A stretch of DNA of 64,000 bases. Origin: Escherichia coli. Its GTDB lineage: Bacteria; Pseudomonadota; Gammaproteobacteria; Enterobacterales; Enterobacteriaceae. Shown piece after piece: positions 1 to 64,000 of this stretch. Positions within the stretch are counted from its first letter, which is position 1. Every line of letters starts with the position of its first letter. The stretch is from assembly GCF_003018255.1 (NCBI RefSeq), contig NZ_CP027440.1. One strand, written 5' to 3'. Below the pieces are notes generated by a model. That model worked only from the letters and a program-made list of their open reading frames with translations. It was not told the DNA's origin and made no database searches. Both the position numbers and the translations under genes were made by a program.

Positions 1-3279
<3,279 letters not shown>

Positions 3280-3288
3280 TTTGCAACG

Positions 3289-3376
<88 letters not shown>

Positions 3377-3477
3377 TACCACCGGGCGTATTCTTTTTGA
3401 ATCCCATCACAAACCCCGCACTCCCCTTTTCCCTTTTCTCTGGCGACAGCTAAATTAGAACTCATCCGACCACATAA

Positions 3478-5523
<2,046 letters not shown>

Positions 5524-5536
5524 ATCGTTATTTGAA

Positions 5537-5562
5537 GCGCCGGATGCAACGCATCCGGCACG
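5537..5562. terminator. Palindromic hairpin between convergent fadH and higA
   Basis: gcgccggatgcaacgcatccggcac inverted repeat. Confidence 0.5.
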
Positions 5563-5567
5563 TCGCG

Positions 5568-5984
5568 TTAATCAATAAACAAGGCGGGAGAAATGCCGAA
5601 TCGCGTTGCCAATTTTTTAGCGTGTTCCAGCGTTAATTTCCTCTTCCCGCTCAAAACGCGTGACACCATCGATTTACTGCCAATTTCCGGAAGATCGGAA
5701 AGGGTTAAACCATATTGATCCATAAGGGTACGAATCACAGCTATACCGCCAGGCATGGCTTGCGCCATGGCATTAAATTCAGCAAATTCGGGCGCTGATT
5801 CTTCCCACGCGGTTATTTTGGCACACACCAGATCCAGCAAGGGGTTTTCAGGATCGTTGAGCAGCAGATGATCTACCAGTTCCAGCGCCTGGGTGTATTG
5901 TTCCTCGTTCTGAATACCCGCCAGAAAAGGTGCCACAGCAGTTAACTTTTCTCCTGCTTGCAAGATGTCGGCAATCGCAATCAT
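5568..5984 (-). CDS. higA: Antitoxin HigA (Xre-family HTH)
   Basis: 138-aa ORF; C-terminal HTH region (LTLEHAKKLATRFGISPALF); start overlaps stop of upstream higB remnant (ATGA). Confidence 0.9.
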   Translation of the reverse strand: MIAIADILQAGEKLTAVAPFLAGIQNEEQYTQALELVDHLLLNDPENPLLDLVCAKITAWEESAPEFAEFNAMAQAMPGGIAVIRTLMDQYGLTLSDLPEIGSKSMVSRVLSGKRKLTLEHAKKLATRFGISPALFID

Positions 5985-6060
5985 TTTTTCCCCTTAGTAC
6001 GATGAACGGCGGTAAAGAAATCGTATTCTTTATGCGTCATAACTTCACGTATGTAGCATA
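5981..6060 (-). pseudogene. higB: higB toxin remnant (C-terminal ~26 codons only)
   Basis: Minus-strand translation gives ...CYIREVMTHKEYDFFTAVHRTKGKK* matching the HigB C-terminus as I recall it; upstream sequence diverges into REP-containing DNA. Confidence 0.5.
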
Positions 6061-6152
6061 AACGTAGAAAAACGCTAAACAAGAGAATGTAGAGGATGGT
6101 GACAGGGATTTTTTGTTTTATGGAAGCGCGATTCCAGAACTGGGCAGACATT

Positions 6153-6240
6153 GCCGGATGCGACGCTTGCCGCGTCTTATCCGACCTGGGGGTAATGTGC
6201 TGAACGTATGCCAGATAAGGCGTTTACGCCTTATCTGGCA
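6153..6240. repeat. REP/BIME palindromic repeats
   Basis: gccggatgcgacgcttgccgcgtcttatccgacctgg and gccagataaggcgtttacgccttatctggca. Confidence 0.8.
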
Positions 6241-6254
6241 GGTAGCTGCCAATC

Positions 6255-7391
6255 TTACCGACGACGCCCCAGCTTCACTGCTTTCAGCACCACAAATTTA
6301 TTATTCGTGGCGATGGTGGTGCAGTTGCCGAAAATCTTCTTCAGTTTATGGAAGTAATCCAGGTGACGGTTGGCAACGATATACAGCTCGCCGTTGATTT
6401 TCAGACAGCGGCGGGCGTGGTGGAACATCTCCCAGGCGACGTTATCGGTCAGCGCATGTTGCTGATGAAACGGCGGGTTGCAGAGCACAGCATTAAAACG
6501 GAAAGGCTCCACGCCGGAGAGCGCGTTGTTGATCATAAACTCGCAGCGATCCAACGCCTCTGGCATGTTGGTTTCAACGTTTAAACGGCTGGAAGCAACC
6601 GCCATCGGCGATTCATCGACAAACACCACTTTCGCCTGCGGGTTTTTATCAAGCAGCGTCAGACCAATAACGCCATTACCACAACCGAGATCGACAATCT
6701 CACCTTCGAGATTCTCTGGCAGATGCTGCATAAAGAAGCGCGCGCCAATATCCAGCCCGGTGCGGGAGAAGACATTCGCATGGTTGTGGATAGTCCAGTC
6801 AGTACCTTCCAGTTTCCAGCTAACGGTCTGCGGCGCATCGGCCAACGGCGGCTCGTTGAAAGTACAGTTAATTAAGCGTGCCTTCTTCCATGCCAGCGTG
6901 GTGGTGGTCGGGCCGAGCACTTTTTCGAACAGTTCCAGCGTGGAAGTGTGGATGTCACGGGCTTTGGCACCGGCAATAATACGTGTATCCGGCGTGACCA
7001 CTTTGCGCAGCGCACGCAGTTGTTGTTCCAGCAACGCCAGTGTTTTCGGTACTTTGATCAGTACCACGCCCGGCTGTTGCGGGTAGTCGGCGGTGCTGTC
7101 GAGAAACTTCACGCTCGACTCATCAATCCCGTTGAGGCGTAAATTCTCGCGCGTCGCCAGTTCGCTGATGTATGAGTCGCCAATGCTGTATGGCTTATGT
7201 TCCGCCAGCGCACAACTTAACGCACCAAAGGCATCATTCAGGATCAACACCGGGCCGCGGATTTCTGTGTCGTCCAACTGTTGCAGCAAATATTCATCCG
7301 CCGCTTCCCACGCCTGTAGTGGGTTAACGTCATCCGTCGCCGGAAAACGTTGTAGTGTCAGTGAACGGAAACCGTTGTCTAAGTGGCTCAT
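6255..7391 (-). CDS. rlmG: 23S rRNA (guanine1835-N2)-methyltransferase
   Basis: 378-aa ORF; SAM-methyltransferase motif region ([11 protein letters not shown]). Confidence 0.9.
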
Positions 7392-7475
7392 CGGCCCTCC
7401 TGAATGATAAAATTTCGACGTTGCCCCTGAAAAGGGTGCGTGAGTATACCCTTTTTCTCTTTTTCGTGGGCGGTT

Positions 7476-7979
7476 ATGAGCAATCTTACTTATCTTCAGG
7501 GTTATCCCGAGCAGCTACTTTCCCAGGTGCGAACGCTGATTAACGAACAGCGTCTGGGCGATGTGCTGGCAAAACGCTATCCGGGAACACACGACTACGC
7601 CACCGATAAAGCCCTCTGGCAATATACTCAGGATCTTAAAAATCAGTTTCTGCGCAATGCCCCGCCGATCACTAAAGTGATGTATGACAATAAGATCCAT
7701 GTGCTGAAAAACGCGCTCGGGTTACATACCGCTGTTTCGCGTGTGCAGGGCGGCAAGCTGAAAGCAAAGGCGGAGATCCGCGTCGCTACCGTGTTTCGCA
7801 ACGCGCCGGAACCGTTTTTGCGCATGATCGTGGTGCACGAGTTGGCGCACCTGAAGGAGAAAGAGCATAACAAAGCGTTCTATCAATTGTGCTGCCATAT
7901 GGAGCCGCAGTACCACCAGCTTGAGTTCGACACCCGGCTGTGGCTAACGCAGTTGTCGCTTGGGCAGGACAAAATCTGA
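7476..7979 (+). CDS. ygjP: YgjP-family metal-dependent hydrolase (HExxH)
   Basis: 167 aa from ATG at 7476 (ORF track begins at 7440); HELAHL motif. Confidence 0.8.
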
Positions 7980-8055
7980 AAATGATGTCAGGCGTTATCT
8001 TTTCTTCCTATAGCGCCTAAAATCGACCTCCCCCCTTTCGTTAAGGATAACGACC

Positions 8056-8739
8056 ATGCAGCCCCGCCTTCTTCTCCGTATTTGTTTTTCTCGCCGGACT
8101 CTTAAAATTGGCTGTTTATTGTTGCTTATAGCAGGAGCGACCATTTTTATTGCCGATCGCGTTATGGTCAACACCAGCAAGCAGCTGACCTGGAGCGATG
8201 TCAGCGCAGTTCCGGCGCGTAACGTGGGTTTATTGCTGGGGGCGAGGCCGGGTAATCGCTACTTTACCCGACGTATTGATACCGCAGCAGCGTTGTACCA
8301 CGCCGGAAAAGTGAAATGGCTACTGGTAAGTGGCGATAACGGGCGTAAAAATTACGATGAAGCCTCAGGTATGCAGCAGGCTTTGATCGCTAAAGGCGTA
8401 CCGGCGAAAGTGATCTTCTGCGACTATGCCGGATTCTCAACGCTTGATTCGGTGGTGCGTGCCAAAAAGGTGTTTGGGGAAAACCATATCACCATTATTT
8501 CGCAAGAATTTCATAACCAACGCGCCATCTGGCTGGCAAAACAGTACGGCATCGACGCTATCGGTTTTAACGCGCCAGACCTCAATATGAAGCACGGTTT
8601 TTATACTCAACTGCGGGAGAAACTCGCTCGCGTCGGCGCGGTGATTGACGCAAAAATCCTCCATCGCCAGCCGAAATATCTCGGGCCATCGGTCATGATT
8701 GGGCCGTTTAGTGAGCATGGCTGTCCGGCGCAGAAATAA
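8056..8739 (+). CDS. ygjQ: DUF218/YgjQ-family membrane-anchored protein
   Basis: 227-aa ORF with N-terminal hydrophobic segment. Confidence 0.8.
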
Positions 8740-8817
8740 TGCGTATCTGCGCACGTCGAAGATGAAAAAGGCGTGCTACATTGACGGCAGAATCCCTTTA
8801 TGGAGTATCCACGCGTT

Positions 8818-9804
8818 ATGATACGTTTCGCTGTGATTGGTACGAACTGGATCACTCGCCAGTTCGTCGAGGCCGCCCATGAGAGCGGTAAATACAAGTT
8901 AACCGCCGTATATTCCCGCAGCCTTGAACAGGCCCAGCACTTTGCCAATGATTTTTCTGTCGAGCATCTGTTTACGTCGCTGGAAGCGATGGCGGAAAGC
9001 GATGCCATTGACGCGGTGTATATTGCCAGCCCGAATGCCCTGCACTTTTCCCAGACACAACTTTTCCTTAGTCACAAAATTCATGTGATTTGCGAGAAGC
9101 CGCTGGCATCGAATCTGGCGGAAGTGGATGCCGCCATTGCCTGTGCGCGGGAAAATCAGGTGGTGCTGTTTGAGGCATTTAAAACGGCCTACCTGCCGAA
9201 CTTTCATCTGTTGCGCCAGGCGCTGCCGAAAGTCGGCAAACTGCGTAAAGTCTTTTTCAACTATTGCCAGTATTCCTCGCGGTATCAACGTTACCTGGAT
9301 GGTGAGAATCCCAACACCTTTAATCCAGCATTCTCTAACGGTTCAATTATGGATATCGGCTTTTACTGTCTGGCGTCGGCGGTGGCATTATTCGGTGAAC
9401 CGAAAAACGTGCAGGCAACCGCCAGTTTGCTGGCAAGCGGTGTGGATGCCCACGGCGTGGTGGTGATGGATTACGGTGATTTCAGCGTTACGTTGCAGCA
9501 CTCAAAAGTGAGCGATTCTGTCCTGGCAAGCGAGATTCAGGGCGAAGCGGGATCGCTGGTGATTGAAAAACTGTCTGAATGCCAGAAAGTGTGTTTTGTG
9601 CCGCGTGGCAGCCAGATGCAGGATCTGACCCAACCGCAGCATATTAATACCATGCTCTACGAAGCAGAGCTGTTTGCTGAACTGGTGGATGAGCATCTGG
9701 TGGATCATCCAGGGCTGGCGGTCAGTCGCATCACCGCTAAACTGCTGACCGAGATCCGCCGCCAGACTGGGGTGATTTTTCCGGCAGATAGCGTAAAACT
9801 ATAA
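8818..9804 (+). CDS. ygjR: Gfo/Idh/MocA-family NAD(P)-dependent oxidoreductase
   Basis: Start at ATG 8818 (MIRFAVIGTNWIT Rossmann N-terminus); 328 aa. Confidence 0.85.
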   Translation: MIRFAVIGTNWITRQFVEAAHESGKYKLTAVYSRSLEQAQHFANDFSVEHLFTSLEAMAESDAIDAVYIASPNALHFSQTQLFLSHKIHVICEKPLASNLAEVDAAIACARENQVVLFEAFKTAYLPNFHLLRQALPKVGKLRKVFFNYCQYSSRYQRYLDGENPNTFNPAFSNGSIMDIGFYCLASAVALFGEPKNVQATASLLASGVDAHGVVVMDYGDFSVTLQHSKVSDSVLASEIQGEAGSLVIEKLSECQKVCFVPRGSQMQDLTQPQHINTMLYEAELFAELVDEHLVDHPGLAVSRITAKLLTEIRRQTGVIFPADSVKL

Positions 9805-9859
9805 TTGCCAAAGTAAAACAGTGTAAAAGGTATGTAACAGACCATTGACTGACTGAATG

Positions 9860-10086
9860 GTCTGTCATACTTTGTTACCTGCAAAGGGGAGTAACTTCAT
9901 TGCCGGTCGATCGTCATTACGATGTGTGAAAAACCACATCCGGTCACCGGGCAACCCGAAAGGAATACGCAGACGTATTCCTTTTTTGTTGTAAGTGAGA
10001 CCTTGCCGGAAGGCGAGGTCTATGCATAAAAAGCAGCGGCTGACGTCTTCCGACGTTGGCCGTTTTTTTATGTGTAAGGAACTTCT
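9860..10086 (+). ncRNA. alx 5' leader: yybP-ykoY-type (Mn2+/pH-responsive) riboswitch region
   Basis: aaaggggagta motif at 9883-9893 and hairpin plus T-run ggaatacgcagacgtattcctttttt upstream of alx; E. coli alx is known to carry this leader. Confidence 0.55.
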
Positions 10087-11052
10087 ATGAATACTGTCGG
10101 CACGCCGTTGCTATGGGGCGGATTCGCTGTTGTTGTCACCATTATGCTGGCTATCGACCTGTTGTTGCAGGGGCGTCGTGGGGCACATGCCATGACCATG
10201 AAACAGGCTGCGGCCTGGTCGCTGGTCTGGGTGACGCTGTCGTTACTGTTTAACGCCGCTTTCTGGTGGTATCTGGTGCAAACCGAAGGTCGCGCCGTTG
10301 CCGATCCACAGGCACTGGCCTTTCTCACGGGTTATCTGATTGAGAAATCGCTGGCGGTCGATAACGTCTTTGTCTGGCTGATGTTGTTCAGCTATTTCTC
10401 TGTTCCGGCGGCATTACAACGCCGCGTGCTGGTGTATGGCGTGCTCGGGGCGATTGTTCTGCGTACCATCATGATCTTCACTGGCAGCTGGCTGATTTCA
10501 CAGTTCGACTGGATCCTGTATATCTTCGGTGCCTTCCTGCTGTTTACCGGCGTGAAGATGGCGCTCGCCCATGAAGATGAATCAGGCATTGGCGACAAGC
10601 CGCTGGTGCGCTGGCTGCGCGGTCATTTGCGCATGACCGACACCATCGACAACGAGCATTTCTTTGTGCGTAAAAATGGTTTGTTGTATGCCACGCCGCT
10701 GATGCTGGTGCTGATTCTGGTGGAGTTGAGCGACGTGATTTTCGCCGTGGATAGTATTCCGGCTATCTTCGCCGTAACCACCGATCCGTTTATTGTGCTG
10801 ACCTCAAACCTGTTTGCGATCCTCGGCCTGCGTGCGATGTATTTCCTGCTGGCAGGTGTGGCAGAGCGTTTCTCGATGCTCAAATATGGTCTGGCGGTGA
10901 TTCTGGTGTTTATCGGTATCAAGATGCTGATTGTCGACTTCTACCATATTCCGATCGCCGTCTCGCTGGGCGTGGTGTTTGGCATTCTGGTGATGACGTT
11001 TATTATCAACGCCTGGGTGAATTATCGGCATGATAAGCAGCGGGGAGAATGA
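10087..11052 (+). CDS. alx: TerC-family membrane protein Alx (putative Mn2+ exporter)
   Basis: 321-aa polytopic membrane ORF. Confidence 0.9.
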
Positions 11053-11144
11053 TTCGCTGTATATTAAGCCATTACTAGAGATAACTCATTCCAGACAAAG
11101 GTGAGCTATTAATTATGTAATCGGCTTATAGCTCTTTACAAAAA

Positions 11145-11390
11145 GACCGCACGGGTGTTGGTGGCGTCAAAATCGCCGAAGCGTTCCCTGGAGGCCGGGG
11201 CGACGCGCATGGATGCGCGGCGAGGGCGCATCTTACAGGGACGTTCCCTTGCGCCCGACCCGGTAGCCGCAAGGGATAAGCTGAGGGAACCGCGCAGCGG
11301 CGATTTTGTTCGCCAGAGCCTGGGGGTGCAGGGGGCGGCGGCGATTGGCCGCCCCCTGCGCGCTCCCTGCGCCAGTGGCTTTATATGGCA
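11145..11390. repeat. GC-rich palindromic intergenic element of unknown identity
   Basis: Inverted arms ggcgtcaaaatcgccgaagcg / cgcagcggcgattttgttcgcc; internal palindromes gcgcatggatgcgc and gttccctg...cagggacgttccc; local GC far above flanks. Confidence 0.4.
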
Positions 11391-11667
11391 TAGCACATTA
11401 AAGGAGCGCAACCGTTCTCATATTCCAAATAGTTTTGCCCATATGTTATCTAATCAGCCTTAGTAGCCAGTCCTTCCCTCTGTTTATGTCAAATAAATGT
11501 AACCATTAAGTTGCAAAATATGACCTCTCTTTAAAATCCAGCATTTTTCGCTTCCCGAAGCTGTAACTTTCCTTATACTCGACCTTGCAAACACTTTGTT
11601 ACATCCTGAAAGATGCGTCGACAGAACGCACCAAGGATGTGCGACAACACAATGAAAGGATCGAAAA

Positions 11668-12912
11668 ATGACTACGCAACGTTCACCGGGGCTATTCCGG
11701 CGTCTGGCTCATGGCAGCCTGGTAAAACAAATCCTGGTCGGCCTTGTTCTGGGGATTCTTCTGGCATGGATCTCAAAACCCGCGGCGGAAGCTGTTGGTC
11801 TGTTAGGTACTTTGTTCGTCGGCGCACTGAAAGCCGTTGCCCCCATCCTGGTGTTGATGCTGGTAATGGCATCTATTGCTAACCACCAGCACGGGCAGAA
11901 AACCAATATCCGCCCTATTTTGTTCCTCTATCTGCTGGGCACCTTCTCTGCTGCTCTGGCCGCAGTAATCTTCAGTTTTGCCTTCCCTTCTACCCTGCAC
12001 TTGTCCAGTAGCGCGGGTGATATTTCGCCGCCGTCAGGCATTGTAGAAGTAATGCGCGGGCTGGTAATGAGCATGGTTTCCAACCCCATTGACGCGCTGC
12101 TAAAAGGTAACTATATCGGGATCCTGGTGTGGGCAATTGGCCTCGGTTTCGCACTGCGTCACGGTAACGAGACCACCAAAAACCTGGTCAACGATATGTC
12201 GAATGCCGTCACCTTTATGGTGAAACTGGTGATTCGCTTCGCACCGATCGGTATTTTTGGTCTGGTTTCTTCTACCCTGGCAACCACCGGTTTCTCCACG
12301 CTGTGGGGCTACGCGCAACTGCTGGTCGTGCTGGTTGGCTGTATGCTGCTGGTGGCGCTGGTGGTTAACCCATTGCTGGTGTGGTGGAAAATTCGTCGTA
12401 ACCCGTTCCCGCTGGTGCTGCTGTGCCTGCGTGAAAGCGGTGTGTATGCCTTCTTCACCCGCAGCTCTGCAGCGAACATTCCGGTGAATATGGCGCTGTG
12501 TGAAAAGCTGAATCTGGATCGCGATACCTATTCTGTTTCTATTCCGCTGGGAGCCACCATCAATATGGCGGGCGCAGCAATCACCATTACCGTGTTGACG
12601 CTGGCTGCGGTTAATACGCTGGGTATTCCGGTCGATCTGCCCACAGCGCTGCTGTTGAGCGTAGTGGCTTCTCTGTGTGCCTGTGGCGCATCCGGCGTGG
12701 CGGGGGGGTCTCTGCTGCTGATCCCACTGGCCTGTAATATGTTCGGTATTTCGAACGATATCGCCATGCAGGTGGTTGCCGTCGGCTTTATCATCGGCGT
12801 ATTGCAGGACTCTTGCGAAACCGCGCTGAACTCTTCAACTGACGTGCTGTTCACTGCGGCAGCTTGCCAGGCGGAAGACGATCGTCTGGCAAATAGCGCC
12901 CTGCGTAATTAA
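11668..12912 (+). CDS. sstT: Serine/threonine:Na+ symporter
   Basis: 414-aa ORF, recognised SstT sequence. Confidence 0.95.
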
Positions 12913-12916
12913 TTGT

Positions 12917-13468
12917 TTAACCCCTTTCGTCTATGGCGGGAGGGGTTTTCTCTACTTTAAACGGATCAATTCCCCTTTTCTGCATCCGCCAGAAACGAAT
13001 GATATTCAGACCATTCATCAGCAGAAAACTCCCCTCAATCATCGTGCCGCCTATCGACCCCGCCCAGAAGTTGTGAATCACCCAGCAACACGTTGAAAAC
13101 CACATTACGCAGCGCATGGTCAGCCCTTTACAGCGGAACAGCGCCCAGGTACTGACAATCGTGCCGATTACCGGCAGTAGTTCGACAGGATGATGGAACT
13201 TCGCGAGGCCAATTCCGCCAGTCAGCACAATAAAAATCGCCATTACCCATAAGCTGCGCGTGCGTAAAGTAATCAGCGTACGAATGGCATTAAGGATGGC
13301 ACTGGCACCGGCGGGATAGGTGCCCAGAAGAAAAAAATGTACGCCAATAACGGCGCTATAGACCGAAAGCTGCTTTTTAAAGCGGCGTTCGTCACGGTTG
13401 AAAAATGTTGTGATACCAATCAGAAAGGCGATGACACCCACGCCCTGGGCCAGCCAATACGCGGTCAT
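12917..13468 (-). CDS. ygjV: Inner membrane protein YgjV
   Basis: 183-aa hydrophobic ORF. Confidence 0.85.
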   Translation of the reverse strand: MTAYWLAQGVGVIAFLIGITTFFNRDERRFKKQLSVYSAVIGVHFFLLGTYPAGASAILNAIRTLITLRTRSLWVMAIFIVLTGGIGLAKFHHPVELLPVIGTIVSTWALFRCKGLTMRCVMWFSTCCWVIHNFWAGSIGGTMIEGSFLLMNGLNIIRFWRMQKRGIDPFKVEKTPPAIDERG

Positions 13469-13550
13469 GATAAATCCTTAGCAGGTCTGGAAAAGCAAAC
13501 GGCGCTTCACATTATGAAACGCCGTTTTTTATTAACAACTCATTTCGACT

Positions 13551-15038
13551 TTATAGCGTTACGCCGCTTTTGAAGATCGCCAGTTCGCGGAAGTCGTTAC
13601 GCTCGTTACAGGTTTGCTTACCGTTGGCAAACTCAACGATGGTATCGATGAATTCTTCCAGCAACTGCGGCATCGCTTTACCGTGGATCAGCTGACCCGC
13701 GTCAAAGTCGATCCAGTGTTTTTTCTTCGCCGCCAGTTCACTGTTGGTGGCGATTTTCACCGTCGGCACAAATCCACCATACGGCGTGCCACGACCAGTA
13801 CTGAACAGCACCATATGGCAGCCCGCACCCGCCAGGGCGCTGGTCGCTACGGCATCGTTACCCGGCGCACTTAACAAGTTCAGCCCCGGCGTTTTCAGAC
13901 GCTCGCCGTAACGCAGCACGTCAACCACGACACTGGAACCCGCTTTCTGGGTACAGCCAAGCGATTTATCTTCCAGCGTGGTGATACCGCCTGCTTTGTT
14001 CCCCGGTGATGGGTTTTCGTAGATCGGCTGGTCATGGGCAATAAAGTACTGCTTGAAGTCGTTGACCATGGTGACCAGTTTTTCAAACGTTGCTTCGTCG
14101 CGGCAATGGTCCATCAGCAACTGCTCTGCGCCAAACATCTCCGGCACTTCGGTCAGTACGGTAGTACCACCGTTAGCAATCACGTAGTCAGAGAAACGCC
14201 CCAGCATCGGGTTAGCAGTAATACCAGAAAGACCGTCAGAACCACCGCACTCCAGACCAAACTTCAGTTCGCTGAGTTTGCCTGGCTCGCGTTTATCGTT
14301 GCGCATCACGTTATACAGCTGATGCAAATGCGCGATCCCGGCTTCGATCTCATCATCCTGCTGTTGGCAGATCATGAAATGAACGCGTTCAGGATCGATA
14401 TCGCCCAGCGTTTCACGGAATGCGGCAACCTGGTTGTTTTCACAGCCCAGACCAATCACCAGCACTGCGCCTGCGTTCGGGTGGCGCACCATGTTTTGCA
14501 GCATGGTGCGGGTATTGATGTGATCGTCGCCCAGCTGTGAGCAGCCGTAGGTGTGGCTGAAGAGGAACACGCCGTCAGTACCTTCGGCGTTGTTGGTCTC
14601 TTTCAGGAAACGATTTTGGATCTGCCGCGCGATGCCGTTGACACAGCCCACGGTTGGCAGGATCCACAGCTCATTACGCACCCCGACATCGCCGTTAGCG
14701 CGACGATAGATCTGCACTTCACGATCTGCCGCTTGCGCAGGCAGATCCTGAAAATCAGGTTGATAGCGATACTGATCCAGATCGCTCAGATTCGTGCGCG
14801 TATTGTGGGCGTGGACGTATTCCCCCGCCGCAATATCCGCCAATGCATAACCAATCGGCAGGCCATATTTGATGACGTTGGCCCCTTTTGCGATATCCGT
14901 TAACGCAAATTTATGTCCACGAGCAACATCCTGGCGCAGCGTAACAGTCTGGTTATCGACACTGACTTCTGTGCCTTCAGCCAAATCTGCTAAAGCGACC
15001 GCGACGTTATCCAGCGCATGGATCTTGATGTATTGCAT
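13551..15038 (-). CDS. uxaA: Altronate dehydratase
   Basis: 495-aa ORF. Confidence 0.95.
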   Translation of the reverse strand: MQYIKIHALDNVAVALADLAEGTEVSVDNQTVTLRQDVARGHKFALTDIAKGANVIKYGLPIGYALADIAAGEYVHAHNTRTNLSDLDQYRYQPDFQDLPAQAADREVQIYRRANGDVGVRNELWILPTVGCVNGIARQIQNRFLKETNNAEGTDGVFLFSHTYGCSQLGDDHINTRTMLQNMVRHPNAGAVLVIGLGCENNQVAAFRETLGDIDPERVHFMICQQQDDEIEAGIAHLHQLYNVMRNDKREPGKLSELKFGLECGGSDGLSGITANPMLGRFSDYVIANGGTTVLTEVPEMFGAEQLLMDHCRDEATFEKLVTMVNDFKQYFIAHDQPIYENPSPGNKAGGITTLEDKSLGCTQKAGSSVVVDVLRYGERLKTPGLNLLSAPGNDAVATSALAGAGCHMVLFSTGRGTPYGGFVPTVKIATNSELAAKKKHWIDFDAGQLIHGKAMPQLLEEFIDTIVEFANGKQTCNERNDFRELAIFKSGVTL

Positions 15039-15052
15039 ATCAACCCCAGACC

Positions 15053-16948
<1,896 letters not shown>

Positions 16949-18247
16949 ATGCGTAAAATTAAAGGGTTACGTTGGTATATGATCGCACTGGTGACGCTCG
17001 GCACCGTGCTTGGTTACCTGACGCGTAACACTGTGGCGGCAGCTGCGCCAACTCTGATGGAAGAGTTAAACATCTCCACCCAACAGTATTCCTATATCAT
17101 CGCAGCCTATTCTGCTGCTTATACGGTCATGCAACCGGTAGCGGGCTATGTACTGGATGTGCTGGGTACGAAAATCGGTTATGCAATGTTTGCTGTGCTG
17201 TGGGCCGTGTTCTGTGGTGCAACCGCGCTGGCAGGTAGCTGGGGCGGCCTGGCTGTTGCTCGTGGTGCGGTCGGTGCCGCGGAAGCCGCGATGATTCCGG
17301 CGGGTCTGAAAGCCAGCTCCGAATGGTTCCCGGCGAAAGAGCGTTCCATCGCGGTAGGTTACTTTAACGTAGGTTCTTCGATTGGTGCGATGATTGCGCC
17401 GCCGCTGGTGGTATGGGCAATCGTGATGCACAGCTGGCAGATGGCATTTATCATCTCCGGTGCGTTGAGCTTTATCTGGGCGATGGCATGGCTGATTTTC
17501 TATAAACATCCGCGCGACCAGAAACATCTGACCGATGAAGAACGCGACTACATTATTAATGGTCAGGAAGCCCAGCACCAGGTTGACACAGCGAAGAAAA
17601 TGTCCGTTGGTCAGATCCTGCGTAACCGTCAGTTCTGGGGTATCGCGCTGCCGCGCTTCCTGGCAGAACCGGCATGGGGTACTTTTAACGCGTGGATCCC
17701 GCTGTTCATGTTTAAAGTTTACGGCTTTAACCTGAAAGAGATCGCGATGTTTGCCTGGATGCCGATGCTGTTTGCTGACCTCGGTTGTATCCTCGGTGGT
17801 TACCTGCCACCACTGTTCCAGCGTTGGTTTGGTGTGAACCTGATCGTTTCCCGTAAGATGGTCGTAACGCTGGGTGCGGTGCTGATGATTGGCCCGGGTA
17901 TGATCGGTCTGTTCACCAACCCGTATGTCGCGATTATGCTGCTGTGTATCGGTGGTTTTGCTCACCAGGCACTGTCTGGCGCACTGATTACGCTCTCGTC
18001 TGACGTGTTCGGTCGTAACGAAGTGGCGACGGCGAACGGTTTAACCGGGATGTCCGCATGGCTGGCAAGTACGCTGTTTGCACTGGTAGTCGGTGCACTG
18101 GCTGACACCATCGGCTTCAGCCCGCTGTTCGCAGTTCTGGCAGTGTTCGACCTGTTAGGTGCGCTGGTTATCTGGACCGTGTTGCAGAACAAACCGGCGA
18201 TTGAGGTGGCGCAGGAATCACATAACGATCCCGCACCGCAACATTAA
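16949..18247 (+). CDS. exuT: Hexuronate transporter (MFS)
   Basis: 432 aa from ATG 16949 (MRKIKGLRWYMIALV...); ORF track has N-terminal extension from 16781. Confidence 0.9.
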   Translation: MRKIKGLRWYMIALVTLGTVLGYLTRNTVAAAAPTLMEELNISTQQYSYIIAAYSAAYTVMQPVAGYVLDVLGTKIGYAMFAVLWAVFCGATALAGSWGGLAVARGAVGAAEAAMIPAGLKASSEWFPAKERSIAVGYFNVGSSIGAMIAPPLVVWAIVMHSWQMAFIISGALSFIWAMAWLIFYKHPRDQKHLTDEERDYIINGQEAQHQVDTAKKMSVGQILRNRQFWGIALPRFLAEPAWGTFNAWIPLFMFKVYGFNLKEIAMFAWMPMLFADLGCILGGYLPPLFQRWFGVNLIVSRKMVVTLGAVLMIGPGMIGLFTNPYVAIMLLCIGGFAHQALSGALITLSSDVFGRNEVATANGLTGMSAWLASTLFALVVGALADTIGFSPLFAVLAVFDLLGALVIWTVLQNKPAIEVAQESHNDPAPQH

Positions 18248-18276
18248 GGCTTCGTGTAAGTTTTAGTTTCCCTTCA

Positions 18277-18303
18277 AAGCCGCCTTCTCAGGCGGCTTTT
18301 TCA
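18277..18303 (+). terminator. Rho-independent terminator after exuT
   Basis: aaagccgccttctcaggcggcttttt hairpin plus T-run. Confidence 0.7.
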
Positions 18304-18376
18304 TCACTGTGAGTAGAGCTAAACTCGCAAAAGTGGTATAACAAATATAGTCTGCCGTATCATGCCTGGAGCGCAT

Positions 18377-19153
18377 ATGGAAATCACTGAACCACGCCGT
18401 TTGTATCAACAACTTGCCGCTGATCTGAAAGAGCGCATCGAACAGGGCGTCTATCTGGTGGGTGATAAACTGCCTGCTGAACGCTTTATTGCCGATGAAA
18501 AGAACGTCAGCCGCACCGTGGTTCGTGAAGCCATCATCATGCTGGAAGTTGAAGGCTATGTCGAAGTGCGTAAAGGTTCAGGTATTCATGTGGTTTCCAA
18601 CCAGCCGCGCCATCAGCAGGCGACTGACAATAATATGGAATTCGCCAATTACGGTCCGTTTGAGTTGCTCCAGGCTCGCCAGCTCATCGAAAGTAATATT
18701 GCCGAGTTCGCGGCAACTCAGGTGACGAAACAGGACATCATGAAACTGATGGCCATCCAGGAGCAGGCGCGCGGCGAACAATGCTTCCGTGATTCCGAGT
18801 GGGATTTGCAGTTCCACATTCAGGTAGCCCTGGCGACGCAGAACTCCGCCCTGGCGGCTATCGTGGAAAAAATGTGGACCCAGCGTAGTCATAACCCGTA
18901 CTGGAAAAAACTGCACGAACACATTGATGCCCGTACCGTCGATAACTGGTGTGATGACCACGATCAAATCCTCAAGGCGCTGATTCGCAAAGATCCTCAT
19001 GCTGCTAAGCTGGCAATGTGGCAGCACCTGGAAAACACCAAGATCATGTTATTTAACGAAACCAGCGACGATTTCGAGTTCAATGCCGACCGCTATCTGT
19101 TCGCCGAAAACCCGGTGGTGCATCTCGATACAGCCACCAGCGGCAGTAAATGA
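18377..19153 (+). CDS. exuR: GntR/FadR-family hexuronate repressor
   Basis: 258 aa from [13 protein letters not shown]. Confidence 0.9.
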
Positions 19154-19163
19154 AATTCCTGTC

Positions 19164-19194
19164 CGACAGGCGCTACAGTGCGCCTGTTTGTCTC
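19164..19194 (+). terminator. Putative terminator after exuR
   Basis: acaggcgctacagtgcgcctgtttg hairpin. Confidence 0.5.
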
Positions 19195-19497
19195 GTCGGT
19201 AAGCGAAAAGTATAAAGTGTCAGCCTGTGTAAATCCTCTCGCCTCCCTCCCCTGCATTCAGCAAAATCAGACTCCACGGACATGTAATTTTGATAACGAA
19301 CAACGTTGACCTTTGTTACAATTAGATTCAATTTGAATTTATGCTTTTGAATGCTTTCTTATCTCACGATTTAACAGGGAATAGTTCAGGCTGTGTTGAT
19401 GTATCAAACCCGCAGAACATACCAAGACAGCAATAACATTGCGGTAGTGCATCATTTAAAACCAGCGTGGCGTTAACCGATTCACCAGGAATAATGA

Positions 19498-20160
19498 ATG
19501 GAACTTTTGACCCAATTGCTGCAAGCCCTGTGGGCGCAGGATTTTGAAACCCTGGCCAATCCGTCGATGATTGGCATGTTGTATTTTGTCTTGTTTGTCA
19601 TTTTGTTCCTTGAAAACGGCTTGCTTCCGGCAGCCTTTTTACCGGGCGACAGCTTACTGGTGTTGGTCGGTGTATTGATTGCGAAAGGCGCGATGGGCTA
19701 TCCGCAAACGATTCTGCTGCTGACCGTTGCCGCCAGCCTCGGCTGCTGGGTCAGCTATATTCAGGGGCGATGGCTGGGCAATACCCGCACCGTACAAAAC
19801 TGGCTATCTCATTTACCCGCGCATTATCATCAACGCGCACACCATCTTTTTCATAAACACGGTTTATCGGCGCTGTTAATTGGTCGCTTTATTGCGTTTG
19901 TCAGAACACTGCTGCCGACGATTGCCGGGTTATCAGGGCTGAATAACGCGCGCTTTCAGTTCTTCAACTGGATGAGTGGTTTGTTGTGGGTATTGATCCT
20001 GACAACTCTGGGTTACATGCTCGGCAAAACGCCGGTATTTTTAAAGTACGAGGACCAGCTGATGTCATGCCTGATGCTGCTCCCGGTGGTGCTGCTGGTG
20101 TTTGGCCTGGCAGGTTCTCTGGTCGTGTTATGGAAAAAGAAATATGGAAATCGGGGGTAA
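19498..20160 (+). CDS. yqjA: DedA-family inner membrane protein
   Basis: 220-aa ORF. Confidence 0.9.
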
Positions 20161-20163
20161 GGG

Positions 20164-20547
20164 ATGCAAATACCTCGCATGTCGCTTCGCCAGCTAGCCT
20201 GGTCCGGCGCTGTTTTACTTCTGGTCGGCACACTGTTGCTGGCCTGGTCCGCGGTTCGCCAGCAAGAGTCTACGCTGGCGATTCGTGCCGTTCATCAAGG
20301 GACAACGATGCCAGACGGTTTTTCAATCTGGCATCACCTTGACGCTCACGGCATTCCTTTCAAAAGTATCACCCCCAAAAACGACACTCTGTTAATTACC
20401 TTTGACTCCAGCGACCAGAGCGCCGCCGCAAAAGCGGTCCTCGACAGAACATTGCCCCATGGCTACATCATTGCGCAGCAGGACAATAACAGTCAGGCTA
20501 TGCAGTGGCTGACCCGGTTGCGGGATAACTCTCATCGCTTCGGATAA
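20164..20547 (+). CDS. mzrA: Modulator of EnvZ/OmpR regulon
   Basis: 127-aa ORF immediately after yqjA. Confidence 0.85.
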
Positions 20548-20693
20548 CTTCCTGTTATCCGAAACAGATCACTCACTTTGGTGATTTCACCGTAACTGTC
20601 TATGATTAATGAGGCGGTGGTTAACACGACCGCTTCGTTGTCTGGACAATCGTTCCTTTGTAATAGGTCCGAATCACAATGGAAGGTTCAAGA

Positions 20694-21062
20694 ATGAAAT
20701 ACCGCATCGCTTTAGCTGTTTCTCTCTTTGCTCTTAGTGCCGGTAGTTATGCCACTACCCTGTGTCAGGAAAAGGAGCAAAATATCCTTAAGGAGATCAG
20801 CTATGCCGAAAAACACCAAAACCAGAATCGTATTGACGGTCTGAATAAAGCCCTGAGTGAAGTCCGGGCCAACTGTTCAGATAGCCAGCTGCGTGCCGAT
20901 CATCAGAAGAAAATCGCAAAGCAGAAAGATGAGGTGGCGGAACGCCAGCAAGATTTAGCCGAGGCGAAGCAAAAAGGCGATGCAGATAAGATTGCCAAAC
21001 GCGAACGGAAACTGGCAGAAGCGCAGGAAGAGCTGAAAAAGCTGGAAGCGCGCGACTACTAA
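20694..21062 (+). CDS. yqjC: DUF1090 periplasmic protein
   Basis: Signal peptide MKYRIALAVSLFALSAGSYA; charged coiled-coil-like C-terminus. Confidence 0.8.
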   Translation: MKYRIALAVSLFALSAGSYATTLCQEKEQNILKEISYAEKHQNQNRIDGLNKALSEVRANCSDSQLRADHQKKIAKQKDEVAERQQDLAEAKQKGDADKIAKRERKLAEAQEELKKLEARDY

Positions 21063-21099
21063 CTCACAATAGTCACTACTTACTCACCTGGAGAAAACT

Positions 21100-21405
21100 A
21101 TGTCGAAAGAACACACTACGGAACATCTGCGTGCTGAGTTGAAATCCCTTTCCGATACGCTGGAAGAGGTGCTTAGCTCATCTGGCGAGAAGTCGAAAGA
21201 AGAGTTGAGTAAGATTCGTAGCAAAGCGGAGCAGGCACTGAAACAGAGCCGTTATCGCCTGGGTGAAACCGGTGATGCCATTGCCAAACAAACCCGTGTC
21301 GCGGCGGCGCGTGCCGATGAGTATGTGCGTGAAAATCCGTGGACGGGCGTGGGCATTGGCGCAGCAATCGGTGTAGTGCTCGGTGTTCTGCTGTCGCGTC
21401 GTTAA
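21100..21405 (+). CDS. yqjD: ElaB/YqjD-family ribosome-associated membrane protein
   Basis: 101-aa ORF with C-terminal transmembrane helix. Confidence 0.85.
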   Translation: MSKEHTTEHLRAELKSLSDTLEEVLSSSGEKSKEELSKIRSKAEQALKQSRYRLGETGDAIAKQTRVAAARADEYVRENPWTGVGIGAAIGVVLGVLLSRR

Positions 21406-21407
21406 TT

Positions 21408-21812
21408 ATGGCGGACACTCATCACGCGCAAGGGCCCGGTAAAAGCGTTCTGGGCATCGGGCAGCGAATTGTTTCCATCATGGTTGAAATGGTGGAGACA
21501 CGTCTGCGGCTGGCGGTGGTGGAGCTGGAAGAGGAAAAAGCGAATCTCTTTCAACTTTTACTGATGCTGGGCCTGACGATGCTTTTCGCTGCATTTGGTC
21601 TTATGAGCCTGATGGTGCTAATTATCTGGGCGGTTGATCCGCAATATCGCCTGAATGCGATGATTGCCACCACCGTGGTGTTGCTGCTACTGGCACTGAT
21701 TGGCGGCATCTGGACGTTACGTAAATCGCGTAAGTCTACGTTGCTGCGCCACACGCGCCATGAGCTGGCAAACGATCGGCAGCTGCTCGAGGAGGAGTCC
21801 CGTGAGCAGTAA
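21408..21812 (+). CDS. yqjE: Inner membrane protein YqjE
   Basis: ATG at 21408 (MADTHHAQGPGKS...), 134 aa. Confidence 0.85.
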   Translation: MADTHHAQGPGKSVLGIGQRIVSIMVEMVETRLRLAVVELEEEKANLFQLLLMLGLTMLFAAFGLMSLMVLIIWAVDPQYRLNAMIATTVVLLLLALIGGIWTLRKSRKSTLLRHTRHELANDRQLLEEESREQ

Positions 21813-22101
21813 AGTCGAACGTGAACGACGTAAGGCGCAACTGCTTAGCCAGATCCAGCAACAACGGCTGGATCTTTCCGCCAGTCGTCGTGAATGGCTG
21901 GAGGCAACAGGCGCTTACGATCGTCGCTGGAATATGCTGTTGAGTCTGCGCTCCTGGGCGCTGGTTGGCAGTAGCGTGATGGCTATCTGGACGATTCGCC
22001 ATCCTAATATGCTGGTCCGCTGGGCCAGACGCGGTTTTGGTGTATGGAGCGCCTGGCGTCTGGTGAAAACAACCCTCAAGCAACAACAGCTTCGCGGTTA
22101 A
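21802..22101 (+). CDS. yqjK: Small protein YqjK
   Basis: GTG start overlapping yqjE end; 99 aa. Confidence 0.7.
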   Translation: MSSKVERERRKAQLLSQIQQQRLDLSASRREWLEATGAYDRRWNMLLSLRSWALVGSSVMAIWTIRHPNMLVRWARRGFGVWSAWRLVKTTLKQQQLRG

Positions 22102-22287
22102 CTTCCTCTCTGGCCGGAGAAATTCCGGCCTTATCCCTCAAATTTTTTGAAAATATTTGACAGTTTTCCTTGCTAACAATCACGCTTCGCCACGTTTATG
22201 ATTCTCTCCATCGACAGCAACGACGCTAATAGCGCGCCCTTGCACAAAAAAACAATCAGCAGCCTGAGCGGCGCAGTGGAGAGTATG

Positions 22288-22680
22288 ATGAAAAAATTAG
22301 AAGATGTTGGTGTACTGGTAGCGCGCATTTTAATGCCGATTCTGTTTATTACCGCAGGCTGGGGAAAAATTACTGGTTACGCGGGTACCCAACAATATAT
22401 GGAAGCGATGGGCGTCCCGGGTTTTATGCTGCCGCTGGTGATTCTGCTTGAGTTTGGTGGTGGTCTGGCAATCCTGTTCGGTTTCCTGACTCGCACCACA
22501 GCCCTGTTTACTGCGGGCTTTACGCTGCTGACGGCATTTTTATTTCACAGCAACTTTGCTGAAGGCGTCAACTCGCTGATGTTCATGAAAAACCTGACAA
22601 TTTCTGGCGGATTCCTGCTGCTGGCAATTACCGGTCCGGGCGCGTATAGCATCGACCGCCTGCTGAATAAAAAGTGGTAA
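22288..22680 (+). CDS. yqjF: DoxX-family membrane protein
   Basis: About 130 aa from MMKKLEDVGV... Confidence 0.8.
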   Translation: MKKLEDVGVLVARILMPILFITAGWGKITGYAGTQQYMEAMGVPGFMLPLVILLEFGGGLAILFGFLTRTTALFTAGFTLLTAFLFHSNFAEGVNSLMFMKNLTISGGFLLLAITGPGAYSIDRLLNKKW

Positions 22681-22701
22681 GCACGCGCTATACTTAACGA
22701 T

Positions 22702-22731
22702 AAAAAACGAGGAGGAAGCTCCTCGTTTTTG
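22702..22731 (+). terminator. Rho-independent terminator after yqjF
   Basis: aaaaaacgaggaggaagctcctcgttttt. Confidence 0.75.
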
Positions 22732-22749
22732 CTATTGGAGGAGAGAAAT

Positions 22750-23735
22750 ATGGGTCAACTGATTGACGGCGTCTGGCATGACACCTGGTACGAACCAAAT
22801 CTACCGGCGGTAAATTTCAACGTTCAGCTTCCGCATTTCGTAACTGGCTCACTGCCGATGGCGCGCCAGGCCCCACTGGCACAGGCGGTTTTATCGCAGA
22901 GAAAGATCGTTATCATCTCTATGTTTCACTCGCCTGCCCGTGGGCGCACCGCACGCTGATCATGCGCAAACTCAAAGGACTGGAACCGTTTATTTCCGTT
23001 TCTGTAGTGAACCCGCTGATGCTGGAAAACGGCTGGACCTTTGATGACAGTTTTCCGGGTGCAACCGGCGATACACTCTATCAACATGAATTTTTGTATC
23101 AGCTTTATCTCCACGCCGATCCACACTACAGCGGACGAGTTACTGTTCCCGTACTGTGGGACAAAAAGAACCACACCATCGTCAGCAACGAATCAGCGGA
23201 AATCATCCGCATGTTCAATACCGCGTTTGATGCGCTGGGCGCGAAAGCGGGTGATTACTACCCACCAGCCCTGCAAACGAAAATTGACGAACTTAACGGC
23301 TGGATTTATGACACCGTTAACAACGGCGTGTATAAAGCTGGTTTTGCCACCAGCCAGCAAGCTTACGACGAGGCGGTGGCGAAAGTGTTTGAATCGCTGG
23401 CGCGACTGGAGCAGATTTTAGGCCAGCATCGTTACCTGACCGGCAATCAGCTAACCGAAGCCGATATTCGCCTGTGGACCACGCTGGTCCGTTTTGATCC
23501 GGTGTATGTGACCCACTTCAAGTGTGATAAGCACCGCATCAGCGATTACCTGAATCTGTACGGTTTTCTGCGCGATATCTACCAGATGCCGGGGATCGCC
23601 GAAACTGTCAATTTCAATCACATCCGTAATCATTACTTCCGCAGCCATAAGACCATCAACCCTACGGGGATTATTTCAATTGGTCCGTGGCAGGATCTCG
23701 ATGAACCGCATGGACGAGATGTTCGCTTCGGTTAA
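22750..23735 (+). pseudogene. yqjG: Glutathionyl-hydroquinone reductase (Xi-class GST) yqjG, frame-disrupted
   Basis: N-terminus MGQLIDGVWHDTWY in frame of ATG 22750; conserved body including CPWAHR is in the -1-shifted frame through to stop at 23735. Confidence 0.75.
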
Positions 23736-23789
23736 AAAAAGGCACCTTACGAGGTGCCTCTGATTATTAGCTAAGTGCGTGTTATTTAT

Positions 23790-23890
23790 GTCGGATGCGG
23801 CGTGAACGTCTTCTCCAACCTACAAAACGTTTATATTCAATATGTTACAATGCCGCGTAGGCCAGATAAGCGTAGCGCATCTGGCGATTT
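23790..23890. repeat. REP/BIME palindromic repeats
   Basis: gtcggatgcggcgtgaacg... and tgccgcgtaggccagataagcgtagcgcatctggcg. Confidence 0.75.
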
Positions 23891-24025
23891 TGCGCTTGTC
23901 ATCAGTCTTAGCGCGCTTTACGGCACTTTATTAATTCCTTGAACGAATATTTACTGCCATTTCATTCACGTCTATTCTTAATTTGCTGCTTTAAAAACAA
24001 GTGATTGAGCAAAATTGAGGCAAAA

Positions 24026-24391
24026 ATGGACTGGTATCTGAAAGTACTAAAAAATTATGTCGGTTTCCGGGGTCGTGCGCGGCGCAAAGAGTACTGGATG
24101 TTTATTCTGGTCAACATCATCTTTACGTTCGTGCTGGGGCTGCTGGATAAAATGTTAGGCTGGCAACGTGCCGGTGGCGAAGGCATCCTGACGACAATCT
24201 ACGGTATTCTGGTGTTTTTACCGTGGTGGGCAGTTCAGTTCCGCCGCCTGCACGACACCGACCGCTCGGCGTGGTGGGCACTGCTGTTCTTAATCCCGTT
24301 TATCGGCTGGCTTATTATCATCGTCTTTAACTGCCAGGCGGGTACGCCAGGCGAAAACCGCTTTGGACCTGATCCAAAACTGGAACCTTAA
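24026..24391 (+). CDS. yhaH: DUF805 inner membrane protein
   Basis: 121 aa from MDWYLKVLKNYVGF. Confidence 0.85.
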   Translation: MDWYLKVLKNYVGFRGRARRKEYWMFILVNIIFTFVLGLLDKMLGWQRAGGEGILTTIYGILVFLPWWAVQFRRLHDTDRSAWWALLFLIPFIGWLIIIVFNCQAGTPGENRFGPDPKLEP

Positions 24392-24403
24392 AACAAATCT
24401 ACT

Positions 24404-24434
24404 CGCCGGATGTCTGACTCATCCGGCTTTTATC
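24404..24434 (+). terminator. Rho-independent terminator after yhaH
   Basis: cgccggatgtctgactcatccggcttttatc. Confidence 0.7.
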
Positions 24435-24633
24435 ATTATGTTGATGAATGAATAATTTACTAATGTTTATTTAAAATATTTCAATGTCGTTATATAAATT
24501 ACCTATAAAAAAATAACCATATATTTATCTTAAATATCAAAACCTTTATAACATCCGAAAAAGAAAGATACGAATAGCATTTACACAATACCCGGAATAG
24601 ACTTTCGTCACTTTTAATTAAAGGGATGTTTTT

Positions 24634-24990
24634 ATGCAGTGGTATTTAGCCGTATTAAAAAATTATGTTGGTTTCTCTGGTCGCGCACGTCGTAAAGAGT
24701 ACTGGATGTTTACTCTGATTAACGCCATCGTCGGCGCTATTATCAATGTCATTCAATTGATTTTAGGTTTAGAGTTTCCATTCCTTTCTCTCATTTACCT
24801 GGCAGCAACAATCATTCCGGTCATTGCTCTGTGCGTTCGTCGTCTGCACGATACTGACCGTTCAGGTGCGTGGGCGCTTCTCTATCTGGTTCCGATCATT
24901 GGCTGGTTAGTTCTGTTTGTATTTGCCTGTTTAGAAGGCAACTCTGGCAGCAATCGTTACGGAAACGATCCGAAGTTTGGTTCAAATTAA
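24634..24990 (+). CDS. yhaI: DUF805 inner membrane protein (paralog of yhaH)
   Basis: 118 aa, MQWYLAVLKNYVGF. Confidence 0.85.
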   Translation: MQWYLAVLKNYVGFSGRARRKEYWMFTLINAIVGAIINVIQLILGLEFPFLSLIYLAATIIPVIALCVRRLHDTDRSGAWALLYLVPIIGWLVLFVFACLEGNSGSNRYGNDPKFGSN

Positions 24991-25000
24991 TTATAGAATT

Positions 25001-25026
25001 GGGGCGATATTTCGCCCCTTTTTATT
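25001..25026. terminator. Hairpin terminator between convergent yhaI and yhaJ
   Basis: ggggcgatatttcgcccctttttatt. Confidence 0.7.
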
Positions 25027-25040
25027 AACAATAACAAATA

Positions 25041-25937
25041 TTATTTTCCGCTAAAAAGTTTGGGAATTTCCCGCAGACACCAGGATTTCGCCTCCCCCAT
25101 ACTGTCACGACGCCAGGCCATAATAATATCGATCTCGCTGGTCGATTCCGGGCTGACGACACGCAACCGCCCTTCCGCGATGTCTTTTTCGACCATCGGA
25201 TACGGCATCGTCGCCACGCCAAGCCCCGCCAGTAACGCCTGACGTTTATCTTCAATCGTGCTCACCGTTAAACGCGGCTGTTTGTCCAGTAGCTGTACGG
25301 TCAATACCGGGCGCTCACGAGCGGTATCCGCCACCGCAATTCCACGATATTTCACGCGCGTCACTTCAGATAACGGTTCCGGCTCCTGATGAATCGGGTG
25401 ATCAGGCGCGGCAACGTAGACGTTCATTAACGTATAGAGCTTGCGCGAGTTGATCTCCGACGAGGAGCGAAAATGCATATCCGGCGCGATAACAATATCC
25501 GCCCGCCCCTGCTCCAGCCGTTCCCATGCCCCCGCCAGCACTTCGGTGATGATTGCCAGTTGGGTATTCGCTTTTGCCGCCAGTTTGTCAATTAACGGGA
25601 AAAAGGCAGGTGTCGGTACCAGCGCTTCGGTCACAATGGTGAGATGCGTTTCCCAACCGCGCGCGAGAGCTTCCGCATCGGTAGTCAGTTTATCTGCGGC
25701 TTCCAGCAAAACGCGTCCTCGCTCCAGCAACATCCTCCCGACATTGGTGAATTTGGTGCGATGGCCCGAGCGGTCAAACAGCACCACATCCAGCTCTTCT
25801 TCCAGTTTTTGCATGGTGTAGCTAAGTGCGGAAGGCACGCGTCCCAGCTCATCCGCCGCCGCCGCAAAACTGCCCCGGCGATCGATCGCATCCATAACCC
25901 GTAGTGCTTCCAGCGTTAATGCCCTTTCTTTGGCCAT
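25041..25937 (-). CDS. yhaJ: LysR-family transcriptional regulator
   Basis: 298-aa ORF with N-terminal HTH. Confidence 0.9.
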   Translation of the reverse strand: MAKERALTLEALRVMDAIDRRGSFAAAADELGRVPSALSYTMQKLEEELDVVLFDRSGHRTKFTNVGRMLLERGRVLLEAADKLTTDAEALARGWETHLTIVTEALVPTPAFFPLIDKLAAKANTQLAIITEVLAGAWERLEQGRADIVIAPDMHFRSSSEINSRKLYTLMNVYVAAPDHPIHQEPEPLSEVTRVKYRGIAVADTARERPVLTVQLLDKQPRLTVSTIEDKRQALLAGLGVATMPYPMVEKDIAEGRLRVVSPESTSEIDIIMAWRRDSMGEAKSWCLREIPKLFSGK

Positions 25938-26041
25938 TTCGTTCTCATTCAGGAAATTTGAACATACCGGGCAGAATATCTGGCTAACAATGTAGCGTCC
26001 AGCCCCTTACCATAAAAGGAAGTAAAGAGAGGTCAAGAATT

Positions 26042-26743
26042 ATGATTACTACCCGAACTGCCAGGCAGTGTGGACAAGCAGACTACGGATGGTTGCAGGC
26101 CCGGTATACTTTTTCCTTTGGACACTACTTCGACCCGAAATTGTTAGGCTATGCCTCCCTGCGCGTGCTTAACCAGGAAGTGCTGGCCCCAGGTGCCGCC
26201 TTTCAGCCGCGAACCTATCCCAAAGTCGATATTTTAAATGTGATTCTGGATGGAGAAGCTGAGTATCGCGACAGTGAAGGCAATCATGTTCAGGCCAGCG
26301 CCGGAGAGACATTGCTGCTCTCTACCCAGCCGGGTATCAGCTATAGCGAACACAATCTCAGCAAAGACAAACCGTTAACGCGAATGCAGCTTTGGCTGGA
26401 TGCCTGCCCGCAGCGAGAGAATCCGCTGATTCAAAAACTGGCGCTTAATATGGGCAAGCAGCAATTAATCGCCTCGCCAGAGGGCACAGTGGGTAGCCTG
26501 CAACTGCGCCAGCAAGTGTGGCTGCACCATATCGTGCTCGACAAAGGCGAAAGTGCGAATTTCCAGTTGCATGGACCACGCGCGTATTTGCAATCGATTC
26601 ACGGGCAATTTCATGCGCTTACGCATCATGAAGAGAAAGCGGCGCTGACCTGCGGTGATGGGGCGTTTATTCGTGACGAGGCTAACATTACGCTGGTTGC
26701 CGATTCCCCACTGCGCGCTTTGCTGATAGATTTGCCTGTCTAG
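26042..26743 (+). CDS. yhaK: Pirin-like bicupin protein
   Basis: 233-aa ORF. Confidence 0.85.
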   Translation: MITTRTARQCGQADYGWLQARYTFSFGHYFDPKLLGYASLRVLNQEVLAPGAAFQPRTYPKVDILNVILDGEAEYRDSEGNHVQASAGETLLLSTQPGISYSEHNLSKDKPLTRMQLWLDACPQRENPLIQKLALNMGKQQLIASPEGTVGSLQLRQQVWLHHIVLDKGESANFQLHGPRAYLQSIHGQFHALTHHEEKAALTCGDGAFIRDEANITLVADSPLRALLIDLPV

Positions 26744-26762
26744 TTGTTTTTACAGGGAGATG

Positions 26763-26930
26763 ATGATGAGTAAAAAATCGGCCAAAAAGCGTCAGCCAGT
26801 GAAGCCCGTGGTGGCGAAAGAACCTGCTCGCACCGCCAAAAATTTTGGCTATGAAGAGATGTTGAGCGAGCTGGAAGCCATCGTCGCGGATGCTGAAACG
26901 CGTTTAGCCGAGGATGAAGCTACCGCGTAA
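26763..26930 (+). CDS. yhaL: Small protein YhaL (55 codons)
   Basis: MMSKKSAKKRQPVKP... ORF below the ORF-track size cutoff; frame verified by codon count. Confidence 0.6.
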   Translation: MMSKKSAKKRQPVKPVVAKEPARTAKNFGYEEMLSELEAIVADAETRLAEDEATA

Positions 26931-26936
26931 AGACAG

Positions 26937-26975
26937 GTGCCGGATGCGGCGTAAACGCCTAATCCGGCACGATAC
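26937..26975. repeat. REP palindromic repeat
   Basis: gtgccggatgcggcgtaaacgcctaatccggcac. Confidence 0.75.
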
Positions 26976-26989
26976 CCAAAACCTGGCGT

Positions 26990-28300
26990 TTATCTGGCCT
27001 TGCTCGCCATAATCTCGATAATCTGCCGATCCGTTTGCTGCATCGAATGGCTTGCTAACGCACACAGGTTGGCAATCGACTGCTCAACATCATGCGCCAC
27101 AATCCCTTCATTACCGGTTACGGCGGTATCATCCAGCGCCATTAACACCGCTTTCCACGCAGCCGAAGCACTGGTCGAAACCTTCATCGCGCAGCTGTTC
27201 GATGCACCATCGCAAATCATGCCACTGACATCGCCGATCATACTGCTGATCGCCATCGAGATGGTTTCATAACGCCCATCCACCAGCCATGCCATCCCGG
27301 CAGCGGCCCCCATTGCTGCGGTCGTTGCGGCACACAGCGCAGACAAACGCGGTAACTGGTTATGGATGTAAATCGCGCTCAAATGCGAAAGCATCAGCGC
27401 ACGCGCCAGCCGTTCATCATCCGCTCCGAAGTGTTCTGCTACCACCACCACGGGCATTGTTGCGGTGATCCCCTGGTTACCCGAGCCGGAGTTACTCATT
27501 GCCGGAAGCGTAGCGCCGCCCATACGCGCATCGGATGCCGCGCTGGTACGAATCACAATGGATGAAGAGAGATCTTTCGCCAGCAAACCGCGCGCGCACT
27601 GTTTTTCCAGCGTCGCACCAATATGCAGCCCCCAGTTACCGCTCAAACCTTCCTGCGATAACGCACAATTTAACTTCGCAGAATCGAGGATAAAGCGGAT
27701 CGCCGCAAACGGGACTTCATTGACGAACTTCAGGATCTCAGCCAGCGTCGTCCTGGAAAGCACCGTCAGCGGCGACTCTTGCTCGCCCTCTGTCACACAC
27801 GCCTGCTGGGTAAACACCACACCATTGTGCGTCTCAATATGCACAATGTTGGTATGCCCGCCGACGATGGTGACACACGCCCACTTCTCACCGTTCCAGA
27901 CTTTGGCGCGTGAGAAGAGGATTTCATCGCAAGGTTCCTGGATCTTAACTGAGACTTTCCCCGCTGCCAGCAGTGCTTTGGCATCGGCAATTGCCTGCGC
28001 AGTTGCGTCTTTCAGCACTTCCAGCCCGGCGTTAGCATTTCCACCTAACGCTCCCAGCGCCGCCGCAATTGGCAGCCCCACCATTCCTGTACCAGGAACG
28101 GTGACACCCAGACCGTTCTTCATCAGATTTGGCGAAACCCAGGCTTCTACACGTTCAACCGGACCTTCCAGTTCAGCCGCAGCAACCGCCGCCGCCAGCG
28201 CCAGTGAAATCGGTTCAGTACACCCCAGCGCCGGTTTTACTTCCTCCTGAACGGCGAGGATGTAACGCTGCCATAACGGATTTAAAGTCGAATCAAACAT
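26990..28300 (-). CDS. cyuA: L-cysteine desulfidase (YhaM/CyuA)
   Basis: 436-aa ORF. Confidence 0.9.
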
Positions 28301-28327
28301 ATTAAAAACCTTAAAATTTCAGGTAAA

Positions 28328-29659
28328 TCAAGAAAATGCCAGGAACGGAGAAACACAAAGCAACAAACCAGTGACGATAATCAGGTACAGAGACATCCCT
28401 TTGTATTTGTGCAATGCCGGTACTTTGTAAACCAGCCACGCCGGGATCAGGCACCCTACCATGCCGAAAATCGGGCTACAGATAGAGGTGAAGCTCAACA
28501 CCGGGGCGTTCAGTACGATGGCGCTCCAGGCCAGCAAAATGGCGAAAATCATGATGCCGCGCTGAACGAGATTTTCGTTAATCTTCTCGGCAGGTATCTT
28601 GCGACGCAGGATGTTCATTACGATCCCTTGCGTTGCTTCGCGAAAGCCTAAATAGACGCCAAAGAATGCAGTCATTACAGCAAAGATATTGAGAATGACG
28701 CTGACCACTTTCACCCACGCTGCGCCATCACCGCTAATAAACTGTGCGGCAATCGCCAGCGCGGAAATATTCTGCTCGTAGGCTTTTACCGCTTCGTCAT
28801 GTCCCATCGCCAGCGTGAACGACACGGCGTAGAAAAAGACGGTGACAAACAAAATGCCAAACGCGATATTCATTGCCCGCAATGCTTTATGCCGCGCCAC
28901 TTCAATTGATTTTTCCCGCGAGCGATAAGAGATCACCATCGGGCTTAACGTCTGGATAAACAGAATCGACGTCAGGGTAAACGGCAGCGTAATAATGGCG
29001 TTTTTCATCAGCAGCCCCAGCGGCGGTAGCGAACCGACGTTATACAGATGCCACATTCCCACCATCGACACGCCCAGCGCCGCGACCACCAGCAGCTTGG
29101 TCAGCACCATGCCGGTCGAAATTTTGAATAACAATTTCTCGCCGCGTGAGGAGATCGCCACCAGAATGCAAATCAGTACCAGACCATAAAAGGGACTGTC
29201 TGACAGCAACCCTTCCGTCACGCCGAAGGTATGCAGGTAGGAAGCACTATCGTTGGTGATGGCGGTGGAATAGACGAACATCCAAATCACCAGCATTACG
29301 AAATAGAGTGCACCTAACAGGATGCCCCAGTTTTTACCTAAATAACCGCTAATGACGCTCGGGTAATCTTTACATTCTGGTGATTCTGCCAGCGTATTAA
29401 TAAACAACCGCTGAAACAGATACATTGCCGGGTAACCAATCACCGATGAGAGCAAAAATACCCACAATCCCATCAAACCGACCTGCACCGGGAGAAAAAC
29501 AATCCCCGCGCCAATCGCCATCCCGATACTCATAATCACCCAGCCGGTGTCAGTACTGTCGAATTTGATCGCTTCTCGCCACTCGCTCTCACTCATTCCA
29601 GCACGACCCGCCGGGGTCGAAGCGTCTGCAATGACGCCTTTATTCGATGCAATTTCCAT
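28328..29659 (-). CDS. cyuP: Serine/cysteine permease (YhaO/CyuP), HAAAP family
   Basis: 443-aa polytopic ORF. Confidence 0.9.
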   Translation of the reverse strand: MEIASNKGVIADASTPAGRAGMSESEWREAIKFDSTDTGWVIMSIGMAIGAGIVFLPVQVGLMGLWVFLLSSVIGYPAMYLFQRLFINTLAESPECKDYPSVISGYLGKNWGILLGALYFVMLVIWMFVYSTAITNDSASYLHTFGVTEGLLSDSPFYGLVLICILVAISSRGEKLLFKISTGMVLTKLLVVAALGVSMVGMWHLYNVGSLPPLGLLMKNAIITLPFTLTSILFIQTLSPMVISYRSREKSIEVARHKALRAMNIAFGILFVTVFFYAVSFTLAMGHDEAVKAYEQNISALAIAAQFISGDGAAWVKVVSVILNIFAVMTAFFGVYLGFREATQGIVMNILRRKIPAEKINENLVQRGIMIFAILLAWSAIVLNAPVLSFTSICSPIFGMVGCLIPAWLVYKVPALHKYKGMSLYLIIVTGLLLCVSPFLAFS

Positions 29660-29883
29660 AATTTCTCGCTCAATATTTTGTAGGGCTTATTATTTTTTTC
29701 CGAGCCGCATCAAGGCGATATGCGGTCTACGTTTTTGCAGGCGAGTTATTAGAATAAAGAAATGATACGCGCGAGGTCAGAGAAAATCTTCACAATCAAG
29801 ACTTTGAAATAACGGAGATGGATAAGAATTTTCTACTAAATTAATCGCAAGAGAATATTCATTCTCTATTTGCGGCAGATCAC

Positions 29884-29910
29884 AAAAAAAAAGGTGCACA
29901 TTTGTGCACC
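29884..29910 (-). terminator. Rho-independent terminator at end of tdc operon
   Basis: Minus-strand ggtgcacaaatgtgcacc hairpin followed by a run of nine T. Confidence 0.75.
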
Positions 29911-29934
29911 CAAGGATGAAAGCTGACAGCAATG

Positions 29935-31299
29935 TCAGCCACAGACCACTTTAATGGCCAGTCCTCCGCGTGACGTTTCGCGGTATTTATCGTTCATATC
30001 TTTGCCGGTTTCATACATCGTCTCGATCACTTTATCGAGTGAAACACGCGGTGCCGAGGTGCGGCGCATCGCCATCCGCGCGGCGTTTACTGCTTTCACG
30101 GCATTAATGGCATTACGTTCAATGCACGGGATTTGTACCTGTCCGGCAACCGGATCGCAGGTCAGCCCAAGGTTATGCTCCATCGCGATTTCCGCCGCAT
30201 TGCATACCTGCGCCGGACTGCCGCCCAGGAGTTCAGTTAACCCTGCCGCCGCCATTGAACAGGCCACGCCAATCTCCCCCTGACAGCCGACCTCCGCACC
30301 AGAGATGGAGGCGTTCATTTTATACAGCGCGCCAATAGCCCCGGCTGCAAGAAAATAGCGGGCAATTGACCGCTCGTTTACCGGACGACGGAACTTATCG
30401 TAATAAGCCAGCACTGCCGGAATAATGCCGCACGCACCGTTAGTCGGTGCCGTTACCACGCGCCCGCCAGCTGCGTTTTCTTCACTAACCGCCAGCGCGT
30501 ACATATTGATCCAGTCGATGACATTCATCGGATCGTTAGAGATGTTATCGCTGGAAACCAGTTGACGACGCAGCGCTACGGCACGACGCGGCACATTGAG
30601 CGGACCAGGCAGCACGCCTTCAGTGTTCATCCCGCGTTCAATACCGTCATGCATCACTTGCCAGATACGGGCAAACCCTGCGTCAATTTCCGCTTTGCTG
30701 CGCAGCGCCAGCTCGTTGTGCATCATCAGGCCAGATATAGACAGGCCGTTGTAATCACACATTTTCAGCAGTTCACCTGCTGAGTGGAAATCGTAAGGTA
30801 CGGGTGTTTCGACATCGTGCGACAGGCCGAAGTGTTCTTCTTCGACAATAAACCCGCCGCCGACAGAGTAATAGGTTTTGCTTAATAGCGCTTCCTGTCC
30901 CTTCCAGGCAGTGATCCGCATTCCGTTCTCATGGCGAGGCAACATTTCGGGATGGAAGATAATGTTCTTTGCTACAGGAAAATCAACAATATGCGCGCCA
31001 GAAGCCACCGGCAACCGCCCGCTGCGCGTCACTAACTCTATAAATGCAGGGATCTCATCAATGACAACATCCTGCGGACTGTTTCCTGCCAGTCCCATGA
31101 TGATGGCGACATCCGTGGCATGGCCTTTGCCCGTCAGTGACAACGACCCGTACAGATCGACCACAATATGGCTCGTCGCGGTTAATAAGCCGCTACTTTC
31201 CAGCCGATCAATAAAACTTTTTCCGGCATTCATTGGCCCCACAGTATGCGAACTGGAGGGACCAATCCCAATTTTGAAAATATCGAATGCACTAATCAT
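29935..31299 (-). CDS. tdcG: L-serine dehydratase (4Fe-4S)
   Basis: 454 aa from [19 protein letters not shown]. Confidence 0.9.
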
Positions 31300-31370
31300 A
31301 TCCACACCCTCGGATTGCCGTTCAGTAAAGTGGAGCGGAACGACCTTGCGACCGTCCCGCTCACGAGGCC

Positions 31371-31760
31371 TTACGCACTACGTACTGCGATGGCTTCAAT
31401 TTCCAACTTCACATCTTTCGGCAAACGCGCGACCTGCACACAGCTCCGGGTCGGGTAGGTCGCCTGATGTTCATCGAAGAACTGCTTATAGACTTCATTG
31501 ATGGTGGCAAAATCATTCAGATCGGTGATGAACACGGTCATCTTGATGATATCGCCCACACTCAGCCCGGCAGCAACCACGATCGCTTTGACGTTTTCGA
31601 GGCTTAAACGCGCCTGATCTTGCACATCAGCCGGGATCTCACCGGTCTGTGGGCAAACCGGAATTTGCCCGGAGGTGAAGACCATGCTGCCTAAATCAAC
31701 GCCCTGAACATAAGGGCCGATTGCGCCTGGGGCACGTTGCGTTTCGATAATCTTTTTCAT
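31371..31760 (-). CDS. tdcF: RidA/YjgF-family enamine/imine deaminase
   Basis: 129 aa from MKKIIETQRAPGAIGPY. Confidence 0.9.
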   Translation of the reverse strand: MKKIIETQRAPGAIGPYVQGVDLGSMVFTSGQIPVCPQTGEIPADVQDQARLSLENVKAIVVAAGLSVGDIIKMTVFITDLNDFATINEVYKQFFDEHQATYPTRSCVQVARLPKDVKLEIEAIAVRSA

Positions 31761-31773
31761 ACATCCTCCGGCG

Positions 31774-34068
31774 TCAGAGCGCCTGGGTAAAGGTACGTGA
31801 AATAACATCCTGTTGCTGTTCACGGGTCAGTGCGTTGAAGCGCACGGCGTAGCCAGAGACACGGATTGTCAGGTTAGGATATTTTTCCGGGTGCTCAATG
31901 GCATCCAGCAGCATTTCCCGATTCATTACGTTGACGTTGAGGTGTTGACCGCCTTCGACATCCGCTTCGTGGTGGAAATACCCATCCAGCAGGCCGACAA
32001 GGTTGGTTTTACGTACTGGATCTTCTTTGCCCAGCGCCGCAGGGACGATGGAGAAGGTGTACGAGATCCCATCTTTGGCGTAGGTGAACGGCAGTTTCGC
32101 CACCGACGTCAATGAGGCCACGGCGCCTTTGCGATCACGACCGTGCATCGGGTTAGCGCCCGGCGCGAACGGTGTTCCGGCGCGGCGACCGTCCGGCGTG
32201 TTCCCGGTTTTCTGACCGTACACCACGTTAGAGGTGATAGTCAGAATCGATTGGGTCGGCACAGCATTGCGATAGGTTGGCAAAGCTTTAATTTTCTTCA
32301 TAAAGCGTTCAACCAGATCGCAGGCAATGCTGTCTACGCGCTCGTCGTTGTTGCCATACTGCGGATATTCGCCGTCAATCTCGAAATCCACCGCCAGGCC
32401 GTTTTCATCACGGATTGGTTTCACACGAGCATATTTGATGGCAGACAGGGAGTCCGTTGCCACCGACAGGCCCGCGATGCCGCACGCCATGGTGCGATAG
32501 ACATCACGATCATGTAGCGCCATCAGCGAAGCTTCGTAGCTGTACTTGTCGTGCATGTAGTGAATGATATTCAGCGCGCTGATGTACTGTACCGCCAGCC
32601 AGTCCATGAAGTGGTCGAGGCTATCCATCACTTTGTCGTAGTCCAGCACGTCATCCATCAACGGAGCCGTTTTCGGGCCAACCTGAATCTTCAGCTTCTC
32701 GTCCATTCCGCCGTTGATTGCGTATAGTAGCGTTTTCGCCAGGTTAGCGCGCGCACCGAAGAACTGCATCTGCTTACCAATCACCATTGGGCTGACGCAA
32801 CAGGCAATCGCGTAATCGTCGCTATTGAAGTCAGTACGCATCAGATCGTCGTTTTCATACTGCAAAGAGGATGTGACGATAGACACCTGCGCGGCATATT
32901 TTTTGAAGGCAATCGGCAAGGCTTCCGACCACAGAATAGTCAGGTTAGGTTCCGGTGCAGGCCCCATAGTGTGCAGGGTGTGTAAATAGCGGAAGGAGTT
33001 TTTGGTCACCAGGGTTCGACCGTCCAGCCCCATCCCGCCGATCACTTCCGTCGCCCAGATCGGGTCGCCGGAGAACAGCGAATCAAATTCCGGCGTACGC
33101 AAGAAGCGCACCATACGGATCTTCATGATGAAGTGGTCGATCAGTTCCTGTGCCTGCTGCTCATTGAGTACGCCTGCTTTAAAGTCGCGCTCAATGTAGA
33201 TATCGAGGAACGATGCCGTGCGCCCCAGCGACATCGCGCCGCCGTTCTGTGATTTCACTGCCGCCAGGTAAGCGAAGTAGAGCCACTGCACCGCTTCCTG
33301 TGCATTCTGCGCCGGGCGAGAGATGTCAAAACCGTATTTCGCCGCCATTTCTTGAATCTGCAACAGCGCACGACGATGTTCCGCCAGCTCCTCACGCAGA
33401 CGGATCGTAGCTTCGAGATCTTCGCCTTTTTCCAGACGGGACTGGAGATCGGCAAACTGCAGTTCGCGTTCACGTACCAGATAACTGATGCCGTAAAGCG
33501 CCACGCGGCGATAGTCACCGATGATACGCCCACGACCATAACCATCTGGTAAACCGGTCAGTACACCAGATTTACGGCAGCGCAGCATATCCGGTGAGTA
33601 AACATCAAATACGCCCTGATTATGGGTTTTACGCAGATCGGTAAAGATGTATTCAAATTCGCTGTCCATTTCACGACCATACGCGTGGAATGAACTTCTA
33701 ATCATATTAATGCCGCCGAACGGATGCAGCGCACGCTTTAATGGCGCATCCGTTTGCAGACCCACTATTTTTTCCAGCGGCTGGTCAATATATCCTGCAT
33801 CATGAGCGGTAATTGTGGTGGCAATATTGGTATCGAAATCCAATGGCGCGTGAGTCGCATTTTCGATACGGATGCCTTCCATCACTTTTTCCCACAATTC
33901 CGTGGTGGCAGGCGTCGCTTCGGCGAGAAAAGATTCATCACCTTCATACGGTGTATAGTTATGTTGAATAAAATCGCGGACATTAATTTCGTTTTTCCAG
34001 TCCGTACCTTTAAAGCCAAGCCATGCGTCGGCGTACAGCTTATCGCTGGTATCAATATCTACCTTCAT
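31774..34068 (-). CDS. tdcE: 2-ketobutyrate/pyruvate formate-lyase (glycyl radical enzyme)
   Basis: 764-aa ORF; glycyl-radical motif RVSGYAV near C-terminus. Confidence 0.95.
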
Positions 34069-34101
34069 GAAAAATAATCTCTCTACAATACTTCAACTAA
34101 A

Positions 34102-35310
34102 TTATGCAAATTCTGCGGGCGCGTTCACTTTGCCTAAATGAATGGCATCCAAAGCAATCATTTTTTCTTCGTTAGTCGGAATTACGGCGCAAATGACACG
34201 CGCATTTTCACTGGAAACAATTCGCTCTCCAAAAGAGTTAGAGCGATTATTCATTTCTGTATCAATCTCTACGCCTAATACAGCTAAATGTTCCATGACC
34301 AGACGACGAATTAAACTTGAATTCTCTCCTATTCCGCCGGTGAATATAATTCCATCCAGGCGATGTAATGAAGCAGCGTGTCCGGCAATATGACGGGCAA
34401 TTCGGTGAACAAAGGTTTTAATTGCCAGTTGCGCGCGTTCGTGACCTTCATGCCAGGCTTTTTCCAGAACACGTAAATCCGAAGAAAGGCCGGAAATACC
34501 TAATAATCCCGACTCTTTATTCACTACGCGCTCCAGGTCCCCCAGGCTCTGGTTGGTTTGGCTGGCGACCCAGGACATCGCACCAAAGTCGACATCGCCA
34601 CTGCGGGTACCCATCATCAAGCCTTCCAGCGGCGTCATTCCCATGGAAGTGTCAACACTCTGACCGTTGCGAACCGCGCAGATTGACGCGCCATTGCCAA
34701 GATGCGCCACAACCAGGCCGGAGTCATCTTCCGCCAAATTCAGCAAAGAATGCGCGCGCTGGGAAACATAGCGGTGCGACGTGCCGTGGAAACCATAACG
34801 GCGTACACCTAACTCTTCATAATATTTCCACGGCAGGCCGTATAAATAAGCTTCCGGAGCCATCGTCTGGTGGAAACTGGTATCAAATACCGCTACCTGA
34901 GTTACGCCCGGAAATAATTGCTGCGCCGATTCAATACCACTTAAATTGGCGTAATTATGCAGGGGTGCCAGTGGAGAAACGCGACGGATATTATCAATGA
35001 CTTCATCGGTAATAATGGCGGACTCGGTAAAAATACTGCCGCCGTGAGCGATGCGGTGGCCAATTAAGGCCACACTGTCATTTAAATTCCGTTTTTCCAG
35101 TTCAAATGCAATTGCCTTCAATGCACCTTCGTAGCTGTGGTGAGCCAGCGGTGCTGGCTCTCCCCCATTTACGGATAAGAATGCATTTTCCGAGTTAATA
35201 CCGTCGGCAATACCTGACATTAATACTTCACAGTCGCTGGCATTGAGTACGGAAAACTTAATCGAAGACGAACCACAGTTAATAACCAAAACAACCGGAA
35301 ATTCATTCAT
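34102..35310 (-). CDS. tdcD: Propionate/acetate kinase
   Basis: About 402 aa from [19 protein letters not shown]. Confidence 0.9.
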
Positions 35311-35335
35311 CTCTTTTCTCATCCTGAGTTACGGA

Positions 35336-36670
<1,335 letters not shown>

Positions 36671-36688
36671 CTATCCTCAACGAATTAA

Positions 36689-37678
36689 TTAAGCGTCAAC
36701 GAAACCGGTGATTTGAGAGACGCGAGAAAGATCGATATTGCCGCCGGAAATAATACTGACGGTTTTTCTGTTTTGAATATATTGGTCTAATTTACCGCTT
36801 AATAATGCAGCACATGCCAGAGCGCCTGCGCCTTCGGTGACGACTTTATTGCGCTGAATTAAGGCAATCATACTGTTTCTGATTTCATCTTCGCTGACCA
36901 GCACGATGTCATCGACTAATTCACGAACGATTTCGTAAGTTAAATTACCCGGGCGGGAGACATCACAACCATCCGCCAGGGTGCCGGTAGTTCGGTGCGT
37001 GGTTATTTCTCCGGAGTGGAAAGAAGCCGCCATGCCGTGAACGTTTTCAGACTGTACGCCAATAACACGAATGGTCGGGTTAATTGATTTAATCGCTACC
37101 GCAATACCAGCAATTAAACCGCCACCGCCAATTGGCACAATCACATTATCGACATCATAGAGATCTTCCATAATTTCCAGACCAATCGTTCCCTGGCCAG
37201 CAATCACTTTCGGATCATCGTAAGGTGGGATAAAAATACGGCCTTCCATTTCGACAATTTCGCTCACTTTAGCAATAGTGTCGTTGAAGTTATCACCATG
37301 CAAAACGACTTCTGCGGAGTAGTCGCACGTTGCCGCGACTTTGGATTTCGGCGCACCTTTTGGCATCACCACTTTACCGTCAATACCCAGCATCGCACAG
37401 GAGAGCGAAACCCCTTGCGCATGGTTGCCCGCAGAGCAGGCCACTACACCTTTACGTTTTTCCGCATCAGTCAGTGAACTTAATTTATTAAATGCGCCAC
37501 GAATTTTAAATGAACCGGTACGCTGCATGTTTTCGAATTTGAGGAATATTTCACCTTTGCAACGTTCACTAAAATAGTTGGAGCGAGGCATACCTGTTTT
37601 ATAAATTCGCCCAGCCAGTCGTTGTTTTGCTTCAATGATGTCATCAATAGCAACCGGGAGATCGTATGTAATATGCAT
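36689..37678 (-). CDS. tdcB: Catabolic threonine dehydratase (PLP)
   Basis: 329-aa ORF; PLP lysine motif SFKIRGA. Confidence 0.95.
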
Positions 37679-37776
37679 TATAAAACCTCTTAGCCTGAAT
37701 TAAATATGTAGGTAACCGTAACCGACACCTGCAAAACAGACAGGTGGATTATTTATGTTTAAATTAAAACAAATAA

Positions 37777-38715
37777 CTAATCAACTTCAATTAATTGCCT
37801 TCGTCTACACCCATTATAAGATGAATACTCTTTGGCTAATTCCACCAAAACCGATGCTGCTTTTTTAATACGATAATTTTTCGACCATACCGCGGCATAT
37901 TGTGCCACAGGTAATGTTTCTTCAACCGGAATAGTAATAAATTGATTAGAACCAAAAGGTGATGTCATATCACAAGGAATTACAGTTAAGAAATCAGCAT
38001 TGAGAACAAGATTATAAATTGTCACGACTGAGTCGGTTTTAACGATGTTTTCAATACTGATGCCATTTCTTTGTAACGTAGTAAGCAGCTCGCTGTAGTA
38101 CCCCATATTGGTTTGTGGCAACACCCACTGTTCGTTCTTCAACGACTCCAGCGTGGTGGTGCCGGTGCATGTTCGGGACTTACTGGCTACCAGCACAAAC
38201 TCGGACTCGAACAGCGGCTCAACATGTAAATCCTGAAGCTTCATTTCTGCGCTTAACGTACCAATCGCAAAATCCAGTCGACCGTCGCGGATTGCCGGTA
38301 AGAACGAAGACAGTTGCGCTTCATACATAGAAACCTGCGCTTTCGGGAACACCTCTTTGAACTTGTTGATCATCCCGGACATAAAAGTAAAACCAATCAA
38401 TGAAGGAAAACCAAATGAGACTTCCACCACCGCCTCAGAAGACATACCGCTTATCTCATTAACCATATTTTTCATTTCACGGGTAATGGATTCGGAACGG
38501 GAGAGTAACAATTGACCGGCAGGTGTTAATGTTACACCGGTATTTTTCCGCACCACTAACTCCACACCAAAATAATCTTCAATATCGTTAATGATTTTAC
38601 TGACGGCCGGTTGAGTTAACCCTAACTCTTTTGCAGCCGAGCCGATAGAACCACTTCTAATAACTTCCTGAAAGACTACCAGGTGCTGCGTTTTCGGAAG
38701 AAGAATAGTGCTCAT
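37777..38715 (-). CDS. tdcA: LysR-family activator of the tdc operon
   Basis: 312-aa ORF. Confidence 0.9.
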   Translation of the reverse strand: MSTILLPKTQHLVVFQEVIRSGSIGSAAKELGLTQPAVSKIINDIEDYFGVELVVRKNTGVTLTPAGQLLLSRSESITREMKNMVNEISGMSSEAVVEVSFGFPSLIGFTFMSGMINKFKEVFPKAQVSMYEAQLSSFLPAIRDGRLDFAIGTLSAEMKLQDLHVEPLFESEFVLVASKSRTCTGTTTLESLKNEQWVLPQTNMGYYSELLTTLQRNGISIENIVKTDSVVTIYNLVLNADFLTVIPCDMTSPFGSNQFITIPVEETLPVAQYAAVWSKNYRIKKAASVLVELAKEYSSYNGCRRRQLIEVD

Positions 38716-38900
38716 AACGACCTACGTTAATTACCTCATTGACGGCATGAAGTGTATCAAAATGAAATGAACAGGATATGTGCGACCACTCACAAATTAA
38801 CTTTCAATACTTTCCAGGGTATCGTTATTACAATTAAATATCTTTATATATCAATGAGTTAAAGTATAAAAATCAGCATAAACCCTGATTTTTGTCAAAA
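38716..38900 (-). promoter_or_regulatory. tdc operon promoter region with candidate CRP site
   Basis: tgtgcgaccactcacaa at 38779-38795 fits the TGTGA-N6-TCACA CRP consensus; AT-rich upstream DNA. Confidence 0.5.
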
Positions 38901-39029
38901 AAAATGACGGGGATAACCATATTTTATGGCGATAACATCATTCGTTATGTGGTTAATACAAAAAAGGGGCTGAGACCATATTTCAAGCAATTACCGGATA
39001 ATTACCAGGCAAAATTTGAGTTAAATTTA

Positions 39030-39248
39030 ATGAGCAAGTTCTCAAATTTTATTATAAATAAATCATTTTCAGTGATAAATAATGCGGCACGTCACATTTT
39101 TTCACGCTATTTGTTGGAGAACAAACATTTATTTTATCAATATTTTAAAATTTCGAATACAGGTATCGATCATCTCGAACAATTGATTAACGTCAACTTT
39201 TTCTCTTCTGACAGGACGTCATTTTGTGAATGCAATCGTTTTCCATAA
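39030..39248 (+). CDS. tdcR: Small regulator TdcR
   Basis: 72 aa from MSKFSNFIINKSF...; the ORF track offers a 118-aa extension from 38892. Confidence 0.65.
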   Translation: MSKFSNFIINKSFSVINNAARHIFSRYLLENKHLFYQYFKISNTGIDHLEQLINVNFFSSDRTSFCECNRFP

Positions 39249-39780
39249 ATTCCTCTCCCCTCATAGGCGACGAATAGCATTTTGTGTTGAGGATCACAAA
39301 ACGAATAATTGCTGGTCGCCGCGATAAGGTCAGACGAAGACAACAAGGGGGATTCTCACTGTGCTTTACATCAGCGTAGGCCATAGAATGTTGCTTCGTT
39401 GACTGTAATGCCGGGTAAATGAGCATTTTTTGATAGTGCGAAAGAACCCTGCGAGGAAAATAAGCATCTATTATTGTTTGTCATGATGACAAGGCAGGCA
39501 TCAATGAAAGGCTTCCCAATTGCACATATTTTTCACCCTTCAATCCCGCCAATGCACGCAGTGGTTAACAATCACAACAGAAATATTGATTATTGGACGG
39601 TAAAAATTTAGGTTATAACGCCCAAATGATTCAACGATCGGACAATACCTGCGAACTTACAATTAATGAGAGAAATATATGTATAATTACGACCTTTTAA
39701 ATGCAATATAGACTTAATAACTTCTTACAAAGTCTATTATTAATACCGTAGATATTCATCTTACCCTGGGCACCAAAAGC

Positions 39781-39807
39781 AAAAACCCGCCGAAGCGGGT
39801 TTTTACG
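39781..39807 (-). terminator. rnpB Rho-independent terminator
   Basis: Minus-strand aaaaacccgcttcggcgggttttt. Confidence 0.85.
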
Positions 39808-39813
39808 TAAATC

Positions 39814-40190
<377 letters not shown>

Positions 40191-40196
40191 GGCGCG

Positions 40197-40228
40197 CAGT
40201 ATAGAGGGTTTGCGCGCCCTTGTCACCC
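40197..40228 (-). promoter_or_regulatory. rnpB promoter overlapping the 3' end of garK
   Basis: Minus-strand -35 gtgaca (40221-40226) and -10 tatact (40199-40204) placed to start transcription at the rnpB 5' end. Confidence 0.6.
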
Positions 40229-41368
40229 CGCGTTGCGCATTCCAATCGCCAGTGTCGCGGCGATATTACGTGAAGCACGGCAGATATTGTCATAAGCTCC
40301 GCGGAATGCTTCGTCTAACGTACCAATGCTGGTCAATACGCTGAAGACCGCATCAATGCCATGCTGATGTACAACGCCAACATCATTGGTCAGGCTACCC
40401 GCAATGCCAATCACCGGTTTATGGTACTTTTTCGCCACGTTTGCGACGCCAATCGGAACCTTGCCGTGAATACTCTGGCTGTCAATACGCCCTTCACCGG
40501 TGATCACCAGCGTACAATCGTGAATATGTTCCTCCAGATTCAGCGCCGTAGTGACGATTTCAATACCACTTTTCAGTTCTGCACCAAGAAACGCCATCAG
40601 CGCCGCGCCCATACCACCCGCAGCTCCTGCGCCGGGGACATCTTTCACATCAACATGCAGCGCTTTTTTAATGACATCGGCATAGTGAGAGAGGTTATTG
40701 TCCAGCTCGACAATCATCGCTTCACTGGCTCCCTTTTGTGGGCCAAAGATGCGCGATGCGCCGTTATCGCCCACCAGCGGATTGGTGACATCACAAGCGA
40801 CGCGAATGACGCAATCTTTTAAGCGCGGATCGAGGCCGGAAATATCAATATCATTCAGAGTATTAAGACTACCGCCGCCAAAACCAATTTCATTGCCGTT
40901 GGCGTCGCATAATTTCGCCCCCAGCGCCTGTACCATGCCTGCGCCGCCATCATTTGTAGCGCTGCCGCCAATGCCGATAATAATGTTTGTTGCACCGCTC
41001 TCCAGCGCCTGCAGGATTAACTCGCCTGTGCCGCGTGAAGTGGTCACGAGTGGATCGCGTTTTTCCGCAGGTACCAGCTCCAGCCCACTGGCCGCCGCCA
41101 TTTCAATAAATGCGGTTTTGCCATCGCCGGAGATCCCCCAACTGGCATCCACTTTCTCGCCCAGCGGCCCTGTAACCCAGGCGTGACGTTCAGAACCCTG
41201 GGTAGCTGCAATCATCGCTTCCACCGTTCCTTCGCCACCATCGGCAACCGGAACAGAAACGTACTGTGCATCAGGAAAAATTTCCCGAAATCCTTTTTCT
41301 ATCGCCTGCGCAACCTCGCTGGCAGATAAACTTTCTTTATAAGAGTCTGGGGCGATTACGATTTTCAT
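40223..41368 (-). CDS. garK: Glycerate 2-kinase
   Basis: 381 aa from MKIVIAPDSYKESL. Confidence 0.9.
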   Translation of the reverse strand: MKIVIAPDSYKESLSASEVAQAIEKGFREIFPDAQYVSVPVADGGEGTVEAMIAATQGSERHAWVTGPLGEKVDASWGISGDGKTAFIEMAAASGLELVPAEKRDPLVTTSRGTGELILQALESGATNIIIGIGGSATNDGGAGMVQALGAKLCDANGNEIGFGGGSLNTLNDIDISGLDPRLKDCVIRVACDVTNPLVGDNGASRIFGPQKGASEAMIVELDNNLSHYADVIKKALHVDVKDVPGAGAAGGMGAALMAFLGAELKSGIEIVTTALNLEEHIHDCTLVITGEGRIDSQSIHGKVPIGVANVAKKYHKPVIGIAGSLTNDVGVVHQHGIDAVFSVLTSIGTLDEAFRGAYDNICRASRNIAATLAIGMRNAG

Positions 41369-41464
41369 ACCTATGCCTGTTACCACATGACGCCGGAGGG
41401 CGTTTCTCTTATTCGGCCTGGATTCCAGGCCCGGATTGCAATACGCCATCCGGGCACGACGTCA

Positions 41465-42349
41465 TTAACGAGTAACTTCGACTTTCGCCAGTTTTTCGTA
41501 GTAGCACGCCAGGGCGCTATGATCTGCCGTTCCTAAACCATCTGCTCGCAGTGCCTGCATCATCTCCATAACCGCAGCTGTGAGCGGCAGTTGCGCACCG
41601 ACGCCGTGGGAAGTATCCAGCGCATTTGCCAGATCCTTAATATGCAGATCAATACGGAAGCCCGGCTTGAAGTTGCGGTCCATCACCATCGGCGCTTTGG
41701 CATCCAGCACGGTACTGCCCGCCAGTCCACCGCGAATTGCCTGATACACCAAATCCGGGTTAACGCCCGCTTTGGTTGCCAGCGTTAACGCTTCTGACAT
41801 CGCGGCAATATTCAGCGCCACAATGACCTGATTCGCCAGTTTGGTAACGTTACCTGCACCAATTTCCCCGGTATGCACCACGGAACCCGCCATCGCTTTC
41901 ATCAAATCATAGTATTTGTCGAAAATAGCCTTGTCGCCGCCCACCATCACTGACAGCGTACCGTCGATGGCTTTCGGTTCACCGCCGCTCACCGGAGCAT
42001 CCAGCATATCAATGCCTTTCGCTTTCAGAGCTTCGCTGATTTCACGGCTTGCCAGCGGTGCAATAGAACTCATATCGATCAATACCGTACCTGGCTTCGC
42101 GCCTTCAATAATGCCATTCTCACCCAGCGCCACCTCTTTCACATGAGGGGAGTTTGGCAGCATGGTTATGATGACGTCACACTGTTCAGCGATCGCTTTA
42201 GCCGTAGAAGCTGTTTCTGCACCTGCAGCAATCACTTCAGCAATAGCTTCTGGGTTACGGTCAGCAACCACCAGCGAGTAACCTGCTTTCAGAAGGTTTT
42301 TACTCATTGGTTTACCCATAATCCCCAGGCCAATAAAACCAACTTTCAT
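41465..42349 (-). CDS. garR: Tartronate semialdehyde reductase
   Basis: About 294 aa from MKVGFIGLGIMG (Rossmann). Confidence 0.9.
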   Translation of the reverse strand: MKVGFIGLGIMGKPMSKNLLKAGYSLVVADRNPEAIAEVIAAGAETASTAKAIAEQCDVIITMLPNSPHVKEVALGENGIIEGAKPGTVLIDMSSIAPLASREISEALKAKGIDMLDAPVSGGEPKAIDGTLSVMVGGDKAIFDKYYDLMKAMAGSVVHTGEIGAGNVTKLANQVIVALNIAAMSEALTLATKAGVNPDLVYQAIRGGLAGSTVLDAKAPMVMDRNFKPGFRIDLHIKDLANALDTSHGVGAQLPLTAAVMEMMQALRADGLGTADHSALACYYEKLAKVEVTR

Positions 42350-42384
42350 AGTCATATCAATCATCTCTCTTGTTGCGGTGGTGG

Positions 42385-43155
42385 TTATTTTTTAAAGGTA
42401 TCAGCCAGTTTCTGAGTGGCAGAGCGGAAGACGCCGAGATCGCTGCCGACAGCCACAAACGTCGCGCCCCATTCCAGATAACGACGCGCATCGGCTTCGA
42501 CCGGCGCGAGGATACCGCTGGGTTTGCCGTGCGCGCTGGCACGGTTAAAAATGTGCTGAATTGCTTTTTGTACATCCGGGTGTGAGGCATTGCCGAGATG
42601 GCCTAATGCCGCAGCCAGATCGCTGGGGCCGACGAAGATACCGTCTACACCTTCGGTAGCGGCAATGGCATCGACGTTATCTACGCCCTGCTGACTTTCT
42701 ATCTGGACCAGAATAGTGATGTTCTTGTTCGACTGAGCGAAATAATCCGCCACGGTGCCAAACATATTGGCGCGGTGAGAAACGGAGACGCCGCGAATGC
42801 CTTCCGGCGGGTAACGAGTTGATGCCACCGCCTGCTCTGCTTCCTCTTTTGTTTCTACAAAAGGAATCAGGAAGTTATAGAAACCGATATCCAGAAGACG
42901 CTTAATAATTACCGGCTCGTTGGTCGGCACTCGCACTACTGGCGCGCTGGCGCTGCCTTTCAGGGCCATTAACTGCGGAATAAACGTGGAGATATCGTTT
43001 GGCGCATGTTCGCCATCCAGCACCAGCCAGTCAAACCCAGCCAAACCAAGAACTTCAGTGCTAATCGGGTTAGAGAGTGCTGACCAGCAACCAATTTGTA
43101 CCTGTTTCGCAGCCAGTGCGGCTTTGAATTTATTCGGGAAAACATCGTTATTCAT
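42385..43155 (-). CDS. garL: 5-keto-4-deoxy-D-glucarate aldolase
   Basis: 256-aa ORF. Confidence 0.9.
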
Positions 43156-43170
43156 CGCTTATACCTTTGC

Positions 43171-44505
43171 TTATTTCTGCAATTCCATACGTTTAATGTC
43201 GCCAACTACGAAGAGGTAGCAGACCATCGCCATCAGCGCTGAACATCCCACGAAAACCAGTGCTGCATTGAAGGAGTGCAATTCACTTACCAGGTAGCCA
43301 ATCACCAGTGGAGTGACAATGGAGGCAACATTGCCAAAGACGTTAAAGACGCCGCCGCAGAGACCAACAATCTCTTTCGGCGCGGTGTCAGAAATCACTG
43401 GCCAGCCCAGCGCACCAAATCCTTTGCCAAAGAAAGCCAGCGCCATCAGCATGACCACCAGCGTGGTGTTGTTGGTGTAGTTACATAAGATGATGGTGGA
43501 AGCCAGCAACATTCCCAGCACAATCGGTAGCTTACGTGCCAGGGTCAGGGACAAACCGCGTTTGATCAGATAATCCGAGAAGACACCTCCCAGCACGCCG
43601 CCCGCAAAGCCACACAGTGCCGGAATCGAGGCGACCAGACCCACTTTCAGAATCGACATGCCTTTTTCCTGCACCAGATAAATTGGGAACCAAGTGAGGA
43701 AGAACCAGGTAATGGTGTTGATAAAATATTGTCCGAAAAATACGCCCAGCATCATGCGGTTAGAGAGCAATTGCTTGATGTAATGCAGTTTGGGACCACT
43801 TGCTGCCACACTGCCCGGCTTTTTGTGGTCCATATCGACCACCGCGCCATTTTCTGAGATAAACTTCAGCTCTTCCGCAGACATACGTGGGTGATCTGTC
43901 GGGTTATGAATCAACTTGATCCACAGCGCCGTCAGCACAAAACCAATTACCCCCATAACGGTAAAGACGTGCTCCCAGCCCCAGGCGAAAGTCAGCCAGC
44001 CAAGCAGCGGCGAAAAGAGCGCCAACGAGAAATATTGCGCCGAGTTAAAGATGGCGGAGGCAGTACCACGTTCTTTCGTCGGGAACCAGGCGGCGACAAT
44101 ACGGGCGTTCGCCGGGAATGATGGCGCTTCCGAGAACCCCAGCATAAAGCGCATAAAGAACATGGAGATCCCAGCCCAGGCCAGCGGAAACATATCGACA
44201 AAGCCTTGCAGGAAGGTGAACAGCGACCAGAAAAAGAGGCTGTAAGTGTAAACTTTCTTCGAGCCAAACTTATCAAGCAGCCAGCCGCCGGGAATTTGCA
44301 TCAGCAAGTAGGCCCAGCCAAAAGCAGAGAAGATGTAACCCATCGAAACCGCACTTAACTGCAACTCTTTTGCCACTTCGGTACCAGCAATAGACAGCGT
44401 TGCACGATCGGCGTAGTTAACGGCGGTAACAATAAAAATAATCAGTAATATTAAATAGCGGGTATGCACGCCTTTCTTTTTTTCGTCAACGGTGTCCAGC
44501 ATCAT
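43171..44505 (-). CDS. garP: Galactarate/glucarate transporter (MFS)
   Basis: 444-aa membrane ORF. Confidence 0.9.
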   Translation of the reverse strand: MMLDTVDEKKKGVHTRYLILLIIFIVTAVNYADRATLSIAGTEVAKELQLSAVSMGYIFSAFGWAYLLMQIPGGWLLDKFGSKKVYTYSLFFWSLFTFLQGFVDMFPLAWAGISMFFMRFMLGFSEAPSFPANARIVAAWFPTKERGTASAIFNSAQYFSLALFSPLLGWLTFAWGWEHVFTVMGVIGFVLTALWIKLIHNPTDHPRMSAEELKFISENGAVVDMDHKKPGSVAASGPKLHYIKQLLSNRMMLGVFFGQYFINTITWFFLTWFPIYLVQEKGMSILKVGLVASIPALCGFAGGVLGGVFSDYLIKRGLSLTLARKLPIVLGMLLASTIILCNYTNNTTLVVMLMALAFFGKGFGALGWPVISDTAPKEIVGLCGGVFNVFGNVASIVTPLVIGYLVSELHSFNAALVFVGCSALMAMVCYLFVVGDIKRMELQK

Positions 44506-44879
44506 TTTATTTACCTCGGGTACTTATGCTGATTTTTATTATTATGGGGAAGGTGTTATTTATGAGTTTCATTTATGCCGTTACGACAATGAACTCGGGA
44601 ATTAGTATAAGCAGCGCGAGAATAATAATCATTGTGCAAATGCTAATTTAATTAATACTATTTAAATATTATTTTGAGCATATGCACATAAGGTTGCGCG
44701 CTAAAGCACAGATTTGCGCTTTACCTTGCCGGGAGGTACTGCAATCCCTGAAATGATTGACATTGATCACATTTCTGCATTTAAACTCCTGACATTCTTA
44801 TTTCACCCAATGAAGTTATTTATTTTTAAATGAGACCAGGTCCTCATTTTAATAGTCCCTGGCTGGAGAATATTGCACA

Positions 44880-46451
44880 ATGGCCAACATCAAAATCAGA
44901 CAAGAAACGCCAACTGCGTTTTATATAAAAGTTCACGACACAGATAATGTGGCAATTATTGTTAATGATAATGGCCTGAAAGCAGGAACGCGTTTTCCGG
45001 ATGGGCTGGAATTAATTGAACATATTCCCCAGGGGCATAAAGTCGCATTGCTGGACATTCCGGCTAATGGTGAAATTATTCGTTATGGCGAGGTGATTGG
45101 TTACGCCGTGCGCGCAATCCCACGCGGAAGCTGGATCGACGAATCAATGGTTGTACTACCGGAAGCGCCGCCGTTACATACGCTGCCACTGGCAACCAAA
45201 GTCCCGGAACCCTTACCGCCGCTGGAAGGATACACCTTTGAGGGCTATCGCAATGCCGATGGCAGCGTGGGCACCAAAAACCTGCTCGGCATCACCACCA
45301 GCGTCCACTGTGTGGCAGGCGTGGTGGACTACGTAGTAAAAATCATTGAACGCGATCTGCTACCGAAATACCCGAACGTCGATGGCGTGGTGGGGCTGAA
45401 TCATTTGTACGGTTGTGGCGTGGCGATTAACGCACCCGCGGCAGTTGTACCTATTCGTACCATTCACAATATTTCGCTGAACCCTAACTTTGGCGGCGAA
45501 GTAATGGTGATTGGTCTGGGTTGTGAAAAGTTGCAGCCTGAACGCCTACTGACTGGAACGGATGATGTGCAAGCTATTCCAGTAGAAAGCGCCAGCATTG
45601 TCAGTTTGCAGGATGAAAAGCATGTCGGTTTTCAGTCCATGGTCGAGGATATTTTGCAGGTCGCCGAATGCCATCTACAAAAACTGAATCAACGTCAGCG
45701 AGAAACCTGTCCGGCTTCAGAACTGGTTGTCGGCATGCAGTGCGGTGGCAGCGATGCGTTTTCTGGCGTAACGGCAAACCCGGCGGTTGGGTATGCGTCT
45801 GATCTATTGGTGCGCTGCGGCGCAACGGTGATGTTTTCAGAAGTCACAGAAGTGCGTGACGCGATACATCTGCTGACACCACGCGCAGTGAACGAAGAGG
45901 TCGGCAAACGGCTGCTGGAGGAGATGGAGTGGTACGATAATTATCTCAATATGGGAAAAACCGATCGCAGCGCCAACCCTTCGCCGGGGAACAAGAAAGG
46001 CGGTCTGGCAAATGTGGTGGAGAAGGCACTCGGCTCCATTGCTAAATCGGGTAAAAGTGCAATTGTTGAAGTGCTGTCGCCCGGCCAACGCCCGACTAAA
46101 CGCGGATTAATTTACGCCGCGACGCCAGCCAGCGATTTTGTCTGTGGCACGCAACAGGTGGCTTCGGGTATCACCGTGCAAGTGTTTACGACCGGTCGTG
46201 GTACGCCGTACGGCCTGATGGCGGTACCCGTCATTAAAATGGCGACCCGCACCGAGCTGGCGAACCGCTGGTTTGATTTAATGGATATTAACGCGGGCAC
46301 TATCGCTACCGGCGAAGAAACCATTGAAGAAGTGGGCTGGAAGTTGTTTCACTTTATTCTCGACGTCGCCAGCGGGAAGAAGAAAACTTTCTCGGATCAA
46401 TGGGGACTGCATAACCAGCTGGCGGTGTTTAACCCGGCACCGGTGACCTGA
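44880..46451 (+). CDS. garD: Galactarate dehydratase
   Basis: 523-aa ORF; paralogous to UxaA on the same window. Confidence 0.9.
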
Positions 46452-46471
46452 TTTCTTTTGGAACGTCCCTC

Positions 46472-46504
46472 GCAAAACATGGCCTTAGTGCCATGTTTTT
46501 ATTG
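46472..46504 (+). terminator. Rho-independent terminator after garD
   Basis: gcaaaacatggccttagtgccatgttttt. Confidence 0.75.
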
Positions 46505-46599
46505 TTTAAAGTCCACACATCCATTAATAATGCATTTGCATTACCTTAGTTCAAGCTTATAATTTGAGCAGAAAACAGGCTGTAAAAGGACAGTAAATA

Positions 46600-46935
46600 A
46601 TGCCCGCTAATGCTCGCTCTAACGCTGTACTGACCACTGAATCAAAGGTCACTATACGCGGACAAACAACTATCCCCGCGCCAGTGCGTGAGGCCTTAAA
46701 ACTGAAGCCTGGCCTGGACAGCATTCATTACGAAATTCTGCCTGGTGGGCAAGTATTTATGTGCCGACTGGGAGATGAACAGGAGGATCATACTATGAAT
46801 GCATTTTTGCGTTTTCTGGATGCAGATATCCAGAACAACCCGCAAAAAACTCGTCCATTCGACATTCAACAAGGAAAGAAACTTGTCGCTGGCATGGACG
46901 TCAACATTGACGATGAGATTGGCGACGACGAATAA
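46600..46935 (+). CDS. prlF: Antitoxin PrlF (SohA), AbrB/SpoVT-type
   Basis: 111-aa ORF ending with acidic tail DDEIGDDE. Confidence 0.85.
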   Translation: MPANARSNAVLTTESKVTIRGQTTIPAPVREALKLKPGLDSIHYEILPGGQVFMCRLGDEQEDHTMNAFLRFLDADIQNNPQKTRPFDIQQGKKLVAGMDVNIDDEIGDDE

Positions 46936-47399
46936 TGGATTTTCCACAAAGGGTTAATGGTTGGGCGCTATATGCTCATCCCTGTTTTCAGGAAACCTAC
47001 GATGCTTTAGTTGCCGAAGTCGAGGCATTAAAGGGAAAAGATCCTGAAAATTATCAGAGAAAAGCTGCCACAAAGTTATTGGCGGTGGTCCATAAAGTGA
47101 TTGAGGAGCATATCACGGTCAATCCATCATCACCGGCATTCCGTCATGGCAAGTCGTTAGGCTCTGGGAAAAATAAAGACTGGTCACTGGTAAAATTTGG
47201 CGCTGGTCGCTATCGTCTCTTCTTTCGTTACAGTGAAAAAGAGAAAGTCATCATTCTGGGATGGATGAACGATGAAAACACGCTGCGCACCTACGGTAAA
47301 AAAACAGATGCCTATACCGTATTCAGTAAAATGTTAAAAAGAGGACATCCTCCTGCCGACTGGGAAAGCCTCACCCAAGAGACAGAAGAAAACCATTGA
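46935..47399 (+). CDS. yhaV: Toxin YhaV (ribonuclease)
   Basis: 154-aa ORF immediately adjacent to prlF. Confidence 0.85.
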   Translation: MDFPQRVNGWALYAHPCFQETYDALVAEVEALKGKDPENYQRKAATKLLAVVHKVIEEHITVNPSSPAFRHGKSLGSGKNKDWSLVKFGAGRYRLFFRYSEKEKVIILGWMNDENTLRTYGKKTDAYTVFSKMLKRGHPPADWESLTQETEENH

Positions 47400-47410
47400 T
47401 GGTGTTCACA

Positions 47411-47448
47411 ATGCCCGCCGAACGCATTGGTGTTGACCAGCGGGCATC
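47411..47448. terminator. Hairpin between convergent yhaV and agaR
   Basis: atgcccgc...gcgggcat inverted repeat. Confidence 0.5.
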
Positions 47449-47453
47449 CTTTC

Positions 47454-48263
47454 TCATTCCCCGACCAGAATCACTTCAACCCCAGCCTTTCTCAGTCCTT
47501 CCAGACTATCCGCAGGAATGCCTTCATCAACAATGATCATGTCGATACGTTGAGTATCAATGATCTTATGTAAACTAGAACGATTGAACTTACTGGAATC
47601 GGTGACCACGATGATCCGTTCCGCAACTTCGCACATCCGACGGTTTAAACGGGCTTCATCTTCATTATGCGTGCTGACGCCACGCTCCAGATCAATAGCA
47701 TCTACACCAAGAAACAGCATATCGAAGTGGTAATTTTGCAGCGATTGCTCAGCCTGATCGCCATAAAAAGATTGTGACTGACGGCGCAAATGCCCGCCGG
47801 TCATCAGCAGCTCAACACCTTCCGCTTCCAGCAACGCATTAGCCACGTTCATACCGTTGGTCATCGCAATTACGTCGGTGTGCTTGCGCATCAGACGAGC
47901 AATCTCAAAAGTGGTAGTCCCGGAATCGAGGATTACCCGATGACCTGGCTGAATCAACTCAACGGCAGCTTTCGCAACGCTGCGTTTCATTGCGGTGTTC
48001 AGCGCGCTTTTATCTTCCACTGATGGCTCGACTGACGGCGTCGTGCTATCGCAGATCAACGCGCCGCCATAGGCACGCACAGCGATCCCCTGCTTTTCCA
48101 GAAACGCCAGATCGTTGCGGATCGTCACAGTAGATACACCATACAACGCCGATAGATCATTAACTTGCACACTTCCTTGCTGGCGCAGGCGTTGAATGAT
48201 CTGCTCTCGTCGCTCACTGGTGCCTGTCACTCGCTTCTCGCCTGAAGCGTCGGTATTACTCAT
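47454..48263 (-). CDS. agaR: DeoR-family repressor of the aga regulon
   Basis: 269-aa ORF with N-terminal HTH. Confidence 0.9.
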
Positions 48264-48269
48264 AGTAAG

Positions 48270-48480
48270 TCCTTTCGTAAAACTTTCGTTTCATTTCGTT
48301 TTGCCTATTAACGCCTTTCTATTAAGCAAATGCAAGCCCACCTTACCCATTGGCGCAAGCTACTCTCGTTTCAGTGGCTTTCATTATGTTTCTTTTGTGA
48401 ATCAGATCAGAAAACTATTATCTTTCGTTTTATTTTTATCTCACCATGACGCAGTATCAACTGAAACAAAACGAAAGATT
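48270..48480. promoter_or_regulatory. agaR / kbaZ divergent promoters with AgaR operator repeats
   Basis: Repeated CTTTCGTTT(C/T)ATTT-type motifs: aactttcgtttcatttcgttttgcc, ctttcgttttatttttatc, gaaacaaaacgaaagatt. Confidence 0.6.
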
Positions 48481-48511
48481 AATATCGCAGTAATCTGAAC
48501 TGGAGAGGAAA

Positions 48512-49792
48512 GTGAAACATCTGACAGAAATGGTGAGACAGCACAAAGCGGGCAAAACAAATGGGATTTATGCCGTTTGTTCCGCACATCCGCTGGTGCT
48601 GGAAGCTGCAATCCGCTACGCCAGTGCAAACCAAACGCCGTTACTGATTGAAGCAACCTCCAATCAGGTGGACCAGTTCGGCGGTTATACCGGAATGACA
48701 CCCGCCGATTTTCGCGGCTTTGTTTGTCAGCTAGCCGACTCGTTGAATTTCCCGCAGGATGCGCTGATTCTGGGTGGCGACCATCTGGGGCCAAACCGCT
48801 GGCAAAACCTGCCTGCCGCTCAGGCAATGGCCAATGCCGATGATTTGATTAAAAGCTACGTGGCGGCAGGATTCAAAAAAATTCACCTTGATTGCAGCAT
48901 GTCCTGTCAGGACGATCCGATTCCCTTAACTGATGATATCGTGGCTGAACGCGCCGCCCGTCTGGCGAAAGTGGCGGAAGAAACCTGCCGTGAACATTTT
49001 GGCGAGGCCGATCTGGTGTATGTCATTGGCACCGAAGTTCCGGTGCCTGGCGGCGCGCATGAAACCTTAAGCGAGCTGGCGGTCACCACACCGGATGCCG
49101 CCCGCGCCACACTGGAAGCCCATCGCCACGCCTTTGAAAAGCAGGGCCTGAATGCCATCTGGCCACGCATTATTGCCCTGGTGGTTCAACCCGGCGTCGA
49201 ATTCGATCACACCAACGTTATTGATTATCAGCCCGCCAAAGCGACCGCCTTAAGCCAGATGGTCGAAAACTACGAAACGCTGATTTTCGAAGCGCACTCT
49301 ACCGATTACCAAACACCGCAATCGCTGCGCCAGCTGGTGATTGACCACTTTGCCATTCTGAAAGTTGGCCCGGCGCTGACCTTTGCCCTGCGTGAAGCTC
49401 TGTTCTCTCTGGCGGCGATTGAAGAAGAACTGGTACCAGCAAAAGCCTGTTCTGGTCTGCGTCAGGTGCTGGAAAACGTGATGCTCGACCGCCCGGAATA
49501 CTGGCAAAGCCACTACCACGGTGACGGCAACGCGCGTCGTCTGGCGCGTGGTTACAGCTACTCGGACCGCGTGCGCTATTACTGGCCAGACAGCCAGATT
49601 GATGACGCTTTCGCTCATCTGGTTCGTAATCTGGCGGATTCACCAATTCCGCTGCCGCTGATCAGCCAGTATCTGCCGCTGCAGTACGTGAAAGTTCGCT
49701 CCGGCGAGCTGCAGCCAACGCTACGGGAACTCATTATCAACCATATTCAGGACATCCTGGCGCAGTACCACACAGCCTGTGAAGGCCAATAA
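48512..49792 (+). CDS. kbaZ: Tagatose-bisphosphate aldolase non-catalytic subunit
   Basis: 426-aa ORF, GTG start. Confidence 0.85.
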
Positions 49793-49814
49793 GCAAAACA
49801 AAGAGGAACACGCT

Positions 49815-50288
49815 ATGCCAAATATTGTTTTAAGCCGGATTGATGAACGCTTGATTCACGGTCAGGTTGGCGTTCAGTGGGTCGGATTTGCGGGGGCAAA
49901 TCTGGTGCTGGTAGCCAACGATGAGGTTGCCGAAGATCCGGTACAACAAAACCTGATGGAAATGGTACTGGCAGAAGGGATCGCCGTACGTTTCTGGACG
50001 CTGCAAAAAGTTATCGACAACATTCATCGCGCCGCCGATCGACAGAAAATCCTGCTGGTTTGTAAAACACCTGCCGATTTCCTGACGCTGGTGAAAGGTG
50101 GCGTTCCGGTGAATCGCATTAACGTTGGCAATATGCACTACGCCAATGGCAAGCAACAAATCGCCAAAACGGTTTCTGTAGATGCGGGCGATATCGCAGC
50201 ATTTAACGACCTGAAAGCCGCTGGAGTGGAATGCTTCGTTCAGGGCGTCCCGACAGAGCCTGCTGTGGACCTCTTTAAATTACTTTGA
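49815..50288 (+). CDS. agaV: PTS GalNAc-specific EIIB
   Basis: 157 aa from MPNIVLSRIDERLIHGQ. Confidence 0.85.
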   Translation: MPNIVLSRIDERLIHGQVGVQWVGFAGANLVLVANDEVAEDPVQQNLMEMVLAEGIAVRFWTLQKVIDNIHRAADRQKILLVCKTPADFLTLVKGGVPVNRINVGNMHYANGKQQIAKTVSVDAGDIAAFNDLKAAGVECFVQGVPTEPAVDLFKLL

Positions 50289-50298
50289 GGGATTCATC

Positions 50299-51078
50299 AT
50301 GGAAATCAGTCTGTTGCAGGCATTCGCGTTGGGCATTATCGCCTTTATCGCTGGCCTGGATATGTTTAACGGCCTAACCCATATGCACCGCCCGGTGGTC
50401 CTCGGCCCGTTGGTCGGGCTGGTACTTGGCGATCTGCATACCGGTATTTTAACCGGCGGTACGCTGGAACTGGTGTGGATGGGGCTGGCCCCGCTGGCGG
50501 GCGCACAGCCGCCTAACGTGATTATCGGTACTATCGTCGGCACGGCGTTTGCCATTACTACTGGCGTGAAACCCGATGTTGCAGTCGGTGTCGCCGTACC
50601 TTTCGCTGTCGCAGTACAGATGGGGATTACCTTCCTGTTCTCGGTGATGTCTGGCGTAATGTCCCGCTGTGACCGGATGGCAGAGAACGCCGATACACGC
50701 GGCATTGAACGCGTGAACTATCTGGCACTGCTGGCACTCGGCACTTTCTATTTTCTCTGCGCTTTCCTGCCTATCTACTTCGGCGCGGAACATGCAAAAA
50801 CCATCATTGATGTCCTACCGCAACGATTAATCGACGGCCTCGGCGTCGCGGGCGGCATCATGCCAGCAATCGGTTTTGCCGTGCTGCTGAAAATCATGAT
50901 GAAAAACGTCTACATCCCCTACTTCATCCTGGGCTTTGTTGCCGCAGCCTGGCTCAAGTTACCGGTGCTGGCTATTGCTGCCGCCGCGCTGGCGATGGCG
51001 CTGATCGACCTGCTGCGTAAATCTCCTGAACCGACTCAACCTGCGGCACAGAAAGAGGAATTTGAAGATGGCATCTAA
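50299..51078 (+). CDS. agaW: PTS GalNAc-specific EIIC (full length)
   Basis: 259-aa ORF. Confidence 0.85.
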   Translation: MEISLLQAFALGIIAFIAGLDMFNGLTHMHRPVVLGPLVGLVLGDLHTGILTGGTLELVWMGLAPLAGAQPPNVIIGTIVGTAFAITTGVKPDVAVGVAVPFAVAVQMGITFLFSVMSGVMSRCDRMAENADTRGIERVNYLALLALGTFYFLCAFLPIYFGAEHAKTIIDVLPQRLIDGLGVAGGIMPAIGFAVLLKIMMKNVYIPYFILGFVAAAWLKLPVLAIAAAALAMALIDLLRKSPEPTQPAAQKEEFEDGI

Positions 51079-51946
51079 TCAAACCACCCTGCCGAACGTC
51101 AGTGAAAACGAAGAAACACTGCTGACAGGCGTCAATGAAAACGTGTATGAAGATCAGAGCATTGGCGCAGAGCTGACGAAAAAAGATATCAACCGCGTCG
51201 CCTGGCGTTCCATGCTGTTACAAGCGTCTTTTAACTACGAACGTATGCAGGCTTCTGGCTGGTTGTACGGTCTGCTGCCTGCTCTGAAAAAGATCCACAC
51301 TAATAAACGCGACCTGGCGCGCGCCATGAAGGGGCATATGGGTTTCTTCAATACCCATCCGTTTCTGGTGACGTTTGTTATCGGCATTATCCTTGCGATG
51401 GAGCGTTCTAAGCAGGACGTTAACAGTATTCAGAGCACCAAAATTGCCGTCGGTGCGCCGCTCGGCGGGATTGGCGATGCGATGTTCTGGCTAACGCTAC
51501 TGCCGATTTGTGGCGGGATAGGCGCAAGCCTCGCGCTACAAGGCTCTATTCTTGGCGCAGTCGTCTTTATTGTGCTGTTCAACGTGGTACACCTGGGGCT
51601 GCGTTTTGGTCTGGCGCATTATGCTTACCGCATGGGCGTGGCGGCGATTCCACTCATTAAAGCGAATACCAAAAAAGTCGGCCATGCTGCGTCAATCGTT
51701 GGGATGACGGTAATCGGCGCGCTGGTGGCAACCTATGTTCGTTTAAGCACCACGCTGGAAATCACCGCTGGCGACGCAGTGGTTAAGTTACAGGCTGATG
51801 TTATCGACAAACTGATGCCAGCCTTCTTACCGCTGGTCTACACCCTGACCATGTTCTGGCTGGTACGCCGCGGCTGGAGTCCGCTGCGCCTGATTGCAGT
51901 GACCGTGGTTCTCGGCATCGTCGGTAAATTCTGCCATTTCCTTTAA
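51068..51946 (+). CDS. agaE: PTS GalNAc-specific EIID
   Basis: Start MASNQ overlapping agaW end by 11 nt, same architecture as agaC/agaD. Confidence 0.8.
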   Translation: MASNQTTLPNVSENEETLLTGVNENVYEDQSIGAELTKKDINRVAWRSMLLQASFNYERMQASGWLYGLLPALKKIHTNKRDLARAMKGHMGFFNTHPFLVTFVIGIILAMERSKQDVNSIQSTKIAVGAPLGGIGDAMFWLTLLPICGGIGASLALQGSILGAVVFIVLFNVVHLGLRFGLAHYAYRMGVAAIPLIKANTKKVGHAASIVGMTVIGALVATYVRLSTTLEITAGDAVVKLQADVIDKLMPAFLPLVYTLTMFWLVRRGWSPLRLIAVTVVLGIVGKFCHFL

Positions 51947-51963
51947 ATACAATGAGGTATTAG

Positions 51964-52398
51964 ATGTTAAGTATTATTTTGACAGGGCATGGCGGGTTTG
52001 CCAGTGGCATGGAAAAAGCAATGAAGCAAATCCTCGGCGAGCAATCGCAGTTTATTGCCATCGATTTTCCGGAAACCTCAAGCACCGCGCTGCTTACATC
52101 GCAGCTTGAAGAGGCCATCGCCCAACTGGATTGTGAAGACGGCATTGTTTTTCTGACGGATTTGCTGGGCGGCACGCCGTTTCGCGTAGCTTCAACGCTG
52201 GCGATGCAAAAACTGGGCTGTGAAGTGATTACCGGCACCAATTTGCAACTGCTACTGGAGATGGTGCTGGAGCGCGAAGGGTTAAGCGGTGAAGAGTTTC
52301 GTGTGCAGGCGCTGGAGTGTGGACATCGTGGGCTGACCAGTCTGGTGGACGAGTTAGGCCGCTGCCATGAGGAATGTCCGGTCGAGGAAGGAATATGA
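51964..52398 (+). CDS. agaF: PTS GalNAc/GalN EIIA
   Basis: 144-aa ORF. Confidence 0.8.
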   Translation: MLSIILTGHGGFASGMEKAMKQILGEQSQFIAIDFPETSSTALLTSQLEEAIAQLDCEDGIVFLTDLLGGTPFRVASTLAMQKLGCEVITGTNLQLLLEMVLEREGLSGEEFRVQALECGHRGLTSLVDELGRCHEECPVEEGI

Positions 52399-53528
52399 CA
52401 CCCGTTTTGCGCGCCAGAAGGCTGCTGACTGAAGAGGGATGGCTCGATGACCATCAGTTGCGTATTGCTGACGGTGTAATCGCAGAAATCGAACCGATTC
52501 CAGTGGGCGTGACTGAACGCGATGCGGAACTGCTCTGCCCCGCTTACATCGACACCCATGTACACGGTGGTGCGGGCGTTGATGTAATGGATGACGCGCT
52601 GGATGTGCTCGACAAGCTGGCAATGCACAAAGCACGCGAAGGTGTCGGCAGTTGGTTACCGACCACCGTAACCGCGCCGCTTAATACCATTCATGCGGCG
52701 CTGGAACGTATTGCTCAACGTTGCCAACGCGGCGGACCTGGTGCACAAATACTGGGGAGTTATCTCGAAGGACCGTACTTCACGCCGCAGAATAAAGGCG
52801 CGCATCCGCCGGAGCTGTTTCGCGAGCTGGAAATTGCCGAGCTGGATCAATTGATTGCCGTTTCTCAGCACACCTTGCGCGTGGTGGCGCTGGCACCGGA
52901 AAAAGAAGGGGCATTGCAGGCCATCCGCCATCTTAAACAGCAAAACGTAAGGGTGATGCTGGGGCATAGCGCGGCGACCTGGCAACAAACCCGCGCCGCG
53001 TTTGATGCTGGTGCCGACGGCCTGGTGCATTGCTATAACGGGATGACAGGTTTACATCACCGCGAACCGGGAATGGTTGGCGCGGGATTAACGGACAAGC
53101 GCGCCTGGCTGGAACTGATAGCCGATGGTCATCATGTGCATCCGGCGGCGATGTCGCTGTGTTGTTGCTGTGCGAAAGAGAGAATCGTGCTGATCACCGA
53201 CGCGATGCAGGCAGCCGGGATGCCGGATGGTCGCTATACGTTATGTGGCGAAGAAGTGCAGATGCACGGTGGCGTTGTCCGTACCGCGTCCGGTGGGCTG
53301 GCGGGCAGTACGCTGTCTGTTGATGCGGCAGTGCGCAACATGGTTGAGTTGGCGGGTGTAACGCCTGCGGAAGCCATCCATATGGCATCGCTGCATCCGG
53401 CGCGTATGCTGGGTGTTGATGATGTTCTGGGATCGCTTAAACCGGGCAAACGCGCCAGCGTCGTTGCGCTGGATAGCGGGCTGCATGTGCAACAAATCTG
53501 GATTCAGGGTCAATTAGCTTCGTTTTGA
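52395..53528 (+). CDS. agaA: N-acetylgalactosamine-6-phosphate deacetylase (full length)
   Basis: ATG at 52395 overlapping agaF stop; 377 aa; metal-binding HVHGG motif. Confidence 0.85.
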   Translation: MTPVLRARRLLTEEGWLDDHQLRIADGVIAEIEPIPVGVTERDAELLCPAYIDTHVHGGAGVDVMDDALDVLDKLAMHKAREGVGSWLPTTVTAPLNTIHAALERIAQRCQRGGPGAQILGSYLEGPYFTPQNKGAHPPELFRELEIAELDQLIAVSQHTLRVVALAPEKEGALQAIRHLKQQNVRVMLGHSAATWQQTRAAFDAGADGLVHCYNGMTGLHHREPGMVGAGLTDKRAWLELIADGHHVHPAAMSLCCCCAKERIVLITDAMQAAGMPDGRYTLCGEEVQMHGGVVRTASGGLAGSTLSVDAAVRNMVELAGVTPAEAIHMASLHPARMLGVDDVLGSLKPGKRASVVALDSGLHVQQIWIQGQLASF

Positions 53529-53603
53529 TGGTTTGCTCCTTTATTGGGCCTTCACTTCCCCCGTAAGGCCTTTCTTTTTCTTTCGTTTTGATCTGTGCAG
53601 CGG

Positions 53604-53687
53604 TGTCGGATGCGACGCTAATGCGCCTTATCCGACCTACGGTTGGTGACCGTAAGGCCGGATAAAGTATTTACGCCGCATCCAGCA
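53604..53687. repeat. REP/BIME palindromic repeats
   Basis: gtgtcggatgcgacgctaatgcgccttatccgacctacgg and gtaaggccggataaagtatttacgccgcatccagc. Confidence 0.8.
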
Positions 53688-53734
53688 ATCCCTTTTACTT
53701 CCCTTGTCTTTTCTTTCAACGATCACAGATTTCG

Positions 53735-53840
53735 TTTTATTTCCTTTTTCTCCATTGAACTTTCAGTTTCTTTTCTATAGATTTTAACCAACGAAAGAAA
53801 TCACCAAGTGAAATGAAACGAAAGGCAAACGAAAGCGACA
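53735..53840 (+). promoter_or_regulatory. agaS promoter with AgaR operator repeats
   Basis: tttcgttttatttcc, aactttcagtttctttt, gaaatgaaacgaaaggcaaacgaaagcg repeats. Confidence 0.55.
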
Positions 53841-53877
53841 ACGCCGACGTCAAGTTCATCAGACTAAGGATTGAGTT

Positions 53878-55032
53878 ATGCCAGAAAATTACACCCCTGC
53901 TGCTGCCGCAACCGATACATGGACTGAAGAAGAGATCCGCCATCAGCCTCGCGCATGGATCCGTTCACTCACCAACATCGACGCGCTACGTTCCGCGCTC
54001 AATAACTTCCTTGAACCGTTACTGCGCAAAGAGAATCTGCAAATCATCCTGACCGGAGCCGGAACCTCGGCATTTATCGGTGACATCATCGCGCCGTGGC
54101 TCGCCAGTCATACCGGTAAAAACTTCAGCGCCGTACCGACCACCGATCTGGTCACTAATCCGATGGACTACCTGAATCCAGCTCATCCGCTGCTGTTGAT
54201 CTCCTTCGGTCGATCCGGCAACAGCCCGGAAAGCGTCGCTGCCGTGGAACTGGCAAATCAATTTGTACCCGAGTGCTATCACCTGCCGATCACCTGCAAC
54301 GAAGCGGGCGCTCTTTACCAAAACGCGATCAACAGCGACAACGCGTTTGCCCTACTGATGCCCGCAGAAACGCACGACCGCGGCTTTGCGATGACCAGCA
54401 GCATTACCACCATGATGGCCAGTTGCCTCGCGGTTTTCGCACCTGAGACGATCAACAGCCAGAGCTTCCGCGACGTGGCGGATCGTTGCCAGGCGATCCT
54501 GACCTCACTGGGCGATTTCAGCGAAGGTGTGTTTGGTTACGCACCGTGGAAACGGATCGTTTATCTCGGCAGCGGTGGCTTACAGGGCGCAGCACGCGAG
54601 TCGGCGCTGAAAGTGCTGGAACTGACAGCGGGTAAACTGGCGGCCTTCTATGATTCCCCGACCGGATTCCGTCATGGCCCGAAATCGCTGGTCGATAACG
54701 AAACGCTGGTGGTGGTATTTGTCTCCAGCCACCCTTACACCCGTCAGTATGATCTTGATCTGCTGGCAGAACTCCGCCGCGATAACCAGGCAATGCGCGT
54801 AATCGCCATCGCCGCGGAAAGCAATGACGTTATTACTGCCGGTCCACATATCATCCTGCCGCCGTCCCGTCACTTTATCGACGTTGAGCAGGCATTTTGC
54901 TTCCTGATGTACGCCCAGACATTTGCACTGATGCAGTCGCTGCACATGGGTAATACACCGGATACCCCATCAGCCAGTGGCACCGTTAACCGCGTGGTGC
55001 AAGGCGTAATCATTCATCCGTGGCAGGCATAA
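53878..55032 (+). CDS. agaS: Galactosamine-6-phosphate deaminase/isomerase (SIS domains)
   Basis: 384-aa ORF. Confidence 0.9.
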   Translation: MPENYTPAAAATDTWTEEEIRHQPRAWIRSLTNIDALRSALNNFLEPLLRKENLQIILTGAGTSAFIGDIIAPWLASHTGKNFSAVPTTDLVTNPMDYLNPAHPLLLISFGRSGNSPESVAAVELANQFVPECYHLPITCNEAGALYQNAINSDNAFALLMPAETHDRGFAMTSSITTMMASCLAVFAPETINSQSFRDVADRCQAILTSLGDFSEGVFGYAPWKRIVYLGSGGLQGAARESALKVLELTAGKLAAFYDSPTGFRHGPKSLVDNETLVVVFVSSHPYTRQYDLDLLAELRRDNQAMRVIAIAAESNDVITAGPHIILPPSRHFIDVEQAFCFLMYAQTFALMQSLHMGNTPDTPSASGTVNRVVQGVIIHPWQA

Positions 55033-55905
<873 letters not shown>

Positions 55906-56071
55906 TCATTAGTTTTTTATGATTTATCCCAATGTACTTCCCGATTAATATCGGGGAGTGCCTTAATGGTAAAGGAGATAACTAAACCTTAATAAATACA
56001 TCAGTACAATATCGCAACAATAATATATTTAAAAAGATTATATTATTCAACTTTATGGTGAGGATCACACA

Positions 56072-56548
56072 ATGAGCAGTCCAAATATTCTCTTAACCCG
56101 TATTGATAACCGTCTGGTTCACGGTCAGGTTGGCGTGACCTGGACATCCACCATCGGTGCGAATCTGTTGGTAGTCGTGGATGATGTTGTCGCTAACGAT
56201 GATATTCAACAGAAATTAATGGGTATTACCGCAGAAACCTACGGCTTTGGCATTCGTTTCTTTACTATCGAAAAAACCATTAACGTCATCGGCAAAGCTG
56301 CACCACATCAGAAGATCTTCCTGATTTGCCGTACGCCACAAACGGTACGTAAATTGGTAGAAGGTGGTATTGACCTGAAAGATGTCAACGTCGGCAATAT
56401 GCATTTCTCGGAAGGGAAAAAGCAAATCAGCAGTAAAGTTTATGTCGATGACCAGGATCTCACGGACTTACGTTTTATTAAACAACGTGGCGTGAATGTT
56501 TTCATTCAGGACGTCCCTGGCGATCAAAAAGAACAAATCCCTGACTAA
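56072..56548 (+). CDS. agaB: PTS GalN-specific EIIB
   Basis: 158-aa ORF, paralog of agaV. Confidence 0.9.
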   Translation: MSSPNILLTRIDNRLVHGQVGVTWTSTIGANLLVVVDDVVANDDIQQKLMGITAETYGFGIRFFTIEKTINVIGKAAPHQKIFLICRTPQTVRKLVEGGIDLKDVNVGNMHFSEGKKQISSKVYVDDQDLTDLRFIKQRGVNVFIQDVPGDQKEQIPD

Positions 56549-56586
56549 ATCTAAAATCGCCTTAATATTGGTTTGAGGTAATAAAA

Positions 56587-57390
56587 ATGCATGAAATAAC
56601 CCTACTCCAGGGATTATCCCTGGCGGCGTTAGTTTTCTTTCTGGGGATTGATTTTTGGCTGGAAGCCTTATTTTTATTCCGCCCGATAATCGTTTGTACC
56701 CTTACAGGTGCTATTCTCGGTGATATTCAGACTGGCTTAATTACCGGTGGCCTGACAGAGTTGGCTTTCGCCGGATTAACCCCTGCAGGTGGTGTTCAGC
56801 CGCCCAACCCTATTATGGCGGGTCTGATGACCACTGTCATTGCATGGTCTACGGGCGTTGATGCCAAAACGGCAATTGGTCTTGGCCTGCCGTTTAGTTT
56901 GTTAATGCAGTACGTCATTCTGTTCTTCTATTCCGCTTTCTCATTATTTATGACCAAAGCCGATAAATGCGCAAAAGAGGCGGATACGGCAGCGTTTTCC
57001 CGACTTAACTGGACAACGATGCTCATCGTCGCTTCAGCGTATGCGGTGATTGCTTTCCTCTGTACTTACCTGGCACAGGGGGCGATGCAGGCGCTGGTGA
57101 AAGCGATGCCCGCCTGGCTGACCCACGGCTTTGAAGTGGCTGGCGGTATTCTGCCTGCCGTTGGTTTTGGCTTGCTGCTGCGCGTGATGTTCAAAGCGCA
57201 ATATATCCCTTACCTGATCGCCGGTTTCCTGTTTGTTTGCTACATCCAGGTCAGCAACCTGTTGCCGGTTGCCGTGCTGGGCGCAGGCTTTGCGGTGTAT
57301 GAGTTTTTCAATGCGAAATCCCGGCAGCAAGCGCAACCGCAGCCCGTTGCCAGTAAAAATGAAGAAGAGGACTACAGCAATGGGATCTGA
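56587..57390 (+). CDS. agaC: PTS GalN-specific EIIC
   Basis: 267-aa ORF, paralog of agaW. Confidence 0.9.
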   Translation: MHEITLLQGLSLAALVFFLGIDFWLEALFLFRPIIVCTLTGAILGDIQTGLITGGLTELAFAGLTPAGGVQPPNPIMAGLMTTVIAWSTGVDAKTAIGLGLPFSLLMQYVILFFYSAFSLFMTKADKCAKEADTAAFSRLNWTTMLIVASAYAVIAFLCTYLAQGAMQALVKAMPAWLTHGFEVAGGILPAVGFGLLLRVMFKAQYIPYLIAGFLFVCYIQVSNLLPVAVLGAGFAVYEFFNAKSRQQAQPQPVASKNEEEDYSNGI

Positions 57391-58171
57391 AATCAGTAAA
57401 AAAGATATCACCCGTCTGGGCTTTCGTTCGTCACTGCTACAAGCAAGCTTTAACTACGAAAGGATGCAGGCGGGCGGTTTTACCTGGGCGATGTTGCCGA
57501 TCCTGAAAAAGATTTATAAGGACGACAAACCGGGCCTAAGCGCGGCGATGAAAGATAACCTCGAATTTATTAATACCCACCCTAATCTGGTCGGATTCCT
57601 GATGGGGTTATTAATTTCGATGGAAGAAAAAGGAGAAAACCGCGACACCATTAAAGGCCTCAAAGTAGCACTGTTTGGCCCAATCGCCGGGATTGGCGAT
57701 GCGATTTTCTGGTTCACTTTGTTGCCGATTATGGCGGGGATTTGCTCATCGTTTGCCAGTCAGGGAAACCTGCTGGGGCCGATTCTATTTTTCGCCGTTT
57801 ACCTGCTTATCTTTTTCCTGCGCGTCGGCTGGACCCACGTCGGTTATTCAGTCGGCGTGAAGGCGATCGATAAAGTGCGAGAGAACTCGCAGATGATTGC
57901 CCGTTCGGCAACCATCCTCGGGATCACAGTAATCGGCGGGCTGATCGCTTCGTATGTGCATATTAACGTGGTGACATCGTTTGCCATCGACAGTACCCAC
58001 AGCGTCGCGCTGCAGCAGGATTTCTTCGATAAAGTCTTCCCGAATATTTTACCGATGGCCTACACCCTGCTGATGTATTACTTCCTGCGGGTAAAAAAAG
58101 CGCATCCGGTGCTGTTAATCGGCGTGACGTTTGTTCTTTCTATTGTTTGTTCTGCATTCGGCATTTTGTAA
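57380..58171 (+). CDS. agaD: PTS GalN-specific EIID
   Basis: 263 aa from MGSEISKKDITRLGF; 11-nt overlap with agaC. Confidence 0.9.
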   Translation: MGSEISKKDITRLGFRSSLLQASFNYERMQAGGFTWAMLPILKKIYKDDKPGLSAAMKDNLEFINTHPNLVGFLMGLLISMEEKGENRDTIKGLKVALFGPIAGIGDAIFWFTLLPIMAGICSSFASQGNLLGPILFFAVYLLIFFLRVGWTHVGYSVGVKAIDKVRENSQMIARSATILGITVIGGLIASYVHINVVTSFAIDSTHSVALQQDFFDKVFPNILPMAYTLLMYYFLRVKKAHPVLLIGVTFVLSIVCSAFGIL

Positions 58172-58939
58172 ATGGAACGAGGCACCGCGTCTGGCGGTGC
58201 CTCTTTACTTAAGGAATTTCATCCTGTGCAAACCCTTCAACAAGTTGAAAACTATACGGCGTTAAGTGAACGTGCCAGCGAATATTTATTGGCCGTGATC
58301 CGTAGCAAACCGGATGCCGTGATTTGCCTGGCGACCGGAGCCACGCCATTACTGACGTATCATTATCTGGTAGAAAAAATCCACCAGCAGCAGGTTGATG
58401 TCAGCCAGCTCACCTTCGTGAAGCTCGACGAATGGGTGGATCTGCCATTAACGATGCCTGGTACCTGCGAAACTTTCCTGCAACAGCATATCGTGCAGCC
58501 GCTGGGGCTACGTGAAGACCAGCTCATCAGCTTTCGCTCCGAAGAGATAAATGAGACAGAGTGCGAACGGGTAACGAACCTGATTGCGCGCAAAGGCGGT
58601 CTGGATTTATGCGTTCTCGGATTGGGGAAAAACGGTCATCTTGGGCTGAACGAACCGGGAGAAAGCCTGCAACCGGCCTGCCATATCAGTCAACTTGATG
58701 CCAGAACACAGCAACATGAGATGTTAAAAACCGCGGGTCACCCCGTGACTCGTGGGATCACCTTAGGCCTGAAGGATATTCTCAATGCCCGCGAAGTTTT
58801 GTTACTGGTGACTGGCGAAGGAAAGCAGGATGCGACAGAACGTTTTCTCACAGCTAAAGTCTCTACCGCTATCCCGGCTTCATTTTTATGGCTGCATAAC
58901 TATTTCACATGCATGATTGATGAGATGTGTCGTCGTTAA
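58172..58939 (+). CDS. agaI: Galactosamine-6-phosphate isomerase/deaminase-like protein
   Basis: NagB-like ORF; exact start uncertain (ATG 58172 or downstream). Confidence 0.8.
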   Translation: MERGTASGGASLLKEFHPVQTLQQVENYTALSERASEYLLAVIRSKPDAVICLATGATPLLTYHYLVEKIHQQQVDVSQLTFVKLDEWVDLPLTMPGTCETFLQQHIVQPLGLREDQLISFRSEEINETECERVTNLIARKGGLDLCVLGLGKNGHLGLNEPGESLQPACHISQLDARTQQHEMLKTAGHPVTRGITLGLKDILNAREVLLLVTGEGKQDATERFLTAKVSTAIPASFLWLHNYFTCMIDEMCRR

Positions 58940-58988
58940 CTCGCCTGCTACAGGCGTTGCAACGCTATTCCTGCTGCGACGCCTGTAA

Positions 58989-59852
58989 TCACTCTCCCTG
59001 CTGCTCCAGCGCATACTTATACAGCGCATTTTTCTTCACGCCGTGAATTTCTGCGGCCAGCGCCGCCGCTTTTTTCAGCGGCAGTTCTGCCTGCAACAGC
59101 GCCAGCGTGCGCAGAGCATCGGCGGGTAAGTCTTCTTCCTGTGCTTTATGGCCTTCGACAATCAGCACCATTTCGCCTTTGCGACGGTTTTCATCTTCTT
59201 TGACCCACGCCAGCAGCTCGCCAACGGGCGCGCCGTGAATGGTTTCCCAGGTTTTGGTCAGCTCACGCGCCAGAACCACGTAGCGGGATTCGCCTAATAC
59301 CGCAACGATATCTTCCAGGCTATCTAACAGACGGTGGGTAGATTCATAAAAAATCAGCGTGCGCGGCTCCGCTTCAATAGCTTTTAGCGCATCACGGCGG
59401 CCTTTTGATTTGGCAGGTAAAAAGCCTTCATAACAAAAACGATCGGATGGTAAACCCGCGGCGCTTAACGCAGTGATAGCAGCACACGGCCCTGGTAGCG
59501 GCACCACGCGAATCCCCGCTTCACGACAGGTACGCACCAGATGGTAGCCAGGATCGTTAATTAGCGGCGTTCCGGCATCGGAAACCAGCGCAATGTTTTG
59601 CCCCTCTTGCAGTTTCGCCAGCAGCGTTTCGGCTTTTTGTTGTTCGTTATGGTCGTGCAGCGCAAACAACCGGGCATTAATCCCAAAATGTTGCAGCAAT
59701 AAACCGGTGTGACGCGTATCCTCGGCGGCAATCAGATCAACGGCCTGTAATACCTCTAATGCACGCTGGGTGATATCAGCCAGATTGCCGATTGGCGTCG
59801 GTACAATGTAAAGCTGGCCCTGAGAATTATCCGCCGATTGGTGTTGTTTCAT
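58989..59852 (-). CDS. rsmI: 16S rRNA C1402 2'-O-methyltransferase
   Basis: 287-aa ORF. Confidence 0.9.
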
Positions 59853-59916
59853 TGTGTCGTCCGTATTGCCGATTTAATATTGAGCATTGCGTAAAAAAAA
59901 TATCACTGGATACATT

Positions 59917-61953
59917 ATGGTACCCTCAACATTTTCTCGTTTGAAAGCCGCGCGTTGTCTGCCTGTTGTTCTGGCAGCCCTGATTTTCGCCGGTTGTGGC
60001 ACCCATACTCCCGATCAGTCCACTGCTTATATGCAGGGCACGGCGCAGGCTGATTCTGCCTTTTACCTGCAACAGATGCAGCAAAGTTCTGATGATACCA
60101 GGATCAACTGGCAATTACTCGCCATTCGTGCACTGGTGAAAGAAGGTAAAACCGGACAGGCGGTGGAGTTGTTTAACCAACTACCGCAAGAACTGAACGA
60201 TTCTCAGCGTCGCGAGAAAACACTGCTGGCGGCAGAGATTAAACTGGCGCAGAAAGATTTTGCTGGCGCGCAAAACTTGCTGGCGAAAATCACACCTGCC
60301 GATTTAGAACAAAACCAGCAAGCCCGTTACTGGCAGGCAAAAATCGATGCCAGCCAGGGGCGTCCTTCCATTGATTTACTGCGCGCGTTAATTGCTCAGG
60401 AACCGCTGCTCGGTGCGAAAGAAAAGCAGCAGAATATTGACGCCACATGGCAGGCGCTCTCCTCCATGACTCAGGAGCAGGCGAATACGCTGGTGATCAA
60501 CGCCGACGAAAATATTCTGCAAGGCTGGCTGGATTTGCAGCGCGTCTGGTTTGATAACCGTAACGATCCTGACATGATGAAAGCTGGGATCGCCGACTGG
60601 CAGAAACGTTATCCGAACAACCCGGGCGCGAAAATGCTACCAACGCAGTTGGTTAACGTAAAAGCGTTTAAACCCGCATCGACCAACAAAATCGCCCTGC
60701 TGTTGCCGCTGAATGGCCAGGCAGCGGTATTTGGTCGCACTATTCAGCAAGGCTTTGAAGCGGCGAAAAATATCGGCACTCAGCCAGTGGCGGCCCAGGT
60801 AGCAGCCGCACCTGCCGCAGACGTAGCAGAACAACCTCAGCCGCAAACCGTGGATGGCGTTGCCAGCCCGGCACAAGCTTCGGTTAGCGAGCTGACCGGT
60901 GAACAGCCTGCGGCCCAGCCGGTACCTGTAAGCGCCCCGGCGACAAGCACCGCAGCGGTAAGCGCACCCGCAAATCCATCCGCAGAGCTGAAAATCTACG
61001 ATACCTCATCACAACCACTTAGCCAGATCTTAAGCCAGGTTCAGCAGGATGGTGCGAGTATTGTGGTCGGTCCGTTGCTGAAAAATAACGTTGAAGAGTT
61101 GCTGAAGAGCAACACCCCGCTGAACGTGCTGGCACTGAACCAGCCGGAGAACATCGAAAACCGCGTCAATATTTGTTACTTCGCGCTTTCACCGGAAGAC
61201 GAAGCGCGCGATGCAGCGCGTCATATTCGTGACCAGGGTAAACAAGCGCCGCTGGTGCTGATCCCACGCAGTTCATTGGGCGACCGCGTAGCCAATGCGT
61301 TTGCGCAAGAGTGGCAGAAACTGGGCGGCGGCACCGTTCTGCAACAAAAATTTGGTTCCACCAGCGAATTACGCGCGGGTGTTAACGGCGGTTCTGGTAT
61401 TGCTTTAACGGGTAGCCCGATTACTCCCAGAGCGACAACCGACTCCGGCATGACGACCAACAATCCAACGCTGCAAACCACGCCAACCGATGACCAGTTC
61501 ACCAATAATGGCGGTCGTGTCGATGCGGTGTACATTGTGGCAACGCCGGGTGAAATCGCTTTTATCAAACCGATGATCGCCATGCGTAACGGTAGCCAGA
61601 GCGGTGCAACGCTGTACGCCAGTTCCCGCAGCGCACAAGGCACCGCAGGCCCGGATTTCCGTCTGGAGATGGAAGGCTTGCAGTATAGCGAAATCCCGAT
61701 GCTGGCAGGCGGTAATCTGCCGTTAATGCAGCAGGCGCTCAGCGCGGTGAACAACGATTATTCGCTGGCTCGCATGTATGCGATGGGCGTCGATGCCTGG
61801 TCGTTGGCAAATCATTTCTCACAAATGCGCCAGGTTCAGGGTTTTGAAATCAACGGTAATACCGGAAGCCTGACGGCAAACCCGGATTGCGTGATTAACA
61901 GGAAGTTATCATGGCTACAGTACCAACAAGGTCAGGTAGTCCCCGCCAGTTAA
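59917..61953 (+). CDS. lpoA: Outer-membrane lipoprotein activator of PBP1A
   Basis: Start [27 protein letters not shown] (lipobox); 678 aa; low-complexity Ala/Pro/Gln-rich linker. Confidence 0.9.
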
Positions 61954-62306
61954 CCACCAAACAGACCGGCGATGCGTGGGAAGCACAAGCGCGTCGCTGG
62001 CTGGAAGGCAAAGGACTACGGTTTATCGCCGCTAACGTGAACGAGCGTGGCGGCGAGATCGATCTGATAATGCGTGAAGGCCGGACCACCATTTTTATCG
62101 AGGTGCGTTACCGCCGCTCTGCGCTTTATGGCGGCGCGGCAGCCAGTGTGACCCGCAGCAAACAACACAAATTATTACAGACTGCCCGCTTGTGGCTCGC
62201 GCGTCATAATGGGAGTTTTGATACTGTGGATTGCCGGTTCGATGTGGTAGCCTTCACCGGGAATGAGGTTGAGTGGATTAAGGATGCCTTTAATGACCAC
62301 TCATAA
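61911..62306 (+). CDS. yraN: UPF0102 protein YraN
   Basis: 131-aa ORF overlapping lpoA 3' end. Confidence 0.8.
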
Positions 62307-62325
62307 TTAAGGTTTAAGGATTAGC

Positions 62326-62916
62326 GTGCAAGAAAGAATTAAAGCTTGCTTCACTGAAAGCATTCAAACTCAAATTGCGGCGGCAGAGGCGCTTCCGGAT
62401 GCCATCTCGCGTGCAGCTATGACGCTGGTTCAGTCTCTGCTCAATGGCAACAAAATCCTCTGTTGTGGTAATGGAACTTCCGCTGCCAATGCACAGCATT
62501 TTGCTGCCAGCATGATCAACCGTTTCGAAACGGAGCGGCCCAGCTTACCTGCCATTGCACTAAATACTGATAATGTTGTCTTAACGGCGATTGCCAACGA
62601 TCGCTTACATGATGAAGTGTATGCAAAACAGGTGCGGGCGCTGGGTCATGCGGGAGATGTATTGTTAGCCATTTCCACCCGTGGCAACAGCCGCGATATT
62701 GTAAAAGCGGTAGAAGCTGCCGTTACGCGTGATATGACCATTGTGGCATTAACCGGCTATGACGGCGGTGAACTTGCAGGTTTGTTAGGGCCACAGGATG
62801 TGGAGATCCGCATTCCTTCGCATCGTAGTGCTCGCATTCAGGAAATGCATATGCTGACGGTAAATTGCCTGTGCGATCTGATCGATAACACGCTTTTCCC
62901 TCACCAGGATGTTTAA
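62326..62916 (+). CDS. diaA: DnaA initiator-associating protein (SIS domain)
   Basis: 196 aa, GTG start. Confidence 0.9.
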
Positions 62917-62925
62917 GGAGAATAC

Positions 62926-63501
62926 ATGAAGGCATTATCGCCAATCGCAGTCCTTCTTTCCGCGCTGCTGTTGCAAGGTTGTGTTGCCGCTGCCGTAGTG
63001 GGTACCGCTGCTGTAGGTACCAAAGCCGCAACTGACCCACGCAGTGTCGGCACCCAGGTGGACGATGGTACCCTGGAAGTGCGCGTGAACAGCGCATTGT
63101 CGAAAGACGAACAAATTAAGAAAGAAGCGCGCATTAATGTCACGGCCTATCAGGGCAAAGTGCTGCTGGTTGGGCAGTCACCAAACGCTGAACTTTCGGC
63201 TCGCGCCAAACAGATTGCTATGGGCGTAGACGGTGCCAACGAAGTGTATAACGAGATTCGTCAGGGCCAGCCGATTGGTCTGGGCGAAGCGTCTAACGAT
63301 ACGTGGATCACCACCAAAGTACGTTCGCAGCTGTTAACCAGCGACCTGGTGAAATCGTCCAACGTGAAAGTGACCACCGAAAACGGTGAAGTGTTCCTGA
63401 TGGGGCTGGTGACTGAACGTGAAGCGAAAGCGGCGGCAGATATTGCCAGCCGGGTAAGCGGCGTGAAGCGGGTAACTACGGCGTTTACGTTTATTAAATA
63501 G
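62926..63501 (+). CDS. dolP: Outer-membrane lipoprotein DolP/YraP (dual BON domains)
   Basis: 191 aa with lipoprotein signal (LLLQGC). Confidence 0.9.
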   Translation: MKALSPIAVLLSALLLQGCVAAAVVGTAAVGTKAATDPRSVGTQVDDGTLEVRVNSALSKDEQIKKEARINVTAYQGKVLLVGQSPNAELSARAKQIAMGVDGANEVYNEIRQGQPIGLGEASNDTWITTKVRSQLLTSDLVKSSNVKVTTENGEVFLMGLVTEREAKAAADIASRVSGVKRVTTAFTFIK

Positions 63502-63514
63502 CAGCCCTTGTAAT

Positions 63515-63600
63515 GCCTGATGCGACGCTTGCAGCGTCTTATCAGGCCTACAACGATGCAAACCGTAGGTCGGATAAGGCGTTTACGCCGCATCCGACAT
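63515..63600. repeat. REP/BIME palindromic repeats
   Basis: gcctgatgcgacgcttgcagcgtcttatcaggc and gtaggtcggataaggcgtttacgccgcatccgac. Confidence 0.8.
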
Positions 63601-63613
63601 GTTTTCCCTCAAA

Positions 63614-64000
63614 TCAAACCAACAGCGCCAGCCCGCCGACAATCACACCAGACACTGCCACCATCGCCCCCGTCAGCCATAAGGCTTTCGCCGGGAACGC
63701 TTTGCGCAGCATAATCAGTGACGGCAAACTCACCGCCGGGAGCGTCATCAACAATGCCAGCGCCGGAGCAGTTCCCATACCTGCCAGCATCATCGTTTGT
63801 ACAATCGGAATTTCTGCTGCCGTGGGAATGACAAACAAGCATCCCGCTACCGCCATCGCCACCACCCACATCAGGCTGTTATCGACAGCACCATCGGCAT
63901 GGGGGAATAACCAGACGCGAGCGGCACCCAACACCAGTACTGCAAGGATGTAAACCGGGATCGTACTCCAGAAAAGCGTCCATAGCGCCCTGCCCCAGCG
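63614..64000 (-). CDS. yraQ: Permease YraQ (partial; N-terminus beyond window end)
   Basis: Hydrophobic minus-strand frame remains open to the window edge. Confidence 0.7.
   Translation of the reverse strand, partial: RWGRALWTLFWSTIPVYILAVLVLGAARVWLFPHADGAVDNSLMWVVAMAVAGCLFVIPTAAEIPIVQTMMLAGMGTAPALALLMTLPAVSLPSLIMLRKAFPAKALWLTGAMVAVSGVIVGGLALLV

Follow-up and report, generated by a model that had tools for sequence, protein, structure and literature searches.

The short reading frame tdcR, which lies upstream of and divergent from tdcA, is in our view best explained, with some reserve, as a genuine, young and weakly constrained gene of 72 codons that overlies ancient regulatory DNA. It was analysed in a stretch of 64,000 nucleotides of Escherichia coli DNA (contig NZ_CP027440.1; hereafter the window). 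Translation, if any, would begin at ATG 39030, and the gene would span 39030–39248 (72 codons). The 46 in-frame codons upstream would be non-coding; they would belong to the distal part of the ∼0.5-kb tdcABC control region and be stop-free in E. coli by happenstance. The ORF would have arisen in Escherichia on DNA that is non-coding in Citrobacter, Salmonella, Kluyvera and other genera, protein-level constraint would be confined to the C-terminal half, and the gene would be dispensable and frequently lost. TdcR is reported to activate tdcABC in trans. The gene and the question of its start were already known; as a side result, the present analysis makes tdcR a candidate for de novo origin on an ancient regulatory region. 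The features of the locus were as follows (window coordinates).

36689–37678, minus strand: tdcB, the gene beyond tdcA.
37777–38715, minus strand: tdcA, the gene for the divergent LysR-type activator, used as control and synteny anchor.
38892–39029, plus strand: in-frame extension of 46 codons with TTG 38892 and ATG 38904, judged probably non-coding; candidate 5′ region of tdcR.
39030–39248, plus strand: tdcR, 72 codons plus TAA, as called by PGAP in the identical strain 104 and in MG1655, and by NF008507.
39814–40190, minus strand: rnpB, followed by garK.

The segment 38700–39900 was 100% identical to strain 104 (NZ_CP029164), and a match to it was present in 5,425 of the 5,426 complete E. 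coli genomes. The divergent layout of tdcR (plus) and tdcA (minus) was common to MG1655 and every E. coli record examined; RefSeq/PGAP places tdcR at 39030–39248 in strain 104 and at the corresponding site of MG1655 (b3119, NP_417589.4). The genes yhaB and yhaC (∼1.8 kb in K-12) are deleted here, within 39300–39810, and two short pseudo-CDS remnants (39504–39605 and 39608–39670) are left. The whole 1.2-kb query was matched in 1,742 of the 5,426 complete genomes, mostly via this short yhaBC-deleted layout. Since the distance between tdcA and rnpB is only ∼700 nt in non-coli Escherichia, yhaBC was apparently inserted in the E. coli lineage and subsequently lost in part. An Rfam scan of 38600–40400 (E ≤ 1) gave rnpB (39814–40190, minus strand) as the sole match, and none in tdcR.

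The plus-strand frame that ends at 39248 encodes 118 amino acids from TTG 38892, 114 from ATG 38904 and 72 from ATG 39030. The original prediction had described it as open from 38892 (118 codons) with an internal ATG at 39030 (72 codons), and both coordinates and frame proved exact. It had also placed the beginning of the recognised protein at ATG 39030, in agreement with PGAP, with NP_417589.4 of MG1655 and with NF008507, all of which give 72 amino acids. The latter (the NCBIfam TdcR equivalog model of 72 positions) scored 169 bits (cutoff 100), with model positions 1–72 corresponding to residues 47–118 of the long frame. The 114-residue form represents an older annotation, and thousands of database entries carry the start at ATG 38904. 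The AT-richness and unusual codon usage described for the region were likewise confirmed: the G+C content was 0.27–0.35 over 38700–39300 (∼30% for the tdcR DNA) versus 0.51 for the window, the mean log2 codon probability of tdcR was −6.07 versus −5.60±0.09 for the 38 long ORFs of the window (∼5 SD lower), and GC3 was 0.33 versus 0.59. Codon usage failed to distinguish the tdcR frame from the other five (−6.05 to −6.23 for the six frames) and gave no host-like signal. With a stop probability of 0.076 per codon in this composition, an open run of 72 codons has P = 0.0034 and one of 118 codons P = 9×10⁻⁵; a stop-free run of such length is unexpected by chance in this composition.

Relatives of TdcR were searched for at the level of sequence, family and structure. 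Named protein matches were from Escherichia and Shigella only, and the remainder were unnamed metagenome fragments (72–100% identical). When 1.84 billion representative proteins were searched exhaustively with a HMMER profile, 7 hits were obtained, mostly short and partial (23–98 aa); there was no full-length homologue or distinct family among them, and three were already among the Escherichia hits. No Pfam family was found in TdcR at E ≤ 1, a sub-threshold BESS motif being present in the non-coding extension only, and a sequence search of the PDB gave no relative. AlphaFold2, run on a 12-sequence alignment, returned a model in which no residue reached a pLDDT of 50 (mean 40.8), which is uninformative and provides no confident fold. 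A DNA-binding domain or fold recognisable as that of a helix-turn-helix-type transcription factor was thus found by none of the three approaches (Pfam, PDB, AlphaFold2). Among the papers searched, none was found that links tdcR with the terms orphan or de novo.

The origin of the frame was examined in the DNA upstream of tdcA, which was fetched via the TdcA anchor from one genome per species and complemented with ten diverse E. coli records. The records labelled as Bacteroides MAG, Chryseobacterium sp. and uncultured Clostridium sp. had E. coli-like or Enterobacter-like tdcA loci, and probably reflect contamination or mislabelling. In outgroup DNA (Citrobacter, Salmonella, Kluyvera, Raoultella and others; tblastn and nucleotide alignments) the E. 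coli frame carries 1–6 stops, those at E. coli-frame codons ∼38 and ∼59 being common to Citrobacter, Salmonella and/or Kluyvera. That these two stops are shared between genera speaks against an ORF in the ancestral sequence. With an ORF found only in Escherichia, over homologous non-coding outgroup DNA, tdcR would therefore be a young gene, plausibly born de novo.

The DNA itself is older than the frame. From the tdcA start codon to ∼39310 it was homologous in 20 non-Escherichia taxa (including Citrobacter, Salmonella, Raoultella, Kluyvera, Yokenella and Trabulsiella as well as Lelliottia, Enterobacter, Pseudocitrobacter, Cedecea and Leclercia), with strongly conserved blocks and variable spacers between them. 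Shorter conserved blocks were also present inside the tdcR ORF in this 20-taxon alignment. The elements were the following (no strand assigned).

38779–38794: CRP-type site TGTGCGACCACTCACA in the promoter of the divergent tdcABC operon, one mismatch to TGTGA-N6-TCACA, identity 0.85–0.91 across genera.
38885–38937: block A, CTGATTTTTGTCAAAAAAAATGACGGGGATAACCATATTTTATGGCGATAAC, with a palindrome (CCATA-TTT-TATGG) and a direct repeat of GATAAC, covering the first 15 codons of the extension.
38976–38995: block B, CCATATTTCAAGCAATTACC, inside the extension, identity 0.74–0.83 to non-Escherichia sequences.
39220–39242: block containing a TGTGA half-site; it overlaps the final 9 sense codons of tdcR, which encode part of the RTSFCECNRFP tail.
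39283–39298: CRP-type palindrome TGTGTTGAGGATCACA, one mismatch to the CRP core, 35 nt 3′ of the tdcR stop.

Block A was 0.66–0.96 identical to the 20 non-Escherichia genera or species; positions 38871–38937 were invariant in 11 E. coli sequences, and 38913–38937 were unchanged in every Escherichia lineage sampled. The block at 39220–39242 varied hardly at all within Escherichia, E. albertii included, and could be recognised in the ORF-less Citrobacter, Salmonella, Lelliottia and Enterobacter, and the palindrome at 39283–39298 was conserved in nearly all genera aligned. Both were found in Citrobacter, Salmonella, Kluyvera, Lelliottia and others that have neither tdcR nor yhaB. We infer that the blocks are protein-binding sites, with TdcA as a candidate for block A. 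The site at 38779–38794 we take to be the tdc CRP site reportedly described by Wu, Patil and Datta in 1992; the candidate binders of the conserved blocks, from work of the Datta laboratory, are TdcA, IHF and CRP. The 46-codon extension is, on these comparative grounds, probably non-coding and a distal part of the upstream control DNA of tdcABC, which is conserved and constrained in its spacing.

Substitutions within Escherichia were used to assess selection on the 72-codon ORF. Over the whole of tdcR, 21, 23 and 21 sites were variable at codon positions 1, 2 and 3, respectively, and the Nei-Gojobori dN/dS was 0.42–0.67, the same as in both off-frames. For the tdcA control, dN/dS was 0.006–0.04, with a dS of 0.36–0.49 against the four more divergent non-coli Escherichia and of 0.11 against the clade-I strain MOD1-EC7003. 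Two features within the ORF were as follows.

39102–39104, plus strand: codon 25, TCA here and TAA in the JJ1886 (ST131) type, where PGAP calls a pseudogene with an internal stop.
39126–39194, plus strand: codons 33–55 (HLFYQYFKISNTGIDHLEQLINV), the part of the ORF best conserved within Escherichia, assessed by pN/pS.

In the lineages with an intact ORF, pN/pS for codons 33–55 was 0.18 in frame versus 1.59 and 1.42 in the off-frames, and for codons 62–72 it was 0.11; the two blocks combined gave 0.16 in frame versus 1.12 and 1.80 off-frame. For codons 1–32 and 56–61 the value was 0.83, and the N-terminal 32 codons evolve neutrally. The signal in the C-terminal blocks is based on ∼11 unique variable sites (p ∼0.01–0.07, binomial estimate). 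Because the number of sites is this small and the block of codons 62–72 overlaps a DNA element that is conserved in ORF-less genera, the signal for purifying selection is suggestive and not conclusive. These values thus suggest that protein-level constraint is present only in the C-terminal half (codons 33–55 and 62–72). The lineages with a disabled ORF (SCPM8794 and E. albertii) carry extra replacements in both blocks. A DNA-level element at 39126–39194, based on over-conserved synonymous sites, was considered and rejected (P = 0.12–0.96 for the counts). The original prediction had called the coding status uncertain; this doubt was justified for the neutral N-terminal half and is weakened for the C-terminal half by the frame-specific synonymous excess.

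Broken alleles of tdcR are common. An exact 45-mer with TAA at codon 25 was present in 558 of the 5,426 complete E. coli genomes (∼10%), SCPM8794, of a cryptic clade, has a stop at codon 51, and in E. albertii the ATG is changed to ATA and the central block is scrambled. Judged from these genomes, tdcR is dispensable and often lost.

The main alternative, which we hold to be rather unlikely, is that tdcR is a chance or proto-gene ORF in H-NS-bound, AT-rich, conserved cis-regulatory DNA of tdcABC, and that the reported "activator" effect is exerted by the DNA in cis or by multicopy titration of a silencer. Non-coding DNA would account for the substitution pattern of the whole ORF and the neutrality of its N-terminal half, for the conserved blocks that span the region in ORF-less genera together with the shared stops at codons ∼38 and ∼59, for the lack of a domain, confident fold, frame signal or strong Shine-Dalgarno sequence in the searches described, and for a nonsense allele in 10% of the complete E. 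coli genomes. Published data point the same way. The spacer between tdcA and tdcR figures both among the regions bound by RNA polymerase and marked by H-NS and among the "promoter islands" (PMC3946193, PMC3661553). Antisense to tdcR, Adams et al. 2021 (PMC7815308, supplementary file 2) record a region of Rho termination at MG1655 3,267,523, which corresponds to about 39173 of the window, minus strand, and implies antisense transcription across tdcR. IS5 insertions that recur in the spacer, and a point mutation there, are adaptive in evolution experiments in the mouse gut (PMC7518454); by our own coordinate conversion, such IS5 insertions would part the core tdc promoter from the upstream DNA.

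What speaks against a non-coding tdcR is the frame-specific synonymous excess in codons 33–55 and 62–72. In a neutral simulation the ORF stayed intact with odds of only 0.17–0.32 per lineage, yet four non-coli lineages have kept it (MOD1-EC7003, E69 and the sister lineages E. whittamii and E1V33). In E. albertii the start codon and the block designated B1 decayed together, and at 30% G+C a 72-codon open run is improbable. Moreover, Schweizer and Datta in 1989 and Hagewood and colleagues in 1994 reportedly described trans-activation of tdcABC and mutagenesis of the start codon. We continue to favour a genuine, weakly constrained gene.

Several further observations concern the same DNA. The mutations reported at positions 3265132 and 3265168 convert, if these are NC_000913.2 coordinates, to about 38758 and 38794 of the window (our own tentative conversion); these sites would be the core tdc promoter and the upstream edge of its CRP site, and the IS5 insertion, at about 38794 and just upstream of that CRP site, would cut off all upstream DNA including tdcR. 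A promoter-like sequence, TTATCA-16-TATAAT, is present on the minus strand at 39078–39051. Position 3,267,523(−) was also considered as an antisense transcription start 61.5 bp from the TGTGA block and was rejected, the caption of the file specifying a Rho-termination region. Scanning for sigma-70 promoters and terminators revealed no convincing plus-strand promoter upstream of tdcR, with 6 promoter-like sites versus 4.7±1.7 in shuffled sequences. RNA folding of 39100–39260 on both strands and of the start region gave no structure signal (z = +0.19, +0.91 and −0.50). Transcripts of tdcR have been quantified by qPCR in a CoPEC (colibactin-producing) strain (PMC12143686).

Should tdcR be translated, comparative data indicate that the start is most likely the annotated ATG 39030. 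In the Escherichia alignment this ATG was the only start kept across species; it was present in E. coli, the clade-I-like MOD1-EC7003, E69, E. whittamii, E1V33 and SCPM8794, and was ATA in E. albertii. TTG 38892 had become TTA in every non-coli Escherichia lineage sampled. ATG 38904 was absent from E. whittamii, E1V33, SCPM8794 and E. albertii, was displaced by one base and out of frame in E69, and was retained in frame in the clade-I strain MOD1-EC7003. A 1-nt deletion at 38958, found in four of the five non-coli lineages that lack an in-frame ATG 38904, puts the extension out of frame with the 72-codon ORF. Within E. coli, 100 of the 5,426 genomes carry a 1-nt deletion near 38934 that leaves the 72-aa ORF intact, and the TdcR that PGAP annotates in E. 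coli with this deletion is still a complete 72-aa protein with the K-12 sequence. No strong Shine-Dalgarno sequence was found at any candidate start of tdcR. The best, though weak, was that of ATG 39030 (UGAG, spacing 8, −2.2 kcal/mol; −7.0 kcal/mol for tdcA and tdcB), and TTG 38892 and ATG 38904 had no match (+0.6 kcal/mol each). A 10-bp inverted repeat, AAAATTTGAG ... CTCAAATTTT, at 39011–39050 flanks ATG 39030 and would sequester the only Shine-Dalgarno-like GAG; the predicted hairpin was no more stable than shuffled sequence (z = −0.5), and the four more divergent lineages of non-coli Escherichia differed at 39041, in its right arm.

Conservation of the start and frame, the frameshift near 38934, the best Shine-Dalgarno match and the curated annotation thus all argue for ATG 39030. 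Hagewood and colleagues reportedly mapped the transcription and translation starts of tdcR in 1994, which is said to be the source of the 72-aa annotation. The uncertainty about the true start that had been noted originally was real in that there are two candidate starts, and it can largely be resolved, most likely in favour of ATG 39030, by conservation, frameshifts, Shine-Dalgarno scoring and annotation. Of the checks proposed with it, scoring of ribosome-binding sites favoured 39030 over both upstream starts, and conservation of the upstream 46 codons showed that start codons and frame are lost in other Escherichia while the underlying DNA blocks are conserved. Direct initiation data were sought in the literature: no ribosome-profiling or N-terminomics record for tdcR was found, and the supplements of the TRAINSPOTTER N-terminomics and ROSE data sets did not contain tdcR.

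It is very improbable that the long product is the real one in E. coli, with 114 aa (ATG 38904) or 118 aa (TTG 38892) and a truncated 72-aa annotation. Of the 11 E. coli sequences aligned, 10 have all 118 codons open (P = 9×10⁻⁵ for such a run, as above), the 114-aa form stands in thousands of database entries, which derive from older gene calls, and a sigma-70 promoter (TTTAAA-16-TATAAA, window-equivalent 38843–38870) has been predicted in K-12 upstream of both starts (PMC3946193). However, neither upstream start codon is found outside E. coli and clade I, and neither has a Shine-Dalgarno match; in four further Escherichia lineages and in the 100 E. coli genomes a frameshift disrupts the extension with the 72-aa ORF unharmed, and the curated models are of 72 aa. 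Moreover, codons 1–15 of the extension coincide with an invariant DNA element that ORF-less genera also have, and, at a stop rate of 0.076 per codon, the last 31 codons of the extension would be stop-free by chance with P = 0.09.

Equally doubtful is a product of only ∼44–45 aa from TTG 39111 or 39114, comprising just the constrained C-terminal half and making the codon-25 nonsense harmless: constraint does start at codon 33 after seemingly neutral codons 1–32, TTG-TTG at 39111–39116 is invariant in Escherichia, and the nonsense allele of 558 genomes lies upstream of both, but TTG is a poor start codon, neither site has a Shine-Dalgarno match (+0.7 and +1.8 kcal/mol), and ATG 39030 is conserved in every intact-ORF lineage. 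We know of no experimental support for such a form of TdcR.

Overall, the consequences for annotation are small, since RefSeq and NCBIfam are already at the 72-codon start and the comparative data agree. The broader implication concerns TdcR as a regulator. A "transcriptional activator" listed in textbooks is a genus-restricted orphan without a recognisable DNA-binding domain, half of which is neutral. Since it is also interrupted by a nonsense codon in ∼10% of the complete E. coli genomes, databases of regulatory networks may be too confident in listing TdcR as an established transcription factor. Tentatively, one may go a step further and regard tdcR, rather than as an ancient regulator, as a de novo Escherichia ORF on a ∼0.5-kb tdc control module, conserved across Enterobacteriaceae, that extends from the CRP site at 38779 to the CRP-type site ending at 39298, in which much or all of the action ascribed to the "TdcR protein" may be that of DNA (in cis, through H-NS, or by titration). 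If so, the frequent loss of tdcR in ST131-type E. coli, E. albertii and a cryptic clade would be that of a proto-gene still on trial and, if confirmed, tdcR would offer a tractable bacterial case of gene birth inside conserved regulatory DNA.

Compared with known systems, the tdcR of the window is the same gene, in the same place, as that of K-12 (b3119, UniProt P11866, NF008507/PRK11424), with 96% identity over 72 aa. Three residues differ and the function is no different; the strain differs in the deletion of yhaBC downstream. The region resembles the H-NS promoter islands, among which it is listed and with which it shares antisense transcription ended by Rho. Most promoter islands are considered to be horizontally acquired, whereas the tdcA/tdcR region is vertically conserved across Enterobacteriaceae and has no excess of promoter-like sites. 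With orphan and de novo bacterial genes tdcR has in common that it is short, AT-rich, restricted to a single genus and atypical in codon usage, with weak and uneven constraint, and that the syntenic outgroup DNA has no ORF and contains shared disabling stops. Unlike most de novo candidates, tdcR has a published genetic function, and it would have arisen in conserved regulatory DNA and not in a neutral spacer.

Follow-up and report, generated by a model that had tools for sequence, protein, structure and literature searches.

The window analysed here is a stretch of 64,000 nucleotides from Escherichia coli (contig NZ_CP027440.1), and the interval of interest lies between the genes tdcR and rnpB. 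The left border is tdcR (39030–39248, plus strand), an intact coding sequence of 72 codons; tdcA is found at 37777–38715 on the minus strand. The TdcR protein passes the cutoff of the NCBIfam equivalog model NF008507 (171.5 bits, cutoff 100) and has three amino acid differences to the K-12 protein, and in the identical strain DETEC-S792 the same coding sequence is named tdcR. In ST131-type genomes (ST131, 3301–3519 of its locus; strain S2, 782–1000) the gene is a pseudogene with an internal stop. The right border is rnpB (39814–40190, minus strand), the class A RNase P RNA; Rfam model RF00010 matches it over the full length (model positions 1–367) with 319.7 bits (gathering score 100). The next gene beyond rnpB is garK.

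The gap between both genes (39249–39813) measures 565 bp and has a GC content of 40%, compared to 51% for the whole window. The equivalent gap of K-12 MG1655 is 2,617 bp long and comprises, besides yhaB (540 bp) and yhaC (1188 bp), a 113-bp tandem repeat that is present 3.5 times. An earlier reading of the window, made from the sequence only, had described a short AT-rich gap of this size and had stated that K-12 carries yhaB and yhaC, roughly 2.5 kb, at this place. Our comparison agrees on both points and confirms the order tdcR–yhaB–yhaC–rnpB in K-12; tdcR does not directly abut rnpB there.

Remnants of yhaB and yhaC

When the region is compared by blastn with the K-12 locus, four collinear blocks are found, whose junctions were then read at base level. 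The first block (38700–39606) comprises the 5′ end of tdcA, tdcR, the spacer, and nucleotides 1–103 of yhaB, with 97.1% identity to K-12. The second block (39607–39669) corresponds to nucleotides 270–332 of yhaC (93.7% to positions 5635–5697 of the K-12 locus), the third (39668–39802) to the last 44 nucleotides of yhaC and its 3′ flank (90.6%), and the fourth (39773–40300) to the rnpB terminator, rnpB, and garK (99.6%).

Within the interval, the native spacer between tdcR and yhaB, that is the 5′ region of yhaB, is complete (39249–39503, plus strand, 94.1% to positions 4550–4804 of the K-12 locus). It is followed by a reading frame of 35 codons (39504–39611, plus strand), which consists of yhaB codons 1–34 (39504–39605), an ATT codon for isoleucine, and a TAG stop. 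At the first deletion junction (39606/39607) nucleotide 103 of yhaB is joined to nucleotide 270 of yhaC with 0 bp of microhomology, and 727 bp are absent relative to K-12. The adjoining internal fragment of yhaC is 63 bp long (39607–39669, plus strand), covers codons 91–111 (LGYNAQMIQRSDNTCELTINE), and is recovered by tblastn with 95% identity over 21 amino acids (E=2e-10). At the second junction (39668–39671, about 39669/39670), which has a 2-bp GA microhomology, 812 bp of yhaC are absent. The last 42 nucleotides of yhaC follow (39670–39711, plus strand) and include the original TAG stop (39709–39711); this tail matches YhaC residues 383–395 in tblastn and its frame differs from that of the preceding yhaC piece. 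The 3′ flank of yhaC extends over 39712–39778 (plus strand), and its right part (about 39754–39778) resembles the tail of the 113-bp unit.

Thus, only codons 91–111 and the last ~14 codons of yhaC are left in the window, mutually out of frame. K-12 YhaC scores 887 bits with the NCBIfam model NF007262 (cutoff 765 bits), of which the window does not hold a full-length member. The yhaB–yhaC operon of K-12 (b3120/b3121; ‘protein YhaB’ and, for NF007262, ‘YhaC family protein’) has the same position, flanked by tdcR and rnpB. Compared with it, 1,539 bp of coding sequence are missing from the window, and neither protein can be made. We are therefore confident that the interval is a pseudogenised yhaB–yhaC operon with two internal deletions. 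As a start-less internal fragment of yhaC is still present, the direction of the change is from a long form to the short form by deletion.

We suggest the following course of events. The ancestor would have had the arrangement tdcR–yhaB–yhaC followed by about 107 bp of flank and then rnpB. In strain SCAID WND2 yhaB and yhaC are intact, 107 bp separate them from rnpB and the 113-bp array is absent; this structure could be the candidate parent arrangement. An illegitimate recombination without microhomology would have taken out the 727 bp that reach from codon 35 of yhaB into codon 90 of yhaC, and another one, at a 2-bp microhomology, would have taken out 812 bp, from yhaC codon 112 to 44 nucleotides before the stop. 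These events would leave over the yhaB 5′ region with 34 codons, the 63-bp yhaC island, the yhaC tail, and the rnpB terminator. With the isoleucine codon and the TAG supplied by the first junction, the 35-codon frame would have arisen incidentally. A third such deletion, confined to the short form and accounting for the missing 113-bp array, was considered and rejected, as array-free strains with intact yhaBC exist and 1,528 genomes are without the unit. Given that SCAID WND2 lacks the array, its absence from the window is a separate polymorphism. The count of 2,740 obtained with a probe for this third junction mixes several structures and is unfit as a frequency.

The gene remnant is real, explained, and already catalogued. 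In DETEC-S792 (100% identity over 1.6 kb) the PGAP annotation has two pseudogene fragments in exactly these positions (PID00_RS13885/13890), the stump being described as ‘missing C-terminus’ and the yhaC piece as ‘missing N- and C-terminus’. The same two fragments are marked in ST131, ATCC 25922, E10, HM50, A26, and S2. The exact peptide of 35 amino acids has also been deposited as a ‘conserved hypothetical protein’ (E. coli TA206 and M605; UniProt F4T3E4), and a variant of 32 amino acids falls in a cluster with CFT073 c3878 (‘hypothetical protein’). Sequence and coordinates in the RefSeq/PGAP and legacy records are thus the same as ours; these records say ‘hypothetical protein’, and the source genes yhaB and yhaC are unnamed there.

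The 35-codon reading frame

The length of the frame is unremarkable, since several further open reading frames of 30–58 codons are found within the interval. It stands above chance because residues 1–34 are identical to the N-terminus of K-12 YhaB (34/34, tblastn E=8e-23), the very comparison that had been proposed together with the frame, whose translation is exactly as quoted then. Full-length YhaB has ~179 amino acids with a conserved core at ~36–125; the frame ends at codon 35 and the core is deleted. Searches of the stump peptide against Pfam and NCBIfam gave no family match (the YhaB family is PF27690).

Among eight short-form sequences, the stump codons show the replacements P5S, F10L, and P16S, a single synonymous change, and a 9-bp deletion that keeps the frame and belongs to the ATCC 25922/A26 lineage; these are small counts. 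In these eight sequences of 35 codons selection on the peptide was not apparent, and the codon changes look neutral, with the same caution as to the counts.

Could the peptide nevertheless be a functional small protein? The promoter, the ribosome-binding region, and the start codon of yhaB would survive in the native 5′ region, which is retained; the frame is open in 8/8 short-form sequences, the sole indel is in frame, and several deposits call the frame as a protein. An open frame is weak evidence at a length of 35 codons, however, and three nonsynonymous changes versus one synonymous change are near the neutral expectation. Moreover, the isoleucine codon and the stop codon both arise across the first junction, so that the end of the frame is an accident of the deletion, and its 34 residues are the most variable stretch of intact YhaB in the alignment. 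The peptide is without a family match and RefSeq lists a pseudogene. We thus regard a function of the peptide, whether with 35 or 32 amino acids, as improbable. The sequence-only reading had left the choice between the stump of a lost gene and a small protein; the first part is borne out by yhaB codons 1–34 and the two yhaC fragments, whereas the second is unsupported. The frame itself is kept in the short-form strains sampled, and on the basis of these comparisons we treat it as a by-product of the deletion.

Frequency and history of the short form

The distribution of the short form was surveyed in 5,426 complete E. coli genomes, in which the junctions were sought with spanning probes of 70 nucleotides. 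The whole interval is present with at least 80% coverage in 1,062 genomes; the probe for the first junction is covered in 1,055 and that for the second in 1,059 of the 5,426. The similar counts indicate that both deletions travel together and that the short allele is found in ~20% of the genomes. Carriers include ST131, ATCC 25922, and CFT073, and B2 lineages are among them. One match to the interval sits on a record typed as plasmid.

The junctions are identical in 8/8 aligned short-form sequences. We infer that the short form had one origin, or that both steps were fixed ahead of its spread, a reading drawn from the alignment of these eight sequences. The remnant segments are 97–100% identical among short-form strains and 90–97% identical to intact alleles. 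The flanks of the window (tdcA–tdcR, garK) have 98.3–98.4% identity to K-12 but about 96% to B2 strains, and the yhaC remnants are 98–100% identical to those of B2 short-form strains (comparison of 38700–41368). Taken together, the remnant identities and the mosaic flanks argue for an old allele that is now found in diverged or mosaic backgrounds. The mosaic of flank and remnant suggests a recombinational spread of the short allele or old shared ancestry.

It is also conceivable that the short form is ancestral and that K-12-type genomes gained yhaBC by insertion. In an outgroup scan, which was anchored at TdcR in species-representative genomes and gave five loci, three cryptic-clade Escherichia have 235–372 bp between tdcR and rnpB, with units of the 113-bp type and without detectable yhaB or yhaC. 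Furthermore, yhaBC is AT-rich (32–36% GC) and narrowly distributed: a search of 5.8 billion clustered proteins gave homologues of YhaB and YhaC in E. coli and Shigella only. This fits PMC12218254, where yhaBC is listed with the young operons of unknown function. An insertion, however, cannot make three ordered coding pieces of yhaB and yhaC, one of which is an internal stretch of 21 codons without a start. In addition, Escherichia sp. MOD1-EC7003 keeps a relic of yhaC, an in-frame stretch of 53 nucleotides corresponding to codons 314–330 (6405–6457 of its locus) that was matched by 0/200 shuffles. The gap of this strain is otherwise free of yhaBC, keeps more of the spacer, and has breakpoints that differ from those of the window. 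The relic argues that yhaBC is older than this split and that at least two independent decays took place. Hence, a short ancestral form is very unlikely for the allele of the window, and we hold that it arose from a long form by deletion. Further back in the genus yhaBC might have been gained, which would leave the direction of the event in the window allele unaffected. The scan yielded no locus from E. albertii, E. fergusonii, or Salmonella, so that the deeper history is incomplete.

The lost genes themselves offer few hints. YhaB and YhaC gave no significant match to a function in Pfam, NCBIfam, PADLOC, PHROGs, and the PDB sequences. A match of YhaB residues 24–149 to the Bud32/KEOPS kinase model TIGR03724 is probably noise (E=0.0044; 16.5 bits, cutoff 125), and the idea that yhaBC, being hypervariable and present or absent, might be a defence system is unsupported, as PADLOC was without matches. 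AlphaFold2 models of YhaB and YhaC, built from shallow alignments, were unusable (mean pLDDT 33.5 and 31.4).

The identity of YhaC alleles varies between 99% and about 65%, and the divergent allele sits at the same locus. The allele with ~65% protein identity to K-12 YhaC (5001–6170 of three of the loci compared), together with a yhaB allele of 77%, is present in many genomes whose flanking genes have more than 93% DNA identity. This allelic divergence is unusually deep for a chromosomal site. The gene yhaC is listed among positively selected genes (PMC9110714). Common YhaB variants have frame-shifted C-termini, and one such cluster holds 3,287 member sequences, which suggests that decay of yhaB is under way in some operon-bearing strains as well. 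A contig labelled ‘uncultured Bacteroides sp.’ MAG (CAUHML010000178.1) is 98–100% identical to tdcA–tdcR–yhaB–yhaC of K-12; this match is almost certainly due to binning contamination.

The rnpB 3′ end and its surroundings

Downstream of rnpB a consensus scan found the intrinsic terminator of the gene (39779–39806, minus strand), with a stem of 12 bp, a TTCG loop, and a U tract. The fold has −19.4 kcal/mol and z = −5.0, and 0/200 shuffles were equally stable. On the plus strand the hairpin is followed by TTTTT and could also stop transcripts coming from the yhaB side. Within the last ~20 nucleotides of rnpB lies the attachment core CTGACCGATAAG (39822–39833, plus strand), which is unoccupied here. 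The window has a single copy of this core, whereas K-12 has four, one in each repeat unit.

Every 113-bp unit carries a copy of the terminator, the attachment core, and a divergent version of the final ~50 nucleotides of rnpB (K-12 6797–7189; window 39773–39863). The terminator and rnpB 3′ end of the window correspond to the final half-unit of the K-12 array; the window is without extra units, whereas K-12 has 3.5 and other strains have 0–8. By megablast the unit is absent in 1,528 of the 5,426 genomes and is found at 1–8 places in 3,898. Papers on the sequencing of rnpB from the early 1980s reportedly described the tandem repeats of 113 bp that lie beyond rnpB in K-12. The literature that we searched contained no description of these repeats and no statement of the chromosomal site of the flk islet.

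About 30 of the 5,426 genomes have an islet with an integrase directly beside rnpB, and at least two integrase families are involved. In strain CFSAN061761 the order is rnpB, a tyrosine integrase of 486 amino acids, a yfjJ-like gene, a Hin-like recombinase, a flagellin, a phase-1 flagellin repressor, IS remnants, 113-bp units, yhaC, yhaB, and tdcR, and the islet (1247–11300 of its locus) has a direct repeat around CTGACCGATAAG at both ends. Loci with an islet at the rnpB site were also obtained from EH10-18-47 and Z1323CEC0002. The islet of CFSAN061761 matches the flk genomic islet, an element for flagellin phase variation, which the original flk paper by Feng et al. from 2008 is said to place between yhaC and rnpB. 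According to PMC3378880 and PMC5422975, both of which cite Feng et al. 2008, the flk islet comprises the flagellin flkA, the repressor flkB, and the tyrosine recombinase Orf486. Strain ECC-1470, which carries the flk islet (PMC5422975), is also among the about 30 genomes with an integrase at rnpB.

These islets raise the question whether an integrase of the flk type removed yhaBC by site-specific excision, with the attachment site in rnpB as its target. Integrase islets do enter the rnpB 3′ end between direct repeats around the core, and Orf486 is reported to excise the flk islet through its flanking direct repeats (PMC3378880). The window shares the rnpB 3′ end and the core with these sites. 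Against this, the islet is absent from the window, in which we found no integrase and one core only, so that it is not an occupied site of the flk type. This single core lies within rnpB, and both junctions are inside the coding sequence of yhaB and yhaC, without the core and with 0 and 2 bp of homology. As the core was not used, the deletions of yhaBC are most likely ordinary illegitimate deletions and not excisions; we thus see hardly any room for excision, and the islet is not the cause of the deletions. Collapse of repeats beside rnpB during assembly is least credible of all, for although many strains have repetitive DNA downstream of rnpB, more than 1,050 genomes that were finished independently share this structure, and the breakpoints are outside the repeats.

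With two illegitimate deletions as the preferred explanation, the allele of the window adds to the variation seen at this site. Strain 300444 has an IS903B-linked deletion that begins within tdcA and ends shortly before rnpB (2264–4042 of its locus), AMSCJX02 has an IS621 insertion between yhaC and rnpB (2316–3296), and IS26 is found next to an integrase at this site. The yhaBC genes can be intact, divergent, or decayed. The suspicion, raised from the sequence alone, of an indel hotspot next to rnpB is thus well founded in view of 0–8 repeat copies, IS insertions and deletions, and integration of the flk islet: the region between tdcR and rnpB is supported as a hotspot with several independent kinds of structural variation. 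More speculatively, and with rather long odds, the region might be a graveyard of elements for which the rnpB 3′ end is a target, just as tRNA genes are for islands. The 113-bp units may then be amplified integration scars and the AT-rich, E. coli-restricted, and hypervariable yhaBC may be cargo left behind, whose most decayed state would be seen in the window. A narrower speculation is that the stump of 35 amino acids may be an expressed micro-protein.

The finding, by which the loss of two uncharacterised and lineage-restricted genes is documented in about a fifth of E. coli, matters little. The loss covers major extraintestinal lineages, namely ST131, the ST73-type ATCC 25922, and CFT073, and the short allele could be used as a simple lineage marker. 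‘Hypothetical protein’ calls like c3878 are gene stumps. The rnpB 3′ end acts like an integration site of the tRNA type, and the neighbouring DNA is structurally unstable. Finally, in view of the divergent yhaC alleles, the role of yhaBC may merit study.

What the first reader, a model, noticed from the sequence alone, without database searches (positions are those of the whole stretch)
40190..40232. rnpB promoter embedded in the last codons of garK
The rnpB 5' end at 40190 lies only 32 bp from the garK stop codon (40223-40225). Candidate -10 (tatact) and -35 (gtgaca) elements on the minus strand overlap the garK 3' coding end. Read-through from the gar operon would feed into rnpB, and the garK C-terminal codons are constrained by promoter function.
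Basis: partly seen in the sequence, partly recalled or inferred. Interest (0 to 1): 0.3.

Follow-up and report, generated by a model that had tools for sequence, protein, structure and literature searches.

The report
Known rnpB promoter overlapping garK stop
This is the long-known promoter of the E. coli RNase P RNA gene (rnpB); its -35 box happens to contain the stop codon of the upstream gene garK, an arrangement conserved across enteric bacteria but already documented.

Summary
The window is E. coli. rnpB (Rfam RF00010, 319.7 bits) lies at 39814-40190 on the minus strand, and the garK stop codon TGA is at 40225-40223, 32 nt upstream. A 10-of-12 sigma-70 match sits in exactly the expected place: GTGACA (40226-40221), a 17-nt spacer, TATACT (40203-40198), the G+C-rich discriminator GCGCGCC, then G+1 at 40190. 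Only 7 matches this good occur in the whole window.

Published 5'-triphosphate mapping (Kim et al. 2012, Table S4) puts the rnpB start on this G, with 1690 reads and an upstream sequence identical to the window. A CRISPRi screen already describes "rnpBp" as an internal promoter of a garP-garL-garR-garK-rnpB unit.

- Only the -35 box overlaps garK, covering the stop codon plus one base of the last codon.
- The -10 box is intergenic.
- Across 70 sequences, the garK tail codons upstream of -36 show no extra constraint.
- Read-through is possible because there is no terminator, but it is dispensable.

New minor points are that 69 of 78 species keep the exact 32-nt overlap, that spacer block -21..-14 is nearly invariant, and that one natural IS421 insertion duplicates the overlap. 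Verdict: an ordinary, already known feature.

The parts
40221..40226 (-). -35 hexamer GTGACA of the rnpB proximal promoter; contains the garK stop codon TGA (40225..40223) and the third base of garK codon 381 (40226)
   Evidence: Promoter scan, 10/12 match. TGACA is invariant in 77 aligned species. It is conserved in 8 of the 9 species whose garK stop lies further upstream.
40204..40220 (-). 17-nt spacer AGGGCGCGCAAACCCTC; the 5' half is variable and the 3' block AAACCCTC (40211..40204, -21..-14) is nearly invariant
   Evidence: Per-column counts over 70 sequences; alignment A1.
40198..40203 (-). -10 hexamer TATACT (intergenic, 20 nt downstream of the garK stop)
   Evidence: Five of six positions are invariant and C(-9) is 69/70.
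40191..40197 (-). G+C-rich discriminator GCGCGCC between the -10 and +1
   Evidence: Read from the sequence. CGCGCC: five of six positions invariant, -5 G in 69/70; -7 is G or T. Papers on stringent control of the rnpB promoter are cited.
40190..40190 (-). Transcription start and mature 5' end of M1 RNA (G)
   Evidence: First model position of the Rfam match. 5'-PPP TSS with 1690 reads at the homologous K-12 base.
39814..40190 (-). rnpB, RNase P RNA class A (M1 RNA, 377 nt)
   Evidence: RF00010, 319.7 bits; RefSeq annotation.
39779..39806 (-). Intrinsic terminator of rnpB (stem-loop plus T run), which ends the 3'-extended precursor
   Evidence: Terminator scan; 'rnpB terminator' is used as such in PMC6610125.
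40223..41368 (-). garK, glycerate 2-kinase (381 aa), last gene of garPLRK
   Evidence: Pfam PF02595, 524 bits; RefSeq annotation.

Best explanation
The feature is the proximal sigma-70 promoter of rnpB (called P-1 in the older literature and rnpBp in databases). RNA polymerase holoenzyme binds GTGACA (-36..-31) and TATACT (-13..-8), which are 17 bp apart. It starts at the G 7 nt downstream, which is also the mature 5' end of M1 RNA, so no 5' processing is needed. Transcription ends at the intrinsic terminator about 36 nt past the mature 3' end, and the precursor is then trimmed. The G+C-rich discriminator GCGCGCC and the sub-optimal -35 (G instead of T at its first position) put the promoter in the stringently controlled, rRNA/tRNA-like class. 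The garK stop codon TGA is the TGA inside GTGACA, so the upstream operon ends inside the promoter with no terminator between them. gar transcripts can therefore run into rnpB, but rnpB expression does not depend on this.

Shown here: the positions, the conservation, the mapped start, and the dispensability of upstream transcription. Taken from literature titles and citing sentences: stringent control and the role of the -35. Inferred: the kinetic role of the conserved spacer block.
For: - Position and quality of the hexamers and their rarity in the window.
- A full-length RNase P RNA starts 7 nt after the -10.
- A 5'-triphosphate TSS with 1690 reads falls on exactly this base in K-12, with identical upstream sequence. 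It is confirmed by RegulonDB pyrosequencing, and a TSS is also detected for K. pneumoniae rnpB.
- In the CRISPRi screen, sgRNAs on rnpBp or rnpB give a fitness defect while sgRNAs on garK/R/L/P do not.
- Comparative data: 78 of 80 species loci carry rnpB directly after garK, and the other two contigs end too early to tell. TGACA, (A)AACCCTCTATACT, CGCGCC and +1 are invariant or nearly so, while neighbouring spacer and codon positions vary freely.
- In 8 of the 9 species whose garK stop lies 7-47 nt further upstream, GTGACA-N17-TATACT is still intact. The hexamer is therefore conserved as a promoter element, not as a stop codon.
- In E. coli VG48B2 an IS421 insertion with target duplication GGTGACAAGG leaves only -37..+1 of native sequence in front of rnpB, yet the -35/-10 are kept intact.
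- The 80-bp region is at least 99% identical in 5020 of 5425 E. coli genomes.
- Literature on stringent control: Jung & Lee 1997 and Park et al. 2002 are cited. PMC3152329 cites Park et al. for sub-optimal -35 elements contributing to negative stringent regulation.
Against: Nothing found contradicts it. Limits:
- The primary papers on the promoter (Motamedi 1984, Jung & Lee 1997, Park 2002, Ko 2008) are not in the held library. Their content is known to me only through titles, citing sentences and memory.
- The TSS data are for K-12, not this strain, although the sequence from -50 to +1 is identical.
- No assay here shows ppGpp/DksA sensitivity.
Confidence: 0.96

Rival explanations
1. rnpB is mainly made by read-through from the gar operon or from promoters inside garK. 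The mature 5' end would then be produced by processing, and the hexamers would be incidental.
For: There is no terminator-like site between garK and rnpB. [quoted passage not shown] 'Tandem promoters' upstream of rnpB were reported by Motamedi et al. 1984 (title only). A promoter-like site lies inside garK at 40410..40382.
Against: The 5' end is recovered by 5'-triphosphate enrichment with 1690 reads. CRISPRi on garK/R/L/P has no fitness cost while rnpBp is essential. The IS421 insertion separates garK from rnpB in a viable strain. The hexamers are invariant across 77 species.
Confidence: 0.03
2. GTGACA is conserved because it carries the garK stop codon and C-terminal glycine. This would be a coding constraint, not promoter function.
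For: In 70/70 sequences with the 32-nt gap the stop is the TGA within the hexamer, and codon 381 is nearly always GGN.
Against: In Atlantibacter, Cedecea and Buttiauxella loci the garK stop (TAA, or another TGA) lies 7-47 nt upstream, yet GTGACA is still present 17 nt from TATACT. C(-32) and A(-31) lie beyond the stop codon and are also invariant. The synonymous third base of codon 381 is restricted to G or A.
Confidence: 0.02
3. The dyad GGCGCGCA (40218..40211) / TGCGCGCC (40198..40191) flanking the -10 forms a functional RNA hairpin in garK-rnpB read-through transcripts. It could act as a processing or decay signal that defines the fate of upstream transcripts.
For: There are 8 perfect pairs in the window and they appear in the MFE fold. 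In-register pairing across species is 75% of cells, against 24-51% when the partner is slid. One E. albertii sequence has a double change, U-A for C-G.
Against: There is no covariation beyond shuffles (score 0.076 vs 0.076; 264/500 shuffles reach it). The 3' arm is the invariant discriminator, so pairing may simply reflect a G+C-rich spacer. A quarter of cells are unpaired. The fold energy of the region is not unusual (z = -0.5). The structure was derived from one of the aligned sequences, which inflates the in-register figure.
Confidence: 0.05

Closest known systems
E. coli K-12 rnpB proximal promoter (P-1 / rnpBp), as studied by Motamedi et al. 1984, Jung & Lee 1997 and Park et al. 2002, and mapped genome-wide by Kim et al. 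2012
   Same: The sequence from -50 to +1 is identical to K-12. The start base is the same, as are the neighbouring genes garK and rnpB.
   Different: Nothing of substance. The window strain differs from K-12 by 21 substitutions over garK+rnpB, none of them in the promoter core.
Stringently controlled stable-RNA promoters (rrn P1, tRNA promoters)
   Same: Sigma-70 dependent, with a G+C-rich discriminator, a non-consensus -35, no TGn extended -10, and a stable RNA as product. The spacer ends in a C-rich stretch before the -10; from memory, rrnB P1 has AACTCCCTATAAT.
   Different: The spacer is 17 bp rather than the 16 bp of rrn P1. No A+T-rich UP element is visible: -40..-60 is garK coding sequence, G+C-rich and variable. 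ppGpp/DksA sensitivity was not tested here.
Internal (intra-operonic) promoters overlapping the 3' end of an upstream gene
   Same: The promoter lies at the end of the upstream operon with no terminator between, and it uncouples an essential downstream gene from a conditionally expressed operon.
   Different: The overlap is minimal, at 4 nt of the garK CDS (stop codon plus one base). Most described internal promoters lie well inside the upstream coding sequence.

Membership tests
Sigma-70 (housekeeping) promoter | -35 and -10 hexamers resembling TTGACA / TATAAT | tested here: met
   GTGACA (5/6) and TATACT (5/6), 10/12 in all. Only 7 such sites occur in 128 kb of scanned strand.
Sigma-70 (housekeeping) promoter | Spacer of 16-18 bp and a start 5-9 nt downstream of the -10 | tested here: met
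   The spacer is 17 bp. G+1 lies 7 nt after the -10 and coincides with Rfam model position 1.
Sigma-70 (housekeeping) promoter | Experimentally mapped primary (5'-triphosphate) transcript end at the predicted start | tested here: met
   Kim et al. 2012 Table S4: TSS 3268614(-), 1690 reads, identical upstream sequence. Table S2: found by 5'-PPP enrichment and by RegulonDB pyrosequencing. The data are for K-12, not the window strain.
Sigma-70 (housekeeping) promoter | Loss of function when the promoter is blocked | tested here: met
   From the literature only: the CRISPRi screen reports a fitness defect for sgRNAs on rnpBp but not on garK/R/L/P.
Stringently controlled (ppGpp/DksA-repressed) stable-RNA promoter | G+C-rich discriminator between the -10 and +1 | tested here: met
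   GCGCGCC at 40197..40191. CGCGCC is invariant or nearly so (-5 G 69/70) in 70 sequences.
Stringently controlled (ppGpp/DksA-repressed) stable-RNA promoter | Transcription falls on amino-acid starvation / ppGpp rise; short-lived open complex | not testable with these tools
   Only the titles of Jung & Lee 1997 and Park et al. 2002 and a citing sentence in PMC3152329 were reachable.
Stringently controlled (ppGpp/DksA-repressed) stable-RNA promoter | Sub-optimal -35 maintained by selection | tested here: met
   Position -36 is G (70) or A (7) in 77 species and never the consensus T, although T would be synonymous in garK codon 381. This is consistent with the feature but is not proof of selection against T.
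   The -10 is intergenic. The -35 overlaps only the stop codon plus 1 nt. Codons 372-380 show no excess conservation.

The most novel reading that the evidence does not exclude
The nearly invariant spacer block AAACCCTC (-21..-14, window 40211..40204) is conserved in 77 Enterobacteriaceae species while the adjacent spacer positions -30..-22 vary freely. It could be an undescribed functional element of the rnpB promoter. One possibility is a spacer contact that tunes open-complex lifetime, or a site for an unknown regulator. Another is an RNA-level signal governing the fate of gar-rnpB read-through transcripts. The lock of the garK stop codon into the -35 box, kept in 69 of 78 species and preserved even by an IS421 target duplication, would then be part of a selected coupling between the gar operon and RNase P RNA synthesis rather than an accident of compaction.
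Probability: 0.12. Interest if true: 0.35.

Novelty: already known. Interest (0 to 1): 0.1.

Why it matters
The finding matters little beyond annotation. It confirms that an essential ribozyme gene is driven by its own strong promoter, placed flush against a conditionally expressed sugar-acid operon. This is a textbook example of how compact bacterial genomes share bases between a stop codon and a -35 box. The comparative data give a clean illustration that a promoter can freeze a stop-codon choice and one synonymous site without constraining the rest of the protein tail. They also flag a conserved spacer block that promoter specialists might want to mutate.

Tried and rejected
1. Primary papers. 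Motamedi 1984 (PMC345347) and Thomason 2015 (PMC4288677) are not held. The other classical rnpB promoter papers, and Ko 2008, turned up only as references in the papers held, not as texts.
2. Cappable-seq supplements (PMC4782308) have no entry for rnpB or its coordinates in the held text.
3. TSSs inside garK or at garP were sought in Kim et al. Table S1. That file is truncated, and only orthology rows were found. The 'tandem upstream promoters' could therefore not be placed.
4. Conserved RNA hairpin around the -10: tested and not supported.
5. I suspected a divergent garK allele, because the search for related loci reported 94% identity to E. coli representatives. This was rejected: the window differs from K-12 by 21 nt and 4 aa over garK+rnpB.
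6. UP element: -40..-60 is G+C-rich coding sequence and variable between species, so none is proposed.
7. Several review and methods papers mentioning rnpB gave nothing on the promoter itself.

Full report
**What is there.** The window is Escherichia coli chromosome. The 1-kb stretch around the finding is 100% identical to strain DETEC-S792 and is present in 5425 of 5426 complete E. coli genomes.
- A full-length class A RNase P RNA (RF00010, 319.7 bits, E 9e-105, model positions 1-367) occupies 39814-40190 on the minus strand.
- The ORF upstream on the same strand ends with TGA at 40225..40223. It is glycerate 2-kinase GarK (Pfam PF02595, 524 bits; RefSeq annotation).
- garK is the last gene of garP-garL-garR-garK.

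**The promoter.** Read on the minus strand, the sequence is GGG-GTGACA-AGGGCGCGCAAACCCTC-TATACT-GCGCGCC-G(+1)AAGCTGACC.
- The consensus scan reports GTGACA (40226..40221), a 17-nt spacer and TATACT (40203..40198). This is a 10/12 match and the best in the 2.1 kb scanned.
- My own scan of the whole 64-kb window found only seven sites of this quality on both strands. A chance site ending 5-9 nt before the rnpB 5' end is expected about 3e-4 times.
- The -10 is followed by the G+C-rich heptamer GCGCGCC and then the G that is both Rfam model position 1 and the annotated 5' end.

Kim et al. 2012 (PLoS Genet, PMC3415461) mapped primary 5' ends in K-12 by 5'-triphosphate enrichment.
- Table S4 lists NC_000913 3268614, minus strand, 1690 reads, b3123 rnpB, distance 0. 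The 51-nt upstream sequence is ATGCGCAACGCGGGGTGACAAGGGCGCGCAAACCCTCTATACTGCGCGCCG. It is identical to window 40240..40190.
- Table S2 shows the rnpB start detected by their method and by RegulonDB pyrosequencing, without the marks used for internal or upstream starts.
- Table S3 records a TSS for K. pneumoniae rnpB too.
- A genome-wide CRISPRi study (bioRxiv 10.1101/2020.03.04.975888) uses this very locus as its example of an intra-operonic promoter. [quoted passage not shown]
- Dedicated studies of the promoter exist: Motamedi et al. [quoted passage not shown] I could see them only as references. I also saw one citing sentence stating that sub-optimal -35 elements contribute to negative stringent regulation.

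The feature is therefore already known.

**How far does the promoter overlap garK?** Much less than the title suggests.
- The -10 hexamer lies 20 nt downstream of the stop codon.
- The -35 hexamer shares four bases with the garK CDS: the third base of codon 381 (G, 40226) and the stop codon TGA (40225..40223).

**Comparative test.** A scan of one genome per species returned 80 Enterobacteriaceae loci with garK.
- In 78 of them rnpB follows directly; the other two contigs end too early.
- In 69 loci plus the window, the stop is TGA and the gap is exactly 32 nt. This group includes Escherichia, Salmonella, Citrobacter, Klebsiella, Enterobacter, Kosakonia, Kluyvera and others.
- In nine loci the garK stop lies further upstream, giving gaps of 39 to 79 nt. 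These are Atlantibacter, one 'C. freundii' record, Cedecea, Buttiauxella and Siccibacter. It is TAA in eight of them and another TGA in the ninth.
- Eight of those nine still have GTGACA-N17-TATACT. This natural experiment shows the hexamer is conserved as a promoter element and not because it carries the stop.

Per-column counts over the 70 sequences with the 32-nt gap:

| Positions | Content | Conservation |
|---|---|---|
| -35..-31 | TGACA | invariant |
| -36 | G | G 63, A 7 |
| -30..-22 | spacer, 5' half | variable (entropy 0.7-1.7 bits) |
| -21..-8 | AAACCCTCTATACT | invariant or nearly so |
| -7 | G or T | variable |
| -6..-1 and +1..+20 | CGCGCC, then rnpB | invariant, except -5 (G in 69 of 70) |

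For garK itself, third-codon-position entropy is 1.19 bits in codons 372-380, against 1.21 for the whole gene. First and second positions there are more variable (0.69/0.62) than the gene mean (0.29/0.19). The tail of GarK is thus less constrained than the rest of the protein, and there is no sign of promoter or UP-element constraint upstream of -36. The only coding positions visibly frozen by the promoter are two:
- the stop codon choice (TGA);
- the synonymous third base of Gly381, which is never T or C although GGT and GGC would be silent.

That T, the consensus base, is never seen at -36 in 77 species fits the reported role of the sub-optimal -35 in stringent control. This link is an inference.

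**Read-through.** No terminator-like site lies between garK and rnpB; the next one on this strand is the rnpB terminator at 39806..39779. So gar transcripts can run into rnpB, and the literature lists that unit. Read-through is nevertheless dispensable:
- the CRISPRi result above;
- E. coli VG48B2, which carries an IS421 element of about 1.3 kb inserted exactly in the overlap.

The junctions in VG48B2 read ...GCGGGGTGACAAGG|CATAAGCGC... and ...GCGCTTATG|GGTGACAAGGGCGCGC.... A 10-bp target duplication GGTGACAAGG therefore leaves garK with its TGA and leaves rnpB with an intact -35, spacer and -10. Native sequence upstream of -37 is replaced by the IS end. From memory, Ko et al. 2008 reported that transcripts from upstream promoters are degraded by RNase E rather than matured. 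I could not read that paper.

**Dyad symmetry.** The spacer and discriminator form an 8-bp inverted repeat, GGCGCGCA / TGCGCGCC, around the -10, and it appears in the minimum-energy fold of a read-through RNA. I tested whether it is a conserved RNA hairpin.
- In-register pairing is 75% of cells, against 24-51% when the partner is slid.
- There is no covariation above shuffles.
- The 3' arm is the invariant discriminator.
- A quarter of cells are unpaired.
- The region's fold energy is ordinary (z = -0.5).

I do not regard the hairpin as supported.

**Mechanism, with confidence.** This is a sigma-70 promoter that initiates at the mature 5' G of M1 RNA, terminates at the intrinsic terminator and is followed by 3' trimming. 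Its G+C-rich discriminator and sub-optimal -35 place it among stringently controlled stable-RNA promoters.
- Shown: positions, start site, conservation, independence from upstream transcription.
- From the literature only: stringent control.
- Confidence that this is the functional rnpB promoter: about 0.96.

**Novelty and score.** The promoter, its start and its position at the end of the gar operon are all documented, so the finding is already known and of low interest (0.1). Small additions from this work:
- the depth of conservation of the stop/-35 overlap;
- the one constrained synonymous site;
- the nearly invariant spacer block AAACCCTC (-21..-14), which I cannot explain and which may be worth a mutational test;
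- the IS421 natural experiment.

Noticed in passing
L083 1621-1740 and 2941-3060 (E. coli VG48B2, NZ_CP128584.1); homologous to window 40218-40227: An IS421 (IS4-like) element is inserted exactly at the garK-stop/-35 overlap. A 10-bp target duplication GGTGACAAGG preserves both the garK TGA and an intact rnpB -35/-10. Five of 5425 genomes lack full-length coverage of the 80-bp query, and only this one was inspected.
   Followed up: partly
window 40204-40211 (minus strand, -21..-14): The spacer block AAACCCTC is invariant or nearly invariant in 77 Enterobacteriaceae species, while the 5' half of the spacer varies freely. No explanation was established. From memory it resembles the C-rich end of the rrnB P1 spacer.
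   Followed up: partly
L076 2665-2716 (Siccibacter turicensis): The -10 and discriminator are conserved, but TGACAA sits only 5 nt from the -10, as if 12 nt of spacer were deleted. A different -35 candidate (TTGCAA, 18-nt spacer) lies upstream. This is possibly a rebuilt promoter.
   Followed up: no
window 40382-40410 (minus strand, inside garK): A promoter-like site TTGGCA-17-AATGAT (9/12) lies about 190 nt upstream of rnpB. It may correspond to one of the 'tandem promoters' of Motamedi et al. 1984. No TSS data could be retrieved for it.
   Followed up: no
window ~39500-39700 (between tdcR and rnpB): In the identical RefSeq record, only two short pseudogene fragments lie between tdcR and rnpB. 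VG48B2 carries yhaB and yhaC there. The window strain therefore appears to have lost yhaBC.
   Followed up: no
window 39700-40700 vs E. coli genomes: The 1-kb query gave up to 7 places per genome (8192 places in 5425 genomes), whereas the 80-bp promoter query gave 1-2. This suggests a dispersed repeat in the part of the 1-kb query outside the 80-bp promoter stretch. I suspect, but did not check, the 39700-39813 stretch downstream of rnpB.
   Followed up: no

Follow-up and report, generated by a model that had tools for sequence, protein, structure and literature searches.

An R85L toxin allele in the chromosomal prlF-yhaV toxin-antitoxin operon of Escherichia coli

Organization of the prlF-yhaV locus

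The window, i.e. the whole 64,000-nt stretch of E. coli DNA analyzed in this study, contains two co-oriented genes, prlF (sohA) and yhaV, which are arranged in the antitoxin-first bicistronic order. The stop codon of prlF (TAA, 46933-46935) and the start codon of yhaV (ATG, 46935-46937) overlap within the sequence TAATG (46933-46937), with the single base 46935 shared by both. The ORF coordinates and the 1-nt overlap given in an earlier sequence-only reading of this DNA were reproduced exactly. The proposed location of the pair between the gar and aga clusters was also confirmed: the upstream neighbour, garD, encodes a 523-aa galactarate dehydratase (TIGR03248, E 7e-283), and the downstream neighbour, agaR, which is located on the opposite strand in convergent orientation, encodes a 269-aa DeoR-type repressor (AgaR equivalog NF040755, E 4e-140). 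The features of the locus are listed in Table 1.

Table 1. Features identified in and around the prlF-yhaV operon (positions refer to the window).
Feature	Position	Strand	Characteristics and basis
garD intrinsic terminator	46474..46510	+	Hairpin with T-rich tail; terminator scan, inverted repeat, fold -15.7 kcal/mol
Perfect palindrome TAATGCA-tt-TGCATTA	46528..46543		7-2-7 inverted repeat over the -35 hexamer
Sigma-70-like promoter	46535..46563	+	Consensus match only, 10/12 (promoter scan)
Shine-Dalgarno-like AAGGA	46586..46590	+	9 nt ahead of the prlF ATG; read from the sequence
prlF (sohA)	46600..46935	+	111-aa antitoxin and autorepressor; PF15937 E 4.1e-41, NF007429 E 7.5e-50
Site of the prlF 7-bp slippage hot spot, codons 86-91	46856..46871	+	Direct comparison with K-12
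yhaV	46935..47399	+	154-aa RelE/ParE-fold ribosome-dependent mRNA endonuclease toxin (predicted); PF11663 E 1.3e-52
yhaV codon 85	47187..47189	+	CTG (Leu) for CGG (Arg); G to T at 47188
GC-rich hairpin, yhaV/agaR intergenic	47411..47447		Fold -23.4 kcal/mol, z = -1.48

The HMM search that had been proposed as a check of the toxin and antitoxin assignments was performed, and supported both assignments, with scores above the cut-offs of the PrlF and YhaV family models. Residues 14-110 of PrlF match the whole of the PF15937 PrlF_antitoxin profile (positions 1-99 of 99) with 139.6 bits (cut-off 32), and the protein scores 167.6 bits against the NCBIfam PrlF equivalog NF007429 (cut-off 125). Residues 12-150 of YhaV match positions 1-137 of the 138 positions of PF11663 Toxin_YhaV with 177.9 bits (cut-off 35). 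A profile search of NCBIfam gave no match for YhaV, and neither protein corresponds to a defence-system model of PADLOC. A megablast search with the segment 46452..47453 revealed the locus, annotated as prlF/yhaV, in 5167 of the 5426 complete E. coli genomes, with the best matches being 99.9% identical. The RefSeq annotations of K-12 and of the closest genomes show the same two genes at this location. PrlF is 100% identical to the protein of strain CFT073 (PRLF_ECOL6), and its exact sequence is present on at least 1000 public contigs. The pair is almost certainly the chromosomal prlF(sohA)-yhaV type II toxin-antitoxin operon of E. coli, located, as is canonical, between garD and agaR and represented by a CFT073-like allele. 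It is an already known, well-characterized system, which is ordinary apart from the R85L substitution in the toxin.

Antisense and alternative-frame ORFs across the locus (e.g. 46696..46947, minus strand, and 46799..46957, plus strand) were set aside as shadows of the two genes. No Rfam family was found within the region 44000..50000 at E <= 1. Elsewhere in the window, rnpB (39814-40190, minus strand) encodes a bacterial RNase P class A RNA (Rfam RF00010, 319.7 bits, full length). The aga cluster (50299-53528, plus strand) appears intact and includes ORFs of the size of agaW (50299..51078) and agaA (52374..53528). Both of these genes are annotated as pseudogenes in K-12, and the window is therefore of a GalNAc-utilizing, non-K-12 type. 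Over a 24-kb segment (36000-60000), none of the 5426 complete E. coli genomes exceeds 99.4% identity to the window, which indicates that the source lineage is not closely represented among them.

The garD terminator lies 23 nt past the garD stop codon. Its hairpin (46474..46499) is built of a 10-bp perfect stem (AAAACATGGC / GCCATGTTTT) with a 6-nt loop, followed by the sequence TTTTTATTGTTT, and it is predicted to insulate the prlF promoter from garD read-through. The predicted promoter consists of the -35 hexamer TTTGCA (46535-46540) and the -10 hexamer TATAAT (46558-46563), separated by a 17-nt spacer. The segment containing the promoter and the palindrome (46520-46594) is identical in sequence to that of K-12. 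A palindrome within the promoter of prlF has been reported as the binding site of the PrlF-YhaV complex (PMC7781912). The palindrome of the window, placed over the -35 hexamer, fits this published operator and is a candidate site for autorepression by PrlF-YhaV.

The sequence-only reading had placed terminators on both sides of the pair. If a terminator is defined as a GC-rich hairpin followed by a T run, this is true of the upstream side, but not of the downstream one. The sole element located between the stop codons of yhaV (47399) and agaR (47454) is a hairpin with an 8-bp stem, ATGCCCGC / GCGGGCAT (47411-47418 / 47440-47447), and a branched 21-nt loop containing an inner 5-bp hairpin. It is followed by a weak tail, CCTTTCTCATTCC, and its tail on the agaR strand contains no T run. 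The folding energy of this element is unremarkable (16 of 200 shuffled sequences fold as well), and the terminator scan made no call at its position. It may possibly act as a weak, non-canonical terminator of yhaV.

The antitoxin PrlF and the fold of the toxin YhaV

The N-terminal part of PrlF (residues ~15-38) is putatively AbrB/MazE-like, while its C-terminus is acidic (DDEIGDDE). Within residues 15-38, the protein was matched by TIGR01439 (E 4.2e-6) with 26.4 bits, under the cut-off of 28.3, and by PF04014 MazE_antitoxin (E 0.004) with 17.5 bits, under the cut-off of 24.7. Alignments produced by hhalign against single sequences of the AbrB N-domain (residues 16-37 aligned, E 0.047) and of MazE were uninformative. 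The AF2 model of the PrlF monomer, based on an alignment of 13 sequences, was unreliable (pLDDT 49), probably because domains of the AbrB type form only as swapped dimers and because the C-terminus requires the toxin for folding. The AbrB-type label that had been given to PrlF was thus sub-threshold in the profile searches, and it rests mainly on published work (Coles 2005 and Schmidt 2007, as cited in PMC7781912).

The AF2 model of YhaV, built with 44 homologues, was of much higher confidence (pLDDT 90.7, pTM 0.87), with the core strands comprising residues 84-88, 93-100 and 105-111. The top Foldseek matches of this model in the PDB were exclusively toxins of the RelE/ParE superfamily: (i) PfiT (E 8e-5), (ii) HigB2 (E 2e-3), (iii) E. 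coli RelE (4fxh_B, E 3e-3, prob 1.0), and further (iv) RelE1/RelE2 of M. tuberculosis and (v) ParE, with TM(target) values of up to 0.79. Residues 72-108 also gave a weak match to the ParE_toxin Pfam family (E 0.21). Judging from the modelled structure, YhaV is a toxin of the RelE/ParE (BECR-fold) superfamily, with an antiparallel sheet of three to four strands against which helices are packed. This agrees with its placement in the literature among the BECR-fold, ribosome-dependent mRNA interferases (PMC11980606; PMC7781912). A sequence search of the PDB with YhaV and PrlF revealed neither a solved structure nor a true homologue; matches to ThreeFoil, AAC/APH and Cse2 were rejected as spurious.

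Variation at the prlF slippage site and at YhaV codon 85

The site of the 7-bp slippage hot spot differs between the two prlF alleles compared. In K-12 its sequence is CATTCAACATTCAACA, i.e. (TTCAACA)x2, while in the window it is CATTCGACATTCAACA (TTCGACA TTCAACA). The G at position 46861, which replaces the A of K-12, specifies D88 instead of N88 and interrupts the perfect tandem repeat. Since D88 is the consensus residue of the PrlF family, the hot spot is, as judged from this comparison, a feature of K-12-type prlF alleles that is absent from the allele of the window. Expansion of the K-12 repeat from two to three copies is a recurrent prlF mutation of laboratory evolution, and confers resistance to carbenicillin, aztreonam and D-valine via lower ompF expression (PMC7686311). 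The prlF slippage mutation has also been found in gallium-resistance lines (PMC13160365). Among public sequences, PrlF variants of 118, 125 and 137 aa contain in-frame FNIQHST repeats, while in a further group (130, 137, 144 and 151 aa) a frameshift leads into the +1 frame. All of the expanded and frameshifted variants seen are on the N88 background. The alternative-frame ORF located within prlF (46799..46957, plus strand, 52 aa) corresponds to the frame that is read by the frameshifted slippage alleles. These alleles end in ...FNKERNLSLAWTSTLMMRLATTNNGFSTKG, 22 nt beyond the yhaV start.

The second variable site lies in the toxin gene. Residue 85 is Arg in all 43 other aligned homologues (48-98% identity) and in 126 of the 129 family proteins carrying the W-x-R-x-K-F motif. 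The three exceptions are the L85 allele, one R85G variant in E. coli and one protein with Cys. The L85 protein retains all 26 other invariant columns, including W10, W83, K87, R92, R98, R118, Y120, K123, D125 and Y127. Since the substitution affects an invariant residue, full activity of the toxin is not assured, although its homology is unaffected. The module, described earlier as intact, is therefore intact with respect to its reading frames, but not assuredly with respect to toxin activity. No mention of YhaV R85 was found in the literature searched.

In the YhaV model, R85 is located in the first core beta-strand (W-S-R-V-K-F). A Smith-Waterman alignment of YhaV with E. coli RelE paired R85 with K52, K87 with K54 and R94 with R61. 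The same register was obtained by profile-profile hhalign against 11 RelE homologues, with an E value (0.24) that is not significant; these homologues were fetched from plasmids, and the RelE query was 100% identical to annotated relE genes. This register agrees with the predicted YhaV strands 84-88 and 93-100. An hhalign alignment of YhaV with a single RelE sequence (E 0.21), which had a different register and aligned the wrong region, was rejected. We infer this residue mapping from alignments that are singly non-significant, with the fold match as support. K52 of RelE is superimposable on the general base of RNase Sa2, and the K52A substitution led to no significant decrease of activity when cleavage was assayed at the end point, while R61A, R81A and Y87A proteins were strongly impaired (Neubauer et al., PMC2807027). 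The behaviour of K52A indicates that R85L might be tolerated in YhaV.

Predicted activity of the module and comparison with known systems

The release of YhaV from PrlF occurs through Lon-dependent degradation of the antitoxin. By analogy with the K-12 orthologue described in the literature, PrlF would bind YhaV, and the complex would bind the promoter palindrome and repress the operon, while free YhaV would cleave mRNA on translating ribosomes and halt growth. The 1-nt overlap within TAATG suggests that translation of yhaV may be coupled to that of prlF. The PrlF-YhaV heterohexamer, its palindromic operator and the ribosome-dependent cleavage are summarized in PMC7781912 and PMC11980606, and the toxicity of YhaV and its neutralization by PrlF in K-12 have been published (Schmidt 2007, as cited in PMC7781912). 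A different view of the pair, as a regulator of protein export or Lon activity (the historical prlF/sohA phenotype) accompanied by an unrelated small protein, recalls that prlF was originally identified through its suppression of export defects and of htrA (PMC7781912), and that prlF slippage mutations alter the expression of ompF and sodB as well as drug resistance (PMC7686311). The latter phenotypes have, however, been attributed to deregulated YhaV (PMC7686311). The RelE/ParE toxin fold and the Toxin_YhaV HMM signature of YhaV, together with the classic antitoxin-first, overlapping arrangement of the genes, also make this explanation highly improbable.

As regards the R85L substitution, the window departs from the nearest complete genomes, within 1002 bp, only by the G-to-T change at 47188, and the surrounding 80 bp are identical in none of the 5000 matching complete E. 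coli genomes. Such an isolated single-base difference might be expected of a sequencing or assembly error in a gene that is truly of the common type. This explanation is effectively refuted, and we consider it extremely unlikely: the exact L85 protein has several independent NCBI accessions, and it is encoded on at least 59 public contigs and in 87 index blocks (NCBI, ENA, JGI, Logan), in every case flanked by garD and agaR. In addition, GCA_032429015.1 includes a draft contig of 4465 bp that matches the window with 100% identity. The R85L allele is therefore real. It is plausible that the substitution attenuates YhaV. Its most likely consequence would be a decrease in RNA cleavage or binding by the toxin, which would leave PrlF to act mainly as an autoregulator. 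We consider it possible, although less likely than not, that R85L represents a naturally disarmed or strongly attenuated allele, which has spread in one E. coli lineage beside a D88 prlF gene without the slippage hot spot. Since loss-of-function mutations of yhaV were repeatedly selected in chemostat evolution (PMC5960147), the existence of a disarmed natural allele would not be surprising. It is also possible, albeit somewhat doubtful, that R85L is neutral or near-neutral and that the module is fully functional, with a K-12-like behaviour. Both reading frames are intact, as are the promoter and the palindrome, all of the other invariant residues are retained, the equivalent K52A substitution in RelE was without significant loss of activity (PMC2807027), and the allele persists on its 59 or more contigs with an unchanged PrlF. 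A disarmed toxin would, however, be equally expected to persist. The conservation of the Arg down to homologues of 48% identity, and the fact that its replacement by Leu would remove a charge from the basic strand lining the RelE-type active site, also argue against neutrality.

About a dozen type II toxin-antitoxin modules have been characterized in E. coli, among them prlF-yhaV, which ~95% of complete genomes carry. The overall significance of the locus is small, and a modest value exists only at the level of the alleles: (i) a circulating allele in which an arginine of the toxin, invariant and probably part of the active site, is replaced, and (ii) a prlF gene without the perfect 7-bp repeat by which laboratory strains repeatedly acquire multidrug-tolerance mutations. 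Both may be of use in studies of the natural decay of chromosomal toxin-antitoxin systems, or in predicting which strains may gain resistance by the prlF route. If the R85L toxin is indeed disarmed, the lineage would have, in combination with D88 prlF, a module locked permanently "off". It would be a natural counterpart of the yhaV loss-of-function mutants selected in chemostats (PMC5960147), and its prlF would lack the hot spot by which K-12-type strains deregulate the system.

The PrlF-YhaV system of K-12 (b3129-b3130; Schmidt et al. 2007; Choi et al. 2017) shares with that of the window the same genes, gene order and 1-nt overlap, as well as the layout garP-garD-prlF-yhaV-agaR-kbaZ and an identical promoter and palindrome. 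The two loci differ at 26 nucleotide positions in 1002 bp, and relative to K-12 the proteins of the window carry the substitutions H8N, Q39L and N88D in PrlF and T31A, R85L, T145S, R148Q and T153N in YhaV. A closer relationship is observed with the CFT073-type allele, whose PrlF is the same protein, and with the nearest complete genomes (e.g. strain 104, accession no. NZ_CP029164.1), which are 99.9% identical in DNA sequence over 1002 bp and differ only at position 47188.

The RelBE system (E. coli RelE, PDB 4fxh/4fxe/4v7j) is a more distant relative. Its toxin has the same fold as YhaV (Foldseek prob 1.0), and both proteins carry out ribosome-dependent mRNA cleavage (PMC7781912, PMC11980606). 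Their basic beta2-beta3 motifs, YKIKLRSSGYRL in RelE and SRVKFGAGRYRL in YhaV, are in the same register, although the sequence similarity of the two toxins is not significant. YhaV is larger than RelE (154 vs 95 aa), with additional N-terminal strands and helices and a C-terminal helix, and the antitoxins are of different types, i.e. AbrB, as judged mainly from published work, in the case of PrlF and ribbon-helix-helix in the case of RelB.

Toxins of the same Pfam family as YhaV, with 50-65% identity, are encoded by plasmids of Pantoea, Rhodobacterales and Salmonella, where they are annotated as YhaV-family type II toxins. This plasmid-borne group comprises 327 records, 174 of which (more than half) are conjugative, whereas the copy in the window is chromosomal and fixed in the species. 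The G+C content of the module (0.44-0.47) is lower than that of garD, agaR and kbaZ (0.53-0.55). Taken together with the plasmid-borne members of the YhaV family, this is consistent with the ancient acquisition of a mobile module, which is now fixed in E. coli.

Follow-up and report, generated by a model that had tools for sequence, protein, structure and literature searches.

The region described here lies in the window, by which the whole analysed stretch of 64 kb of an Escherichia coli chromosome is meant, and comprises an intact aga/gam cluster with the arrangement agaR / kbaZ-agaVWEFA / agaS-kbaY-agaBCDI. Positions 47400-54000 share 99.8% identity with many E. coli chromosomes, and at least 80% of this segment is present in 4930 of 5426 complete E. 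coli genomes (about 91%). In a near-identical strain annotated by RefSeq, the genes follow in the order garD, prlF, yhaV, agaR (minus strand), kbaZ, agaV, agaW, agaE, agaF, agaA, agaS, kbaY, agaB, agaC, agaD, agaI, rsmI and lpoA, with agaA carrying the label nagA. The genes and gaps that frame the repeats are the following:

47454-48263, minus strand: agaR, gene of a DeoR-family repressor (ORF list, RefSeq annotation of the 99.8% identical strain, Pfam, NCBIfam)
48264-48511: agaR-kbaZ gap, 248 bp
48512-49792, plus strand: kbaZ (agaZ), first gene of the kbaZ-agaVWEFA operon (ORF list, RefSeq annotation)
53529-53877: agaA-agaS gap, 349 bp
53878-55032, plus strand: agaS, first gene of agaS-kbaY-agaBCDI (ORF list, RefSeq annotation)

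In a Pfam search, the AgaR protein shows an HTH_DeoR domain (PF08220) together with a DeoRC sensor domain (PF00455). It passes the NCBIfam AgaR equivalog model with 465 bits at a cut-off of 260, and the E. coli DeoR-family paralogues SrlR, GlpR, YgbI, YciT, UlaR, DeoR and FucR rank below it in the same comparison. Immediately downstream of agaR, at a distance of 54 bp from the agaR stop, come prlF and yhaV (46600-47399), which form a type II toxin-antitoxin pair. Elsewhere in the window a higA antitoxin gene (5568-6058) is accompanied by only a 78-nt higB remnant, a pseudogene in the near-identical reference strain, and most of the toxin partner has been lost here. Scanning the window against Rfam gave rnpB (RNase P RNA, class A) at 39814-40190 as the sole match at the gathering threshold and found no RNA family overlapping the two aga gaps.

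Copies of a short motif in both orientations within 48270-48480 and again within 53580-53840 had been pointed out in a preliminary description of this DNA, and copies are indeed found there on both strands. The exact string CTTTCGTTT has six matches in the 64 kb, all of them within the agaR-kbaZ or the agaA-agaS gap (48283, 48422 and 53580 on the plus strand; 48469-77, 53816-24 and 53827-35 on the minus strand), compared with 0.85 expected, and a count of six was reached in none of 100 shuffles. Equally, TTTCRTTTYRTTT with at most one mismatch matches nine times, eight of these inside the two gaps. Both gaps are AT-rich, with GC contents of 0.36 and 0.43, which would fit the notion that the copies simply reflect a T-rich, low-GC intergenic composition and lack a specific function; yet 10 copies of the core TTTCRTTT are packed into the 597 bp of the aga gaps, compared with 2 in the remaining 29 intergenic regions (5796 bp in total), delimited by genes that were BLAST-mapped onto the window (Poisson P ~3e-14), and such an origin is exceedingly improbable. 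An equal frequency in other AT-rich intergenic DNA, which the preliminary description had named as the observation that would speak against operators, is not seen, since other intergenic regions with a GC content of at most 0.42 hold 2 cores in 2708 bp. Furthermore, dinucleotide-preserving shuffles of each aga gap alone gave means of 0.13 and 0.21 cores vs five observed in each gap, a count reached in 0 of 2000 shuffles. As the aga gaps exceed both other AT-rich intergenic DNA and their own local shuffles, local T-richness does not explain the motif.

The 24-nt string WRMMTTTCRTTTYRTTTYNYTTKK, which is reportedly the published AgaR consensus, has two exact matches in the 64-kb window, at 48280-48303 on the plus strand and 53804-53827 on the minus strand. 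With up to three mismatches, it has six matches, all of them in the two aga gaps and none elsewhere in the 64 kb, so that a scan with the AgaR consensus, proposed beforehand as a check, pointed to these two gaps only. A literature search for this string and for the operators themselves gave only primer and terminator strings, none of them relevant. A PWM built from the conserved sites and run over both strands (128 kb of scanned strand) placed eight sites at 20-31 bits, compared with 8.0 bits for the best non-aga match, whereby the scores of seven of the eight are circular because those sites trained the PWM, while only the background and the score of the site called O_T, which did not contribute to the training, are independent. 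Across 73 orthologous loci, 495 PWM matches of at least 14 bits fall into the two control regions vs 57 elsewhere in 1.09 Mb, and most of the 57 outlying matches are agaS upstream regions that the filter had missed.

The operator unit of about 21-24 bp is asymmetric, with an information-rich core CTTTCGTTTYRTTTC that is made up of tandem TTTYR pentamers. The wording of PMC4694137, in which a single operator is a palindrome, was considered and rejected as the units are asymmetric and only pairs of operators are inverted. Four sites are present in each aga gap, with the orientation + + + − in both if O_T is counted. Those in the agaR-kbaZ gap are given below together with the promoter elements and the CRP-like site that they accompany (coordinates of the PWM match in brackets; mismatches of operators refer to WRMMTTTCRTTTYRTTTYNYTTKK):

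48280-48303 (PWM 48281-48301), plus strand: O_R, predicted AgaR operator AAACTTTCGTTTCATTTCGTTTTG, 0 mismatches, top PWM score of 30.8 bits
48307-48335, minus strand: putative agaR promoter P_R, -35 TTGCAT (48335->48330), 17-nt spacer, -10 GTTAAT (48312->48307)
48375-48398 (PWM 48376-48396), plus strand: O_Z1, predicted AgaR operator TGGCTTTCATTATGTTTCTTTTGT, 2 mismatches, 24.2 bits, abutting the CRP-like site
48396-48411, plus strand: CRP-like site TGTGAATCAGATCAGA, 1 mismatch to TGTGA-N6-TCACA
48419-48442 (PWM 48420-48440), plus strand: O_Z2, predicted AgaR operator TATCTTTCGTTTTATTTTTATCTC, 26.9 bits, conserved, over the putative kbaZ -35
48455-48460, plus strand: -10 of the putative kbaZ promoter P_Z, TATCAA, with the form TATNAA across genera (conserved T-A-T-x-A-A columns)
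48457-48480 (PWM 48459-48479), minus strand: O_Z3, predicted AgaR operator AATCTTTCGTTTTGTTTCAGTTGA, 29.3 bits, inverted relative to O_Z2

A scan with the AgaR protein, restricted to one genome per species, identified 80 orthologous loci in Escherichia, Citrobacter, Klebsiella, Raoultella, Enterobacter, Kluyvera, Buttiauxella, Yersinia, Serratia, Cedecea and others, as well as in Salmonella enterica subspecies arizonae and diarizonae, with a largely conserved gene order. The agaR-kbaZ gap measures 248-251 bp in 66 of 74 loci, and alignment of the 73 unique gaps displays sharp conserved blocks, which are, in order, O_R; TATTAA and ATGCAA; O_Z1 directly with TGTGAATCAGATCAGA; O_Z2; TATNAA; O_Z3; and the kbaZ ribosome-binding site (GGAGAGGAAA) with the GTG start codon. 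This position-specific conservation across genera, while the intervening stretch 48339-48376 diverges freely, equally speaks against base composition as the origin of the motif copies. O_R is kept as CTTTCGTTTCATTTC in 72 of the 73 unique sequences and O_Z1 is conserved as CTTTCATTATGTTTCTTTTGT; counted over both gaps, seven of the eight sites are conserved, each in 29 to 73 unique sequences. The arrangement + + + − is found in 60 of the 73 agaR-kbaZ gaps with start-to-start spacings of 95-98 bp (mostly 96) from O_R to O_Z1 in 56 of the 60, of exactly 44 bp from O_Z1 to O_Z2 in 60/60 and of 38-39 bp from O_Z2 to O_Z3, again in 60/60. O_Z2 and O_Z3 form an inverted repeat (48420-48435 vs 48464-48479) that is 94% complementary. 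The TGTGA half of the CRP-like site and its spacer are conserved across genera, and the agaZ promoter is reportedly dependent on cAMP-CRP. Two further candidates in this gap were set aside: CTTTCG at 48272-48277, at first a candidate for an additional operator, is the Shine-Dalgarno sequence of agaR read on the opposite strand, where only TCCYT is conserved, and a terminator-like match at 48357-48380 falls in the sole non-conserved stretch of the gap.

The agaA-agaS gap is longer and holds, in addition to its operator sites, a terminator and a dispersed repeat:

53546-53590, plus strand: intrinsic terminator after agaA, hairpin 53546-53571 followed by the T-tract TTTCTTTTTCTTTCGTTTT
53567-53590 (PWM 53568-53588), plus strand: O_T, operator-like site GGCCTTTCTTTTTCTTTCGTTTTG, 3 mismatches, 22.1 bits, including the copy at 53580 of the preliminary description
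53591-53682, no strand assigned: REP/BIME-type dispersed repeat, between the agaA terminator and the agaS promoter
53726-53749 (PWM 53727-53747), plus strand: O_S1, predicted AgaR operator CAGATTTCGTTTTATTTCCTTTTT, 2 mismatches, 27.7 bits, conserved, just upstream of the putative agaS -35
53755-53783, plus strand: putative agaS promoter P_S, -35 TTGAAC (53755-60), -10 TAGATT (53778-83)
53757-53780 (PWM 53758-53778), plus strand: O_S2, predicted AgaR operator GAACTTTCAGTTTCTTTTCTATAG, 20.4 bits, in the P_S spacer
53790-53835, minus strand: extra lineage-specific motif copies, AACGAAAGAAA at 53790-53800 and AAACGAAAG at 53827-53835
53804-53827 (PWM 53806-53826), minus strand: O_S3, predicted AgaR operator TGCCTTTCGTTTCATTTCACTTGG, 0 mismatches, 26.9 bits, inverted

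The promoter-proximal operator cluster spans 53726-53827, and the agaS upstream region is conserved in the blocks O_S1, TTGAAC (53755-53760), O_S2, TATAGATTT (53776-53784) and O_S3. Among the 53 agaS upstream regions, 35 have the arrangement + + + −, with proximal spacings of 30-32 bp between O_S1 and O_S2 and 47-49 bp between O_S2 and O_S3 in the orthologous loci. O_S1 and O_S3 form an inverted repeat (53730-53743 vs 53810-53823) that is 93% complementary, and O_S3 would be situated in the agaS leader, at about +15 to +37 relative to the putative promoter. The additional copies at 53790-53800 and 53827-53835 show low conservation across genera and are Escherichia- or strain-specific; K-12 has AAGTGAAAG at 53827-35, without the extra exact copy. 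The REP/BIME-type repeat, which has the internal inverted repeats I5, I7 and I8, occurs in 5425 of 5426 E. coli genomes at a median of 22 places per genome, is absent at the equivalent position in other genera and is not part of the operator array. The array that the preliminary description had extended from 53580 to 53840 therefore needs to be qualified: as in 48270-48480, the motif is present, but some of the copies are not conserved and the segment is not one continuous array, because the REP element separates the distal, terminator-embedded site from the promoter-proximal cluster.

This distal site O_T deserves separate consideration. The hairpin of the agaA terminator folds 18 nt past the agaA stop codon and seven of its nine stem pairs covary, with changes on both sides and pairing kept, in 37 species; a simple terminator scan missed it, probably since the interrupted stem did not fit its rule. 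That O_T is only the U-tract of this terminator and no AgaR operator, with its likeness to the consensus derived from the end of the GC-stem and the T-rich run, has roughly an even chance of being correct. The site lies directly 3' of the covarying hairpin in a classic terminator layout and carries pyrimidines at the two R positions of the core, whereas its tract CTTTCTTTTYCTTTC is invariant in the same 37 diverse sequences in which the adjoining stem changes freely, and its 22.1 bits were assigned by a PWM that never saw O_T, against a background maximum of 8.0. The distance between O_T and O_S1 is not conserved, being 47, 99-103 or 144 bp in orthologous loci and 159 bp in the window, such that there is no constant helical phase, which argues against a phased loop. 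Furthermore, the string CTTTCGTTTTATTT is found in unrelated constructs and primers as well, where we take it to be derived from the rrnB T1 terminator. Judged from sequence, the invariance of the tract and its score are compatible with a dual role as terminator and operator, which O_T may have at about even weight with the terminator-only reading. A more far-reaching proposal, in which the T-tract is a real fourth operator of the agaS region, both aga regions share the arrangement + + + −, and one element ends the upstream operon and anchors or roadblocks repression downstream, is regarded as rather doubtful. O_T is the sole element of the array not placed in the literature searched. In most non-Escherichia genera, a conserved CTTTCATTGTG box follows right after the agaA stop codon, before the terminator hairpin (alignment A1, columns 3-12); it is missing in the window and might represent a further half operator or belong to the 3' end of agaA.

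The operator sites are arranged around -35/-10-like hexamers that are conserved and around the CRP-like site, the hexamers having been assigned by inference from conservation. In the agaR-kbaZ gap, CTATTAA (48305-48311; TATTAA at 48306-48311) shows 100% conservation across the 73 gaps and ATGCAA (48330-48335) is nearly invariant, and this conserved 48305-48335 block probably represents the minus-strand promoter of agaR; as its -10 would be an unusual GTTAAT, the block may alternatively serve another role. The P_R spacer includes a conserved half-site-like box, CCTTTCT(T/A)TT (CCTTTCT at 48314-48320). Two minus-strand promoter-like matches, 48460-48432 and 48444-48417, were considered as agaR promoter and rejected, their -35 parts not being conserved. 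P_Z would have a poor -35 under O_Z2, and with its -10 at 48455-48460 the centre of the CRP-like site would be near -61.5. Conservation of the P_S block extends from Escherichia as far as Yersinia and Serratia. All these promoter positions are taken from conservation alone because a sigma-70 consensus promoter scan gave, at its threshold, no match on the expected strands in the aga gaps.

Taken together, the repeats very probably serve as operators for AgaR, the product of the adjoining gene and a DeoR/GlpR-family repressor of the E. coli N-acetylgalactosamine (GalNAc) and galactosamine (GalN) genes. The multi-operator arrangement of a DeoR-type repressor, as which the preliminary description had interpreted the motif copies, is supported by the AgaR equivalog that adjoins the sites, by the conservation of the sites and their spacing and by reports of AgaR binding. 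Passages of PMC3668189, PMC4694137 and PMC12226905, citing Ray & Larson 2004, state that AgaR binds and represses the promoters upstream of agaR, kbaZ/agaZ and agaS, and that in K-12 this binding and relief of the repression by inducer have been reported; autoregulation of AgaR and repression of agaZ and agaS are stated in a passage of PMC4694137. According to passages of PMC3668189, again citing Ray & Larson 2004, GalNAc induces Pz-lacZ 5-fold and Ps-lacZ 20-fold, and deletion of agaR raises the expression of agaA and agaS 50- to 175-fold on glycerol. Equally, loss-of-function mutations in agaR lead to higher expression of the aga PTS (PMC9628945), a RegulonDB-derived remark ascribes several AgaR sites to agaSp and two to agaRp (PMC9189660, PMC8265036), and the aga region has been described to combine CRP and repressor sites (PMC12226905). 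Binding of the repeats by a different protein, be it a paralogous DeoR-type regulator, of which E. coli has several, or a nucleoid protein with a preference for T-rich curved DNA, with AgaR acting elsewhere, is very unlikely in view of the co-occurrence of the sites with agaR orthologues in every genus sampled, their near absence from 1.09 Mb of flanking DNA, the assignment of binding at the three promoter regions to AgaR and the derepression of agaA and agaS upon agaR deletion in the passages cited above.

With the repeats as AgaR operators, repression and induction might proceed as follows. If GalNAc/GalN is absent, oligomeric AgaR would occupy the operators cooperatively and keep RNA polymerase out, probably together with CRP in the case of the kbaZ promoter, until a sugar-derived inducer releases the repressor. 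The agaR transcript would start within O_R, such that AgaR would repress its own synthesis by occlusion. At the divergent promoter, O_Z1 and O_Z2 would flank the CRP site with O_Z2 covering the kbaZ -35, while the inverted O_Z3 would cover the -10 and +1 of P_Z; at agaS, O_S1 would lie upstream of, O_S2 inside and O_S3 downstream of the core promoter. The fixed distances between the sites, above all the approximately 96 bp from O_R to O_Z1, which correspond to about nine turns of the helix, are suggestive of an oligomer that binds cooperatively, as is the case for other DeoR/GlpR-family systems.

Multi-operator control of the agaR, agaZ/kbaZ and agaS promoters by AgaR has reportedly been established by footprinting and reporter fusions, and the standard databases of E. 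coli regulation list it. The AgaR operators of K-12 belong to the same locus, regulator and three promoter regions as those of the window (Ray & Larson 2004, Mol Microbiol 51:813, PMID 14731281). The two sequences differ at 4 positions in the agaR-kbaZ gap and at 18 in the agaA-agaS gap, and all eight main sites have identical 15-bp cores, so that the K-12 results transfer directly to the window. On the K-12 MG1655 chromosome (NC_000913.3), the corresponding positions are 3278682-3278705 for O_R, 3278777-3278800 for O_Z1, 3278798-3278813 for the CRP-like site, 3278821-3278844 for O_Z2, 3278859-3278882 for O_Z3, 3281664-3281687 for O_T, 3281823-3281846 for O_S1, 3281854-3281877 for O_S2 and 3281901-3281924 for O_S3. 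On the other hand, agaW-agaE-agaF-agaA is intact in the window (49793-53528), whereas K-12 (locus L083, 4702-5626) retains the pseudogene remnants agaW' and agaA'. AgaR operator arrays are thus already known, from K-12 since 2004, and the array carries little weight as a discovery. Its correct recognition in a description made without tools is useful as a validation. The comparative analysis adds the modest detail of an asymmetric unit of pentamer repeats and of a four-site + + + − geometry and spacing conserved across Enterobacterales; furthermore, some of the E. coli copies are lineage-specific, and one copy coincides with a terminator T-tract (CTTTCTTTTTCTTTC).

In other DeoR-family systems of E. 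coli, DeoR acts through the operators O1, O2 and OE and GlpR through tandem operators, both palindromic. The aga array resembles these multi-operator systems in the HTH and DeoRC architecture of the repressor, in the several operators per control region that lie upstream of, over and downstream of the core promoter, in a CRP-dependent promoter and in conserved inter-operator distances. It differs from them in its unit, which is asymmetric with direct TTTYR pentamers in place of a palindrome, inverted symmetry being seen only for the pairs O_Z2/O_Z3 and O_S1/O_S3. A further likeness is offered by TagR of the tagatose cluster of E. coli Nissle, a DeoR-family repressor encoded divergently to the catabolic operon that it accompanies; its predicted operators contain CTTTC (tagO1 = CTTTCAAAATGAAAGTAAA) and face opposite ways beside a CRP site (PMC12226905). 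The authors of that work themselves note the resemblance of the TagR region to the aga region; however, regulator, effector and locus are other ones, and two predicted operators compare with four per region for AgaR (PMC12226905).

Outside the two known control regions, an extra AgaR-like site is located about 270 bp beyond the agaR 3' end in six loci of Citrobacter and relatives (L015, L020, L029, L032, L040 and L062). With the form C[AG]CTTTCGTT[TA]T[CG]TTT... and 17-22 bits, this site hints at an additional regulon member in this group.

Follow-up and report, generated by a model that had tools for sequence, protein, structure and literature searches.

Sequence comparison supports the descent of the two 11-nt overlaps joining the IIC and IID genes of the mannose-family PTS modules in the E. 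coli aga/kba cluster, agaW/agaE and agaC/agaD, from one ancestral junction common to several bacterial phyla. The explanation regarded as probable as a whole is that the overlaps are homologous copies of a single IIC-IID junction of the GalNAc/GalN branch, in which the two genes would be coupled by termination-reinitiation and the geometry would be fixed by a functional Gly-Ile (GI) tail of IIC together with constraint in the IID frame. Nothing is new about the operon, its pair of paralogous modules or the overlaps as annotated, and the proposed translational coupling is of the ordinary kind; the sole possibly new element is the GI tail common to IIC and IIA, possibly an IIB-docking motif. In a literature search of incomplete coverage, neither the conservation of the junction throughout the clade nor the tail common to IIC and IIA was found to have been described.

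The two junctions of the aga/kba cluster

The window, the whole stretch of 64,000 nucleotides that was analysed, carries agaR / kbaZ-agaV-agaW-agaE-agaF-agaA-agaS-kbaY-agaB-agaC-agaD-agaI, with order, coordinates, products and both 11-nt overlaps as in RefSeq, and is thus the E. coli aga/kba cluster for GalNAc and galactosamine in the complete form found in E. coli C and O157. Of 5426 E. coli genomes, 4872 cover 80% or more of the region. All features discussed here lie on the plus strand. The GalNAc module consists of agaV (IIB, 49815..50288; assigned, like agaB, from the open reading frame list and the RefSeq annotation of the matching genome), agaW (IIC, 50299..51078) and agaE (IID, 51068..51946), followed by agaF (51964..52398), the single IIA for both modules, and the GalN module of agaB (IIB, 56072..56548), agaC (IIC, 56587..57390) and agaD (IID, 57380..58171). 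Besides the RefSeq names, the membrane components were identified as mannose/fructose/sorbose-family proteins by their scores against NCBIfam profiles, namely AgaW with NF040757 (410.8 bits, cutoff 300) and AgaC with NF007289 (405.4 bits, cutoff 300) and TIGR00822 (408.9 bits, cutoff 339.85) as IIC, and AgaE with NF040760 (617.6 bits, cutoff 500; residues 1-292 on profile positions 1-292, end to end) and AgaD with NF007359 (456.5 bits, cutoff 400) as IID.

The sequence-only reading had claimed that both IIC genes end in GI-stop and that the IID genes begin within their last 11 nt in the +1 frame, and this was confirmed by the sequence and by RefSeq. AgaW ends in KEEFEDGI, encoded at the 3' end by GAT GGC ATC TAA (D-G-I-stop) with the stop at 51076-51078, and the ATG of agaE lies at 51068, so that the bases 51068..51078, ATGGCATCTAA, are read both as D-G-I-stop and as the M-A-S-N of AgaE, which begins MASNQ. 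Likewise, AgaC ends in NEEEDYSNGI with AAT GGG ATC TGA (N-G-I-stop; stop at 57388-57390), agaD starts with the ATG at 57380, and the common bases 57380..57390, ATGGGATCTGA, encode N-G-I-stop in one frame and M-G-S-E in the other, AgaD beginning MGSEISKK. The IID frame is +1 relative to the IIC frame in both pairs. Each overlap is preceded by the Shine-Dalgarno-like hexamer AGAGGA at a spacing of 8 nt from the ATG, located at 51054..51059 within the Lys-Glu-Glu codons of the AgaW tail and at 57366..57371 within the Glu-Glu-Asp codons of the AgaC tail.

Identical starts are annotated by RefSeq, and in a 99.2%-identical E. coli genome agaW (4001-4780) and agaE (4770-5648), as well as agaC (10289-11092) and agaD (11082-11873), overlap by 11 nt. 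Two upstream candidates, TTG at 51062 for agaE and ATG at 57359 for agaD, were rejected, being unconserved in enterobacterial orthologues and having no Shine-Dalgarno sequence at a usable distance. A different start for either gene would have contradicted the sequence-only reading, and none was supported. Ungapped alignment of the two junctions gave identity in 7/7 positions of AAGAGGA, the same 8-nt spacer and 9/11 positions of the overlap, with only 5/29 identical positions (17%) in the flanks; this likeness exceeds chance because the junctions are homologous, as the identical block found in 56/56 dereplicated relatives indicates.

Conservation and ancestry of the junction

The wider comparison started from 80 loci picked as best AgaD matches, a biased sample from which near-duplicates were removed to leave 56 GI-type IIC/IID pairs; it is thin outside the AgaCD type, with only 8 AgaE-like pairs and 17 outgroup pairs. 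The 56 pairs span Proteobacteria, Clostridia, Bacilli, Erysipelotrichia, Negativicutes and Actinobacteria. The block GG-N-ATC-TRR marks the IIC end of the GalNAc/GalN branch, with GG at -6/-5, A at -3 and T at -2 in 56/56 pairs and C at -1 in 54/56, the third Gly base being free (A 26, C 26, G 3, T 1). In every pair IID overlaps IIC, stop codon included, by 11, 14 or 17 nt, and no conserved downstream IID start was found among them. The overlap of 11 nt arises where GAT or AAT followed by GGN contains the ATG, while Glu-Gly-Ile lineages start one codon further upstream and overlap by 14 nt. As the start drifts among these three positions, selection does not hold the overlap to one exact length. 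Behind the junction, the conserved NYERM motif of IID lies 61 to 154 nt from the IIC stop, at 20 distinct distances with a spread of 93 nt; the junction itself is conserved and the N-terminal linker of IID gains and loses codons, so that the junction has stayed fixed across phyla while the length of the neighbouring linker changes freely.

The constraint of each reading frame is separable at this junction, which makes it a clean natural example of dual coding. The junction Ile codon is ATC in 54/56 pairs, compared with 33% ATC elsewhere in those genes (P about 8e-32 with lineages treated as independent), and GGT, which gives Val in IID, serves as the junction Gly codon in 1/56 against 34% of the Gly codons elsewhere in the same genes. 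From these frequencies the Gly and Ile codons appear to be held by the IIC frame, and the choice of ATC and the rarity of GGT by the IID frame, where the Ser codon TCT would leave ATC as the only possible Ile codon of IIC. In 52/56 pairs, a Shine-Dalgarno core of 4 nt or more lies 6-12 nt 5' of the IID start; it is written into the Gly/Glu/Asp-rich IIC tail, the composition of which it appears to shape.

In simple neighbour-joining trees with bootstrap, built for IIC and for IID, both junctions fall within one clade. This GI clade is recovered in the full-data trees with moderate bootstrap for its monophyly (51-82%), and together with L085, a sister system that also has an 11-nt overlap, it obtains 66% for IID and 82% for IIC. 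The AgaC/D-like subclade reaches 100% in both trees; the AgaE-like subclade has 59%, and 6% in the IIC tree, with L085 nested inside it. Mannose- and sorbose-type outgroups show no overlap. E. coli AgaD shares 65-75% identity with its clostridial and betaproteobacterial counterparts versus 45% with its own AgaE, and both module types occur together in Lachnospiraceae, Lactococcus and an uncultured bacterium (loci L023, L024, L051 and L054). By these comparisons the AgaWE/AgaCD split appears very old, and not an event that took place in situ in E. coli.

It had been suggested from the sequence alone that the overlap is a conserved feature of an ancient duplication. The single GI-stop clade with gap-type outgroups supports this for the junction, but the IID starts are not equivalent relative to the conserved IID core, since residue 1 of AgaD aligns with residue 32 of AgaE, which carries a 31-residue N-terminal extension relative to AgaD, and the conservation of the overlap is not passive, being anchored by a C-terminal motif of IIC at the protein level.

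Proposed translational coupling and alternative explanations

The layout is that of a coupled gene pair, with the IID start overlapping the IIC stop and its Shine-Dalgarno site lying within the IIC coding region. IID translation would then depend on IIC being translated as far as its stop, for which retention of the overlap in 56/56 lineages is indirect support. In the proposed mechanism, a ribosome that has completed IIC, or a 30S subunit retained at the Shine-Dalgarno site, would restart 5-8 nt upstream on IID, and termination-reinitiation would thereby deliver matched amounts of the two subunits of an obligate heteromer from one mRNA. ManYZ is a trimer of IIC-IID protomers (PMC8021565), subunits of heteromeric complexes are enriched for short gene overlaps, and reinitiation efficiency drops steeply with distance (PMC10666635). 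The geometry would be fixed because the IIC stop is immovable, its position frozen by the functional acidic GI tail, and because the overlapped bases are additionally constrained in the IID frame. Termination-reinitiation pairs with ATGA or TAATG, such as those of the trp and gal operons (Huber et al. 2019, 2023: PMC6728339, PMC10666635), likewise join co-directional genes for complex subunits, with a start a few nucleotides from the stop and a Shine-Dalgarno site in the upstream gene; they overlap by 1 or 4 nt, whereas the putatively coupled aga-type pairs overlap by 11-17 nt, with at least three codons read twice and both frames visibly constrained. ManXYZ, the Firmicute ManLMN and the sorbose systems have homologous IIC (PF03609) and IID (PF03613) in obligate heteromeric membrane complexes as well, but their genes are separated by gaps of 11-21 nt with an own Shine-Dalgarno site for IID.

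Independent initiation of IID is possible, since the Shine-Dalgarno sites are good, with strong cores at normal spacing, and the junction RNA is unstructured (z = +1.0 and +0.3), leaving the start free of occlusion. The overlap might accordingly be a passive by-product, in which selection on GI holds the IIC end, the Asp/Asn-Gly codons happen to offer the closest usable start and coupling has no function, an account that also suits the drift of the start among 11, 14 and 17 nt and the selection of GI at the protein level even where overlap is absent, as in IIA. It is nevertheless considered unlikely, as an indel-rich linker of 61-154 nt could have supplied a downstream start, as in the mannose and sorbose systems, and yet the start lies within the last 17 nt of IIC in 56/56 pairs; the nearly fixed ATC codon and the general link of short overlaps to coupling and heteromeric complexes (PMC10666635) point the same way.

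Independent gain of the two overlaps after divergence of the modules, by convergence or chance, would agree with the non-equivalent starts of AgaD and AgaE, and chance overlaps of 11 nt do occur in the general distribution among genomes (PMC3887535). This origin is highly improbable, given that all dereplicated members of the two subclades, from several phyla, carry GG-N-ATC-TRR and an overlapping start, that the sister system L085 has an overlap of 11 nt, and that hexamer and spacer are identical at both E. coli junctions between flanks of 17% identity. Still more remote is a programmed +1 frameshift at AUC-UAA/UGA, by which some ribosomes would skip one base to produce an IIC-IID fusion beside the separate subunits. 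In the prfB frameshift arrangement, a stop codon stands in the A site and a Shine-Dalgarno sequence lies upstream, about 3 nt from the P-site codon. The junctions resemble it in having both elements, with IID in the +1 frame and unusually fixed bases around the stop, and natural in-frame IIC-IID fusions in other subfamilies (L011, L021) imply that a fused protein can function. However, the Shine-Dalgarno site is 12-14 nt from the P-site codon, tRNA-Ile, from inspection of the sequence, cannot re-pair on UCU after a +1 shift, 52-56 of the 56 lineages possess a true start codon preceded by a Shine-Dalgarno site, and the AgaC-AgaD fusions in databases are deletion or frameshift variants.

The Gly-Ile tail of IIC and IIA

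[D/E/N/S]-G-I-stop forms the C-terminus of IIC in 56/56 pairs of the GI clade. AgaF, the IIA, is structurally unrelated to IIC, and yet it has the same kind of ending (PVEEGI-stop), which was unexpected. The GI end occurs in 58 of the 69 IIA genes at the loci, where Ile codon usage is ordinary (ATT, ATC, ATA) and no downstream overlap is fixed. Among 116 near-full-length IIA proteins representing clusters at 50% identity, 72 have it. A GI-ending IIC is paired with a GI-ending IIA in 34/35 dereplicated loci, and the tails co-vary in other subfamilies as well, IIA ending in EEEF with IIC ending in DDDDF and IIA ending in NDGL with IIC ending in HDDL. The ending has the character of a short linear motif, invariant at the terminus of a variable flexible tail and conserved irrespective of nucleotide context, and in IIC it is a protein-level motif.

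The AgaF tail begins at the position of the covalent IIA-IIB linker of ManX. In ManX and ManL, IIA and IIB are fused in one polypeptide, leaving no free IIA tail, unlike in the aga system; the IIC tails of ManXYZ, ManLMN and the sorbose systems share the acidic character and a hydrophobic residue close to the end but lack the GI ending. For AlphaFold2 modelling, the 16 C-terminal residues of AgaC were joined to AgaB through a flexible linker in a single chain, with a paired alignment of 58 rows. In the true tail, pLDDT was at least 70 over the last 7 residues, compared with values below 50 for all residues 160-199 with reversed tails, a difference read as placement of the true but not the reversed tail on IIB. 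Judged from the co-variation and this single-chain AlphaFold confidence, the most likely role of the tail is docking to free IIB, which would shuttle between IIA and IIC/IID; alternatively, its partner could be IID, or it could serve stability or assembly.

A more specific proposal is put forward tentatively, with somewhat less than even confidence. The acidic GI tail, with Asp/Glu-Phe and Asp-Leu in sister subfamilies, may be an undescribed short linear docking motif on the soluble IIA and the membrane IIC of mannose-family PTSs with split IIA and IIB, where both tails would capture one site of IIB, replacing the ManX-type covalent linker and handing IIB between phosphoryl donor and transporter, and conservation of the 11-nt overlap would be a side effect of the fixed IIC stop. 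The co-varying tails offer a simple testable idea of how split systems bring free IIB to both partners; if confirmed, the docking tail would be relevant to PTS biochemistry and amino-sugar uptake engineering and leave the broader picture unchanged.

The C-terminal tip of SSB (DDDIPF) recruits many partner proteins. The GI tail can be likened to it as a functional analogy only, in that both are acidic, flexible tails closing with an invariant hydrophobic residue and a free carboxylate after a variable linker, and both are common to proteins that meet one partner; the motif itself differs, being [D/E/N/S]-G-I (D/E-F or D-L in sister subfamilies), and the putative partner IIB is proposed from AlphaFold confidence and co-variation. 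At the end of agaF, the GI tail also takes part in an ATGA overlap (52395..52398), the start of agaA being nested in the Ile codon ATA and the stop codon TGA.

The two IIC/IID junctions of the aga/kba cluster

The complete E. coli aga/kba cluster for GalNAc and GalN occupies 47.4-58.9 kb of the window in the order agaR (minus strand), kbaZ, agaV, agaW, agaE, agaF, agaA, agaS, kbaY, agaB, agaC, agaD and agaI. AgaW and AgaC were assigned as IIC and AgaE and AgaD as IID components of the mannose/fructose/sorbose PTS family by NCBIfam equivalog models, each over its curated cutoff. The 7.9-kb agaW-agaD stretch was matched in 5339 of 5426 complete E. coli genomes with a top identity of 99.2%, and the same genes are annotated by RefSeq on the best-matching genome. 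Only 71 of 5340 matching E. coli records reached at least 99% identity to positions 50299-58171, most lying at 95-99%, and the window may therefore stem from a less-sampled E. coli lineage. In ~10% of E. coli genomes less than 80% of the agaW-agaD region is covered, in keeping with the known K-12-type deletion from agaW to agaA. The longest intergenic space of the cluster, 349 non-coding nt between agaA and agaS (53529-53877), presumably houses an internal agaS promoter and operator. Directly upstream of agaR, the ORF at 46935-47399 is the YhaV toxin of a PrlF-YhaV toxin-antitoxin pair according to RefSeq on the matching genome, which has no bearing on the overlaps.

The aga genes, their paralogy and their overlaps were already annotated, and stop/start translational coupling is ordinary; a literature search, whose coverage excluded most subscription journals and the original aga papers, returned no description of a clade-wide fixation of the junction or of a Gly-Ile tail common to IIA and IIC.

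In the GalNAc module, agaW ends with GAT GGC ATC TAA (stop at 51076-51078) and agaE starts with the ATG at 51068 (product MASNQ...), the two genes having the 11 nt ATGGCATCTAA in common. In the GalN module, agaC ends with AAT GGG ATC TGA (stop at 57388-57390) and agaD starts with the ATG at 57380 (product MGSEISKK...), sharing the 11 nt ATGGGATCTGA. The sequence-only reading, in which both IIC genes end with Gly-Ile-stop and the IID gene begins 11 nt earlier in the +1 frame, was confirmed for both pairs, and the RefSeq overlaps are identical. That reading had left out that one and the same Shine-Dalgarno-like hexamer, AGAGGA (51054-51059 for agaE, 57366-57371 for agaD), stands ahead of both IID starts with an 8-nt spacer to the ATG. 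Ungapped alignment of the two junctions gave 16 of 25 identical positions from the Shine-Dalgarno site to the stop (AAGAGGA 7/7, overlap 9/11) versus 5 of 29 in the flanks. None of the remaining junctions of the cluster is similar; they comprise gaps of 0-38 nt and a single ATGA overlap at agaF/agaA.

Identity is 36% between AgaW and AgaC and 45% between AgaE and AgaD. Residue 1 of AgaD is aligned with residue 32 of AgaE (MGSEISKKDI and IGAELTKKDI), AgaE carrying 31 additional residues between its start and the conserved IID core, so the two start codons are not equivalent relative to that core. Other starts for either gene, upstream or downstream, were ruled out. The TTG at 51062 as an agaE start is replaced by TTC in Lelliottia and has a Shine-Dalgarno spacing of just 3 nt, and the ATG at 57359 as an agaD start is missing or shifted in Phytobacter, Enterobacter and Lelliottia and lacks a Shine-Dalgarno site. 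Of the 48 dereplicated loci with a locatable NYERM anchor, just 2 had a downstream in-frame IID start accompanied by a Shine-Dalgarno-like site.

Conservation and ancestry of the junction

Relatives were collected by a one-genome-per-species scan, from which the best 80 loci with AgaD-like genes (49-100% identical) were taken. These came from Enterobacterales, Jeongeupia (Betaproteobacteria), Clostridia, Lucifera (Negativicutes), Bacilli, Erysipelotrichia, Atopobium and Coriobacteriaceae (Actinobacteria), and metagenome-assembled genomes labelled Tenericutes. AgaE-like and outgroup pairs were supplied by second systems within these loci, 12 annotated plasmid regions and the K-12 manXYZ region. 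Altogether, tblastn found 105 IIC-IID pairs, reduced to 73 by dropping pairs with more than 90% IID identity, a sample skewed to AgaD-like systems and with a small outgroup set.

The IIC ends with Gly-Ile-stop in 56 of the 73 dereplicated pairs, referred to as GI-type. Counted from the first stop base (position 0), G at -6 and -5, A at -3 and T at -2 are common to all 56, and C at -1 is found in 54; further upstream, G is invariant at -21 and nearly invariant at -18. The Gly codon varies at its third base (A in 26, C in 26, G in 3 and T in 1). Every GI-type pair has an IID-frame start whose overlap with IIC, counted to the last stop base, is 11, 14 or 17 nt, the 11-nt position being ATG or GTG in 35 of them and the 14-nt junctions reading ATG/GTG-AAG-GNA-TCT or ATG-TCG-GAA-TCT, and a Shine-Dalgarno core of at least 4 nt is found 6-12 nt upstream of such a start in 52. 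The distance from the IIC stop to the IID NYERM motif takes 20 distinct values from 61 to 154 nt while the junction block stays constant; thus the IIC/IID junction is fixed while the N-terminal linker of IID loses and gains codons. The mismatch between the AgaE and AgaD starts, which had raised an independent origin of the two E. coli overlaps, is thereby settled in favour of an ancestral junction. Two apparent pseudogene variants were encountered, with agaD frameshifted shortly past an intact junction in Escherichia albertii NBRC 107761 (locus L033) and the IIC end broken in a Clostridiales metagenome-assembled genome (L036).

The outgroups are organized in various ways. A 12-nt gap separates E. 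coli manY and manZ, sorbose-type systems have gaps of 11-13 nt, Firmicute mannose-type systems have gaps of 17-21 nt with their own Shine-Dalgarno site, and one E. faecium system has a 1-nt overlap (TAATG). In two clostridial systems of a mannose/sorbose-like subfamily, IIC and IID are fused in frame (L011, Caloramator quimbayensis, about 2897-4540; L021, Clostridium guangxiense, near 10751). Nearest to the GI clade are an E. coli plasmid system beside a GH88 hydrolase (L085), whose IIC ends ...DL and whose 11-nt overlap is ATGATCTCTAA, two sigma-54/SIS-linked enterococcal systems (L087 and L089) with IIC ending ...DF and overlaps of 11 or 17 nt, and a Bacillus GH88-linked system (L092) with an 8-nt overlap. 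Since all of these overlaps are 3n+2 in length, their frame relation equals that of the aga junctions.

In simple neighbour-joining trees with 100 bootstraps, constructed separately for IIC and IID, the AgaC/D-like subclade was recovered at 100% in both, and the GI clade together with L085 at 66% (IID) and 82% (IIC). The AgaE-like subclade was weaker, at 59% in the IID tree and with L085 nested inside it in the IIC tree. E. coli AgaD clusters with Jeongeupia and Lucifera in a mainly Firmicute clade, far nearer to them than to AgaE. AgaD-like and AgaE-like IIC/IID modules are adjacent, 2-4.5 kb apart in the E. coli fashion, in two Lachnospiraceae (L023 and L024), Lactococcus fujiensis (L051) and an uncultured bacterium (L054), so this arrangement is not peculiar to enterobacteria. 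The survey of GI-type pairs, the trees and the co-occurring module types support the proposal that the overlap is a conserved feature of an ancient duplication, which would be older than the spread of both modules over phyla.

Dual coding and proposed translational coupling

The junction, which is kept across phyla, is dual-coding, with the IID start set in the codons for Asp/Asn-Gly within a conserved C-terminal motif of IIC and the Shine-Dalgarno site encoded within the Gly/Glu/Asp-rich IIC tail (G 21%, D 20% and E 18% at residues -10 to -3). Changes at the third base of the Gly codon are silent in IIC, whereas in IID they decide whether residue 2 is Glu, Ala, Gly or Val. Where the overlap is 14 nt, the first G of GGN falls on a synonymous IID position and is still invariant, which places the IIC Gly-Ile under selection. 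The Ile codon is ATC in 54 of the 56 GI-type pairs versus a 33% share of ATC among the other Ile codons of these genes (P about 8e-32 on the assumption of independent lineages), and GGT occurs once in 56 at the junction Gly versus 34% of Gly codons elsewhere in those genes. Read in the IID frame, ATC gives Ser (TCT), ATT Phe, ATA Tyr and GGT Val. The overlap is constrained by both frames. More distant overlapping systems likewise end with NTC-TAA (CTC or TTC), which fits either an IID residue preference or an RNA-level effect at the stop.

A ribosome ending IIC would still have the Shine-Dalgarno site close by, 12-14 nt ahead of its P-site codon, and could reinitiate 5-8 nt back on IID, which would lead to matched synthesis of both subunits of the obligate IIC-IID heteromer; in ManYZ, IIC-IID protomers form a trimer (PMC8021565). 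Of the E. coli gene pairs spaced from an 8-nt overlap to a 10-nt gap, 30.4% encode complex subunits, versus 6.8% for pairs more than 20 nt apart, and reinitiation efficiency drops steeply with distance (PMC10666635). The natural fusions show that a tether between the C-terminus of IIC and the N-terminus of IID is possible, in line with a strict 1:1 requirement. Among unidirectional overlaps, about 45% are of 4 nt and about 15% of 1 nt (PMC3887535); the longer, rarer type may have stayed fixed here because a functional Gly-Ile terminus would keep the IIC stop from drifting and the IID frame adds its own constraint.

An RNA hairpin over the IID start, opened by the ribosome translating IIC, was rejected, as 41-nt and 71-nt windows at both junctions folded no better than shuffled sequences (z = +0.2 to +1.0). 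With no hairpin hiding the start at either junction, it is possible that IID is initiated independently from its Shine-Dalgarno site instead of by reinitiation. A programmed IIC-IID fusion gained no support, since the two-domain database proteins P0002, P0006 and P0015 derive from E. coli agaC-agaD by internal deletion or frameshift; P0015, in which AgaC ...AQGAM is joined to AgaD KDNLEF..., is found on 83 contigs. Pairing of the GGNAUCU block with the 3' tail or the 790 loop of 16S rRNA, judged by eye only, looked unlikely: the block resembles the 3' tail instead of complementing it, and the sole variant pairing with the 790 loop (GGU) is the rarest.

The Gly-Ile tail of IIA and IIC

AgaF, the sole IIA component serving both modules, also ends with ...VEEGI-stop, as do the products of 58 of the 69 IIA genes over the fetched loci, where the IIB tails showed no conservation. 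In 34 of 35 dereplicated loci with a GI-ending IIC the linked IIA ends with GI as well, the other one ending with GL. Codon choice for the IIA Ile is ordinary (ATT for the most part, with some ATC and ATA) and the sequence past the IIA stop is variable, hence GI is conserved at the protein level. An AgaF search over 1.84 billion cluster representatives, each standing for one 50%-identity cluster, yielded 116 near-full-length IIA representatives, 72 of them ending with GI, which is usually preceded by Asp, Glu, Gly or Asn and an acidic stretch.

The folds of IIA and IIC are unrelated, yet their tails are alike within a single locus, as with IIC DGDDNDGI and IIA VDDNEDGI in L083, GEDEEDGI and DGEEEDGI in L054, GEDFSNGI and DLDFENGI in L053, and the non-acidic REVRSSGI and KQVSSNGI in L065 and REARSHGI and KKHTSTGI in L077. 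Other subfamilies have IIA/IIC tail pairs of their own, namely ...NDGL with ...HDDL, ...EEEF and ...EEDF with ...DDDDF and ...DEDF, ...EEDDF with ...EEEEDL, and ...ALDE with ...MGDE. This IIA/IIC co-variation (GI/GI, GL/DL, EF/DF, DF/DL and DE/DE) was observed in the plasmid loci L083-L092 and in L010, L065 and L077, and the IIB and IID termini of the same loci showed none.

Residues 2-127 of AgaF, its globular IIA domain, can be aligned with that of ManX, and the AgaF tail starts at the site where ManX has its covalent linker to IIB. IIB was chosen as the candidate partner of the tail because it must meet both IIA and IIC/IID. A single chain of AgaB, a (GGGGS)x5 linker and the last 16 AgaC residues was modelled by AlphaFold2 with a 58-row alignment, each row joining an IIB to the IIC tail from the same operon. 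The predicted pLDDT was above 90 for IIB, below 50 for the linker and at least 70 for the last seven residues (EDYSNGI); only residues 160-192 fell below 50 and the last block averaged 70. In the control with every tail reversed, residues 160-199 were all below 50, with a mean of about 37. The placement of the tail is thus sequence-specific for the predictor, which falls short of proving binding, and we regard a role of the Gly-Ile tail as a docking motif for IIB as possible, though less likely than not. Such a putative IIB-docking tail would resemble the acidic tip of SSB in logic only.

The agaF gene ends with GAA GGA ATA TGA (E-G-I-stop, 52387-52398), ATA being a rare Ile codon in E. coli, and the agaA ATG is nested in ATA-TGA as a 4-nt ATGA overlap. 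In Lelliottia, agaF ends with GGG ATC TAA, whose Ile-stop codons hold no ATG. The agaA start is thus another start codon of the operon that is set within a Gly-Ile-stop tail.

Follow-up and report, generated by a model that had tools for sequence, protein, structure and literature searches.

The lpoA gene (also called yraM) was found in the window, a 64,000-nucleotide stretch of the Escherichia coli contig NZ_CP027440.1 (RefSeq assembly GCF_003018255.1), with rsmI on one side and yraN on the other (Table 1). The name lpoA is the RefSeq annotation at identical and near-identical E. coli loci, including a locus that is 100% identical. The product matches Pfam family PF04348 (LppC) with E=1.8e-135 and 453 bits (cut-off 28.8), in two stretches that leave out the region 1 insertion described below. 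[quoted passage not shown] RefSeq loci, Pfam and PDB thus agree with a sequence-only reading of this DNA, in which the gene had been named lpoA.

LpoA faces the periplasm from the inner leaflet of the outer membrane, in which it is anchored. A lipobox, LAALIFAGC, was recognized by eye at residues 19-27 of the window protein as part of a predicted lipoprotein signal peptide, and its Cys27 is nearly invariant among 120 homologues. PDB matches and an AlphaFold2 model indicate an N-terminal TPR-like helical domain followed by a C-terminal domain resembling type I periplasmic binding proteins; in the model, residues 47-249 are all-helical and the rest is a domain of alternating strands and helices. 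The window protein is 99% identical to LpoA of K-12. Only one of the six differences, E325D, is located in the region described below. K-12 LpoA activates PBP1A via its C-terminal domain (PMC4111904, PMC4632607), and lpoA is dispensable if PBP1B-LpoB is intact (PMC4632607).

The annotated start of lpoA, the ATG at 59917 (MVPST...), is conserved among homologues. The program-made list of open reading frames stretches the frame upstream to a TTG at 59887, which is a mechanical extension only. At the other end, yraN starts at 61911 in a different frame and overlaps the end of lpoA (61953) by 43 nt, and it is annotated so in all fetched genomes. On the rsmI side (58989-59852, minus strand), agaI (58172-58939) directly adjoins rsmI, without the yraH-K fimbrial operon. 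Nissle 1917 and other strains (L020-L023) are arranged in the same way, and K-12-like strains have yraJ/yraK, some of them frameshifted, between agaI and rsmI (L024-L028).

Table 1. Features of lpoA in the window; positions are those of the window
Feature	Position	Strand	LpoA residues	Remarks
lpoA (yraM) CDS	59917..61953	+		678 aa; outer-membrane lipoprotein activator of PBP1A
Flexible region 1, insertion in the C-terminal domain	60769..60990	+	about 285-358
N-terminal variable flank, Ala/Pro/Gln-rich	60790..60852	+	292-312	GCCGCA...GCCGCA microrepeat; site of the 9-nt (AAP) deletion
Conserved island	60853..60897	+	313-327	core V315-x-S-P-x-x-A-x-x-S-D/E-L-T327
C-terminal variable flank, Ala/Pro/Ser/Thr-rich	60898..60960	+	328-348	imperfect 30-nt direct repeat D3; duplication site
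Conserved loop end, (S)APANPSAE-L	60961..60990	+	349-358	runs into strand LKIYDT
Region 2, second flexible insertion	61393-61509		493-531	pLDDT 49-73; dN/dS 0.17-0.25

Composition and structure of region 1

The stretch from 60784 to 60990 (plus strand, lpoA frame) encodes the 69 residues 290-358 of LpoA. It had been described as a low-complexity stretch rich in Ala, Pro and Gln, and this description was accurate in its coordinates, frame and quoted peptide. The stretch contains 20 Ala, 11 Pro, 9 Val, 7 Gln and 7 Ser, and it lacks aromatic, basic, Cys, Met and Ile residues. Its Shannon entropy is 3.00 bits, compared with 4.02 bits for the whole of LpoA. When segments of 69 residues were taken along the protein, those of lowest entropy all started within residues 282-291, and the minimum of 2.96 bits was reached by none of 2000 shuffles of LpoA (mean 3.54, sd 0.07, lowest 3.08). 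The local G+C content is 0.64-0.67 in the stretch and about 0.50-0.56 around it; such a rise is expected from GCN and CCN codons.

This stretch is region 1 of E. coli LpoA and is already known. Jean et al. (2014, Structure 22:1047; PMC4111904) revealed by NMR that region 1, N285-P351, is flexible; gene, residues and flexibility are the same, and there is no essential difference between the two. They also reported that regions 1 and 2 are both absent in H. influenzae LpoA and are both unfolded according to IUPred prediction (PMC4111904). Consistent with this, residues 292-350 have no counterpart in a HMMER alignment to 5KCN. The AlphaFold2 model, which was built on an alignment of 120 homologues, has a mean pLDDT of 87, and pLDDT is predicted to fall below 50 only at residues 295-344. 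It climbs to 86-97 from about residue 351. Thus, the earlier suggestion that the stretch is probably disordered is borne out by both the published NMR data and the prediction.

The word "linker", which had been used for the stretch, does not fit. In the AlphaFold2 model, region 1 sits between helix 270-286 and strand 357-362 (pLDDT 97-98), and these two elements belong to the same domain. [quoted passage not shown] The flexible regions of LpoA were still called "of unknown function" in a review of 2015 (PMC4632607), and our search of the later literature for a function of these regions found none assigned. What we add to the published region 1 is its nearly fixed length in E. coli, a dN/dS of about 0.19, its expansion in Enterobacter and a conserved island.

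Comparison with other flexible segments

Ala/Pro-rich interdomain linkers occur in the E2 chains of 2-oxo acid dehydrogenase complexes and in the hinge of OmpA. They resemble region 1 in composition and in their flexible, extended character, but they join separate domains, whereas region 1 of LpoA is an insertion in a single domain. A closer parallel is region 2 of LpoA itself, S493-N531, which is also flexible, lies in the same C-terminal domain and is absent in H. influenzae (PMC4111904). Like region 1, region 2 combines low pLDDT, raised dN/dS and rare deletion variants; unlike region 1, which is rich in Ala, Pro and Gln, it is rich in Thr, Asn, Ser and Gly and is shorter. A 16-residue deletion in region 2 was observed in the rare E. 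coli variants P0004 and P0011.

The proline-rich N-terminal region of LpoB is likewise a disordered, low-complexity periplasmic segment of a lipoprotein that activates a class A PBP (PMC4632607). As a terminal tether, up to about 145 A long, it lets the globular domain reach PBP1B (PMC4632607). LpoA reaches PBP1A via its rigid, elongated two-domain body (PMC4111904, PMC4632607). Region 1 cannot act as such a reach-extending tether, because it is an internal loop and both of its ends are fixed in the fold.

Length of region 1 among genera

The loop is short in most of the family. Among 105 full-length representatives of clusters at 50% identity, loop lengths between the fold anchors start at 7 residues and have their median at 13, and lengths of 40-106 residues are found only in the closest relatives. 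Most LpoA/LppC members thus have about 8-14 residues, compared with 72-145 in Enterobacteriaceae. The long loop, whose sequence is rich in Ala, Pro, Gln, Ser, Thr and Val, is specific to Enterobacteriaceae and has grown from a turn that normally measures 8-14 residues. Measured from anchor to anchor in the 120 closest homologues, the loop of typical E. coli has 74 residues; lengths are 72-83 across Escherichia, Citrobacter and Salmonella, whereas Enterobacter, Lelliottia, Pseudescherichia and relatives have 98-145. In this last group it is the C-terminal flank that has expanded, by up to about 70 extra residues. Proteins of the Enterobacter group differ in steps of four residues (AQPA/TQPT-like), and judging from these sequences the length probably varies among Enterobacter strains. 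All genera retain the biased composition, devoid of aromatic and basic residues, although the sequence itself turns over.

Length of region 1 within E. coli

A 381-nt query across the stretch found matches in 5424 of 5426 complete E. coli genomes. Of 60 genomes taken at even intervals along the match ranking, 58 had the canonical span, and the canonical length of 2037 nt and 678 aa was also shared by all 11 distinct alleles of a second sample, drawn independently on rsmI (10 genomes and the window). Of the two exceptions in the first sample, GF4-3 has a 9-nt deletion in which AAP (residues 297-299) is lost, and AST85 has a perfect 30-nt tandem duplication which adds VSAPAASTAA. The deletion, represented by the alleles L002 and L019, maps to the N-terminal flank, where two GCCGCA copies 9 nt apart border it; at the duplication, the bordering copies are of GTAAGCGCCCC and 30 nt apart.

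The indel alleles were counted by allele-specific junction queries. The 9-nt deletion was found in 11 of 5408 E. coli genomes. The AST85 junction query (megablast) matched 17 genomes, a search that covers AST85-like backgrounds; on these, the duplication is present only in AST85, and 16 other genomes with the same divergent allele have two copies. Both indel alleles together account for 12 of about 5400 complete genomes. Length variants of region 1 are therefore rare in E. coli, at about 0.2-0.3% of complete genomes. We considered whether the stretch is a VNTR or contingency-type segment and rejected this, as there is no head-to-tail array and the indel alleles are so few. Tandem Repeats Finder with a minimum score of 30 detected no tandem-repeat array in the stretch, which has only three imperfect two-copy repeats of 14-16 nt.

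Larger deletions exist in the protein database. The main E. coli LpoA cluster has 10,877 member sequences, and the singleton E. coli variants P0006 and P0008 have deletions of 34 and 40 residues in the stretch. A 9-nt direct repeat, GCGGCCCAG, is located at 60790-60798 and 60910-60918, 120 nt apart, and the end points of the 40-residue in-frame deletion of P0008 (638 aa) lie exactly at its two copies. A similar deletion of 42 residues is found in the Salmonella variant P0064. It is possible that these three singletons are defective alleles or products of misassembly.

The sequence-only reading had proposed that the stretch is prone to length variation between strains. This holds between genera, but within E. 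coli length is nearly constant. Still, neither length nor sequence is identical in all strains, since there are rare indels and many amino-acid polymorphisms.

Sequence variation and selection

Two samples of alleles were compared. Sample 1 consisted of 19 distinct E. coli alleles spanning the identity range of the region itself, which inflates its piS (0.153). Sample 2 consisted of 11 distinct alleles from genomes chosen on the neighbouring rsmI, and its piS was 0.087. In sample 1, region 1 had a dN/dS of 0.180, compared with 0.045 in the remainder of lpoA and 0.022 in the folded part of the C-terminal domain; in sample 2 the values were 0.187, 0.039 and 0.023, respectively. The ratio is thus unchanged between the region-chosen and the rsmI-chosen sample. 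Constraint on region 1 is relaxed about 4-8-fold, and selection is still clearly purifying. Most substitutions in region 1 are conservative and exchange A, T, S, V and P for one another. Within E. coli, dN/dS of sub-regions inside region 1 is noisy.

We also considered a local divergence anomaly and rejected it: nucleotide identity between the window and K-12 is 97.4% in the region and 96.9% in rsmI, and the window strain is a different lineage across the locus. AST85 (L003, NZ_AP043644.1) and the 16 related genomes share a divergent rsmI-lpoA locus that is common to one lineage; compared with the window, its rsmI is 92.5% identical, and the aligned part of the 381-nt query is about 89% identical. 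This degree of divergence suggests that the rsmI-lpoA locus of the AST85 lineage may have been imported from a divergent Escherichia lineage.

A conserved island inside region 1

Region 1 is not uniform. We compared its parts with 14 other Enterobacteriaceae and among the 19 distinct E. coli alleles. Mean identity to the other Enterobacteriaceae is 33% in the N-terminal flank and 33-36% over the two flanks, and amino-acid variants were found in 7 of 21 codons of the N-terminal flank and in 10 of 21 codons of the C-terminal flank. In contrast to the flanks, the island between them has a mean identity of 68%. It is kept in Escherichia, Citrobacter, Salmonella, Enterobacter and relatives, and within E. 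coli only position 325 varies (E/D, common). The loop end reaches 80%, which compares with 79-93% for the folded domains. Synonymous variation in the island is at the background level among E. coli alleles; therefore, the constraint acts on the protein.

AlphaFold2 gave no confident structure in the island; it placed there two helical turns of three residues with pLDDT 34-37. We looked for a prior description of the island, VxSPxxAxxSDLT, in the LpoA literature and found none. The natural variants P0006, P0008 and P0064 delete 34-42 residues including the island, and for this reason the island would not be essential for viability; however, lpoA as a whole can be lost when PBP1B-LpoB is intact, and the three singletons may be faulty sequences. 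Tentatively, its conservation pattern may mark an Enterobacteriaceae-specific short linear motif for a periplasmic partner, which might be PBP1A, a hydrolase like PBP4 or another envelope factor; we regard this as possible but rather improbable.

Alternative explanations

The strongest competitor to a retained, weakly constrained loop is that region 1 is selectively neutral, has no function and is kept only because deletions are rare. No function has been assigned to it in the literature after 10 years, most family members do not have the expansion, the flanks are only 33-36% identical among genera and natural deletion variants exist. However, dN/dS of 0.18-0.19 is well under 1, an island of 13-15 residues and the loop end are 68-80% conserved across genera (near the level of the folded domains), the biased composition is retained in all genera and over 5400 E. 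coli genomes show practically one length. The neutral loop is disfavoured by dN/dS below 1, by the island and loop end and by composition, and we give it a minor share of the probability, slightly above that of the linear motif. Much less probable is a hypervariable interdomain linker whose length commonly differs between E. coli strains. The rare length variants, with the deletions of 34 and 40 residues among them, would agree with it, as would the large differences between genera and the four-residue steps among Enterobacter proteins; moreover, 5 of the 10 deletion-bearing E. coli-like variants touch region 1, which is about 11% of LpoA. Against this, the stretch lies within one domain and has no tandem-repeat array, and canonical length in 58 of 60 and in 11 of 11 cases, with 12 indel alleles in about 5400 genomes, makes such a linker very unlikely.

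Diversifying selection, for example on an exposed epitope or a contact site for phage or host, would explain why 33-48% of the flank codons have amino-acid variants and why the region has a heavier low-identity tail than rsmI, with 976 genomes for the region query and 20 for rsmI in the 90-95% identity band. Yet dN/dS of 0.18-0.19 is not above 1, the swaps are conservative and, as is well established, LpoA faces the periplasm, so we judge this idea even less credible than the hypervariable linker. Finally, the signal might come from something other than LpoA, namely an antisense or alternative-frame gene, a small RNA or a regulatory site. An antisense ORF of 79 aa does overlap the stretch (60637-60876), but it has no Pfam match, every indel in the stretch keeps the lpoA frame (9, 30, 102 and 120 nt), and the lpoA frame shows no drop in synonymous variation below background. 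An Rfam scan of 3 kb gave no match in the stretch and a single match elsewhere, far below threshold, and scans of the stretch for promoters and terminators gave no promoter-like or terminator-like sites. The probability of a non-LpoA feature is negligible.

Interpretation

[quoted passage not shown] The loop joins the first long helix of this domain (270-286) to the next strand (357-362). Since the fold holds its two ends next to each other, the sequence of the loop, and over long times its length, can change while the domain stays undisturbed. The sequence drifts under weak purifying selection, and the length is altered by occasional slippage at microrepeats. Judged by conservation, the low-complexity flanks may serve as flexible tethers or spacers, and the central island may be the sole part under sequence-specific constraint, perhaps as a site of transient contact. 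The role that LpoA has throughout the family does not require the long loop, since homologues with a short one exist.

The finding itself is of little importance, as it concerns a textbook-style disordered loop, on record as flexible since 2014, in a well-studied protein. The island offers a minor lead rather than a discovery, and it is an obvious target of mutagenesis for the function of the flexible region of LpoA. If the island is indeed a motif for a periplasmic partner, it would give this flexible region a defined role.
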